64,000 bases of DNA from NCBI GenBank assembly GCA_028826165.1, contig JAPDFW010000088.1, forward strand, positions 124,001 through 188,000. Reading direction: 5' to 3'. Below, piece by piece: positions 1 to 64,000 of this stretch. A model generated the notes under the pieces. That model was not told the origin of the DNA, did no database searches, and saw only the letters and a program-made list of their open reading frames with translations. The stretch's first letter is position 1, and every line of letters starts with the position of its first letter. A program made the position numbers and the translations under genes. The stretch comes from Anaeramoeba ignava BMAN (taxonomy: Eukaryota; Protista; Anaeramoebae).

Positions 1-535
1 TATTTAATATTTAATTCTAATATTTAATTTTTAATATTTAATATTTAATTTTAATATTTAATATTTAATATTTAATATTTAATATTTAACTCTAATATTT
101 AATATTTTAATATTTAATTTTAATATTTAATTCTAATATTTAATTCTAATATTTAATTCTAATATTTAATTCTAATATTTAATTTTAATATTTAATTTTT
201 AATATTTAATTTTTAATATTTAATTCTAATATTTAATATTTAATATTTAATTTTAATATTTAATATTTAATATTTAATTTTAATATTTAATATTTAATAT
301 TTAATTTTTAATTTTAATATTTAATTTTAATATTTAATATTTAATATTTAATATTTAATTTTAATATTTAATTTTAATATTTAATTTTAATATTTAATTT
401 TAATATTTTAATATTTAATATTTAATATTTAATTTTAATATTTAATTTTAATATTTAATTTTAATATTTAATTTTAATATTTAATTTTAATATTTAATTC
501 TAATATTTAATTCTAATATTTAATTCTAATATTTA
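1..535. repeat. AATATTT/AATTTT/AATTCT tandem array filling a CNOT1 intron
   Basis: Visible 7/13-nt periodic array ending just before the AG acceptor. Confidence 0.9.
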
Positions 536-552
536 AAAGTAATAAGAAAAAG

Positions 553-3500
553 TCAATACATCCACCAGAACCAAATCATCCAAATTTCAAATAATTTGCG
601 CATCGATAACCAGATTGATATTTTCCACGAAAACCCCAAACTAAAGGATGATGTGATTAATTTATTTTTGGACGTGATCGAAGACATCATTTCCAATTTC
701 ATTGAAAACATGTCGGAAAGCATCTGCATGACAACAAAACAGATCATTGCGAAGGATTTCGCAAACGAATCAAACTGGATCAAAATGAAGGAATCCTCCG
801 AAGTCATGGCATCAAGTCTTGCGCGCAATTTGGCAATGGTGCACGGAAAACAAGTGATTGAGCAGGAATTGATGCAAAAATTGCGCTATCTTCTTGAGGA
901 CGTGGTTGCAGACACAAGCTACCTTCAAGGCATAATTGCCGTTATATATGAAAACAACATAGATTTTGTGTTTAATTTTATTATCCAAATCTCTGTGCAG
1001 CAAACCCTCGAGAAATTGAACGAGGAGCTGACAGAAGAATTCCAGATTCGCGAAGAATACCAAAAACAGGGCAAACCATTTGCAAACACAGACAACTCGC
1101 CCTATTCGCGAAATTTGATTGAGGAGCTTTATCCCGAAAACGGGCTGATGAACTTCCATTTTGAAATATACCAGAGTTTCAGAGAAAATCTGGTCAATCC
1201 AAAAGCAGAAAAAATGCAGTATTCCACAAACAGAATCGGCGACGCCATCAACGATTTCCACCAGAAAACCCTCTCTTTCAAGGACTTTTTCCTTGAAACG
1301 CAGAAATGGGTGCAAATCCTCGCGATTCTTCTTGACAAATACAGCCAAAACGATTCCTCGCTCAATCCGAACCAAATCTCAATGGAAATCAAATCCCAGA
1401 TCGCAAATTTGGAGCGTCTAATCCTCAGCTGCACTTCATATGAAAACGCCGCGCTTATTGCCGCGCAATTGGTCTGCAAACAGTTTTTCCAGCAATATCC
1501 CATTTTCGAGACAACATCCAAAAAAACAGAAATTTCAAGACAAAGTTTCGGGTACCAAATATACCTCAATCTCATGGAGCACATCCACATCATATTGCAG
1601 AACATCAAGCTCAATTCCCAGCCCAAAACTCTGCTTGTTGCGGACACAGTGCAAACCGCATTGACAAACCAGCTTTTGGCGCGATTGCAAAAATCACCGC
1701 CATTCGACTTCAAAATGATCTCGATTTTCATGGAAAAGGACTTGATCGACTACTCGATCCTGGATGAACTGTTCGAGACCTTCTTCTCCGACTTGGCCAA
1801 CACCGCAGCGCTCGATTTCTTCTTCCTGATGATGCAAAAATTCCAAACGGAAGGCGAGCAGAAGAAAATCAACGCGTTCCAAAAATCCGTTTTCAAACTC
1901 GAACACAATTTGCAACAGGCGCAAAGCAACGGAAAGCAGAACAAGACTGCCTTTCTTGGTTCAAAGCTGGAAGAGCTTGTGGCATACGCGTTTTCCGTGT
2001 TCCAAAACGTGAGCGACAACGCGCAGCAAGAGGAGCAGCATCCAAACGAGGAAGCTGCGTTGAAAGAGAATTTCGTAGTTAATTTCCGCGATTGGGTCTA
2101 TTTTTTCCAGACAAACCAGAACGATTCCTCGCAGATGAAAAAAACACAGAAAATTGTGATGAAATTCCGTTCAAGATACTTCACAATTTTGACAGATTTT
2201 TGTGTGAATTTGTCTGTTCACAAAAACAACAACAACAACAACGAAGAACAAAATAAAGACAACGATAATAAAAACAACGATGAACAAAATAAAAACAACG
2301 ATAATAAAAACAACGATAATAAAAACAGTATCAAAACCATCATGGATATTTACGCGGATCTTGACAGCCAAATGCTCGTCGATCCTTCAAAGCTCAACCA
2401 CCAGATGATTGATATGTACTCGCAAATCCTGATCCACATCGTCAAAAACTTCGACGATCCGATCAATCCCGACTCAAACATCGTTGTGATGAAAACGATC
2501 CTCGATTCAATCCTGGAGTCAATGGTCACAAGCTACTACCAGAACGCGGGGATGTTCTGTCCCAACGCGTACAAACGAATCCTGACAAACCTGCTCATCC
2601 TGATCCAGGACCAGCACATGCAGCGTTTCGCGTCGTTGATTCTGCGGTCATTTTACGAGATCTTCGACGCGCTCCAACCGATAAACATGCCTTGGTTCAC
2701 GTTCAGCTGGATCTGCTTAATTTCCAGCAGCGAATTTCTTCCATATCTATTGCAGATGAACCAAGGCACCGGGAGCAAAATGCTCGCCGAATTGCTCGCA
2801 AATCTGCTCAAGTTTCTTTATCCCTATCTCAAACTCCTTATCCTCAACAGACCGATCAGACTCCTCTACAAAGCAACCCTCAGAATCTTCCTCGTGCTTC
2901 TCCACGACTTCCCAAATTTCCTATGCAGCAATTACATCGCCTTCTCCCGCCTCATTCCCGACAACTGCATCCACCTTAAGAACCTTGTCTTATCCGCAAA
3001 GCCAACCACATACGAGGTCCCAGACTACTCCCTCCAGAACGGCGCCATCGAGTCCATCCCTGGAATCGCCGAGATTCCTTCCCTCGATTTTAATTTCCTC
3101 GACTTGCTCTCTTCCAACGCAATCAAAAACGACCTCGTCTATTTTTTGGAGCAGGGAAAACCCCAAGAGTTTCTCCTCAAAATATCCCGCAAAATCACTG
3201 ATATCTACAATCTCGGCGAGAAAATATCCGTAGACCCCCTGGCAGCCCAGACAAACTCCCTTTATTTCGATGGCGTGCTTCTCATCGATTCTCTGATCAT
3301 CTCCATATGCTACTTCTTCATGGAGCGCAATCGCGACCAGTTCGTTTTCCAGAACGCGATAAAGCTCTTCACCGCCTTGCTCGCCAAAATGGAAACCCGC
3401 TATCTGATACTCAACTCGATCGCAAACCATCTCCGCGATCCAAATGCGCACACCCGTTTTTTTAGCGACGTTATGATCATCATTTTCTCGAACTCAAGAG

Positions 3501-3697
3501 AACAGAACCTCAAGGAAACTATCACCCGCGTTCTTCTTGAAAGAGCACTCACGCGCGAGCCCCATCCTTGGGGTGTCATGTTTACCTTCCAGAGGCTGAC
3601 CAAAGACCAAATGTGCCAGTTTTGGGATCAATCTTTTATCACAAAAACTATGAAAATCCAGAAATTTTTAGAGAGGATTCGGAAATCCATTAAATAA
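553..3697 (+). CDS. CNOT1: CCR4-NOT complex subunit 1, terminal exon (5' part upstream of window)
   Basis: Not1 C-terminal motifs FTFSWICLISS, LYKATLRIFLVLLHDFPNFL, IANHLRDPNAHTRFFS, ITRVLLERAL..PHPWG. The frame is open from an AG at 551-552 that follows a satellite intron; the exact acceptor is uncertain. Confidence 0.95.
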
Positions 3698-3724
3698 TAA
3701 ATTTTCCAAACTTTTTTTCTTTTA

Positions 3725-4481
3725 TTTTAATTTTAATTTTAATTTTAATTTTAATTTTAATTTTAATTTTGATTTTGATTTTAATATTGATTTTAATTTT
3801 GATTTTATTTTAATTTTAATTTTAAGATTGATTTTAATATTGATTAATTGATTTTAAGATTGATTAATTGATTGATTGATTGATTAATTGACCAATTGAT
3901 TGATTACAATTATTAATTGATTGATTGATTAATTGACAATTTGATTGACAATTGATTTATTGATTATTGATTGATTAAATGACAATTGATTACAATTGAA
4001 TTGATTAATTTACAATTGACAATTAGTATTAATTAATTGATTAATATTTAATTTGATTATTGATTTGACAATTTATTGATTTATTGATTTGACAATTGGA
4101 TTTGATTTGGTGAATTGATTTAATTGATTGATTGTTATTTATTGACACAATTACCAATTATTAATTGATTATTGATTGGACAAATGGACAATTATTATTA
4201 GTAATTATTTGATTTATTATTAATTGACAATTGACAATTAATGACAATTGACAATTGATTATTGATTTGATTAATTATTTGATTATTGAATGATTGATTT
4301 CATTGGTAATTATTGACAATTGACAATGGATTGATTGATTGAATTAATTAATTGGACATTAATTATTGATTGATTGATTGACATTTATTTGGACAATTGA
4401 TTAATTTACAATTAAATTGACAATTTATTTATTATTAATTGATTTATTAATTAATTGATTGATTTATTGATTAATTAATTA

Positions 4482-4512
<31 letters not shown>

Positions 4513-4700
4513 AATTGATTAATTGATTGATTTTAAGATTGATTAATTGATTGATTAATTGATTGATTAATTTATTGATTTATTGATTGATTGATTTATT
4601 GATTTATTGATTAATTGATTGATTAATTAATTAATTGATTGATTGATTGATTAATTAATTGATTGATTAATTGATTGATTGATTAATTGATTAATTGATT
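3725..4700. repeat. Intergenic ATTG/ATTA microsatellite array with a degenerate middle (about 3890-4440)
   Basis: (TTGA)n/(TTAA)n units between the CNOT1 stop and the next gene. Confidence 0.85.
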
Positions 4701-4861
4701 TATAGATTGTTTTCCAATTTCCAAAAAGAGAAAAAGAAAGAAATGAAATCATTTCAAATTCAATTCAAGATCAAGAACTTGAAAAGAAAAAATCAACGGA
4801 TAATTTTTCTTTTTTTTTTCAAATTTTCCAAAAAAAAATCATTTTCTTTTTTCAATTCAAA

Positions 4862-6954
4862 ATGCTTTATAATTTTTTTGAAACATTTTCATCAGATGAT
4901 GAAATGGAATTTTATGATAATAATAAAAGAGAAAAAGAAACACCAAATTTAGTTGATTTTGAAAAGGAATTCAATTCTATATCACAAGAATACAAATCTT
5001 TGTTTCAGGAAATGGAAGATCATATTGAGGAATTTCGCAAATACAAGGATATTTTAAACGGAAGTGATAGTTATATTGTCCGAAAACACATGGTTAAAAA
5101 ATTGGAATATTTTATTGATTCAATTCTTTGCACAATTCCACAACTATTCCTTTTGGACTGCAAAGATCCAATGCCTGAAAATTCCGAAAAAAAGTAAATC
5201 AACAAAATTTTCCAATCTTTATTCCAATAACTACTATTATTATCGTCTTTTGTTTTTCAAAAACTAAATTTGATAAATGTTTTTTCAAATATTTTCTTTT
5301 ATTTGAAAGGAATTTAATTGAATTAGACTCTTCACAATTACATTTTTCGATTCAATCTCATGAACCTAACTTGGATGAACAAAATCAAGAAGCACAAGTG
5401 GAGAAGATGAAGCAACAAATCCCTGAATTAATCCAAACTTTCTCCAATTTCCTCAAGAAAAGAAAAGAAAATCCAAGTTTTTTTCATTCAAACGAAAATG
5501 ATCCTTTCAAAGAATTCAAAGAAACTCAAAATCCATTAAAAGAAAAAATTGTAAATTTTCGAGTAAACGTTTCTGAATTGCTCTATAATTTGCAACGATT
5601 TATTTCTCATGAATCAAATCAAGAAGTAAAAAAAGAAATGAATCAAGTTAGTCAATTATCACGAATGAAAATCAAATCTTGTTCTTTCATAACGTGCTTA
5701 GATAATTTCCAAAACAAAATCAACAAAATCAACAAATTCCCTCCATTTGATACTCTCATTGAGAAACTTGACTCTCTTGCAATTTCTGTGTATACTCTGA
5801 TTCACTCCACACAAATCCCTTCAGAAAATCTTTTCAAATCTTTCTCCAAAAGAAACCCAAACATTTCAATTAAATCGACTTCCTTCCAAAAATTGGTTGA
5901 TTTTCTCAATTCCTCAATCAAAAATTTTGGTTTTGATTCTTCAAAGAAAAATCATTCTTTTATTGAATTATTGTTTAGGTTTTTCCACTTTATTGATTTG
6001 ATACTTGATCTTCTTGGAGAACAATCCTCTATTTCTTTCCTCCAAAAACAAGAATCCACAAAAAACAACAAAATGAACTCTCAAGAGATTCAACACGAAA
6101 ATGATGGATTTCGTTTGACTCTTAATTCATTTTCCCAACTTTCTTTAAATTCAAATGAAATCAAATCATCTCAACAACAACATTATTTTGTGAAAATTGG
6201 GATATTAAATGTTGAAAGTTTGAAATCAAACCAAATCAACAATATCTTGTCAAATCTTGTGAACAATTACCAAATCGATATTTTAATGCTTCAAAATTTG
6301 AAATCCCCTTCTTTGCTCAAAATCAATAATTTTCAAACTTTTTCTGATGAGGGATTGTATCAACAAACAACGAATCTGAAAGAAATTCTGAGAGATTTTC
6401 AACCGACAAAAACAACATTATCTTTTTTGATTTCTTCAAATTTAATCAAGGATTTTGAACCTATTAATGTTTCTGCAGATATTCCAAGAGAACGTCTTCC
6501 AACACAAATTAAGAAGGATGAATTTCGTTATCAGTTCAACATTATCCAAATTGGTGAGCTTGTGCTTATCAATTTTTTGGATACTTCTTCATCTCCAAAA
6601 AAGCTTTTGATTGATTTTTGTGATGTTTTAGAGAAATTGTTTCCTAAAAAACTCATTTTAATTGGAGGATTTTTTCCTTATTCTTTCAGCAAAATTTCGA
6701 CTTTATTTGAAAGAATCTCTCCTCAATCTCAGTTCCATCCTGTTAGAAATATAATTGATAAATCCTCTTTTGTTGATTCATTTGCTTTTTCTCCATATTT
6801 CTTAACAAATGATTCCACACATTTCTCATTTTCAAGAAACCCTTTTCTATTTCATGATCCAAATCATTTTTCCAATATTGATCTACAAACTGATGAAATT
6901 TTCCGATCTTCAATTATTTTGAATGATTTTCAATTTTCTTTCAAGTCAAATTAA
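4862..6954 (+). CDS. Hypothetical protein with a C-terminal degenerate endonuclease/exonuclease/phosphatase (EEP)-like fold; exons 4862-5193, 5310-6954
   Basis: GT-AG intron 5194-5309 joins the two ORFs in frame (..SEK|NLIELDSS..). VKIGILNVESL, IDILMLQN and KLILIGGF resemble EEP strands. Confidence 0.6.
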
Positions 6955-6984
6955 ATTTAAATTAAAATGAAAAAAATAATTTGG

Positions 6985-7330
6985 AATTTCTTTTGATTTA
7001 CTTTGATTTATTTTGATTTCTTTTGATTTCTTTTGATTTATTTTGATTTCTTTTGATTTATTTTGATTTATTTTGATTTATTTGATTTATTTTGATTTAT
7101 TTTGATTTCTTTTGATTTATTTTGATTTATTTTGATTTCTTTTGATTTCTTTTGATTTATTTTGATTTATTTTGATTTATTTTGATTTCTTTTGATTTCT
7201 TTTGATTTATTTTGATTTATTTTGATTTCTTTTGATTTATTTTGATTTCTCTTGATTTATTTTGATTTCTCTTGATTTATTTTGATTTCTCTTGATTTAT
7301 TTTGATTTCTTTTGATTTCTTTTGATTTAT
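6985..7330. repeat. 10-mer array TTTTGATTTA/TTTTGATTTC between convergent genes
   Basis: Direct reading. Confidence 0.9.
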
Positions 7331-10300
7331 TTCTTTTTCTTTAAATCTGATTCCAAATGGTTTTTAATTCTTTCTTTAATAGGTTTCTCAAGCTTTGCCA
7401 AGGCATCTTTAGCACTGAACATGAACATATTATGTTCGACATCAGGATTGAGTTCTGGATGAGCAGAATATTGGTAGTTAACGAGGTCCTCAATTGTTGC
7501 ACCCATTTGGATAGCAAAACTAATCCAATCGGCATTTTGGGCGACAGAATCGCCTTTTCTAAGAACATTTCCGCCGATAAGCCTTCTTGTTTGCTTGTCG
7601 AAAACGAGTTTTGTATAAACATTTGAATGGTCGATTTGGGGGTATTTGTCGAGAGTAGTGCTGAACCCAGTGACTGTATTGATGCCGAATTGCTCAGCAG
7701 CGGTCTGGGTCAATCCAGCGCCGCCAACGCCCCAATCGTATACTTTTGTGCAGTTTGCGTTGATGACTCCTGGGAATGCTCGTTTTTTGCCGATCATGTT
7801 GTATGCGATTATTTTGCCTTGAAAAACGGCTGTTGTTCCGTATTGTGATTTGATTGGTTTCCCAGTGATGAAGCACTTTTTCTCTGTGCAATCTCCGCCG
7901 GAGTAAATGTGTGGGAAATTTGTCTGCAGATGATCGTTTGTCACAACTCCTAACGGCGTAGTTGCTATTCCTGCTTTTTTGGCTAGTTCAATGTTTGGTC
8001 TTACTCCTACTGATAAAACTACAAAATCTGTTCGCAATGATGTTCCGTCTGAGAAAAGGATGTGTGAGATTTTGTTGGGTTCTGTTTTGGATCTTTCGAA
8101 TCCTACAACGTCTGCGCCTGCTTTGATTGAGATTCCGTGTTCGTAAAGGAGGTTTTCGAGAGTGGAAATGAATTCTGGTTCTGTTGTTCTTGATAAAACG
8201 GTTTTGTGCTTTTTTTTTTGGGATTTATTTATTTTTAATTTATTTTTAATTTATTTAGAATTTATTTAGGATTTATTTTGAATTTATTTATTTAGGATTT
8301 ATTTAGGATTTATTTAGGATTTATATAAAATTGATTTAAAATTGATTTAAAATTGATTTAAAATTGATTTAAAATTGATTTAAAATTGATTTAAAATTGA
8401 TTTAAAATTGATTTAAAATTGATATAAAATTGATTTAAAATTGATTTAAAATTAATATAAAATTGATTTAAAATTGATTTAAAATTGATATAAAATTGAT
8501 TTAAAATTGATTTAAAATTGATTTAAAATTGATATAAAATTTATTTAAAATTGATTTAAAATTGATTTAAAATTGATATAAAATTGATTTAAAATTGATA
8601 TAAAATTGATTTAAAATTAATATAAAATTGATTTAAAATTGATTTAAAATTAATATAAAATTGATATAAAATTTATTTAAAATTGATATAAAATTGATTT
8701 AAAATTAATATAAAATTGAATAAAATTTATTTAAAATTGATTTAAAATTGATTTAAAATTGATTTAAAATTGATTTAAAATTAATATAAAATTGATTTAA
8801 AATTGATTTAAAATTAATATAAAATTAATATAAAATTGATTTAAAATTGATTTAAAATTGATATAAAATTGATTTAAAATTGATATAAAATTGATTTAAA
8901 ATTGATTTAAAATTGATTTAAAATTGATTTAAAATTGATTTAAAATTGATATAAAATTAATATAAAATTAATATAAAATTGATTTAAAATTGATTTAAAA
9001 TTGATTTAAAATTGATATAAAATTGATTTAAAATTGATTTAAAATTAATATAAAATTGATATAAAATTGATTTAAAATTGATTTGAAATTAATATAAAAT
9101 TGATTTAAAATTGATTTAAAATTGATATAAAATTGATATAAAATTGATTTAAAATTAATATAAAATTGATTTAAAATTGATTTAAAATTGATATAAAATT
9201 GATTTAAAATTGATATAAAATTGATTTAAAATTGATTTAAAATTGATTTAAAATTGATTTAAAATTGATTTAAAATTGATATAAAATTAATATAAAATTG
9301 ATTTGAAATTGATTTAAAATTAATATAAAATTGATATAAAATTGATATAAAATTAATATAAAATTAATATAAAATTGATTTAAAATTGATTTAAAATTGA
9401 TTTAAAATTGATTTAAAATTGATTTAAAATTGATATAAAATTAATATAAAATTGATATAAAATTAATATAAAATTGATTTAAAATTGATATAAAATTGAT
9501 TTAAAATTGATTTAAAATTGATTTAAAATTGATATAAAATTGATTTAAAATTAATATAAAATTGATATAAAATTGATTTAAAATTGATATAAAATTGATA
9601 TAAAATTGATATAAAATTGATTTAAAATTGATTTAAAATTGATTTAAAATTGATATAAAATTGATTTAAAATTGATTTAAAATTGATATAAAATTGATTT
9701 AAAATTGATTTAAAATTGATATAAAATTGATTTAAAATTGATATAAAATTGATTTAAAATTGATATAAAATTGATTTAAAATTGATTTAAAATTGATATA
9801 AAATTGATATAAAATTGATATAAAATTGATTTAAAATTGATTTAAAATTGATTTAAAATTGATTTAAAATTGATTTAAAATTGATTTAAAATTGATTTAA
9901 AATTGATTTAAAATTGATTTAAAATTGATATAAAATTGATTTAAAATTAATATAAAATTAATATAAAATTGATATAAAATTGATTTAAAATTGATTTAAA
10001 ATTGATATAAAATTGATTTAAAATTGATATAAAATTGATATAAAATTGATTTAAAATTGATTTAAAATTGATTTAAAATTGATATAAAATTAATATAAAA
10101 TTAATATAAAATTGATATAAAATTGATTTAAAATTGATTTAAAATTGATATAAAATTGATTTAAAATTGATATAAAATTGATATAAAATTGATATAAAAT
10201 TAATATAAAATTGATTTAAAATTGATTTAAAATTGATTTAAAATTTGGATTAAAAAATTATTCTCTTACTCTTTCAACAATTGTAACTTTAAGTCCTAAT

Positions 10301-10821
10301 GCTTGCAAAGAATTTGCAACTTCAATTCCAATAAACCCACATCCAATTACTGTTGCATGTTTTGGCTTATCATGTAAATAAGTTGCAGCTGTTCTTAAAA
10401 AACGTAAATCTTTTAAACCTCTTACTGGAGAAATATTTTCAGATTTAATATTTGGAATTTGAGGAATAAAAGGACTAGCACCAGTTGCATATAATAATTG
10501 ATTAAATTCAAAAACGTGACCTTTTTTTGTTTTAACAATAGATTTTTTTGGGTCAATTTCTTCGACTCTATCAATTATCATTTCTGCAATATCTGTTATT
10601 GGTTTGTTTGCAATTAAAAATTTTTGAATTGGTTTTTGTGTTGAAATTCCATAAGGAACTGCGCATCGGTTCACATTTAATCTTTCTGCTTTTATCATTA
10701 ATAAACTCATTTTTTTGTTTTGTTGAATTAATTTTTCGTGAAGCATTTTAAGCATTTCTCTTCCTGCTGGACCTCCTCCAATTACAACTACATCAAATTT
10801 CTTTGTTGGTTTATTGTTCAT
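7327..10821 (-). CDS. FAD-dependent pyridine nucleotide-disulfide oxidoreductase (NADH oxidase / CoA-disulfide reductase family); exons 10821-10270, 8208-7327
   Basis: VVVIGGGPAG, single redox Cys NRCAVPY, YATGA, VIGCGFIGIE, VGVRPN, T..PHIYSGGDC and a dimerisation domain. Intron 10269-8209 (GT..AG) joins VTIVER|HKTVLSR in frame. Confidence 0.92.
8330..10245. repeat. 11-mer satellite AAAATTGATTT (variants ..GATAT, ..AATAT) forming a 2-kb intron
   Basis: Near-perfect 11-nt periodicity inside the oxidoreductase intron. Confidence 0.95.
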
Positions 10822-11094
10822 TGCTTTTTTGCTTTTGTTTTATTTTTTAATCTAAAAATTTGAAAAAAAAAAATTTTATTTTTTCTTTTTTTTTTTAAAT
10901 GCAAAAAACAGAAAAACGAAAAATTTTTTCTCCTTTTTTATTTAATCTTCTATTAATTTCTAATTCAATTCTAAATCAATCTTCTATTAATTTCTAATTC
11001 AATTCTAAATCAATTTTAAATCAATTTCTAATTCAATTCTATATCAATTTTAAATCAATTTTATATCAATTTTATATCAATTTTATATTAATTT

Positions 11095-12240
11095 TAAATT
11101 TTGATATTTTGATATTTTAATAATTTTAAATTTTGATATTTTGATATTTTAATATTTTTATATTTTGGATATTTTGATATTTATATATTTTAATATTTCT
11201 ATATTTTTATATTTTTATATTTTGGATATTTTGATATTTTGATATTTTTATATTTATATATTTGGATATTTTTATATTTATATATTTAGATATTTTGGAT
11301 ATTTTTATATTTATATTTTTATATTTTTATATTTTTATATTTTTATATTTTTATATTTTTATATTTTTATATTTTTATATTTTTATATTTTTATATTTTT
11401 ATATTTTTATATTTTGATATTTTGATTTTGATATTTTTATATTTTGGATATTTTTATATTTTTATATTATATTTTAATATTTATATATTTAGATATTTTG
11501 GATATTTTTTTATATTTTTGATATTTTTATATTTTTATATTTTTATATTTTTATATTTTGATATTTTGATATTTTTAATATTTTTTATTTTTATATTTTT
11601 TTTATATTTTTATATTTTTATATCTCTATTTTTTATATTTGGATATTTTGATATTTTTATATTTTTATATTTTGGATATTTTGGATATTTTGATATTTTG
11701 GATATTTTTGGATATTTTGGATATTTTGATATTTTGATATTTTTATATTTTTTATATATATTTTTTATTTCTATATTTTAATATTTTTATATTTTTATAT
11801 TTTTATATTTTTATATTTTTATATTTTTTATATTTTGGATATTTTTATATTTGGATATTTTGGATATTTTGATATTTTTATATTTTTATATTTTGATATT
11901 TTTATATTTTTATATTTTTATATTTTTTATTTTTTGAGTATTTTGATATTTTGATATTTTTATATTTTTGATATTTTTTTTATATTTTTATATTTTTATA
12001 TTTTTATTTTTTTATATTTTTTTATTTTGGATATTTTGGATATTTTTATATTTTTATATTTTAGATATTTTGGATATTTTTATATTTATATTTTGATATT
12101 TTTATATTTTTATATTTTTATATTTTTATATTTTGATATTTTGATATTTTAATATTTTTATATTTTTATATTTTTATATTTTTATATTTTTTATATTTTT
12201 TTATATTTTTATATTTTTTATATTTTATATTTTATATTTT
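11095..12240. repeat. Intergenic 9-mer array TTTTTATAT/TTTTGATAT/TTTGGATAT
   Basis: Direct reading; ORF 11422-11781 is its shadow. Confidence 0.9.
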
Positions 12241-12256
12241 TCTATTATATATTAAG

Positions 12257-13657
12257 TTAAAAATCTATAGTAATCCAATTTTGTCTAAACTTAAAAATCT
12301 CTTGATAAAAATAAATCCCACAAAAAATACTAGAGAAAGTTATCAAAAATAAAAACCAATCAATATATTGAAAATCTCCATGAAGCTTCTGATTCAAAAT
12401 ATAAGAAATAAGATATTGCAACAGAAAAGCAATTCCAGCCAATGAAATTTGAATTCCTAAATGCTTCCCTAAATTTTGATATCCAAACATCGCTTTCAAC
12501 ATTAGTGCATTCACCCCATAAATCAAAGCTCTAGATAAAGGAAAAATCAAAAACCCAATAATTTGTAAAGAAACTTCGCTGGTCGTATTTAAAATCCCAA
12601 TTAACACCACTGCAGAAACAGTAGATAAAATTGCGGAAATTAAATGGTTATTTCCAAGAATGCCTATAAAAGGTGAATATAAAAACCCTGTTAACTGAAG
12701 GAAACTGAATAATTTCACATAATGATTGGCTAAATTAATTTCCAAGAAGAAAAAAAATTTTTTTCTTTTAGTGAATTTTTGATCCAAAAAAAAAAAATTT
12801 TTGTCTTAATTACTTGTTGTAGAAGATTTGGAATAAAATTCAATTCTTTGTTCAAGAGTTGCCAAATAGAAATTTGCGAAAAACGAGAGACTGCCCATAA
12901 ACGCAAAAAGAACCCAAAAATAAGAGGAACGGAATTGATGCTTGAAATCCAAATTGCCAAATTTTTGGGAAAGAATTTCTGATTGGCTCATTTGTTTATA
13001 AGGAGTATTAAGTTCAACATCTGAATCCAAATCAGAAGTGGGAGTTGATTCTTTCTCACTTTGTTTCTTCTCAACTTTTGAGCTGAAAAAGGAAACCAAG
13101 CCAACAAACAAAGAGTAAACAGCATAAGAAGAAAAAATTGTTCTGATTGAAAAATGTTTTTCATAAAGAAATAAAAAGAAGACCATCATAATTAAACTAG
13201 AGTCAAAAAGACCGTTGACTAAGCAAAGTAAAATTCGTTGAGTTTTAGGAGAAAAGTATTGGCAAAATCGAGAGACAACAGATAGCATCCCTAATCCGTT
13301 AGAATAAATCAATGTGAATCCAATTATAAATCCAGCGAAATTCTGAGAAAAAGCAATAAAGAGTGATCCAATAGAGAAAAGTATTGATAATACAAGAATA
13401 GATCGTTGATTTCCAAATCGATCAATTAGTATTCCAATCACAGTTGAAAAAACAATGTTAAGAATTGATGGAATTATGAATATTTGATGTATTTTGTAGT
13501 TTTGTGAATCACATTTATTTGTATTTGTGAAATCGCAATTTTCTGTTGCAAAATTTTCTTTTTTTAAAATGATTGCGAATGAAGGCCAACCAAAATAAAC
13601 ACCTGCAACTGTTGAAGATAATAAAATGATTGTTATAAATAAAATAATCTTATTCAT
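12257..13657 (-). CDS. MFS transporter, SLC43/LAT3-like; exons 13657-12814, 12729-12257
   Basis: AGVYFGWPSFAIILKKE, GILIDRFG (MFS motif A), NGLFDSS, FGYQNLGKHLG and many TM segments. The 84-nt GT-AG intron 12813-12730 joins the ORFs in frame. Confidence 0.85.
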
Positions 13658-13786
13658 TTAAAGAAGAAAATGAAATCAAAAAATAATCAAAAAAAAAATT
13701 TTTTTCATTTTTTTTTTCATTTTTTTTTTCATTTTTTTTTTCATTTTTTTTTTTATTTTTTAATTATTTTTTAATTATTTTTCTTA
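13658..13786. promoter_or_regulatory. Short bidirectional promoter with A/T-tract junction and repeated TTTTCATTTT (Inr-like)
   Basis: 129-bp gap between divergent ATGs. Several TTTCATTT copies face the BSD gene and one (AAAATGAAA at about 13667) faces the MFS gene. Confidence 0.55.
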
Positions 13787-15976
13787 ATGGATGGTGATAT
13801 TTGGATTTTAGATGATCTTCCAATAAAAAAATCAAAACCGAAAAAAAATAATCAACCAAAACAAGAGAAAAAGAATAGTTTTTGGGGATTTTTAGATAAA
13901 GTAAAAGAAAAATCAGTTGAATTTATTGATACAATAAATAAAGATATAACAGAATTTGCAACAACAATTTCAGAAGATGCGCATCAAGTTTATTTATCAC
14001 TTTCATCAGAAAACGTAGATTCAACACAAAAGAAAGAAAAAACAATTTCCAAACCGAAAAAAGTTGAAAATAAAAAACCAATTCATTCAGTTATGTAAAT
14101 TAAATTTTAAATTTTGAAATAAATTTTGAAATAAATTTTGAAATAAATTTTGAATTAAATTTTGAATTAAAATTTTAATTAAATTTTGAATTAACCTTTG
14201 AAATTAAATTTTAAATTAAATTTTGAATTAAATTTTGAATTAAATTTTGAATTTAAATTTTGAATTAAATTTTGAAATTAAATTTGAAATAAATTTTGAA
14301 ATTAAATTTTGAATTTAAATTTTAAATTAAATTTTGGAATTAAATTTTGAATTAAATTTTGAATTAACTTTGAATTAAATTTTGAATTAAATTTTGAAAT
14401 TAAATTTTGAAATAAATTTTAAATTAATTTTGAATTAAATTTGAATTAAAATTTTGAAATAAACTTTGAAATAAGTTTGAAATAAGTTTGAAATAAAATT
14501 TGAATTAAATTTTGAATTAAATTTTGAATTAAATTTTGAATTAAATTTTGAATTAAATTTTAAAATAAATTTTGAATTAAATTTTGAAATAAATTTGGAA
14601 TTAAATTTTGAATTAAATTTTGAATTAAATTTTGAATTAAATTTTGAATTAAATTTTGAATTAAATTTTGAATTAAATTTTGAATTAAATTTTGAATTAA
14701 ATTTTGAAATAAATTTTGAATTAACTTTTGAATTAAATTTTGAATTAAATTTTGAATTAAATTTTGAATTAAATTTTGAATTAAATTTTGAATTAAATTT
14801 TGAATTAACTTTTGAATTAACTTTTGAATTTAACTTTGAATTAAATTTTGAATTTAATTTTGAATTAAATTTTGAATTAATTTTGAATTAAATTTTGAAA
14901 TTAATTTTAAATTAAATTTTGAAATAAATTTTGAATTAAATTTTGAATTAAATTTTTGAATTAAATTTGAATTAAATTTTGAATTTTGAAATAAGTTTGA
15001 AATTAAATTTTGAAATAAATTTTGAATTAAATTTTGAATTAACTTTTGAAATTGAATTTGAAATTGAATTTGAAATAAATTTTGAATTAAATTGTTCTTT
15101 TTAGACCAAAAAATCGTTTAATGAGACAAATTGATAAAATTCAAAATAATGAAAAAACTTTTCTTATTGCTCCAAAAGAAACTGAATATCAAGAATTTAA
15201 AACAAATTTTGATATTGACAATTATACACAATTAATTTCTTCAATTATTTTAAATAATGAATTTGTTAAAGAATTTCAAAGAGAACAAGGTAAAAAATAT
15301 TCTATTTAAAATTATTTTTTTTTAAAATTTTTTATCCGATTTTTTAATTTTAATTTTTATCTTTTTTAATAATTAGTTCCTGTTAATATTCCTTTTATTG
15401 AATTTTGGTGTAGATATTTTTTTCAAGAAAAGATTATTAGAGATAAAGAGAAAAAAAGACAAGAAATTTTAGATAGAATGAAACAAGAAGATAAAGATAA
15501 TGAACTTAGTTGGAATGATGAAGATGAAAATCAAAATCAAAATCAAAATCAAGATGAAAATCAAAATCAAAATCAAGATGAAAATCAAATTGAAAATCAA
15601 AATCAAAATCAAAATCAAAATGAAAATCAAAATCAAAATCAAAATCAAAATCAAATTCAAATTGAAAATCAAAATCAAAATGAAAATCAAAATGAAAATC
15701 AAAATGAAAATCAAAATCAAAATCAAAATGAAAATGAAAATGAAAATCAAAATCAAATTGAAAATGAAAATCAAAATCAAAATCAAAATGAAAATCAAAA
15801 TCAAAATGAAAATGAAATTGAAAATCAAATTGAAAATGAAAATGAAAATCAAAATCAAAATCAAAAATGAAAATCAAAATCAAAATCAAATTGAAAATGA
15901 AAATGAAAATGAAAATGAAAATCAAAATCAAATTGAAACAGTAGAAATTGATGAAAGTATGGCTGATTGGGATTAA
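13787..15976 (+). CDS. BSD-domain protein (BSDC1/DOS2-like); exons 13787-14094, 15105-15289, 15377-15976; apparent frameshift in the NQ tract at about 15865
   Basis: The spliced product contains the BSD signature VPVNIPFIEFWCRYFF and ends in acidic ..ESMADWD. Both introns are GT-AG and frame-consistent. Confidence 0.85.
14100..15090. repeat. 12-mer TTTTGAATTAAA intronic array
   Basis: Fills BSD intron 1; ORF 14595-14891 (ELNF)n is its shadow. Confidence 0.9.
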
Positions 15977-16257
15977 AATAAAAAATAAAACAAAATTAAA
16001 TAAAAAAAAGAAAAAGAAAATTTGATTTAAATTTAAATTTAAATTGAATGAATTTTATTTCTAAATCGATCAAAAATTTTTATTTTTTTAGAATTATTTT
16101 GTTATTCTTCTGTTGTTTTTTTGTAAACTTTTTCTTTTTTTGGAAAGAAATGAAAGAAAAATTTTTGTTGAAAATGAATTATTAAAAAAAAAAAGTGAAA
16201 GGAAAAAGAAAAGAAAAAGAAAAAGGAAAAGATTTTTTTTCTGTCAAAATTATCAAT

Positions 16258-17713
16258 CTAATCGACTTCGGACATATTTGTAGATTGTTTTATTTTTGGT
16301 TTATTCTTTTCTGCATTTTTGGCTCTATTCTTTCTTTCAAGAAGTTTTTGGCGATTTCCGTTTATTTTAAGTTTTGTGATCATAACCTAATTTAATTTAT
16401 AATTTGAATTTATAATTTGAATTAAATTTAATTTATAATTTGAATTTAATTTATAATTTGAATTTAATTTATAATTTAATTTAATTTAATTTATAATTTG
16501 AATTTAATTTATAATTTAATTTATAATTTAATTTATAATTTAATTTATAATTTGAATTTAATTTAATTTATAATTTAATTTATAATTTGAATTTTATTTA
16601 ATTTATAATTTGAATTTATAATTTGAATTTAATTTATAATTTGAATTTAATTTATAATTTGAATTTAATTTATAATTTGAATTTAATTTATAATTTGAAT
16701 TTAATTTAATTTATAATTTAACTTAATTTAATTTAATTTAATTTATAATTTAATTTATAATTTAATTTAATTTGATTTAATTTGATTTATAATTTAATTT
16801 ATAATTTGAATTTAATTTAATTTATAATTTAATTTATAATTTGAATTTAATTTAATTTATAATTTAATTTATAATTTGAATTTAATTTAATTTAATTTAT
16901 AATTTAATTTGAATTTAATTTAATTTAATTTAATTTATAATTTGAATTTAATTTAATTTAATTTAATTTATAATTTTAATTTAATTTAATTTAATTTAAT
17001 TTATAATTTGAATTTAATTTAATTTATAATTTAATTTATAATTTATAATTTAATTTAATTTATAATTTATAATTTAATTTAATTTATAATTTGAATTTAA
17101 TTTATAATTTGAATTTATAATTTGAATTTAATTTATAATTTGAATTTAATTTTTACATTTGAAGGATGAATTGGAATAAAATATTGTTGTCCATTTTTTT
17201 TCTCTTTTTGAATTCTTTCAATATGAACTACATATTTTTTACGAACAACATTAACAACTTTTCCTTCTCTTGATTTAAAATCTCCTCTCATAATTTTAAC
17301 TTCATCTCCATTTCTAATTGGAAGAGAACGAATCTAATTCCAATTTAAAAATAATTTAATAAATAATTTTTAAATTTAATAATTTAATAATAATTTTTAA
17401 ATTAAATAATTTTATAAATAATTTAATAATTTAATAAATAATTTTATAAATAATTTAATAATTTAATTAATAATTTTAAATATTTACATTGTATTGAGCT
17501 CGAAGTTCAGAAGATAAACGAGAACTCATTTTAATTCTACGCTCACTTGGTGGTGCTGTAAAATGTGCTTTTCTTGATTTTCTTCTTGAAGATGAAACAG
17601 CTTTTATTATTATTTATTATTTATTAAAAATTTTAAATTAAATGCTAAATATTAAAAAAAAAATTTTTTTTTTTTTCAAAATTAAATTAAAACTTACTTT
17701 GATGTGTTTTCAT
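16258..17713 (-). CDS. RPL26: 60S ribosomal protein L26 (uL24); exons 17713-17698, 17600-17488, 17333-17157, 16386-16258
   Basis: Spliced sequence [86 protein letters not shown]. Absent from the ORF track. Confidence 0.95.
16390..17150. repeat. TTTAA/TTTATAA/TTTGAA intronic array (RPL26 intron 3)
   Basis: Direct reading. Confidence 0.85.
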
Positions 17714-18254
17714 TTTCTAAAAATTAGAAAATTTAAAATAAAAAATAAATTTTAAATTTGAAATGAATTTTAATTTGAATTTTAATTTGAATTTTAATTT
17801 TAAATTTAGCTTTAATTTATTAAAATTAAACCAAACCTTTTTTTTAATTTTTTTTTCTTTTTTTTGTTTTATGTTTTTTTTTTTTAAAAAGGAAATAAAA
17901 GAAAAATAGAAAAATGAAAAAAAAAAATTAAAAATAAATAAAAAAAATTTTTTTTTCTTTTTTCTTTTTTTGCCCCCATTATTTTATATTTTTTTATATA
18001 TATATATAATATTATATTACATATTTAATTCTATACTTATTTTTTTCTATATTTTTTCCTTCCTTTTCTTTATAACTTTTTCTAAATAATTTTCTTTCAT
18101 CTTAAATACAATAAATTTTCCCAAAAACTTTATACAAAATTAAAATGAAATAAAAACTTTAAAAAAAAATGATTTATTGCAAAGAAAAAGGAAGAAAAAA
18201 AAAGAAAAGATTTTTGAAAGAATAAAAAACAATTTATATCAAAAGCAGGATAAA

Positions 18255-18961
18255 TCAAACAAGAAAATTATATTGCCGAGGTTTTCTAGTGGTAATAGGG
18301 ATATCTTGTAATTGTTTTTTCATGCATAATTTTTCACTCAAAATTGACATTAAAATTAAACCGAAAATATTTATGATCCACCATTCAATCCTTTTGGGAA
18401 ATCCTGAGAATAAAATGCTCAATAAAAAATGTAGAATAAATAAAGTAGCGCTGAAATCTAAGCATTTTTTCGCCTTTTGTACTGAAAAAGTAAGGGAAAA
18501 AGAACTAAAAAAATTTTTTACTATTTTTTTTTTCCGTTTTTTTTTTTGATCAAAATTTACCATATTAAACAAGCAGAAATAAATGAAAAGACACAAATCC
18601 ATCCTGAAAAATGTGTCATGTTCATTTCTGATGCAGAGAAAACCTGTGAAAAAGTAACAGGAATTTTAAAAATCATATCACAAAGTATGATCAATGTTGC
18701 TAATGTTTTTGTTTTTTTTTTTAAATAATAAAATCAAGTGAACAATTTTAAAAAAATCTTCATTTTTCAAAGAGATTAAATTTTAAATAAAATTCAAAAT
18801 CATTATTCTTCTTATTGTAGATATTTTTAATATAAATTAAACAATCAAAATGTTTTTTTTTTATTTTTCTTCAATTTACTGAATGAACTGTAGAAAAAAA
18901 ATTGATTAAAGAAAATTTGACTAAGTATTAAAATTGGATCAAAAACATCAGAATAAAACAT
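18255..18961 (-). CDS. SYS1: Golgi membrane protein SYS1; exons 18961-18880, 18699-18561, 18504-18255
   Basis: MFYSDVFDPILILSQI.., KAKKCLDFSATL..HF, GFP...WW..N and LSEKLCMKKQLQDIP match the Sys1 family. Introns are frame-consistent. Confidence 0.88.
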
Positions 18962-19024
18962 TTTATAACAAAAAAAAAGGAAAAAAATGAAACGGAAAAA
19001 ATATAAATTCATTTTTTTATTTTA

Positions 19025-20390
19025 AATTTTAAATTAATTTTATATCAATTTTATATCAATTTTATATCAATTTTATATCAATTTTAAATTAATTTTAAAT
19101 CAATTTTAAATCAATTTTATATCAATTTTATATCAATTTTAAATCAATTTTAAATCAATTTTAAATCAATTTTAAATCAATTTTAAATCAATTTTAAATC
19201 AATTTTAAATCAATTTTAAATCAATTTTAAATCAATTTTAAATTAATTTTATATCAATTTTAAATCAAATTTATATTAATTTTAAATCAATTTTATATTA
19301 ATTTTAAATCAATTTTAAATCAATTTTAAATCAATTTTAAATCAATTTTAAATCAATTTTAAATCAATTTTAAATCAATTTTAAATCAATTTTAAATTCG
19401 AATTTTAATCAATTTTAAATCAATTTTATAATCAATTTTAAATCAATTTTAAATCAATTTTAAATCAATTTTATATCAATTTTAAATCAATTTTTATATC
19501 AATTTTAAATCAATTTTAAATCAATTTTAAATCAATTTTAAATCAATTTTAAATCAATTTTAAATCAATTTTATATCAATTTTATATCAATTTTAAATCA
19601 ATTTTTAAATCAATTTTAAATCAATTTTAAATCAATTTTATATTAATTTTAAATCAATTTTTATATCAATTTTAAATCAATTTTAAATCAATTTTAAATC
19701 AATTTTATATCAATTTTATATTAATTTTTTAAATCAATTTTATATCAATTTTATATTAATTTTAAATCAATTTTATATCAATTTTATATCAATTTTAAAT
19801 CAATTTTATATTAATTTTATATCAAATTTATATTAATTTTAAATCAATTTTTAAATTAATCAATTTTAAATCAATTTTATATTAATTTTTATATCAATTT
19901 TATATTAATTTTAAATCAATTTTATATTAATTTTAAATCAATTTTATATTAATTTTATATCAATTTTAAATCAATTTTATATCAATTTTAAATCAATTTT
20001 ATATCAATTTTAAATCAATTTTAAATCAATTTTAAATCAATTTTAAATCAATTTTTATATCAATTTTAAATCAAATTTTAAATCAATTTTAAATCAATTT
20101 TAAATCAATTTTTATATCAATTTTAAATCAATTTTAAATCAATTTTATATCAATTTTAAATCAATTTTAAATTAATTTTATATCAATTTTATATCAATTT
20201 TATATCAATTTTATATCAATTTTATATCAATTTTATATCAATTTTAAATCAATTTTTAATCAATTTTAAATCAATTTTAAATCAATTTTAAATCAATTTT
20301 ATATCAATTTTAAATCAATTTTAAATCAATTTTAAATCAATTTTATATCAATTTTAAATCAATTTTAAATTAATTTTTATATTAATTTTA
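19025..20390. repeat. Intergenic 11-mer satellite AAATCAATTTT (reverse complement of the 8330-10245 array)
   Basis: Same unit and same variants in the opposite orientation. Confidence 0.92.
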
Positions 20391-20844
20391 ATTTTAATCA
20401 ATAATAATCCAAAACAAAAAGAATAAGATCTAAATAATAATTTACCAGGAAAAAAAAAAGTTTATTTAGCCTTAAATTATAAATGAAATTAAAATTTAAA
20501 TTCTCAATAAGATCTTAATAAGAAATCCTATTTAAAATCCAATTCAAAAAATTCACTTAAAAAAATTTTTTTCCTAATCAAAAATTAAGTGATTTAATTT
20601 CAAAAAAAAAGAACTCAAAAGTTCGAAAATTCACACTAAAATAAAAATAGATCAGATTTTATTTATTGATTAAGTAAGTATACGTTCCCTTATTTTTTAA
20701 ATTAAGGAAACGCTTAAATTTTTTTTTTTTAAATTTTTATTATTGTGGGCAAATAAGTGTATAAATAAATAAATGATATTTTTTCACAATTTTTTTTCAT
20801 TTTTCTTTTTTAAATTTAAATTTAAATTTAAAATTTTTTTTCAA

Positions 20845-22609
20845 ATGCAAGATTTGAAAAGCCAATCACTTGGACCTTACGAAAAAGAAGTAGAAGAAAA
20901 GGTGAAGAAAAGGGGTAACAATTCAAATCAAAAAAGAAATGAAAAAAAGAAAGAAGAAAACGAAGTTATTGATGAACAAATTCTTTCGGCAAATTCTCCA
21001 AAAGAAAACGATCCAAAACCAGGTAAAAAATAATTTATTTTGTTTTCTTTTCTAAAACAACTCATTTTCTTTTTTTTCTTTTTTCTTCTGTTTTTTTTCC
21101 CGTTTTTTTTCTTTTTTTCCTTTTTTAGATGTACAATCCAAAAATCTTTTAAAAAAAAAAGAAGAACAACAAATTTTTTTTTTGATTAAATCAAATTAAA
21201 ATTTTTTCTTTCCTTTTTTTCCCCATTAGATTAATCAACAAGAGAAACAGAAGAAACAGAAGAAAAGAACGAAAAGAAAGAAACAAAAGAAGCAAAAGAA
21301 AAAAAAAAAAAAAAAACAAAAGAAACAAAAGAAACAAAAGAAACAAAAGAAACAAAACAAAAGAACAAAACCGATCAAACACAAGAAAAGAAGGATCAAC
21401 AAAAAACTATCAAACAAAAGAAACAAAAATCTATCAAAGAAAACAAACAAAACAACTCAAGAAAAGAAAAGCGAAAACGAATCAACAAAACCAAAAAAGC
21501 AAAATCAAAAGAAGAGAAGAAAAAAAAAATTTACAAAAACTGAAAGAATGTTGAGAATAGGAATTAAAGAAAAAAAAATTCAAATTAAAAACCAAGGAAT
21601 TGAAAGAAAAGTCGAGGATATTTTTATCAAAACTGTTTTAAATGGAGAAATATTTTGTGAAGTCAAATTTCAAATTGGTGATGTTATAACAATTGAAAAA
21701 AATTTCACAAAATTTTGGAAAGAGAAAAAACCAAATGACAAAAAGCTTCCTGATTCAGTTTTTCATGCGTTCTCCAAGTACTTTAAAAAAAAGCAAGCAA
21801 CCAAATTTTATCCACAAAATCATTTCCAAGAATATCAAATTGAAAATCAAATTGAAAATGAAAATCAAAATCAAAATCAAATTGAAAATCAAAATCAAAA
21901 TCAAATTGAGAATGAAAATGAAATTCAAATTGAAAATGAAAATCAAAATCAAAATCAAAATGAGAATGCAAATCAAATTCAAATTGAAAATCAAATTGAA
22001 AATGCAAATCAAAATCAAAATGAAAATCAAAATCAAAATGAAAATGAATATGAAAATCAAATTGGAAATGAAATTGAAAATGCAAATCAAAATCAATATG
22101 AAGATGAAGATGAAGATGAATATGAAGATGAAGATGAAGATGAATATGAAATTGGATATGGATATGTAAATCAATATGAAGATGAAGATGAAGATGAAGA
22201 TGAAGATGAATATGAATATGAATATGGAAATCAAAATCAAATTGGATATAGATATGTAAATCAATATGAAGATGAAGATGAATATGAATATCAATATGAA
22301 TATCAATATGAATATGGAAATCAATATCAAAATCAAATTGAAAATGAATATGAAAATCAAATTGGAAATGAAATTGAAAATGGAAATCAAAATCAAATTG
22401 GATATGGATATGTAAATCAATATGAAGATGAAGATGAAGATGAAAATCAAATTGAGAATGCAAATCAAAATGGAAATCAATATGGATATGGATATGGAAG
22501 AACACTAATTAATCCTTATTTTTTTCGAGGTATTATCGAAAATCCTGAAAATATAGGTGGTTTATTTCAGGATCATTCTTTAAATGAAAATTCTAGAGTT
22601 ATTTCATAA
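20845..22609 (+). CDS. Hypothetical low-complexity protein (K/E-rich, small globular segment, NQ/EDY repeats), 3' end truncated by a MITE; exon 1 20845-21022, acceptor near 21229-21244
   Basis: ATG at 20845, GT at 21023. An AG at 21241-21242 gives an in-frame join to ORF 21548-22609. The stop lies inside the MITE TIR. Confidence 0.6.
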
Positions 22610-22875
22610 AACCGACCCGAGACAATAAATCCGACCCAGACTTCAAATTAAAAGAAAAAAAATTCACCTCAAAAACAAAAGTAAGGAAAAAAGTTCACCA
22701 ACATGCATAATATCTTGAGCAAAAAGAATATATCTGCCTCTTTGTGGATATTCCTTTTTCTCTTCTTCTCTTTCTTTGGATGAATTTTTTCCTTTTAGCT
22801 CCCTTTTGAAAAATGTCAAAATCAATGGGATGGGTCGGATTTATTGTCTCGGGTCGGTTTTATGAAATAACTCTA
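22594..22875. mobile_element. Non-autonomous DNA transposon (MITE): 43-bp perfect TIRs flanked by a TA target-site duplication
   Basis: 22594-22638 TAGAGTTATTTCATAAAACCGACCCGAGACAATAAATCCGACCCA is the exact reverse complement of 22831-22875. Excision restores the host reading frame. Confidence 0.9.
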
Positions 22876-23324
22876 ATCAAAATTTTAATCAAAATTCTAA
22901 TGAAAATTTTAATCAAAATGGAAATCAAAATTTCAATGAAGATTCACAAAAAAACATTCTTGAAAGAAATAATCCAACTCTCCAAAACTCAAATTCTCCC
23001 ATTTCTTCACCAATTTTAAATGACACTTTCAAAGCTCCATTTGATTTCCTTTATAATTTCCAATAATTCATTAGGATTTGGAATTGATTTGATTTGATTT
23101 TAATTTGATTTGGAATTGGTTTTATTTTTGGTTTTATTTTTCTTTTTTTTTGGGATTATTTTGGTTTTATTAAGTTAATAAAAAAAAAATTAAAAAAAGA
23201 ATTTATGATGATGACGAAGAATGACAATTTATTTGTTTTAATAAAAAAATTTTTTTGCTTTTTTGCTTTTTCATTTTTTTTTTAATTTTTTATTTTCCAT
23301 TCTTCAATTCTTATCTTTAAAAAT

Positions 23325-26300
23325 ATGGAAAAAAAACGTAAAATTCCAAAAGATAGAATAAGATTAATTTTCTTTACATCTTATCATTCAAATTTTGAAA
23401 AAAAAAATGAAGAAACCCAATCAAATCAACAAAATGAGTTTATTTTTGATAAAGAAATTAAACAAAAAGAGGAAGAAGAAACATTTCAAATCAAACAACA
23501 AAAATTTAATCTTCAAACAGTCAATTTAAAAGAAGATTTAAAAGAAGATTTAAAAGAAGATTTAAAAGAAGATTTAAAAGAAGATTTAAAAGAAGATTTA
23601 AAAGAAGATTTAAAAGAAGATTTAAAAGAAGATTTAAAAAAAGATTTAAAAGAAGATTTAAAAGAAGATAAACAAATTAATAAACAAGAAGATAAACAAA
23701 TTAATAAACAAATTAATAAACAAATTGATAAACAAATTGATAAACAAATTGATAAACAAATTGATAAACAAGAAGATAAACAAATTGATAAGCAAATTAA
23801 TAAAAAAGAAGATAAACAAATTGATAAAAAAGAAGATAAACAAGAAGATAAACAAATTGATAAACAAGAAGATAAACAAATTAATAAACAAATTAATAAA
23901 CAAATTAATAAACAAATTAATAAACAAATTAATAAACAAATTAATAAACAAGAAGATAAACAAATTAATAAACAAGAAGATAAACAAATTGATAAACAAA
24001 TTAATAAACAAATTGATAAACAAGAAGATAAACAAATTAATAAACAAATTAATAAACAAGAAGATAAACAAATTAATAAACAAATTAATAAACAAGATAA
24101 ACAAATTAATAAAAAAATTGATAAACAAATTGATAAACAAATTGATAAACAAATTGATAAACAAACAGATAAACAAATTGATAAACAAATTAATAAACAA
24201 ATTGATAAACAAGAAGATAAACAAATTGATAAGCAAATTAATAAAAAAGAAGATAAACAAATTGATAAAAAAGAAGATAAACAAGAAGATAAACAAATTG
24301 ATAAACAAGAAGATAAACAAATTAATAAACAAATTAATAAACAAATTAATAAACAAATTAATAAACAAATTAATAAACAAGAAGATAAACAAATTAATAA
24401 ACAAGAAGATAAACAAATTGATAAACAAATTAATAAACAAATTGATAAACAAGAAGATAAACAAATTAATAAACAAATTAATAAACAAGAAGATAAACAA
24501 ATTAATAAACAAATTAATAAACAAGATAAACAAATTAATAAAAAAATTGATAAACAAATTGATAAACAAATTGATAAACAAATTGATAAACAAACAGATA
24601 AACAAATTGATAAACAAATTAATAAACAAATTGATAAACAAGAAGATAAACAAATTGATAAACAAATTGATAAAAAAGAAGATAAACAAATTAATAAACA
24701 AGAAGATAAACAAATTAATAAACAAATTGATAAACAAATTAATAAAAAAGAAGATAAACAAGAAGATAAACAAGAAGATAAACAAGAAGATAAACAAATT
24801 AATAAACAAATTGATAAACAAATTGATAAAAAAGAAGATAAACAAATTAATAAACAAGAAGATAAACAAATTGATAAACAAATTGATAAACAAATTGATA
24901 AACAAATTGATAAACAAATTGATAAACAAATTGATAAACAAATTGATAAACAAATTGATAAACAAATTGATAAACAAATTAATAAAAAAGAAGATAAACA
25001 AATTAATAAACAAGAAGATAAACAAATTAATAAAAAAGAAGATAAACAAATTGATAAACAAATTGATAAACAAATTAATAAACAAGAAGATAAACAAATT
25101 GATAAACAAATTGATAAACAAATTAATAAACAAATTAATAAACAAGAAGATAAACAAATTGATAAACAAATTAATAAAAAAGAAGATAAACAAATTGATA
25201 AACAAGAAGATAAACAAATTGATAAACAAATTAATAAACAAGTTGATAAACAAATTGATAAACAAATTGATAAACAAGAAGATAAACAAATTAATAAACA
25301 AGAAGATAAACAAATTGATAAACAAATTGATAAACAAGAAGATAAACAAATTAATAAAAAAGAAGATAAACAAATTGATAAACAAATTGATAAACAAATT
25401 AATAAAAAAGAAGATAAACAAATTGATAAACAAATTGATAAACAAATTGATAAACAAATTGATAAACAAATTGATAAACAAATTGATAAACAAATTGATA
25501 AACAAATTGATAAACAAATTGATAAACAAGAAGATAAACAAATTAATAAACAAATTGATAAACAAATTGATAAACAAATTGATAAACAAGAAGATAAACA
25601 AATTAAACAAATTAAACAAATTGATAAACAAGAAGATAAACAAATTAATAAAAAAGAAGATAAACAAATTGATAAACAAATTGATAAACAAATTGATAAA
25701 CAAATTAATAAAAAAGAAGATAAACAAATTGATAAACAAATTGATAAACAAATTAATAAACAAAATGATTTAAAAAACAATTCAAAAAATGATTTAAAAA
25801 ATGATTTAAAAAATGATTCAAAAAATGATTCAAAAAATGATTCAAAAAATGATTTAAAAAATGATTCAAAAATGATTCAAAAATTGATTCAAAAATTGAT
25901 TCAAAAAATGATTCAAAAATTGATTTAAAAAATGATTCAAAAAATGATTCAAAAATTGATTCAAAAAATGATTCAAAAAATGATTTAAAAAATGATTCAA
26001 AAAATGATTCAAAAAATGATACAAAAAATGATTCAAAAATTGATTTAAAAAATGATTTAAAAAATGATTCAAAAAATGATTTAAAAATTGATTCAAAAAA
26101 TGATTCAAAAAATGATTTAAAAAATGATTTAAAAATTGATTTAAAAAATAATTCAAAAAATGATTCAAAAATTGATTCAAAAAATGATTCAAAAAATGAT
26201 TTAAAAATTGATTTAAAAAATGATTCAAAAAATGATTCAAAAAATGATTCAAAAAATGATTCAAAAAATGATTCAAAAAATGATTCAAAAAATAATTCAA

Positions 26301-28276
26301 AAATTGATTTAAAAAATAATTCAAAAAATGATTTAAAAAATGATTCAAAAATTGATTCAAAAATTGATTCAAAAAATGATTCAAAAATTGATTTAAAAAA
26401 TGATTCAAAAAATGATTTAAAAATTGATTCAAAAAATGATTCAAAAATTGATTCAAAAAATGATTTAAAAATTGATTTAAAAAATGATTCAAAAAATGAT
26501 TTAAAAATTGATTCAAAAAATGATTCAAAAATTGATTCAAAAAATGATTTAAAAATTGATTTAAAAAATGATTCAAAAAATAATTTAAAAATTGATTCAA
26601 AAAATGATAATAAAATTGATAATAAAAACCCCACAAACAAATTCCTCAATGTAATCAAAAAAATGAGTAAACTGAAAAATAAAAATTCAAATCAAAACAA
26701 AAAACCATTTCCAAAAGATCCAAAATTTCAAGAAGCATTCAAACAATTCAACGATAAAAACTACAAAGAAGCACTAGAAAACTTCAAACAATTTCTTGAA
26801 AAAAACGAAAATAGCTTTGAAGCACTATTTTATCTAGGATGCTGCTATGAAAATTCGAATATGAATCAATTAGCAATCGCTCAATTTAAAAAGGCATTAA
26901 ATATCGAACCAAAAGATGAAGACACAAACATCCATTTGATAAAACTCTATCAATCACAAAATCAAATCAAAGCAGCTTTGGCATCATTGAACCAATTCCT
27001 CTCATTTTCAAACGATAACCATAAAGCTTATGAAATTTTGGAAGAACTTGATTTAAAAGAAAAATCAATTATTCAGGAAGTTACCCGAAAAAAAACAGAA
27101 AAAATGATTCCTTTAATTATCACTCTCGCAAGAATTAATTACCAAAAACAACAGTACACAAAATCGCAATCATTTCTCAACAACATTTTAAAAGTGGATT
27201 CTAAAAATGTTTCAGTTTTATTACTTCTTATTAAGGTTCTTAAGCCTCAAAACAAAATCCCTCAAATTATCAATTCCTATCAAAAATTAATCACTATTGA
27301 GCCAGATAATCATCTCCATTATTATCATTTGGGGAAATTTTTTGAGCGGAACGAACAATTTTCTGATGCAATCTCGAATTTTGAAAATTCTATTAAAATC
27401 AACAAAAATTTCACCGAATCTCATCTTCATCTTGGAAATATCTATGATGAACAAGGAGACTTCCAAAAAGCAATTGAGTATTGGTCTGTGGCGATCAAGT
27501 ATAGGCCACATTCCTTGCAATTACTTAACGATCTTGGCTCAGCTTATTATCAAACAGGAGATATTGAAAAAGCAATTGAATTTTTACAAAAAGCGATCCA
27601 AATTGATCCAAAATTCGCTCCTTCTTATTACAATATTGGGTGCATCTATGACGAGCAAAACGATTATGAAAAGGCTTGCGAATTTTATCAGAAATCGATT
27701 GAATGCGACCCGCAAAATCCAGATACTTTTACCAATCTTGCAATCGCATTTGAAAACAAAGGAGACATCCAAAAAGCAATTGAAACTTTAAAAAATTATT
27801 TGAAACAAAATTTGGGTCATTTTGATATTCTCTATCATTTAGGATCTATATATATGAAAAATCACCATTTAGATGACTCTCTTATGTGCTTCCTCAAATG
27901 TGTGGAGATGGACGATAAAAACTTCCAAGTATTCGATAACATTGCAAGAATCAAATTTGTTCAAAAAAAATATTCAGAATCATTTGAATTTTTCGAAAAG
28001 TCTTTAAAATCCAATCCTGAATCAATCGACCAAGCTTATTCTTGCGCTCTTGAATTGAAAAAAATGAACAAAATTGATTATTCCATTCAATTACTTCAAA
28101 TTATCATAAAATATAATCCAAATTCTGTTGATTCTCTTTTTCAACTTGCTTTAAACAAAATGGAAAAAAATCAATTCAAAGAAGCAAAATTTTATTTGGA
28201 AAAAGTTTCTGTTTTGAATCATTCATATCCTTTACTTGAAGAAAAATTAAAAGAAGTTCGATCTAAAAAGAAATAA
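23325..28276 (+). CDS. Giant tetrapeptide-repeat + TPR protein (single exon; 1-nt frameshift at about 25870, probably an assembly indel)
   Basis: After 25870 the (KNDS/KNDL/KIDS)n frame runs without stops into ATG 26663. Many TPRs follow, e.g. LNDLGSAYYQTGDIEKAIEFLQKAIQIDP. Confidence 0.8.
23525..26620 (+). repeat. Coding 12-mer minisatellite in three blocks: (KEDL)n, (KQID/KQIN/KQED)n, (KNDS/KNDL/KIDS)n
   Basis: 12-nt periodicity over about 3.1 kb. Confidence 0.95.
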
Positions 28277-28410
28277 AACAAAATTAAAAGAAAATTTTTT
28301 TTTTTTTCATTTTTTTTTTTTCATTTTTCTTTTTCAAATTAAATCAAAACAAAAAAAAAAAATTTTCTTTTAATTTTTAAATTTTTTATAATAATAATAA
28401 TAATAAAAAA

Positions 28411-30821
28411 ATGAATCCTGAAATGGATATTGAAAATCAAGAAAAATCTCAAAACAAACAACAAAATCAAACAACAAATCAAATAAGCAAACAAACACAA
28501 AATCCAAATCAAATGAGACAAGGAATAAAACCGTCACAACAAAACGATATCAAGAATCAAAATCCAAACCAACAAAACATTTCCAATCAACAATATCCTC
28601 AAAATCAATTAAATCAATATCCACAATTTTCTTATACTTTTCAACAACATCCACAATTTTCATATCCTTATCAATATACGCAACAATTCCAAAATCAATT
28701 AAATCAACAAAATCCAAATTCATTGAAACAACAAAATCAAATGAATCCAAATCAAATTTCACAATATCAACATTATAATCAACAAACACCATTAAATCCT
28801 TATCAACTTCAACAATTACAACAATTACAACAATATCATCAGTATCAATATCAACAATATCAGCAATATCAAAATCAAATGAATCAACAAAATCAAAATC
28901 AAAATCAAAATCAAAATCAAAATCAAAATCAAAATCAAAATCAAAATCAAAATCAAAATCAAAATCAAAATCAAAATCAAAATCAAAATTCAAAATCAAA
29001 ATTCAAAATCAAAATCAAAATCAAAACGAAATTCAAAATCAAAACAAAAATCAAAACGAAATTCAAAATCAAAACAAAAATCAAAACGAAATTCAAAATC
29101 AAAATCAAAATCAAAATCAAAACAAAATTCAAAATCAAAATCAAAACAAAATTCAAAATGAAAAGCAAAATAAAATCCAAATCCAACAAAATAAAATCCA
29201 AATCCAACAAAATCAAAACCAAAATTTAAATCAAAATCAAAATCAAATTGAAAATCAAAATTTAAACAAAATTCAAATCCAACAAAATCAAAATCAAAAT
29301 CAAAATCAAAATCAAAATCAAAATCAAAATTTAAACAAAATTCAAAACAAAAATCAAATACAAAATCAAAATCAAAATCAAAATCAAAATCAAAATCAAA
29401 ATTTAAACAAAGATCAAGACAAAAATGAAAACAAAATTCAAAATGAAATTCAAAATCAAAATCAAAATGAAATTCAAAATCAAAATCAAAATGAAACTCA
29501 AAATGAAATTCAAATCGAAATTGAAACTCAAAATCAAAATGAAACTCAAAATCCAAATGAAACTCAAAATCCAATTCAACCTGAAACAGAAATTCTTCAA
29601 TCTTATGAAAGACAGAAAGAAATGAACAATGAAATTCAATTAATTTTAGAAGAAATCAAACAAATGGAAGAAAAACTAAAAAAAGTAAAAGAATTTGAAC
29701 TGAATGTTGAAGAATTTTCATTTGTTCGAGGAACACATAAAAAATTCATTCAAAAAGTGAAAAAATATGAAGAAATAAGAAACAAAAAAATTCAATTAGC
29801 AAGAGAATGGTTTGTATTTCAACTTGAGAATTTGAAAAAAATTTTTGATGATGAAATGAAAAGAGCAAATAAAGAATTTCATTCTGAATGTAAATTAGTT
29901 TCTGAAAATTTACTTTCAGAAGCTTTAGAACAACGCAAAATGATTCTTGAAGGCAAAAATATTAATCAATCCATTTCTGGAAATCAAAAATGTATTTTTA
30001 ATTTAAAATTAATTTTTTAAATCAATTAATCAATTAATTAATTAATTAATTTTTTTTAAAGCTTCAAAAAATTTAAAAAAGAGGAAATTGAGAAAAGATT
30101 TTGAACAAGATGAAGATCGTTTTTTGAATAATTGTAATAATTTTAATTTTTCAATTCAAATCAAAAATCAATTCAAATCAAAAATCGGAAAAAAAATTTT
30201 TTTTTAATAAAATCAAATAAAATCAAATAAAATCAAATAAAATCAAAAGTTGCTGAAATTAAAAGTTTAAAAAAATCCGAAATTGAAAAAGATTTAGCTG
30301 CAATTAGAAGACAATCATCTAAAAAAGGATTAAATACAGAACCAGTTATTTGTGTTGAAGGACAAATACTTTATTTTGGGAATAATAAGTTTACAGTTGG
30401 GTCAGGAGTTTCACTTATACATGATAACGGAAGACAATGCGGAATAATTAAGAGAATTACTCCACTTGAGGTAAGATTCAAAAATTAAAATTAAAATTCA
30501 ATTCAATTCAAAAATTAAATTAAAATTAAAATTAAAATTCAATTCAAAAATTAAAATTAAATTAAAAATTAAAATTAAAATTAAAATTAAATTCAATTCA
30601 AAAATTAAATTAAAATTAAAATTAAATTAAAATTAAAATTCAAATTTAAAATTAAAATTAAAATTAAAATTAAAATTCAATTCAAAAATTAAAATTAAAA
30701 TTAATTTTGTTTTAATTAGATTACTTTAAAATTAAATGATGGAAGAAAATTAATTATTCCAGTTACTCAATTACGTGAGAAAAATCAATTAGAATTTAAT
30801 GAAGTTTCAAATTATCTTTAA
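28411..30821 (+). CDS. Sds3/BRMS1-like Sin3-HDAC subunit with a Q/N-rich N-terminus; introns 29992-30061, 30134-30249, 30471-30719; frameshifts in the NQ tract
   Basis: RGTHKKFIQKVKKYEEIRNKKIQLAREWFVFQLENLKKIF.. coiled coil, SEIEKDLAAI, and a C-terminal beta domain EGQILYFGNNKF..ITPLEITLKLNDGRKLIIPVTQL. Confidence 0.7.
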
Positions 30822-31007
30822 TTCATTTTTTTTTTCTCTTTCTTTTTTTTCTAATTCCACTTTTTTTTTTCTTTTCTAATTTTCAATTTTTTTCAATTTT
30901 TTTTTGTTCCACTTTTTTTTTTTTCCTTTTAATTTACAAAATTAAAAATCGAAAAATTTTTTTTTTCATTTTTTTATTTGATTGATTTATTTTTGTTTTT
31001 TTTTAAA

Positions 31008-33947
31008 ATGAATCTCAATTCAATGGTAGATGTTCTTGTTCATAATAATGTTATTGAGAGTGATATTGTAGAACAAACTATGCGCAAAGTAGATAGAAAA
31101 ACATTTGTTCCAAATTTAGTTGAACCTTATGAAGGTTTTAAATAAAAAATAAAAAAAAAAAACTCAAAAAAATCAAATTAAAAAAAATCAACATGAAAAT
31201 GAATTGAAAATTTCGGAATATTGCATAATAAAGATGCACCAATACCTTGTGGTTTTAACGCAACAATTTCCGCACCACATATATATGGTATATTTTTAGA
31301 ATTATTGAAAGATCATCTTCAACCTGGAGCAAGTGTACTTGATCTTGGAGGAGGAACTGGATATTCCTCAGCATTATTGTATAATATTTTATGGATAATT
31401 TTGTTTGTAGGAATTTTTTAAGATTGAATTTATGAGTGTTTTTATATTTTTTATATACAAGTGGGTCAATAGTTGGGAAAAAAGGAAAAGTTGTTTCTAT
31501 TGAACATATTCCAGAATTATCGAATTTAGCTCGTTCAAATTTGGAAAAGGAACTTCCTAAGCTTTGGAAGAGTAATGTTTTTGAAATCCTCGAAATGGAT
31601 GGTTTTAATGGTTACCCTAAATTGGCTCCTTATGATGTTATTCTTATAGGTGCTGCTTGTGAAAAAATTCCTAAATCTTTGTTGTTACAATTAAAACCTT
31701 GGGGAAGATTGGTATTTGATTCATATATTTTTATATATTTTTATATTTTATTTTTTATTTAATTTTTTATTTAGTTATCTCCTGTTGGACCACAAGATAA
31801 ATCTCAATGTTTGGCTTTTAATTTAATTAACTTGGATTTATAAAACGATTTATAAAATTATTAATAAAATTAATTTATAAAATTAATTATAAAATTATTA
31901 ATAAAACGATTTATAAAATTATTTATAAAATTAAATATAAAATTAATTATAAAATTAAATATAAAATTAATTATAAAATTATTTATAAAATTATTAATAA
32001 AATTATTTATAAAATTATTAATAAAATTAAATATAAAATTATTTATAAAATTAATTATAAAATTATTTATAAAATTATTTATAAAATTATTTATAAAATT
32101 ATAAAATTAATAAAATTATTTATAAAATTAATTATAAAATTATTTATAAAATTATTTATAAAAAAATAAAAATTTATAAAATTAATTTATAAAAATTATA
32201 TATAAAATGAATTTTATGAATATTTATAAAATTACCAATAAATTGTGGTTTTAAAATTATTTATAAAACCACATATAAAATTTATTTTAAAATTATTGAA
32301 ATTATTTATAAAATTATTTATAAAAATGTATTTGATAAGGAGGAATAAAATATTTAAAATTATTTCAAAATTATTTGTATAATATTTTTATGGATAATTT
32401 TGTTTATAAAATTTTTAATAAAGATTAAAAATTTAAAATGAGTGTTTTTAAATATTTTTATATAATTAATTATAAAAATAGTTATAAAAAAGGAAAAGTT
32501 GTTTTATTGAACATATTCCATTAATTTAAAATTATAAATTATTTTAAAATTCGTTAAAAATTTTTATTTTTATAAAAAAAGGAATTTATAAAATTTGGAA
32601 AATAATTTTTTTTAATAAAAAATAAAATGGTTTTAATGGTTACCCTAAATTTTGGCTCCTAAAATGATGTTATTCTTATAGGTGCTGCTTGTGAAAAATT
32701 TATAAAAATCTTTATTTATTACAATTATAAAATTATTTATAAAAAATTGGTATTTGATTTTATATATTTTTATAAAATTATTTTTAAATATTTATTTTAT
32801 TTTATTTATTTATTTTTTATTTATTATATAAAATTATGTTGGACCACAAGATAAATATAAAATTCAATGTTTAAATTTTTTAAATTTAAAAATTAACTTG
32901 GATTTATAAAAAAATTTTTATAAAATTATTTATAAATTATTTATAAAATTATTTATAAAATTAAATATAAAATTATTTATAAAATTATTAATTATAAAAT
33001 TATTTATAAAATTAAATATAAAATTATTTATAAAATTATTTATAAAATTATTTATAAAAATTAATAAAATTATTTATAAAATTATAAATTAAATATAAAT
33101 TAATTATAAAATTAATTATAAAATTATTTATAAATTATTTATAAAATTATTTATAAAATTAAATATAAAATTAATTATTTTTATAAAATTAAATATAAAA
33201 TTATTTATAAAATTAAATATAAAATATAAAATTATTTATAAAATTAAATATAAAATTAAAATTATTTTATAAAATTATTTATAAAATTAATTATAAAATT
33301 ATTAATAAAATTATTTATAAAATTAATGATAAAATTAAATATAAAATTAATTATAAAATTAATTATAAAATTAATTATAAAATTAATTATAAAATTATTT
33401 TAAAAATTTATAAAAATTTATAAAAATTAAAATTATTTATATTTATAAAAATTAAATATAAAATTATTTATAAAATTATTTATAAAATTATTTATAAAAT
33501 TAAATATAAAATTATTTTAAAATTATTTATAAAATTATTTTTAAAATTATTTATAAAATTATTTATAAAATTATTTATAAAATTATTTATAAAATTATTT
33601 ATAAAATTATTTATAAAATTATTTATAAAATTATTTATAAAATTATTTATAAAATTAAATATAAAATTATTTATAAAATTATTTATAAAATTATTTATAA
33701 AATTATTTATAAAATTATTTATAAAATTATTTATAAAATTATTTATAAAATTTAAATTATAAAATTATTTAAAATTATTTATAAAATTATTTATAAATTA
33801 ATTATTAAATTATTTATAAAATTAATTGAATTAGATTTGACAATTGTTGATAAACTTCCTGATGGAACTGTTAATATAACAAGAGGAACTAAAGTTAAAT
33901 TTACACCATTTACTTCTAAAGAAGAACAATTATCATTAAGATATTAA
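31008..33947 (+). CDS. PCMT1: Protein-L-isoaspartate O-methyltransferase; exons 31008-31134, 31234-31378, 31462-31711, 31775-31808, 33835-33947
   Basis: MRKVDRKTF, PYEDAP..GFNATISAPH, VLDLGGGTGY, SIEHIPEL, DGFNGY..APYDVI.IGAA, QLKPWGRL.SPVG, VKFTPFTSKEEQL. All four introns are GT-AG and in frame. Confidence 0.93.
31835..33830. repeat. 12-mer ATAAAATTATTT array in PCMT intron 4 (contains the degraded PCMT ghost at 32200-32910)
   Basis: Direct reading. Confidence 0.85.
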
Positions 33948-34250
33948 TCGAAATTTAAATGATCAAAAATTGGAAAAAAATTTTTTTTTTCTTTTTGGGA
34001 ATTATTTCTTATTAAAAAAATAAAAATAAAAATAATATAAAAATAAACAATAAAATCTTTTTTTTTTTTGAATCTTATTTCTTATTTTAATTAATTTAAA
34101 TTGAGAAAAAAAAATTTTATAATTAAAAAAGCAAAAAAAAAAATAAAAAAATTCAAAATTATTTTTTTCATTTTTTTTTCAAATTTTTTTTTAAATCTTT
34201 TCAATTTTTTTTCAATTTAAAAACAAAACAAAAAACGTATACAAATAAAA

Positions 34251-37200
34251 ATGTCAATTGATCCTGAATTAGAACTTCAAGCAATGAAGATTCAGTTTCT
34301 TTCACATTCATTAGCAAAAAAAATACAAAGTGAAAAAGGAGGAAATTTATCATTTAAACAAATTCTTTTAGAATGGGTTAATTTTGAATTAGAAAACGCA
34401 CAAAGCATGACTTTAATCCAAGATTTTTCTGAGGATATCCGAGTATTTATTATTTTAAATAAGATATTTTTGAAAAAAAATTTTTTTGATTTATTATTCT
34501 TTATTTAAAAAATTTTAATTATTTTTTTTTTGTTTTTTAATTAAATTTTTTTAATTAAATTTTTTTAATTAAATTTCATTAAAAGAGTTGCTCTGTATTA
34601 ACGGATTTGTTGACTTTTTTTATGCCTGATGTTGATTTTATGGATGTTTTTATACAATTTGATGATATTGATCGTGCATCAACTTTAATGAATATTTTGA
34701 AAACTACAAGTTATAATCGAACAATTCCTGATCCAAATGATATTGCAAATGTATTTTTTAATTAAAATCAAAATCAAAATTCATTTTATAATTTAAATTA
34801 AAATTAAAATTAAAATTAAAATTCATTTTATAATTTAAATTATAATTAAAATTCATTTTATAATTAAAATTCATTTTATAATTAAAATCAAAATTCATTT
34901 TATAATTAAAATTAAAATTAAAATTAATTCATTTTATAATTTAAATTATAATTAAAATTCATTTTATAATTAAAAATCATTTTATAATTAAAATTAAAAT
35001 TCATTTTATAATTTAAATTAAAATTAAAATTAAAATTAAAATTTAAATTCATTTTATAATTAAAATTAAAATTCATTTTATAATTAAAATTAAAAATTAA
35101 AATTAAAATTTAAATTCATTTTATAATTAAAATTATAATTAAAATTCATTTTATAATTAAAATTAAAATTCATTTTATAATTAAAATTCATTTTATAATT
35201 AAAAATCATTTTATAATTAAAATTAAAATTCATTTTATAATTAAAATTAAAATTCATTTTATAATTAAAATTAAAATTAAAATTAATTTTATAATTAAAA
35301 TCAAAATTCATTTTATAATTAAAATTAAAATTAAAATTAAAATTAAAATTCATTTTATAATTAAAATTCATTTTATAATTAAAATTAAAATTTAAAATTC
35401 ATTTTATAATTAAAAATCATTTTATAATTAAAATTAAAATTCATTTTATAATTTAAATTAAAATTAAAATTAAAATTAAAATTTAAATTCATTTTATAAT
35501 TAAAATTAAAATTAAAATTCATTTTATAATTAAAATTCATTTTATAATTAAAATTAAAAATTAAAATTCATTTTATAATTAAAATTCATTTTATAATTAA
35601 AATTAAAATTAAAATTCATTTTATAATTAAAATTAAAATTAAAATTCATTTTATAATTAAAATTCATTTTAAAAATAAAATTAAAATTGATTTCATAATT
35701 AAAATTTAAAATTAAATTTCAATAGGGAAATGAAAATCAAATTTTAAGATTCTTTCTTAATTTATTTTTATGGAGAAATCCACCAACAATATCTTTTGAT
35801 GAAGCACTTTCTGCAGCGAAATCAGAACAACAAGAGAACTCAAAAGAATTAGAAAGACAAAAACAAGAAGAATTAGAAAGACAACAAGAATTAGAAAGAC
35901 AACAAGAATTAGAAAGACAAAGAGAAATTGAAAAACAACAAGAATTAGAAAGACAAAAACAAGAAGAACTAGAAAGACAAAAAAGAGAAGAATTAGAAAG
36001 ACAAAAAAGAGAAGAATTAAAAAGAATAAGAGAATTAGAAAGACAAAAAGAATTAGAAAGACAACAAGAATTAGAAAGACAACAAGAATTAGAAAGACAA
36101 CAAGAATTAGAAAGACAACAAGAATTAGAAAAACAACAACAAGAATTAGAAACACAAAAAGAATTAGAAAGACAAAAAATTTTAGAAAAAATAAAAAATC
36201 GAGAAAAAGAAAAAGAATTAGAAAGACAAAAAGAATTAGAAACACAAAAAGAATTAGAAACACAAAAAGAATTAGAAAGACAAAAAATTTTAGAAAAAAT
36301 AAAAAATCGAGAAAAAGAAAAAGAATTAGAAAAACAAAGAGAGTTAGAAAGACAACAAGAATTGGAAAGACAACAACAAGAATTGGAAAAACAAAATGAA
36401 TTGGAAAAACAAAATGAATTGGAAAAACAAAAAGAAAGACAAAAAATTTTGGATCGAATCAAAAATTTAGAAAAACAAAGAGAATTAGATCGAATAAAAG
36501 AATTGGAAAAAGAAAAAGAATTGGAAAAAGAAAAAGAATTGGAAAGACAAAGACAAGAAGAATTGGAAAGACAGCAACAAGAAGCATTAGAAAGACAACA
36601 AGAATTAGAAAGACAAAGAGAAATTGAAAAACAAAAAATTCTTGAAAAACAACAAGAACTTGAAAAACAAAGAATTTTAGAAAGACAAAAAGAATTAGAA
36701 AGACAAAAAGAATTGGAAAGACAAAAAGAGTTAGAAAAACAACAACAAGAATTAGAAAGACAACAACAAGAATTAGAAAGACAACAACAAGAATTGGAAA
36801 ATCAACAAGAATTGGAAAATCAACAAGAATTGGAAAATCAAAATCAAAATCAAACTGAAACAGAAACAGAAAAAGAAAAAGAAAAACTAAAAATTCTCCA
36901 AAAATTAAAAAAAATTCGTGAACTAAAAGAATCCCAAAATATTCAAAAAGAAGATACAAACACCGAACTTAGCGAACAAGAAAAAATCCAACAAAAAATC
37001 AACGAAATAAAAAACCGATCACATTTAGATTTATCACCACGACTTTCACCAGATTTATCGCCAAGATATACAAAAGACAAATCTTCTCGATATTTCACAT
37101 TGCGACCTGAAGATCTTCAAGGACAAACAACTCAACGGCAATTCGGGACTTTAGGATCACCACGAAAAGCACCAACAAGTATTGAGGAAATCATTGCCAA

Positions 37201-38877
37201 GACAAAGCAAAGAGGACAACAAGGAAAAAAACAAAAAAACGTTAACGATATTATTCAAAAAATACAAGAAAGATCACATAGTGATACAAAAATGTCAACC
37301 GATAATAATGATAAAGAAGAAAATCAAAATGAAGAAATTAAAAATGAAGAAATTAAAAATGAAGAAATTAAAAAAGAAGAAATAAAAAAGAAGAAATTAA
37401 AGAAGAAGAAATAAAAGAAGAAATTAAAAAAGAAGAAATTAAAAATGAAGAAATTAAAAAAGAAGAAAATAAAGAGAACCCCCAAATAATTGAATCCCCC
37501 CCAAAACAAGAAGAAAAAAATAACCAAGAACCACAAGAAGATGATGAGAAAAAAGAAAAGCAAAAAGTTGTTGAACAACCATCAGTCGAGCTTAATGAAG
37601 AACAAAAAAATTCAGTTCGCAAACAATTTCGGGATCAGCTCTTGATTGTTCTCGAACAAATTGATGCAGATGTGGAAAAGGAACGGAAAAACGGGGAAGG
37701 ATTAAAAATGATTGTGAAACTTTACAAAAAAAACACTGAACAAAAAGCGCAAGGAATGAAACTAATTGAAGAATGCGAGACAAAAATAACGGAATTATTG
37801 ATTTTCCGGCGATTAATTCTTCGGGATCTTGTAAGACTAGACAAGACAAACGAACCAAAGGACACACACCCATCGAAGATCGGGGTTTTATTAGCGGATT
37901 ATTCATGGGTAGAAAAGGGGAATGTGCAAGAACTGGAAGCAGGAGATGTAATTTATGTGACTGGGACAAAGCGCAAGAATTTCCACGGAACAATCAATCA
38001 AATCACTTGCTCTGTGCCATCGCGTGTTGTCGAGGTTGTGTTTCCTGAAGACCGTCTTCTTGCAAGTTTTCAAATCCATAAAGACAAACAACCCGAACCA
38101 AAACTTGTCAAAAATATCAACTGGAAATACGTCACACCTTTCGAACTCGATTGTGAAGAAGTTGCTCGGCAAATCACACTTGTGGAACATGATATTTTCT
38201 CACGGATATATTTCTCGGAATTTCTCAAACAAAGTTGGAACAAATCACGATATTTTTTTCTTGCAGAAAATTTACGTTCGTTGATCTCACGATTTAACGA
38301 CTTTTCATTTTATGTTGCCACAATGATTATTCAACCCGAAAAAATTGCCGATCGTGTCCGCGCTTACTCGTTCTTTGTCCAACTTGGATGCCATTTCCGC
38401 GATCTCCGCAATTACAACAGTTTGATGGCTTTACTTTCGGGCATGTCCAACAATGCGGTTCATCGACTTGAATTTACTCGCGAAGAAGTTCCAACTTCAT
38501 TCCAAACAAAATTTGAAGAACTCGATCAATTGATGGAAAGTGAGAACGGTTATCATAATTATCGCGTTGCTTTGAAATACGCTCGCGAACACAAACTGTC
38601 TGCGATCCCCTTTCTCGGTGTTCATCTAACCGACATCACTTTTCTTGATGATTCTGAAGACGATATGAAAGATGGTGATTATAATGAAGGAAAAATCCAA
38701 AAAATGAAAAATTTAATTGATGATGTCATCCACTTTCAATATCGCACTTATAATCTTTTCCCAGTTTCTAGTATGCGTGACTTTTTCGCCCGTTTTAATT
38801 TTCTTGATGATGACCATCTTTATGAACTTTCTCTTAAAAGAGAACCACGTGGTGCTGACCCAAATGATCTTGATTAA
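34251..38877 (+). CDS. RasGEF (CDC25 domain) with N-terminal CH domain, long coiled coil, HR1-like and SH3-like domains; exons 34251-34442, 34586-34750, 35726-38877 (frameshift at about 37385)
   Basis: QILLEWVNFEL..DFSEDIRS..DIANGNENQILRFFLNLF (CH), (ELERQQ)n, then EVARQITLVE, RFNDFS, LRNYNSLMALLSG and IPFLGVHLTDITFLD. Confidence 0.88.
34755..35720. repeat. AAAATT/CATTTTATAATT intronic array
   Basis: Fills RasGEF intron 2. Confidence 0.85.
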
Positions 38878-39072
38878 TTTTTGCTTTAAAATAAAAAAAA
38901 AATTTTTTACTTTTTCTTTTCTTTTCTTTTTTAACAATTTCTTGTTTTGATGCTTACTTTCTTTATTGTCTTTTTTCTTCAATTCTTTTTTACTTGATTT
39001 TTTTCCTTTTTTTCTTTTTTTTTAATTTCATTTTTTCATTTTTTCATTTTTTTCTTTTTTAATTTCAATTTC

Positions 39073-39819
39073 ATGCAACAATTCCAATTAAATTGTCAAT
39101 GTCAGACTAAGAACAGAAAAAGAAAAAATTTAATTTCAAATTTTGAAGAAGATCAAAATATTTTTGAAAATAAACGAACAAATACAAATGAAAATGACAA
39201 TGACAATTTATTTGAAATTGAAAATTTAAATTTATATGAAAATCAAAATCAAAATGAAAATGAATTTCAAAATCAAAACAACAATCAATTTCAAAATCAA
39301 AACAACAATCAATTTCAAAATGAAAATCAATTTCAAAATCAAAACAACAATCAAAATGAAAATGAAAATGAAAATCAATTTCAAAATCAAAATCAATTTC
39401 AAAATCAAAATCAAAATCAATTTCAAAATCAAAATCAATTTCAATTTCAAAATCAAAATCAAAATCAATTTCAAAATCAAAATCAAAATCAAAATCAAAA
39501 TCAAAACAACAATCAAAATCAAAATCAAAATCAATTTCAAAATCAAAATCAATTTCAAAATCAAAATCAAAATCAAAATCAAAATCAAAATCAAAATCAA
39601 AATCAATTTCAAAATCAAAATCAATTTCAAAATCAAAACAAAAATAAAAATCAATTTGAAAATCGAAAAGGAAATAATTCTAATAACCAGTTTTTTTTTG
39701 AGAAAGGTTTTATGCTTGGTTCTTATGATTCTTCATTTGAAGAAAAAGATAATATTGTTTATAATGAAGAAAATAAATTCCTTAATCAATTATTTCTTGA
39801 AAGAAAAAATCGATTTTAA
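39073..39819 (+). CDS. Hypothetical NQF-rich protein with a basic NLS-like N-terminus and a short C-terminal helix
   Basis: Clean ATG-TAA ORF preceded by Inr-like motifs. KNRKRK near the start and YNEENKFLNQLFLERKNR at the end. Confidence 0.6.
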   Translation: MQQFQLNCQCQTKNRKRKNLISNFEEDQNIFENKRTNTNENDNDNLFEIENLNLYENQNQNENEFQNQNNNQFQNQNNNQFQNENQFQNQNNNQNENENENQFQNQNQFQNQNQNQFQNQNQFQFQNQNQNQFQNQNQNQNQNQNNNQNQNQNQFQNQNQFQNQNQNQNQNQNQNQNQFQNQNQFQNQNKNKNQFENRKGNNSNNQFFFEKGFMLGSYDSSFEEKDNIVYNEENKFLNQLFLERKNRF

Positions 39820-40026
39820 CTTGAATGTTAATTTATTTATAATTATAATTAAATTGTTATTGTTTTTATTGCTATCAATATAATTATAATTATTTAAAAA
39901 AGAAAAAAAAAAAAATTTTATATTAAAAATTATTAAAAAAAAATTTTTTTTTCATTTTTTATTTTTTTCATTTTTTTATTTTATATAAAAAAAAAAATTT
40001 ATTTATTTAAAATTTTATTTGAAATT

Positions 40027-40122
40027 GTTTTGTGAGATGACGAGAAAAACATTAAACCAGTTATCCCTTACTGAAGGTACCATGACTGATTTACATTGAT
40101 TACCAGTTTCTGATCACAAAAC
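40027..40122 (+). ncRNA. Box C/D snoRNA, snR38/SNORD1-like
   Basis: 9-bp terminal stem GTTTTGTGA/TCACAAAAC, box C ATGACGA 40037, D' CTGA 40071, C' ATGACTG 40082, D CTGA 40110. The D' guide CCAGTTATCCCT is antisense to LSU rRNA AGGGAUAACUGG. Confidence 0.88.
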
Positions 40123-40426
40123 TTCAATTTCAAAAATGTTTTTTTATTTCAATTTCAATTTGTTTCAATTTATTTCAATTTATTTTAATTTCAATTTATT
40201 TTAATTTCAATTTCAATTTTAATTTTAATTTCAATTTATTTCAATTTGTTTCAATTTCAATTTATTTCAATTTTAATTTATTTCAATTTATTTCAATTTA
40301 TTTCAATTTCAATTTATTTAAATTTATTTCAATTTATTTTAATTTCAATTTCAAAAATGTTTTTTTTGTTTTTGTTGTTTTTGTTTTTGTTTTTTTGTTT
40401 TTTTGTTTTTCATTTTTTCAAATCAA

Positions 40427-41929
40427 ATGATTTCTCAAAGTTTACAAAATTTAAATTTAAACAAACAAATTAATTCAGAATTAATTGATCAAGAATCTTT
40501 TTCTATTAAATCTCAATCTAATTCTTCTAATTCTTTAAATAAACAAAATGAATTTGAAAATGAATTTGAAAATGATTTTAATCAAAAAAAAGAATTTTCC
40601 CAAATTTCTCAATCTTCTTCAATTAAAACAATAGAATTTCAAGAAAAAACTCAAAAAAGAAGAGAAAGTAAAATTTAAATTTAAATTTAAAATTAGATTT
40701 TAATTTTGATTTTAATTTTTTTGTTATTTTTAATCAAAACAAAAATAAAACAGTTATTTTACAAGCTTTTAATAATTTACAAAAAAAAATGGAAGAACTT
40801 AAAAATAATCGAGATTTTCTTCAATCAAAATTTCTTAATTTTAATCAACAAAAAGAATCACAAAATGAACAAATAAATCAAATTATTTCCCAAAAAATGA
40901 AACTTTTTTCAAATCAATTTCATTCTTTAATGAATAAAATTGAAGAAATGAAGAATTATTCTCAAAAAGAAAAATCAAATCCAAAAAGAATTCAAATTAT
41001 TCAATCAAAACTTGAAAAAATTCTAAATTTTTTCAAAATAGAAGAAAATGAAAATAACCAAATATTTAAAAATATTGAAAATTTAAAACAAATTAGTGTT
41101 CAAATCCAACAATTTCAAAAATCATGGAAAAATTTTAAACAAAAGGAACAAGATGAAAAAAACTATCAAATTAATAAAATTAAATCATTAGAAAGAAAGA
41201 ATCAAATTTTAAAAGAGGAAATGAATTTTTGTTCTAAATTAGCTGATCAATTTGCAAATCAAATTGAAAATCAAAATCAAAATCAAAATCAAAATCAAAA
41301 TAAAAATCAAAATCAAAATCAAAATCAAAATCAAAATCAAAATCAAAATCAATATCAAAATCAAAATCAAAATCAAAATCAAAATCAAAATCAAAATCAA
41401 AATCAAAATCAAAATAGAAAAATCAAAAAAAAATCAAAATTAAAAATCAAAAAAAATCAAAATCAAAATCAAAAATCAAAAATCAATTTCAAAAATCAAA
41501 ATCAAAATCAAAAAATCAAAATCAAAATCAATCAAAAAATCAAAATTAAAAATCAAAAATCAAAAATTAAAAAGGAAAAAATCAAAATCAAAATCAAAAT
41601 CAAAATCAAAATCAAAATCAAAATCAAAATCAAAATCAAAATCAAAATCAAAATCAAAATCAAAATCAAAATCAAAATCAAAATCAAATCAAAATCAAAT
41701 TCAAAATCAAAATCAAAATCAAAACAAAAATCAAAATCAAAATCAAAATCAAATTCAAAATCAAATTCAAAGAAAAACTATTCAAACAAAAAAATCAAAA
41801 TCCTTCGTAAATAATTCCCAAAAAATTCAAAATCAAAATCAATCCATTTTTCCTTCAAAAACAATACATTTTCCAAATGATACTCAAATTTTTTATATTC
41901 CAGATCAAAGATCAGTTAGATCTTTATAA
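40427..41929 (+). CDS. Coiled-coil protein (weak resemblance to the Cep57 N-terminal domain); intron 40668-40753; frameshifts in the NQ tract
   Basis: Spliced junction RRE-IILQAFNNLQKKMEELKNNRD. A non-repeat tail ends ..YIPDQRSVRSL* at 41929. Confidence 0.55.
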
Positions 41930-42011
41930 AAAGAAAAAAAGAAAATTTGAGAAAATAAATTGATCTTTTTCAAGAAAGAAAAGAAAAAAAAATAAATTTT
42001 TTTTTCCTTTT

Positions 42012-43097
42012 TCAGTTTTTTAGATTAGGTTCATCATCAAGTAACAAATAATTTAATTCAGCAATTTTCTGTTGATTCCATTTCTTTTTATTCAAAGATC
42101 TCTTTTCTAAAAGTGGTTCATTTCCTTTTCGGGATTTTTTCACAGTTGAAAGATCAACATGAAAACCAATAGCTAAAGCAAATGCAGGAATAACATCAAA
42201 AATCAACGACCAAATAAAGAAGAAAATAAAGAATCTGTGAGAAGATTTTGACAAGTAATTAAAAAAACCGCGTTTTTTATAAGTAACAAGATCAAAAATA
42301 CAACGAACAAAAAAAAGAACAAAAAAGAACACAATCAAACCAAATAATATTCTCATTCGTCTTTTTTGGAAAGGTTTTAACGACATAAACGAAAGTGTTC
42401 GATAGAATTTAACACCAATTGCTCCAGTTAATATTGATAATACTAAAAGTTCAATTCCATAAAAAATCATGTGAGAAGAAGTTGAATTTTCTTGATCAGA
42501 TAAAGCAGCAGCCACAAAAGCCATTGAGAAAGAAATCAGCCCTAAAATTATAAATAATGGATTAAGAATTTTTCTATAGAAAGTATTTGTTCCTGATGCG
42601 TAATAAGAAGCTGAAACTAAAAACCAATTTAAAAGAAGAAATCTACAATGTAATTTTTTTAGAAAAATTTTTTTTTCTTTTTAGTCCATTAATTTTGCTA
42701 TTTTTTTTTAAATTATTATTTACGTGTAGAATTGTAAGAAAGAAGGAAAAGAGAAAACAAAGAAAAATCTAATTTTTTCATTGTCTAAATGAAGACCAGA
42801 AAAATTCATAATTGTTCGAAGAATCAAAAACAAAATTGAAAATAAAAGGATAAAAGCTCGAAAAAGAACAGGAGGTTTCATTGGAGAACACCAACTAAAA
42901 ATTTTAATTTCAATTTAAATTCAATTCAAATTCAATTTCTCTTTCCGATTTAATTTTTACTTATTAATTTTCAAGTTTCGGAAAAATTCATAAATTGTAA
43001 AAATTAATACAACAAAAAAACAAAAAGAAAGTATATATAAAAAGGGACTGTTTGTTGTTAAAGCAGAAAAATGTTCACTAACGTTATCATCTGACAT
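42012..43097 (-). CDS. 7-TM protein, GPR137/THH1-TOM1-like; exons 43097-42961, 42894-42724, 42642-42012
   Basis: Spliced FPSFLQFYTFLLLNWF, LFFVRCIFD and FDVIP, with seven hydrophobic segments. Introns are frame-consistent. Confidence 0.75.
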
Positions 43098-43330
43098 TTT
43101 TTTTTATATATATAATTATAAAAATAATAGGAAAATAATAGGAAAAAAAAAAATGAAAACTTGAAAACTTGAAAAAAAAAAAACTTCATTTTGAATTTAT
43201 TGATTATGGCAAATGAAAAGGTAAAAAAAAAAAAAATCCAAATTTCAAAATTGTTTTTTCAAAGAATGTTTGTTTGCATTTTATGTTGAAATCTTTTTTG
43301 CTTTCTTTATTTTTGAAATTTCTTTTTTTT

Positions 43331-46300
43331 TTAAAATTTCTCTTTTGGATTTTTTGGAGATGTTTTTTCTAAAGATTTGTTTTTTCTGTAAAAATGAATA
43401 AAAGAGGATGTTCCAAAAACCAAAAAGAAGATTATCCAAGAATTGCGAATATAAGTTGGCATATTACGAGGATATAAACCTTGTCCAAATTTAATTCCAA
43501 GAATAGTTTCAATTATAACAACCAGAAAGGAGATGTACATTTGAAAGTGGTATTTTGAGTTTCTATTTTTTATATTTAAATTTTGATTTAAATTTGATTT
43601 AATTTTGATTTAATTTTTGATTTGATTTAAAATTTGATTTAATTTTGATTTAAATTTGATTTAAATTTGATTTAAATTTGATTTAAATTTGATTTAAATT
43701 TTGATTTAAATTTGATTTAAATTTGATTTAAATTTTGATTTAAATTTGATTTAATTTTTGATTTAAATTTTGATTTAAATTTGATTTGGATTTGATTTAA
43801 ATTTTGATTTAAATTTGATTTAAATTTGATTTAAATTTGATTTGGATTTGATTTAAATTTGATTTAAATTTGATTTAAATTTGATTTAAATTTGATTTGG
43901 ATTTGATTTAAATTTGATTTAAATTTGATTTAAATTTGATTTAAATTTGATTTAAATTTGATTTAAATTTTGATTTAAATTTGATTTAAATTTGATTTAA
44001 ATTTGATTTAAATTTGATTTAAAATTTGATTTAAAGTTTGATTTAAATTTTGATTTAAATTTGATTTAAATTGATTTAAATTTGATTTAAATTTGATTTA
44101 AATTTGATTTAAATTTGATTTAAATTTGATTTAAATTTGATTTAAATTTGATTTAAATTTGATTTAAATTTGATTTAAATTTGATTTAAATTTTGATTTA
44201 AATTTGATTTAAATTTGATTTAAATTTGATTTAAATTTTGATTTTAAATTTTTTGATTTGATTTTAAATTTGATTTAAATTTGATTTGAATTTGATTTAA
44301 ATTTGATTTAAATTTGGATTTGATTTAATTTTGATTTAAATTTGATTTAATTTTGATTTTAAATTTGATTTAAATTTGATTTAATTTTTGATTTAAATTT
44401 GATTTGATTTAAATTTTGATTTAAATTTGATTTAAATTTGATTTAAATTTGATTTTTTTAAAATTTGATTTAAAATTTGATTTTAAATTTGATTTAAATT
44501 TGATTTAAATTTGATTTGATTTAATTTTGATTTAAATTTGATTTAAATTTGATTTAAATTTGATTTAAATTTTGATTTAAATTTGATTTAAATTTGATTT
44601 AAATTTTGATTTAAATTTGATTTAAATTTGATTTAAATTTGATTTAAATTTGATTTAAATTTGATTTAAATTTGATTTAATTTTTGATTTAAATTTGATT
44701 TAAATTTTGATTTGGATTTAAATTTGATTTAATTTTGATTTGAATTTGATTTAAAATTTGATTTAAATTTGATTTAATTTTGATTTAAATTTGATTTAAT
44801 TTTTGATTTAAATTTGATTTAAATTTGATTTAAATTTTGATTTAAATTTGATTTAAATTTGATTTAAATTTGATTTAATTTTTGATTTAATTTTGATTTA
44901 AATTTGATTTAAATTTGATTTAAATTTGATTTAATTTTGATTTAAATTTGATTTAAATTTGATTTAAATTTGATTTAAAATTTGATTTAAATTTGATTTA
45001 ATTTTGATTTAATTTTGATTTAATTTTGATTTAAATTTGATTTAGAATATTACGGTGTATTGATATATTCGTAAAATTCTTTGATAGTTTCAACACCAGA
45101 TAAAGCAAAAATAATCAAACTAAAAAAAGAAGAATAAAAATAAAAAAAATTAACCAAGAAATGAAGAAATCAAGAAATAAAATAATTACCGAATTGGATT
45201 TAAAGGATGTTCAGGAGGAATCCACAATGGATATTTCATAAAAAAGACATTAAGTTCAGAAATCTCAGCAAAAGAAAAAAGGAAAATTGCTGCAAAAAAT
45301 TTCTTTGGAGAATCAAACATATCCCAATGATAATTTTTCCAAGTTTGAGAAAACCAAGAAAGAGAAAGGAATCTTGGTTTTGATTTTTGTTGGTTATCCT
45401 TTTCATTCTCATTTTCAATAGTATGACCAAACCAATGGAATTTCTGATCAAAAACAAAATGAATTATTTTTGATTAATTATTTTTGATTAATTATTTTTG
45501 ATTAATTATTTGATTAATTATTTTTGATTAATTATTTGATTAATTATTTGATTAATTATTTGATTTAACAAGTTATACTTGAAGCTTAGCCTTTTTAATA
45601 ACCCACATTCCAACAAACATTGCAATTGCATTACATCCTAAAGCATCAACTATAATATGATCCCACCAGCATTCACTTAAGTTTTCAAGCAAATGTTGAA
45701 ATGTGATTTCAAGAAATTCAAAGACTATACTTATTCCCCATAACATTACAATATCTCTAAAAATGAGGGTTTTAACAAACTAACAAAATTTTATAATTAG
45801 ATTTATATTTAGATTTAGATTTAGATTTAGATTTAGATTTAGATTTATATTTATATTTATATTTATATTTATATTTATATTTATATTTAGATTTAGATTT
45901 AGATTTAGATTTAGATTTAGATTTATATTTATATTTAGATTTATATTAATATTTATATTTTATTTATATTTATATTTATATTTATATTTATATTTATATT
46001 TATATTTATATTTATATTTATATTTATATTTATATTTATATTTATATTTATATTTGGATTTATATTTTTATAATTAGATTTATATTTAGATTTATATTTA
46101 TATTAATATTTATATTTATATTTATATTTATATTTATATTTTTATAATTAGATTTATATTTAGATTTATATTTATATTTTATATTTATATTTATATTTAT
46201 AATTATATTTATATTTATATTTATAATTATATTTATATTTTATATTTATATTTATATTTTATATTTTATATTTATATTTATATTTATATTTATATTTATA

Positions 46301-47907
46301 TTTATATTTATAGATTTATATTTATATTAATATTTATATTTATATTAATATTTATATTTATATTTATTATATTTATATTTATATTTATATTTTATATTTA
46401 TATTTATATTTATAATTTTATATTTTATATTTATATTTATTTTATTTTTATATTTTATATTTATATTTATATTTATATTTATATTTATATTTATATTTAT
46501 ATTTAGATTTATATTTTAATTTAGATTTATTTTTATATTTTATATTTATTTTATATTTTATTTTCAAATATTTTTAATTATTATATTTTATATTTATATT
46601 TATATTTATATTTATATTTATATTTATATTTATATTTATATTTATATTTATATTTATATTTATTTTATATTTTATATTATATTTATATTTATATTTTATT
46701 TTTAGTTATATTTGATTTTTATATTTATATTTTATTTTTAGATTTATATTTTATATTTATATTTATATTTATATTTAGATTCAGATTTATATTTATATTT
46801 ATATTTATATTTATATTTATATTTATATTTATATTTATATTTAGATTTATATTTATATTTATATTTATATTTATGATTTATATTTATGTTTATATTTATA
46901 TTTCAATATTTAGATTTAGATTTTTATTTATATTTATATTTATATTTATATTTATATTTATATTTATATTTATATTTATATTTTATATTTATATTTATAT
47001 TTATATTTTATATTTATATTTATATTTATATTTAGATTTAGATTTATATTTATATTTATATTTAATATTTATATTTAGATTTATATTTATAATTATATTC
47101 AATTTATATTTATATTTATATTTATATTTATATTTATAATTAGATTTATATTTATATTTAGATTTAGATTTAGATTTATATTTAGATTTAGATTTATATT
47201 TATATTTATATTTATATTTATATTTATATTTATATTTAGATTTAGATTTAGATTTAGATTTATATTTAATATTTATATTTATATTTATATTTATATTTAG
47301 ATTTATATTTATATTTATATTTAGATTTATATTTATATTTATATTTATATTTAATAATATGCACCCATCCTAATAAATGAGCTAGTACATAAACATCCAA
47401 AACAACATTTTTAACATTTCTAAAGTTAGAAGTAGGATCATTTGGGGTATAAATATCACAACTTTGAGCATAATCAAATTCAACAAGAGGTTTTCCAAGT
47501 GAAGAATCAAAAAAAAGAAAAACTTTACGAGCTTCTTCACGAGATAAAAAGAGTAAAAAAGATACGAAACCTAAATAAAGAAGAGAAATTGCTTTTGCTA
47601 ATTTAAAAACTAAAGGATGAGGCCAATTAAAATAGGAGTCTTGAATATAAGGAACAGATAAAATAATAAAAAGAATAACAACCATTCCAACAGTTCTTTA
47701 AAAATTTTAATTGAAAATTTTAATTGAAAATTTTAATTGAATTTTTAATTGAAATTTTTTAATTGAAATATCAAACATCCTCATTTGTGTTAATCTTGAA
47801 TAGACTTGCGAAAAAAATGTAAAATGAATGAAAAATATTGCAAATATTATTATTGCAAAAATTGTTGAAATTCTTAACATTTTTGAATTTTTTTTGGTTT
47901 CTTTCAT
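43331..47907 (-). CDS. PTDSS: Phosphatidylserine synthase (base-exchange, PSS1/2 family); exons 47907-47777, 47695-47365, 45779-45579, 45443-45190, 45119-45054, 43562-43331
   Basis: WPHP, YAQSC, DVYVLAHLLGWFVKTLIFRD, FEFLEITFQHLLENLSECWWDH..D..GCN, ELNVFFMKY.LWIPPEHP, KEFYEYI. The start could instead be ATG 47880. Confidence 0.93.
43570..45045. repeat. 11-mer AAATTTGATTT intronic array
   Basis: Fills PSS intron 5. Confidence 0.9.
45795..47355. repeat. 6-mer TTTATA/TTTAGA intronic array
   Basis: Fills PSS intron 2. Confidence 0.9.
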
Positions 47908-48071
47908 TTTTATTTTTTATAATAATAAAAATTTAAATTGAAAAAAGAAAAAATGAAAAAAAATTTTTTTTTTGAATTATTTTTGAATAAAATTTGATTG
48001 ATTTAATTAAATTAAAAAAAAGTGTCAAAAAAAAAAGAAAAAAAAAAAAAGGATCATTTTCTTCCTTTTTG

Positions 48072-51000
48072 TTATTTTTGTCTGGGTTCATTTTTCAAGG
48101 ACATTTTATAAAGAACATTCTCGTCTGACTCGAAAGGAAGATTTTCCAAAGCTTGTTGTATTTCAGGAACTATATGGAGATCGAAAGAAGCGCGTTGAAA
48201 TTTTTGGATTTGGAGGATAATTTTTGAAATCATTCGATGTTTATCGAAATTGATAAGACTGTTATCAGTGATGGTGCTTGGATTTCCATCCTCTATGAAA
48301 GTGAGATCAGTAAGAAAAATGCCGACATAGGGTATAAGGGGTTGGTTTGCTTTTTTTTCTAATTCGGAACGGAAACGTTTGTAGGAGCCTTGGGCGCCCA
48401 TAAGCGTTGTAAGGTCTTCAAAGGCCTCTATATCCTTGCTTGGGAGCTGTTCCCATGTGTTCTTCATACGATGAACACAAGCGTTATGCAAACCGCCGAT
48501 GATTTCCATAACGGCGTTGAAATTATTTAAATTGCGACATTCTTTGCCAATCGAGATGAATCTTTGTAAAGTTAACGTTCTTTGATTAAGTGACTTAACT
48601 TTAACAACTTCCGTTGTGACCCAAAGAGAAACGTTGTTAAAACGTGTGATTAGTTTCAATAAATTTGCGGCTTTCTGGGTTTTTTTTGTTTTGTGACTCC
48701 ATATTTTTTTGAGGAATTCCGACGGTTGAATTTTTTGGAATAAATTCATTTCAAATAAAGTTAATTGTCGCGCAATTTCGACAGGATTTATACTAAGAAT
48801 GTCGATATTTGGATCGAGTCTTTTGGGAATTTTGCTTTTGGGTGTTTTTCCGCTTGTTCTTGATGGAATCAAGACTTCATCATCAGGAACAAAACCTTGC
48901 AATTTGCTGTTGTGTTTCTCGATGATTTTTGTTGTGAATCTTTTGATTTCCTCGAATTTTGTCTCGGTCATTATTTTCAAAAGAAGGTTATTTACTTGGT
49001 CGAAAATGGGTGATTTATAAAGAAACGAGTTATCAATTTGGGCTGTTTTGTTGGAAAGGTTTTCGGAGTCCACATTCGGATCCAAAAGGAAATCATTGAA
49101 GAAATATGTGATCCACAAAAAGAAAAATTGAGTCACTCTTTTTTGCACAAAAAGTGATTTTGTGTCTGTTGAATCTTTGCAGTTTTCAAGAGAGCGGATT
49201 GTCTCTTTTTCAAGTGTTTCCATAACAAGTTGAGTTGTTGTAAAAGTTCTGAAAGTGATCAAGAAATCGTTGATAAAGTCTGGGCTTTCATTTTCTTCAC
49301 AAACAAGAAGATGAGCGAGTTTTTCGGGTTTTCCCGCTTTGACACAAAACGAATTCTCAATTTTCTCAATAAGAAGTGATTGCGGATCCTCCAATTTCTT
49401 GAGGGATTCGTTGATGATTTTTGTGTTTTCTTCAATGATGTTTTGGAATTCCGATTTGATTGACTCGGAACTGCGGGATTCTTGGGCTCCAACACCTAAA
49501 TTCCCGCTAAGTGATAAATTTGGATCGGATGTTTCCTTGAGTTTTTTCTTGCTCAATTTGGATTCGAGTTTCTCGATTTTCTCTTTGAATTTACTCGACA
49601 AAGAATCATGAGCAGATTGAAGTTTTTTAAGTTTTGATTCTTTTGCTTTGAGTTCGTTTGTTGTTTTATCCAATTCATGTTTTGTTTCGATAAATTTGCG
49701 TTCGATTTCCTGTTTTTCCTTGACAATTTGATCATATTGGATTGAATATTGCTTGACCTTTTGTGTTTCGCCTTCGAATTTCTTATTCATATCTTTCAGC
49801 TCCATTTTCAAATCTTGAATTTCGAGTTTTGTGTTCTTATTTTGCTCGAAATTCTTTTCCATCTTTAAAACTCCTTTTGATTTTAGCAGATCTTGAAGAT
49901 CCAAATTGATTTTGCTTTGCTCTTTATATTCCTTTTCTAATCCTTCATATCTTTTTCGATATGTTTCGTTTTCCTGTTTAAAACCGCGCAATTCCTTCTG
50001 CAATTTTTGTTTTTCTTCAGAAATTCTCAAGTTTTCTTCTTGACTGAACATGATTTCCTGTTCAAGTTTTGTTTTTTCAATTTGCAATTCTTCAATAGTT
50101 GATTCTTGTATTTGTGTTTCTTGCTCTTTGATTTCATACTCAGTTAATTTTTTTCTTAACTCCTGATTTTTTTGTTGCAATTGTTTGTTTTTTTCATATT
50201 GTGAATGTGCGTTTTTTTTCTGTTTTTCCATTTCTTGAAACATTTTGAGGTTTTCTTTCTCTAATTCTGAAAATTGTCCTTTCATCGCCATATATTCCTG
50301 ACTTAATTGTCCAACTTCTCTTTGAAGTTCAAGATTTTCCAAATAAACTTCTTGATTTTCATCTTCTAACGACTTGAATAAAATTATATTAATTATAATA
50401 ATTATTAATTAAAATGATTATTAATTATAATAATTATTAATTAAAATGATTATTAATTATAATAATTATTAATTAAAATGATTAAAGTGATTAAAATGAT
50501 TATATTAATTAAAGTAATTAAAGTAATTAAAATAATTATAAATAATTAAAAATTAAAATAATTAAAATAATTAAAGTAATTAAAGTAATTAAAGTAATTA
50601 AAAGTTAAAGTGAATTAAAATAATTAAAATAATTATTTTAATTAAAATATCTTGATGAATTCTTTTCGAATTAATTTTTCGAATTAAGAAAGAAAAATAA
50701 ATTAAAATTAAAATCAATTTCAAAGTTTTCTTTTTAATGAATTATTTTACTTGTAATTGTAATATAATTTTTCTTTTATGAAGCTAATTTTGAAGATAAG
50801 CAACTATTCTTTATCAGAATTTGTTTCCTTAAACTGAAATTTGATTTTGAAGATAATATTAAACTATTAAAATAAATATTAAAATATTAAAAAGAATTTG
50901 TTAAATAAATATTAAAATATTAAAATAAATATTAAAATATTAAAATATTAAAATAAATATTAAAATAAATATTAAAATAAATATTAAATATTTACACCAA

Positions 51001-52280
51001 CAACAGTGCTAAATTGTTTTGTCACATCTGATTGTTGTTTTATAATTGTTTCTAATGATTGAATATATTTCTCTAATTTTGCTTTTTCTTGAATTTCAAT
51101 TTGAAGTTGATTGTTTAATTCTATAAATGTGGAATTTGATTGAAATTGATTTTGTTGAAGAATTTTCTGGTTTAATTCTTCAATGATTTGTGTATAAAAT
51201 TCCATATCTTTTTCTTTTGCTGATAAAATTTCTTGAAGTTCTTGATTTTGTTGAAAAATTCGATTTCTATCTTGAATAATCATTTCGAATTTATCCTTTA
51301 AACTTGCAAAAAGTTGAGCTTCTTGATTTTTTTCTCTTTCCTAATTTTAAAATTAAATTTAAAAATTTAATATTGATATTGATATTGATATTGATATTGA
51401 TATTGATATTTATATTGATATTGATATTGATATTTATATTTATATTTATATTTATATTTATTTTGATTTTGATTTTGATTTTGATGTTGATATTGATATT
51501 GATATTGATATTTATATTGATATTGATATTGATATTTATATTGATATTGATATTGATATTGATATTGATATTGATATTGATATTGATATTGATATTGATA
51601 TTGATATTGATATTGATATTGATATTGATATTGATATTGATATTGATATTGATTTTGATTTTGATTTTGATTTTGATTTTGATTTTGATTTTTATTTTTG
51701 ATTTTGATTTTGATTTTGATTTTGATTTTGATATTGATTTTGATATTGATTTTGATTTTGATTTTATTTTGATATTTTCATTTTGATTTTGATATTGAAA
51801 TTGTTTATATACTTTCATTAATATATTTTCTGCTGAAAGTTGTTTTAAAGCTTCTAGTAACTTATTTCTTTCCATCATAACCTATAATGGAAAAATAGTT
51901 ATAATAAGATTTAAAAATCTTTTTGAGAAAAAAGTAAATTTTTTTACTTGATCAAAATGATCACTTTTTTGTTTAAAAGTTAATAATTGATTTTGTAAAA
52001 CTTGTGAATTCACGAATTCTTGAGTCTAAACATAATAATCAAAAGAATAAAAGAAAAAAAACAAAAATAAAAGGAAATGATAAAAAAAAACTAATTGTTA
52101 AAATTGAAAATGAATTAATTAAATTGATTGGTTTTTAACCATTCTATTTTGTAATTGTTCTTCTTTTTTTTTTAATTGTAATTCTAAATTTTGTTTTGTT
52201 TGATTAAGTGAATTATTTTCTTGAATTAATTTTGAAGCTAAAATTCTAAGTTGTTCTGGTTGAAAATGTGAGAAATCCAT
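48072..52280 (-). CDS. RasGEF (REM + CDC25) with a long N-terminal coiled coil; exons 52280-52140, 52025-51948, 51881-51813, 51340-50996, (50783-50751?), 50372-48072
   Basis: VKAGKPEKL, FLITFRTFTT, EIARQLTL, FNNVSLWV, LNNFNAVMEIIGGL, IPYVGIFLTDLTFIEDGN, INFDK. Upstream exons join in frame; the junction near 50400-51000 is uncertain. Confidence 0.88.
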
Positions 52281-52474
52281 TTGAAAAAAAATAAAAAAAA
52301 TGAAAAAAATGAAAAAATGAAAAAATGAAAAAATGAAAAAATGAAAAAATAATTTTGTTTTTTTATTTATTTTTTTATTTTTGTGACATCATTTTTTTTC
52401 TTCTTTCCTTCTTTTATCTTTCAATTCCAATTTAAATTATAAAAAAAAAATTATAAAAAAAAATTTTTTTTTAA
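52281..52474. promoter_or_regulatory. Bidirectional promoter between RasGEF and EFL1 with tandem Inr-like motifs and a CRE/AP-1-like TGACATCA (52384-52391)
   Basis: 194-bp divergent gap. About six AAAAATGAA copies (TTCATTTTT on the minus strand) lie before the RasGEF ATG. Confidence 0.5.
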
Positions 52475-55400
52475 ATGGTTAGAGTCACAGCATCAGAACT
52501 TGCAAAACTTCAAACAAATATAAAAAATATCAGATTAATCAGTATAATTGCTCATGTAGATCATGGTAGAAATAAATCTAAATGGAAGATTAAAATAATT
52601 TAAATATTAATTTAAATATTAATTTAAATATTAATTTAAATATTAATTTAAATAATTGATTTTAATATTAATTTAAATATTAATCTAAATATTGATTTTA
52701 ATATTAATTTAAATATTAATTTAAATATTAATTTAAATATTAATTTAAATATTAATTTAAATATTAATTTAAATATTAATTTAAATATTGATTTAAATAT
52801 TGAATTTAAATATTGATTTAAAAATTAATTTAAATATTAATTTAAATATTAATTTAAATATTAATTTAAATATTAATTTAAATATTAATTTAAATATTAA
52901 TTTTAAATATTAATTTAAATATTAATTTAAATATTAATTTAAATATTAATTTAAATATTAATTTAAATATTAATTTTAAATATTAATTTTAAATATTAAT
53001 TTAAATATTAATTTTAAATATTAATTTAAATATTAATTTAAATATTAATTTAAATATTAATTTTAAATATTATTTAAATATTTGATTTAAATATTAATTT
53101 AAATATTAATTTAAATATTTGATTTTAAATATTAATTTAAATATTAATTTAAATATTAATTTAATATTAATTTTAAATATTAATTTAAATATTAATTTAA
53201 ATATTAATTTAAATATTAATTTAAAATATTAATTTAAATATTGATTTAAATATTGATTTAAATATTGATTTAAATATTGATTTAAATATTAATTTAAATA
53301 TTAATTTAAATATTAATTTAAATATTAATTTAAATATTAATTTAAATATTAATTTAAAATATTTATTTAAATATTAATTTAAATATTAATTTAAATATTA
53401 ATTTAAATATTAATTTAAATATTAATTTAAATATTAATTTAAATATTAATTTAAATATTTAATTTAAATATTAATTTAAATATTAATTTAAATATTAATT
53501 TAAATATTAATTTAAATTAAATTAAATATAAATTTAATTTAAATATTAATTTTAAATATTAATTTAAATATTAATTTAAATATTAATTTAAATATTAATT
53601 TAAATATTAATTTTAAATATTAATTTAAATATTAATTTAAATATTAATTTAAATATTAATTTAAATATTAATTTAAATATTAATTTAAATATTAATTTAA
53701 ATATTGATTTAAATATTAATTTAAATATTAATTTAAATATTGATTTAAATATTAATTTAAATATTAATTTATATATTAATTTAAAAATTTATTTAAATAT
53801 TAAAATAAATATTAATTTAAATATTAATTTAAATATTCGATTTAAAAATTAATTTATATATTGATTTAAATATTTATTTAAATATTTGATTTAAAAAAAA
53901 TAAAGGTAAAACAACCCTTTCTGATTCATTAATATCTTCTAATGGAATAATTTCACCAAGACTTGCTGGAACAGTTCGTTATCTTGATTATCTAGAAGAA
54001 GAACAAGACAAACTTATTACAATGAAAAGCTCATCAATATCACTTTTACATGGAATTGAAAACGAGAAATATTTAATCAACTTAATTGATTCACCAGGAC
54101 ACATTGATTTCAATTCCGAAGTATCAACAGCAGTGCGTGTAACTGATGGAAGTTTAATTGTAGTAGATGTTCTTGAGGGTGTAAGAGTTCAAACTCAAGC
54201 TGTAATTAGACAAGCTTGGTTTGAAGGTGTTAAACTTTGTTTAGTTATTAATAAAATTGATAGACTTTTTTATGAATTAAAAATGCCTCCTTTAGAAGCT
54301 TATCGTCAAATTCAAAAAGTTTTAGAACAAGTTAATGCAGTTATTGGAACGTTAATTTTAAGTGAAGATTTCGATTCAAATCAAAATCAAAATTCAAATC
54401 AAAAATACAAATCAAAATTCAAATCAAAATCAAAATCAAAATCAAAATCAAAATCAAAATCAAAATCAAAATCAAAATCAAAATCAAAATCAAAATCAAA
54501 ATCAAAATCAAAATGAAGAAAATGAAGAACATTTCCATCCTTCAAAGGGAAACGTTATTTTTGCAAGTGCAACAGATGGTTGGGCATTTCAAATTGATAC
54601 ATTTGCAAAAATTTATTCTGATAAAATTGGAATGAATAGAAAAGCTCTTAATAAAATATTATGGGGAGAATTTTATTTTGATCCCAAATCAAAAAAAGTT
54701 TTGAAAAAGTCTCAAAATCTTAAACCAATGTTTGTTCAATTCGTACTTGATCCAATATGGCATATGTATCAAGCAATTCATGCAGATGAACATGATTTAC
54801 AAATAGTGAGTTTAACAGCAGGAAAGAAGAAGAAGAATAAAAGCAAGAAAAAGCATAACAAGAATTCAACTGAAAAAAATCAAAATCAAAATCAAAATCA
54901 AAATCAAAATCAAAATCAAAATCAAAATCAAAATCAAAATCAAAATCAAAAAAATTCAACTGAAAAATTCAAAATCAAAATCAAAATCAAAAAAATTCAA
55001 CTGAAAAAATTCAAAATCAAAATCAAAAAAATTCAACTGAAAAAAATCAAAATCAAAAAAATTCAATCAAAGATAAAAATTTTATGAGATTAGAAAATAT
55101 GGTCCGAAAATTGGGTCTCAAAGTTTCGGATCGAGAACTAAAACAAAAGGATCGCTCTCTTATTGTGCATAGCATCTTCTCCAAATGGCTTCCAATTTCG
55201 AAGGCAGTTTTGGATGTTGTTGTTGCAAAACTCCCTGATCCAAAAACAGCACAAAAAACTCGAATACCAAAACTTTGGCCGGGACTTTTCAAACAACCCG
55301 AATTTGCAAATATAGCAAAATCAATTGAAAATTGTGATCCAAATGCAAATGATTGCTTAATTTTTATTGCGAAAGTATTTTCAACATCAAAAACTTTAAT

Positions 55401-58400
55401 ATCGCGAGTAAGTCAGCCAACAGTATTTATGACACGGGAAGAAGCTATTGAAAAATTAGAAATGCGAGCAAATCAACGAGAAGAAAAAGAAGAAAAAACA
55501 ACGGAAATTGAGAAGAAAAATGAGATCCAAATTAACGAAGAAAACGAAGATAAAACAGATCAAGTTTTCATTGGATTTTCACGTATTTTTTGCGGAACAT
55601 TGAAACCTGGCGTGAGAATCCACATTTTAAGTCCAAGATATGATCCAAATGAACCGGATAACTATCACACAGAAAGTATCATTGGGGATCATGATATATA
55701 TCTTCTCATGGGAAGGGAACTTGAACATCTTCCAAAAATTTCAGCAGGGAATGTGTTTGGACTTGGAGGAAATTTAGTGAGTTCAGTATTAAAAAGCGCC
55801 ACACTTAGCACAACCACGAAGATCCTCCCATTTCCCACTCTCACACGCAATGTGACTCCAATAGTTCAAGTTGCTGTTGAACCAGAGAATCCGTTGGAAA
55901 TGAAAAAATTAATTGAAGGATTGAAACTATTGAATCGATCTGATCCAAGTATTAAAATTACTGTTGGAGACAGTGGAGAAAATGTTATTATTGCCACTGG
56001 CGAAGTCCATTTGGAACGTTGCATTAAGGATTTGCGCAAACGTTTTGCAAAAATTGAAATTTCAACTTCTGCTCCAATTGTTCCTTTTAGAGAAACTATT
56101 ATTTTTGATTCTCAATCCAAAAAATTGGATCCTGTTCATATTTCTACTCCAGATAATGTCTGCTCTTTTTTCATCTCTGCAAAACCCCTTCCTTTGAATA
56201 TCGTTAAGTTTTTGGAAGTTTATGAAAAAAACTCAAAGTTAAGAAAATCAAAACGTTTTCGTCATGTTGAATTTTCTGAACAATTTTATAATGATCTACA
56301 GAATGAATTTGTAAAAGCTGGAAAAAATTGGGAGAAAGAGTTTGAAAATTTATGGGTTTTTGGGCCTTCTCAGTATATATTTCAATTCAAAATATTTATA
56401 AATTAATTATTATTAAATATAAATATTTTATTAAATATAAATATTTTATTAAATATAAATATATTATTAAATATAAATATTTTATTAAATATAAATATTT
56501 TTATTAAATATTTTATTAAATATAAATATTTTATTAAATATAAATATTTTATTAAATATAAAAATTTATAAATATAAAATATTTTGAATATAAAAATATA
56601 TTAAATATAAATATATTATTAAATATAAATATTTTATTAAATATAAATATTTTATTAAATATAAATATTTTAAATATAAATATTTTATTAAATATAAATA
56701 TTTTATTAAATATAAATATTTTGAATATAAATATTTTATTAAATATAAATATTTTATTAAATATAAATATTTTATAAAAATATAAATATTTTGAATATAA
56801 ATATTTTATTAAATATAAATATTTTATTAAATTTAAATATTTTGAATATAAATATTTTATTAAATATAAATATTTTATTAAATATAAATATTTTATTGAA
56901 TATAAATATTTTGAATATAAAATATAAATTTATTATTAAATTTAAATATTTTATTAAATATAAATATTTTTGAATATAAATATTTTATTAAATATAAATA
57001 TTTTATTAAATATAAATATTTTATTAAATTTAAATATTTTATAAATATAAATATTTTATTAAATATAAATATTTTAAATTTAAATATTTTATTAAATTTA
57101 GAATATCAACAAATATACTTCTTAATCATCTTCCTGATAAATCTCTTTTAATTGAAAAACCACTTCAAAATTCAAAATCAACTCCAAAAAATGTTGAGCA
57201 AAATGATGAAAAATCAACTCAAACAATGTCTAAAATTCAAGATCTTTCACATAGTATTATTGCAGGGTTTCAGTTAGCGACACGTTTAGGACCTCTTTGT
57301 GAAGAACCAATGACAGGCGTTTGTTTTTCAATTGAAAATATTTCATTCAATTCAGATGAACAAATAATAAGTTTAGAAGAAGAATTAGAAAAACCTCTTG
57401 ATCATTTGGGTATTTTTACAGGTCAAGTAATTTCAACAGTTAAAGAAGGTTGTTTAAAAGCTTTTTTAAAACATCCAGCTCGACTTGTTGAACCAATTTA
57501 TCTTTGCGAAATTCAAACAAATTGTAATTTTATAATAAATTTTATAAATAATTTTATATTTAATTTTATAAATAATTTTATATTTTATAAATAATTTTAT
57601 AATAAATTATATTTATAATTTTATAAATAATTTTATAAATAATTTTATAAATAATTTTATAAATTTTATAATTAATTTTTTATTTAATTTTATAAATAAT
57701 TTTATAAATAATTTTATATTTAATTTTATATTTAATTTTTTTTAAATTTTATATTAAATTTTATATTTAATTTTATATTTAATTTTATAAATAATTTTAT
57801 AAATAATTTTATAAATAATTTTATATTTAATTTTATAAATAATTTTATATTTAAATTTTATATTTAATTTTATAATTAATTTTATAAATATTTTATAAAT
57901 AATTTTATAATTAATTTTATAAATAATTTTATAAATAATTTTATAATTAATTTTATAAATAATTTTTAAATTTTATATTTAATTTTATAAATAATTTTAT
58001 ATTTAATTTTATAAATAATTTTATAATTAATTTTATAATTAATTTTATAATTAATTTTATAATTAATTTTTGTTCCACTTTTTAAATTTTATAATTAATT
58101 TTATAATTAATTTTATAAATAATTTTATATTTAATTTTATATTTAATTTTATATTTAATTTTATAAATAATTTTATAAATAATTTTATAAATAATTTTAT
58201 AAATAAATTTTATAAATAATTTTATATTAAATTTTATAAATAATTTTATATTTAATTTTATATTTAATTTTTGTTCCACTTTTTTTTAAATTTTATATTA
58301 AATTTTATAATTAATTTTTATTTAAATTTTATAGCGGATGTTCTTGGTAAACTTTATGGTGTTCTTTCAAGAAGAAGAGCAAATGTTATTTCTGAAGATC

Positions 58401-58865
58401 TTAATGAATCAACTATGCTTTTTAATATTACTGCAATGCTTCCTGTTGAAGAATCGTTTGGTTTTGCTGATGAAATGAGATCAAAAACAAGTGGATTCGC
58501 TAATCCTCAACTTGTTTTTGATCATTGGGAAGTTTTGGATATTGATCCCTTTTGGGTTCCTTCAACTGATGATGAAATTGAAGAATTTGGTGAACAAACA
58601 AATGAACAAATTTTAAGTTTAAATCTTGCTAGAAAATTAATCGAAAAAGTGAAAAAAAGAAAGGTTTGTGTTTTTCTTTTCTTTTCTTTTCTTTTATTTT
58701 ATTTTTGTTTTGATTAAAAAAAGTGGAACAAAAAAAATTTTTTTTTATTAATTTATTAATTTTTTTTAAATTTAAATTTTAATAAAAAAACAAAAGGGTT
58801 TGTTTATTGAAGAGAAAATTGTTAAACATGGAGATAAACAAAGAACACTTTCCAAAAAGAAATGA
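52475..58865 (+). CDS. EFL1: Elongation factor-like GTPase 1 (EFL1/Ria1); exons 52475-52565, 53906-56372, 57102-57523, 58335-58663, 58797-58865; frameshifts in NQ tracts at about 54405 and 54970-55060
   Basis: AHVDHG|[75 protein letters not shown] and the EFL1-specific tail [20 protein letters not shown]. Confidence 0.95.
52595..53895. repeat. 12-mer AATTTAAATATT intronic array
   Basis: Fills EFL1 intron 1. Arrays with other units fill introns 56373-57101 and 57524-58334. Confidence 0.9.
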
Positions 58866-58960
58866 AAAAGAAAAAGAACAAAAAAAAAAGAAAAAAATTT
58901 TCCATTTTATTTTTAGAAATAAACTTCAAAAAAAAAACCATAAAATAAAAAATTTCCTTT

Positions 58961-61900
58961 TTAATTAAGTTTATTTGATTGAGTTACGAATAAAATTAAT
59001 TCAGAAAACCAAGGAACTAATTGTAATAAATTTGAAGAATCAACATTTTTTTCAGAATGAATAATAAAGTTCATTAATTTTATAAAAAATGAAGATTCTT
59101 GATTTGAAAAAGATTTTTGGATTAAATTTTGATTTTGATTTTGATTTAAATTTAAATTTAAATTTTGATTTTGATTTTGATTTTGATTTTGATTTGAATT
59201 TAAATTTTGATTTTGATTTTGATTTTGATTTTGATTTAAATTTAAATTTTGATTTTGATTTTGATTTTGATTTTGATTTTGATTTTGATTTTGATTTTGA
59301 ATTTTGATTTTGATTTTGATTTTGATTTTGATTTTGATTTGAATTTAAATCTATTTTCTCAAAAGAAATTGAATTTAAAGAACTTTGAAAATGTTTCATT
59401 TGTGATCCAAATCGAAATGCAATTTTATCAGCATTGAAAATAACATTTTCAGGAATTCCAGCCATTTTTGCAACATGAATACCAAAAGAAACAGGACAAG
59501 AACCAGGAACTAATTTATAAAGTAAAACAATATCTTTTGAATCAGGAGAAGAAGAATAAGCCATATGATAATTAGCGATTCTTTTATCTGAAGGGAATTC
59601 ATCACAAAGAGCATGATGATGAGTAGCAAAAAGAAGTCTGCAAGTTTTTTCATTTAAAAAATATTTCAAAACTGAGTATGCAATTGCATATCCATCTTCT
59701 GTGCTTGTTCCTCTTCCTAATTCATCAAGAATTACCATTGATTTTTCTGTTGAGTTTTGCAAAATGATTGATGTTTCTTTTAGTTCAACCATAAATGTTG
59801 ATTCTCCATAAATAATATCATCACTTGCTCCAATTCTTGTAAAAATTCTATCGACTGGTGTTAAAGAACATGATTTTGCAGGTAAATAACATCCCAATTG
59901 TGCAAGGATAATTCCAATACAAACTTGTCTTAATAAAGTTGATTTTCCTTTTAATTTGATTTTTATTATTTTTAATTTGATTTTGAATTTGATTTTAAAT
60001 TTAATTTAATTTTATTTTGAATTTGATTTTGAATTTGATTTTAATTTTTTGAATTTTGATTTAGATTTTGATTTTGAATTTAATTTTGATTTGATTTTGA
60101 TTTTGGATTTGATTTTGATTTTGATTTAAATTTTGATTTTAATTTTGATTTTGATTTTGATTTTTAATTTGATTTTGAATTTGAATTTGAATTTGATTTT
60201 GATTTTGATTTTGATTTTGATTTTGATTTTGATTTTGATTTTGATTTTGAATTTGATTTTGAATTTGAATTTGATTTTGAATTTAAATTTGATTTTGAAT
60301 TTGAATTTGAATTTGATTTTAAATTTGAATTTTGAATTTAATTTGAATTTGATTTTGAATTTGAATTTTTAATTTGATTTTGATTTTGATTTTGAATTTG
60401 CTTTTGAATTTGATTTTGATTTTGATTTTGATTTTTAATTTTAATTTAAATTTAAATTTTGATTTTGAATTGGATTTTGATTTTGATTTTGATTTTGATT
60501 TTGATTTGATTTTGATTTTGAATTTGATTTTAATTTTGATTTTGAATTTGAATTTTGAATTTGATTTTGATTTTGATTTTGATTTTGATTTTGAATTTGA
60601 ATTTGAATTTGAATTTGATTTTGATTTTGATTTAAATTTTGATTTTAATTTTGATTTTGATTTTGATTTTGATTTTGATTTTGAATTGATTTTGAATTTG
60701 AATTTAATTTTGGATTTGATTTTGATTTTGATTTTGATTTTGATTTTGAATTGAATTTTAATTTTGATTTTGAATTTGAATTTAATTTTGGATTTGATTT
60801 TGATTTTGATTTACCAGCCATATTAGGTCCAGTTATTATTAATGCATTCGGATGCTGTTGTTGATCTTCTCCACATCCTAATATTGTATCATTTGGAATA
60901 AAAGTAGAAACTCTTGATTTAACCCAAGGATGTATCATATTCTCAACATGAAAATATTGATTTCCATTATTCTTTTCAGGATCAGAAAATAAAGGACGAC
61001 AAGATTCATCTATCAATTAAATTTATTAAATTTATTAATATTAAAATTTATTAATATTAAAATTTATTAATATTAAATTTATTAATAATATTAATTAAAA
61101 TTTATTAATATTAAATTTATTAATATTAAAATTTATTAATATTAAAATTTATTAATATTAAATTTTATTAATATTAAATTTTATTAATAAATTTTATTAC
61201 CATCCCAAGAAGCACTAACAACTGCAAGACTTATTAATGCATCTAATTCGGAAAGACACTTTACTGCTCTTGACCAAATTGGAAAATATTCATCAAATTT
61301 CTCCATTAAATTATAAAAAAATTGAGAACCTGATTTTTCTTGTTTGTCTTCATCTTCTAAAATTTTTTGATGAATCTCGCGGATAAATGGGTTCCAAAAC
61401 CGCGACTTTGCTTTTGTTTCACTCATCAAAATAAAATCATCGGGAACTTTTTGTTTCTTCAAAACTTCTTTTGATATTTCTAATTGGAATCGATATTTGC
61501 CAATATCTCTGAACACAATTTTATCGTTATGAAAAAATTTTCTTTGTTGTTTCAAAAATTGATTTAAACTCTCTTTGTGATTATTAAGACTATCCACAAT
61601 TTCATTATAATTTTTTGCAATGGGATCTTTTGAGTGCTTATTTGGTTCGAGTTTTTGTGATTTATTTGCTTTTTTGGAATCAAAACAATCATATATTGCT
61701 TCAATAAAGGGAAGTAAATCAGGAAATTGTTGATTTTTCGTGACGAGATTTATGAGCTTTTGAGACTTAAAATCGGAGGAAAATTCCTCGAATTCTGCAA
61801 ATATTTTCTGTAAATTTTCAAAAGCTTTGAGAGTTTTTAAAAATTGATCCGTTTTGAATCTTCTTGCATGAATTCTTGATATTGAGCGTTCTAAATCGGG

Positions 61901-63017
61901 TAATTTGGAGATTGCTTTGCGTAAAGTTTCCAATGAATGCTCTGGAATACCCATTAAATCCTCCACAATATCAAGTCTTTCGTTGATTTCATTGATATCA
62001 AACAGCGGACGTGAAACCCATTGTTTAAACAATCTCTTTCCAACACCAGTTACACACTGGTTGAGTATATTGAAAAGGGTTCCATCTTCTCCGCCGTCGG
62101 TTGTGTTTTGAAACACTTCCAAATTGATTAAAGTTTGTGCATCCATTACCAAAAATTTTGCATTTTCAACAATACTGTCATAACTAATTTTGCCAAGTGA
62201 TAAAATGTGTTCATCCAATTTCAAAGTTTTTAAATATGACATACAAGCTCCGAATGCTGATAAAAGTAATTTTTCAGAGCGTTGGATTGCTAATTTCAAG
62301 CAAGAAGGAAAAGATTTTTTGTTTCCATTTAAATTTTCATTTTCATTTTCATTTTCATTTAAATTTTCGTCTTCAATCAAATTTTCATTTGAATCAAAAT
62401 TTTCATTTTCTGAAAACTGATCTTGTAAATAATCCACAGTCTTTCCTGCAGACCAAAAATGTGTTGGTTTTAAATAATTGATTAAAGGATGAGCAATTGC
62501 TCTCTTTATCATTGTGATCAATTGGGAACTACAAACACCTTTTTCAACCAAAAATTCTTGAGGTTTAATTTGATACAAAAGAGTTTCAAATTTGCTTCTG
62601 TAAATATCATCATCAAACTCAGCAACATTGAAACTGGATGTTGATGTATCCACAAAACAAATACCAAAACGAATCCTCATTGTTTTTGGATCAATTGATT
62701 CCTTCACTGAAAGTAAATAAGTTGAATTTTGAGTCGAAATCAATCCTTCATCGACAAGTGTTCCAATTGTTAAAACTTGCTTCAATTCTCTTTTCAAAAT
62801 ATTTCTTTTTTTCCCACTTTGTTTTTTGGGTGTGTTTTTCTTCTCCATTTGTCTTGCAATGTCTGTTTCTGTCTGTTCAACTCTTCCAACTTTGAATCCG
62901 CTTGCAACAAATTTCGAAATCCAAAAATCAACAGTTGCTTCAGGAACTCCTGCCATTTTCATTCCTCTTCCTCGAGTGAGTTTTAAATCAAATAAATCAT
63001 GTCCAATTTGAGCATCT
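58961..63017 (-). CDS. MSH6: DNA mismatch repair protein MSH6, 5'-partial; exons about 63017-61201, 61009-60815, 59947-58961 (frameshift in the NQ tail)
   Basis: MAGVPE..GFKVGRVEQTE, LTIGTLVD, TGPNMAG|KSTLLRQ, DRIFTRIGASD, ESTFMVEL, DELGRGTST.DG.AIA, LFATH, CPVSFGIHVA. Confidence 0.93.
59950..60810. repeat. TTTTGA/TTTGAA hexamer array filling the MSH6 intron 60814-59948
   Basis: Direct reading. Confidence 0.9.
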
Positions 63018-63029
63018 CTTAAAAAATAT

Positions 63030-64000
63030 CAATATTAAAAATGAAATCAATAATAAATTAAAATAAATATTAAATTAAACTAAATATTAAATTAAAATCA
63101 ATATTAAATTAAAATAAATATTAAATTAAACTAAATATTAAATTAAAATCAATATTAAATTAAAATAAATATTAAATTAAAATCAATATTAAATTAAAAT
63201 CAATATTAAATTAAAATAAATATTAAATTAAAATCAATATTAAATTAAAATAAATATTAAATTAAAATCAATATTAAATTAAAATCAATATTAAATTAAA
63301 ATAAATATTAAATTAAAATCAATAATAAATTAAAATCAATATTAAATTAAAACTCAATATTAAATTAAACTAAATATTAAATTAAAATCAATATTAAATT
63401 AAAATAAATATTAAATTAAAATCAATATTAAATTGAAACCAATATTAAAAATGAAATAAATATTAAATTAAAATCAATATTAAATTAAAATAAATATTAA
63501 ATTAAAATCAATATTAAATTAAAATCAATATTAAATTAAAATAAATATTAAATTGAAATAAATATTAAATTAAAATAAATATTAAATTAAAATCAATATT
63601 AAAATAAAATAAATATTAAATTAAAATAAATATTAAATTAAAAATCAATATTAAATTAAAATCAATAATAAATTAAAATCAATATTAAATTGAAATCAAT
63701 ATTAAATTAAAATAAATATTAAATTGAAATCAATAATAAATTAAAATAAATATTAAATTAAAATCAATATTAAATTAAAATAAATATTAAATTAAAATAA
63801 ATATTAAATTAAAAATTAAAATTAAAATCAATATTAAATTAAAATAAATATTAAATTGAAATCAATAATAAATTAAAATAAATATTAAATTAAAATCAAT
63901 ATTAAATTAAAATCAATATTAAATTAAAATAAATATTAAATTAAAATAAATATTAAATTAAAATCAATATTAAATTAAAATAAATATTAAATTAAAATCA
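63030..64000. repeat. About 19-20-mer AAAATCAATATTAAATT-type array in an MSH6 intron running off the window
   Basis: Direct reading. Confidence 0.85.

Follow-up and report, generated by a model that had tools for sequence, protein, structure and literature searches.

A recently mobile pogo-like element with the structure of a MITE in the protist Anaeramoeba ignava, probably inserted into an orphan gene

Within the 64,000-nucleotide stretch of Anaeramoeba ignava BMAN DNA analysed here (hereafter the window; contig JAPDFW010000088.1, positions 124,001 to 188,000) lies what is very probably a 278-bp non-autonomous transposon of the pogo branch with the structure of a MITE, which moved very recently and is present in two copies, one in a satellite and the other probably truncating an orphan gene. 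The window is eukaryotic and about 80 % A+T, with Not1, RasGEF, MutS, TPR and EF-G-like genes among the neighbours; the published nuclear genome of strain BMAN is 80.65 % A+T, and metatranscriptomes have been made for this strain (10.1101/2023.03.03.530753). An A. ignava protein from NCBI (P0001) aligned with contig C83 of the assembly one exon after another at 94–99 % identity, in agreement with a genome of A. ignava or of a strain very close to it. No nuclear transposons of Anaeramoeba were described in the literature searched.

Anatomy, second copy and TA duplication

The element is bounded by an inverted repeat (22594–22638 and 22831–22875) of 45 nt per arm with 100 % complementarity and 192 nt separating the arms, a length that counts the outer TA, the TIR proper being 43 nt. 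In window coordinates, its parts are:

22594–22595: left TA of the target-site duplication (TA is found at both outer ends in both copies)
22596–22638, plus strand: left TIR, 43 nt, consisting of the tip GAGTT (5 nt) and two 19-bp boxes with CCGACCC cores at 22612 and 22631
22639–22830: non-coding interior, 192 nt, 30 % GC, without Pfam or Rfam match
22831–22873, minus strand: right TIR, 43 nt, perfect complement of the left TIR
22874–22875: right TA of the target-site duplication (likewise at both outer ends in both copies)

Perfect inverted repeats with TA at their outer ends, and CCGACCC twice in each of them, had already been described in the initial annotation, and both observations hold: the TIR pattern gave no chance match in 100 shuffles of the window, while the motif, which recurs at 19 bp in each arm and has its complement at 22832 and 22851, is counted four times in the window, where base composition predicts 0.05. 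The element, taken as a single strand, forms a 45-bp stem (z = −13.7 vs shuffles), and its 278 bp, to which the duplicated TA is added, have a GC content of 33.5 %. The sole ORF of the interior (53 aa) showed no Pfam match, no Rfam family scored above chance in the interior, and there was no similarity between the interior and the transposase loci of the genome.

In its structure, i.e. a length under about 800 bp, TIRs, a target-site duplication and no coding capacity, the element is a MITE. MITEs are, however, found in tens to thousands of copies per genome, and exactly two copies are present here, far fewer than in typical MITE families, which counts against full MITE status. The initial annotation of a MITE family is therefore retained for structure and not for abundance; strictly, this is a low-copy non-autonomous element.

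A search of the 42.8-Mb assembly for TA-flanked relatives, which had been proposed with the initial annotation, returned exactly one other copy (G000:C82:630730–631011), 100 % identical over about 282 bp, and the element is thus not single-copy. In both copies the identity begins and stops exactly at the TA-flanked ends, and the flanks of the two copies are 30–58 % identical per 100-bp interval. Genome-wide scans with two end patterns (≤3 mismatches) and with a loose paired-box pattern found no arms beyond these four, and the reversed-pattern controls gave 0.

The second copy sits in a satellite of ~2.7 kb made up of ~225 units of a 12-bp repeat, so that the register of the repeat can be followed across the insertion. 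When the copy is excised with one TA kept, 80 of 84 period-12 matches are obtained across the junction, vs 74/84 when zero or two TAs are kept; the undisturbed array gives 78–81. Since the satellite register is restored by one-TA excision, the TA target-site duplication and a recent transposition are proven independently of the host gene, and the TA-duplicating insertion postulated in the initial annotation is confirmed. A 3-bp duplication was excluded, as this copy has different bases on its left and right just beyond the TA. The accompanying claim of a young element also stands, considering the perfect arms and a second copy that is identical in unrelated flanks: the element has recently been mobile in A. 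ignava.

Kinship with resident pogo-like transposons

The genome contains 19 places matching DDE_1 (pogo-type), many of them with intact frames, and six matching DDE_3. The DDE_3 (Tc1/IS630-type) loci were rejected as partners of the element, having no end similarity to it and no CCGACCC motif. The mariner Transposase_1 family (PF01359) had no match in the genome, a weak negative given that its control also matched nowhere. When the DDE_1 loci were scanned for TA-flanked inverted termini, nearly all had termini in which a TA is followed by a short tip and then by a pair of direct boxes. Two families, here called pogoA and pogoB, were compared with the 278-bp element:

pogoA, L032 724–2319 (1,596 bp; G000:C82, near 159 kb): intact 477-aa ATG ORF at 808–2241, DDE_1
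pogoA, L033:1078–2669 (G000:C89, near 114 kb): frame broken
pogoA, L113:3574–5177 (G000:C65): frame broken
pogoB, L108 3228–4815 (G000:C75): 471-aa ORF at 3320–4732
pogoB, L111:3542–5098 (G000:C71): frame broken
pogoA end plan: TA + TAGTT + two 19-bp boxes ending ...AAAAAACCGGGTCA and ...AAAAAACCGAGTCA
pogoB end plan: TA-flanked, boxes ...AAAAAACCGAACCA
end plan of the 278-bp element: TA + GAGTT + two 19-bp boxes ...ATAAAACCGACCCG and ...ATAAATCCGACCCA; no open frame

The pogoA elements are 1.59–1.60 kb long and TA-flanked, with 36-nt perfect ends that carry the two 19-bp boxes. The transposases of pogoA and pogoB both match Pfam DDE_1 (PF03184) and share 33 % identity with each other (E = 5e-72). 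Both families resemble the 278-bp element in being TA-flanked and in the build of each end, where a short tip precedes two direct boxes of 19 bp whose CCG cores are spaced 19 bp, but differ from it in their length of about 1.6 kb, in encoding transposases of 471–477 aa and in their box cores, i.e. CCGGGTC/CCGAGTC in pogoA and CCGAACC in pogoB vs CCGACCC.

When the three kinds of ends were aligned, the boxes fell into register with 22 invariant columns. Ungapped identity was 28/45 between the element and pogoA, 27/43 between the element and pogoB, and 29/43 between pogoA and pogoB, vs a mean of 14 and a maximum of 26 at 32,500 TA sites in the other DNA of the genome, which served as the null. 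Based on this end homology to pogoA and pogoB above the null, the element was assigned, within the Tc1/mariner superfamily, to the pogo branch; its ends are a third variant in a clade of pogo-like ends, about as distant from those of pogoA and pogoB as these are from each other. Of the IS630-Tc1-mariner affiliation given in the initial annotation, the Tc1/mariner superfamily is upheld by the TA and the ends, whereas IS630/Tc1 proper is replaced by the pogo (DDE_1) branch.

Identity between the pogoA copies L032 and L033 is about 95 %, in contrast to the 100 % identity of the two copies of the 278-bp element. Considering that the latter are identical and their arms perfect, while the pogoA copies have diverged by ~5 %, the last move of the 278-bp element postdates the divergence of the pogoA copies.

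A longer autonomous copy with the same TIR, as envisaged in the initial annotation, was not recovered: no transposase-encoding element with CCGACCC boxes is present in the assembly. The cognate transposase may be missing, unassembled or lost, or a resident enzyme may tolerate a different box core. That the element is active in A. ignava today, being moved in trans by a resident transposase of the pogoA or pogoB type despite the differing cores, seems doubtful to us. The two boxes per arm, which are common to the autonomous relatives, would fit a role as putative transposase-binding sub-repeats.

Outside this genome, the two-box pattern gave 45/17 matches in the metagenome/prokaryote collections and no matches in the viral collections. 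Since the former were all unpaired, lay in DNA of 40–80 % GC and matched at most 7/17 outer TIR bases, they were regarded as chance matches.

Beyond pogoA and pogoB, at least five further DDE_1 families were seen, all of them flanked by TA and most carrying two direct boxes at either end, the box sequences differing, which points to a diversified population of pogo-like elements in this genome:

L102, L103, L109 and L112: further DDE_1 elements of about 2.43 kb
L106 and L107: further DDE_1 elements of about 2.2 kb
L099, L100 and L101: further DDE_1 elements of 3.2–3.7 kb
L105: further DDE_1 element of 2.28 kb

Among the DDE_3 loci, L013 (G000:C40) and L015 (G000:C146) are 97.7 % identical across the whole 3.2 kb compared and could stem from a segmental duplication or be a longer element, no ends having been found within the flanks covered.

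Regarding the surroundings of these elements, the contigs of both copies of the 278-bp element (C82 and C89) each also carry a pogoA copy, which was treated as coincidence. The satellite around the C82 copy (L002:246–2948, about 629.5–632.2 kb) is A+T-rich with short units, and A+T-rich satellites likewise surround the pogoA copies of C82 and C89, the units being 12-bp and 19-bp overall. TA-rich satellites may be sinks for TA-targeting elements.

The interrupted open frame and its tail

The copy in the window lies within an open frame, the two parts of which are:

21230–22609, plus strand: interrupted host frame, 459 codons, first ATG at 21548, N/Q/E-rich, with the stop codon (22607–22609) supplied by the element
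22875–23066, plus strand: orphan tail, 63 codons plus stop, joined in frame by precise excision

The host frame opens at 21230, directly after an acceptor-like ...cattag, and ends inside the left arm, where the initial annotation had placed its stop, so that the insertion gives the host four residues (RVIS) and a stop in place of the tail. Deleting 22596–22875 fuses the host frame to 22875–23066, with 63 codons open before the stop and the same reading as originally given. The GC content of the tail (0.24) resembles that of the host (0.236), the downstream spacer having 0.18. With codon usage trained on Pfam-supported genes in the same window, the proposed frame gives the highest score for the 97 non-repetitive codons of the N-terminus (+0.15/+0.64 bits per codon), and the predicted frame does so for the 40 non-repetitive tail codons (+0.21/+0.83 bits per codon); in the downstream spacer all six frames score below zero.

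Frame, GC content and codon usage therefore favour a formerly coding tail, and it is likely that the insertion truncated a translated exon, the reality of the host gene and its native C-terminus being suggested by these sequence statistics. For the coding exon with about 63 restored codons that was initially annotated, the arithmetic, the composition and the codon scores agree, while neither a transcript nor an orthologue nor an empty-site allele came to light.

The host is an N/Q-rich orphan, apparently absent from deposited proteomes. Its frame matched no Pfam family, exact look-ups of the protein among deposited proteins found nothing, and a word search for relatives with the 353-aa ORF gave one low-complexity match. 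An exhaustive phmmer search with the N-terminal 97 aa against 1.84 billion representatives yielded two weak matches (E = 5e-5 and 7e-4), and the tail alone as a protein query yielded none. Paralogues with a restored C-terminus, a comparison suggested with the initial annotation, do not exist in the genome, where the host is single copy and the tail and the N-terminus match only themselves. None of the RNA runs examined holds the locus.

Nor was an empty site found in the assembly, where searches with the unique left flank, with the N-terminal domain and with the unique tail each returned the query itself and nothing more; other matches of the right flank were dismissed as N/Q low-complexity. 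In run X3, the share of words recovered (0.53) was considered as a sign of an empty site, for which the flanks alone would give 321/601, and rejected, since thin coverage suffices: the share scales with run size (0.38 in run X4 with 29 M letters, 0.53 in run X3 with 40 M letters), and the implied coverage constants of X4 and X3 are 0.017 and 0.019.

Upstream of the host frame, a possible exon at 20846–21229 has an ATG at 20846 and, near 21023, a GT donor, with sites resembling acceptors at 21127 and 21229; no in-frame join of this candidate to the host ORF was found. Downstream, an 867-codon frame (window 23325–25928, plus strand) consists nearly entirely of short repeats of the DKQI/NKQI/EDKQ type and is open in three other frames too.

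Taking the two insertions together, we infer the following course of events. A DDE transposase of the pogo type, provided in trans, would have bound the two 19-bp boxes of each 43-nt TIR and excised the element, which would then have been pasted into a TA dinucleotide, the TA being duplicated. One copy would have been inserted into the 12-bp satellite, and the other 63 codons short of the end of an orphan N/Q-rich gene, thereby swapping its tail, presumably translated before the insertion, for RVIS and a stop.

It may be asked whether the second of these insertions concerned a gene at all, i.e. whether a real transposon landed in non-coding DNA, with the host ORF being no gene or the tail never having been translated and representing a by-product of AAT/CAA-type repeats. 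Open frames come easily in such DNA: the tail stays open in 3 % of dinucleotide shuffles, at least 63 open codons lie ahead at 15 % of all window positions and frames, the tail has a second open frame, of 68 codons, and four frames are free of stops in the host repeats. The failure to find a Pfam family, paralogue, orthologue, deposited protein or RNA run with the locus is in line with this reading. However, it is precisely the non-repetitive parts of the N-terminus and the tail that score best in the proposed frame, and the GC content of the tail equals that of the host and exceeds that of the spacer. Moreover, the match of frames upon one-TA excision is a 1-in-3 event that comes in addition to openness, and similar N/Q/E-rich stretches occur in a named A. 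ignava protein. On balance, we regard an insertion into non-coding DNA as unlikely.

The remaining alternatives concern the nature of the element itself. Superfamilies besides Tc1/mariner can also produce 2-bp duplications, e.g. the ISL2EU-type within PIF/Harbinger, and, with no cognate transposase found, the assignment made here rests on the TA duplication and on end similarity. Nevertheless, the ends are in register with those of two DDE_1 families and as close to them as these are to each other, the end match lies above all 32,500 null sites, and the second copy rules out a 3-bp duplication, all of which makes another TIR superfamily very improbable. An introner-like element that is spliced out as a new intron, leaving the gene untruncated, would explain the position inside an open frame and the preservation of that frame upon precise removal. 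Yet there is no GT..AG pair at the element borders, and the in-frame pairs available, i.e. host donors 22530, 22557 and 22560 with acceptor 22941, would delete host codons. The 33.5 % GC of the element is also far above the value for introns of the species, which are 91.86 % A+T (10.1101/2023.03.03.530753), and the second copy sits in a satellite, outside any gene; splicing of this kind is accordingly an extremely remote prospect. Two identical copies and no more could, finally, be what is left by an immobile palindrome copied through segmental duplication or gene conversion, or by an assembly artefact. Against this, the identity is bounded exactly by the TA-flanked ends, the flanks are unrelated, and excision restores the satellite register. 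In addition, the short-read contigs of runs X1 and X2, possibly derived from the assembly's own sample, contain 92 % of the words across both junctions. We give immobility or artefact hardly any credence.

Relation to known systems and significance

A recently transposed, pogo-like non-autonomous element thus remains the preferred reading, and it has counterparts elsewhere. Arabidopsis Emigrant, with its pogo-like relative Lemi1, and the human Tigger-derived MER elements are reportedly pogo-derived MITEs. Like these, the element described here is short and non-coding, with a TA duplication, TIRs resembling those of DDE_1 transposons in the same genome and an unrelated interior; unlike them, it has two identical copies, no autonomous partner with matching ends was found for it, and its host is an anaeramoebid.

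Two transposase-binding sites per inverted repeat are known from Tc1-like elements of the IR/DR type, such as Sleeping Beauty and Tc3, which share with the present element two direct sub-repeats per TIR and the TA target duplication. In these elements, the inverted repeats are long, with about 165–200 bp between the sites, and their enzyme is of the Tc1 type (DDE_3), whereas here 43 nt accommodate both boxes and the related enzymes belong to the pogo type (DDE_1). The Stowaway MITEs of plants likewise combine a TA duplication with a small size (about 250 bp) and hairpin potential, and are cross-mobilised by related, non-identical Tc1/mariner transposases. Stowaway families, however, comprise thousands of copies and have mariner-like (Osmar) partners, in contrast to the two copies seen here and the lack of a Transposase_1 match in this genome, a weak difference in view of the control mentioned above.

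The element is newly described, while its kind, i.e. a non-autonomous element of the pogo/Tc1-mariner type, is well known and the event is ordinary, a small transposon probably truncating a fast-evolving orphan gene. Still, it shows that cut-and-paste DNA transposition occurred very recently in the deep-branching anaerobic protist Anaeramoeba, and it defines a small clade of pogo-like elements that share compact ends with two boxes. If the element were indeed active and moved by a resident enzyme, it would constitute a live minimal transposon-plus-transposase pair in a lineage without genetic tools, as well as a natural example of relaxed end recognition among pogo enzymes. The intact 477-aa transposase and its candidate 278-bp substrate would be a reasonable start for a transposon tool in Anaeramoeba ignava.
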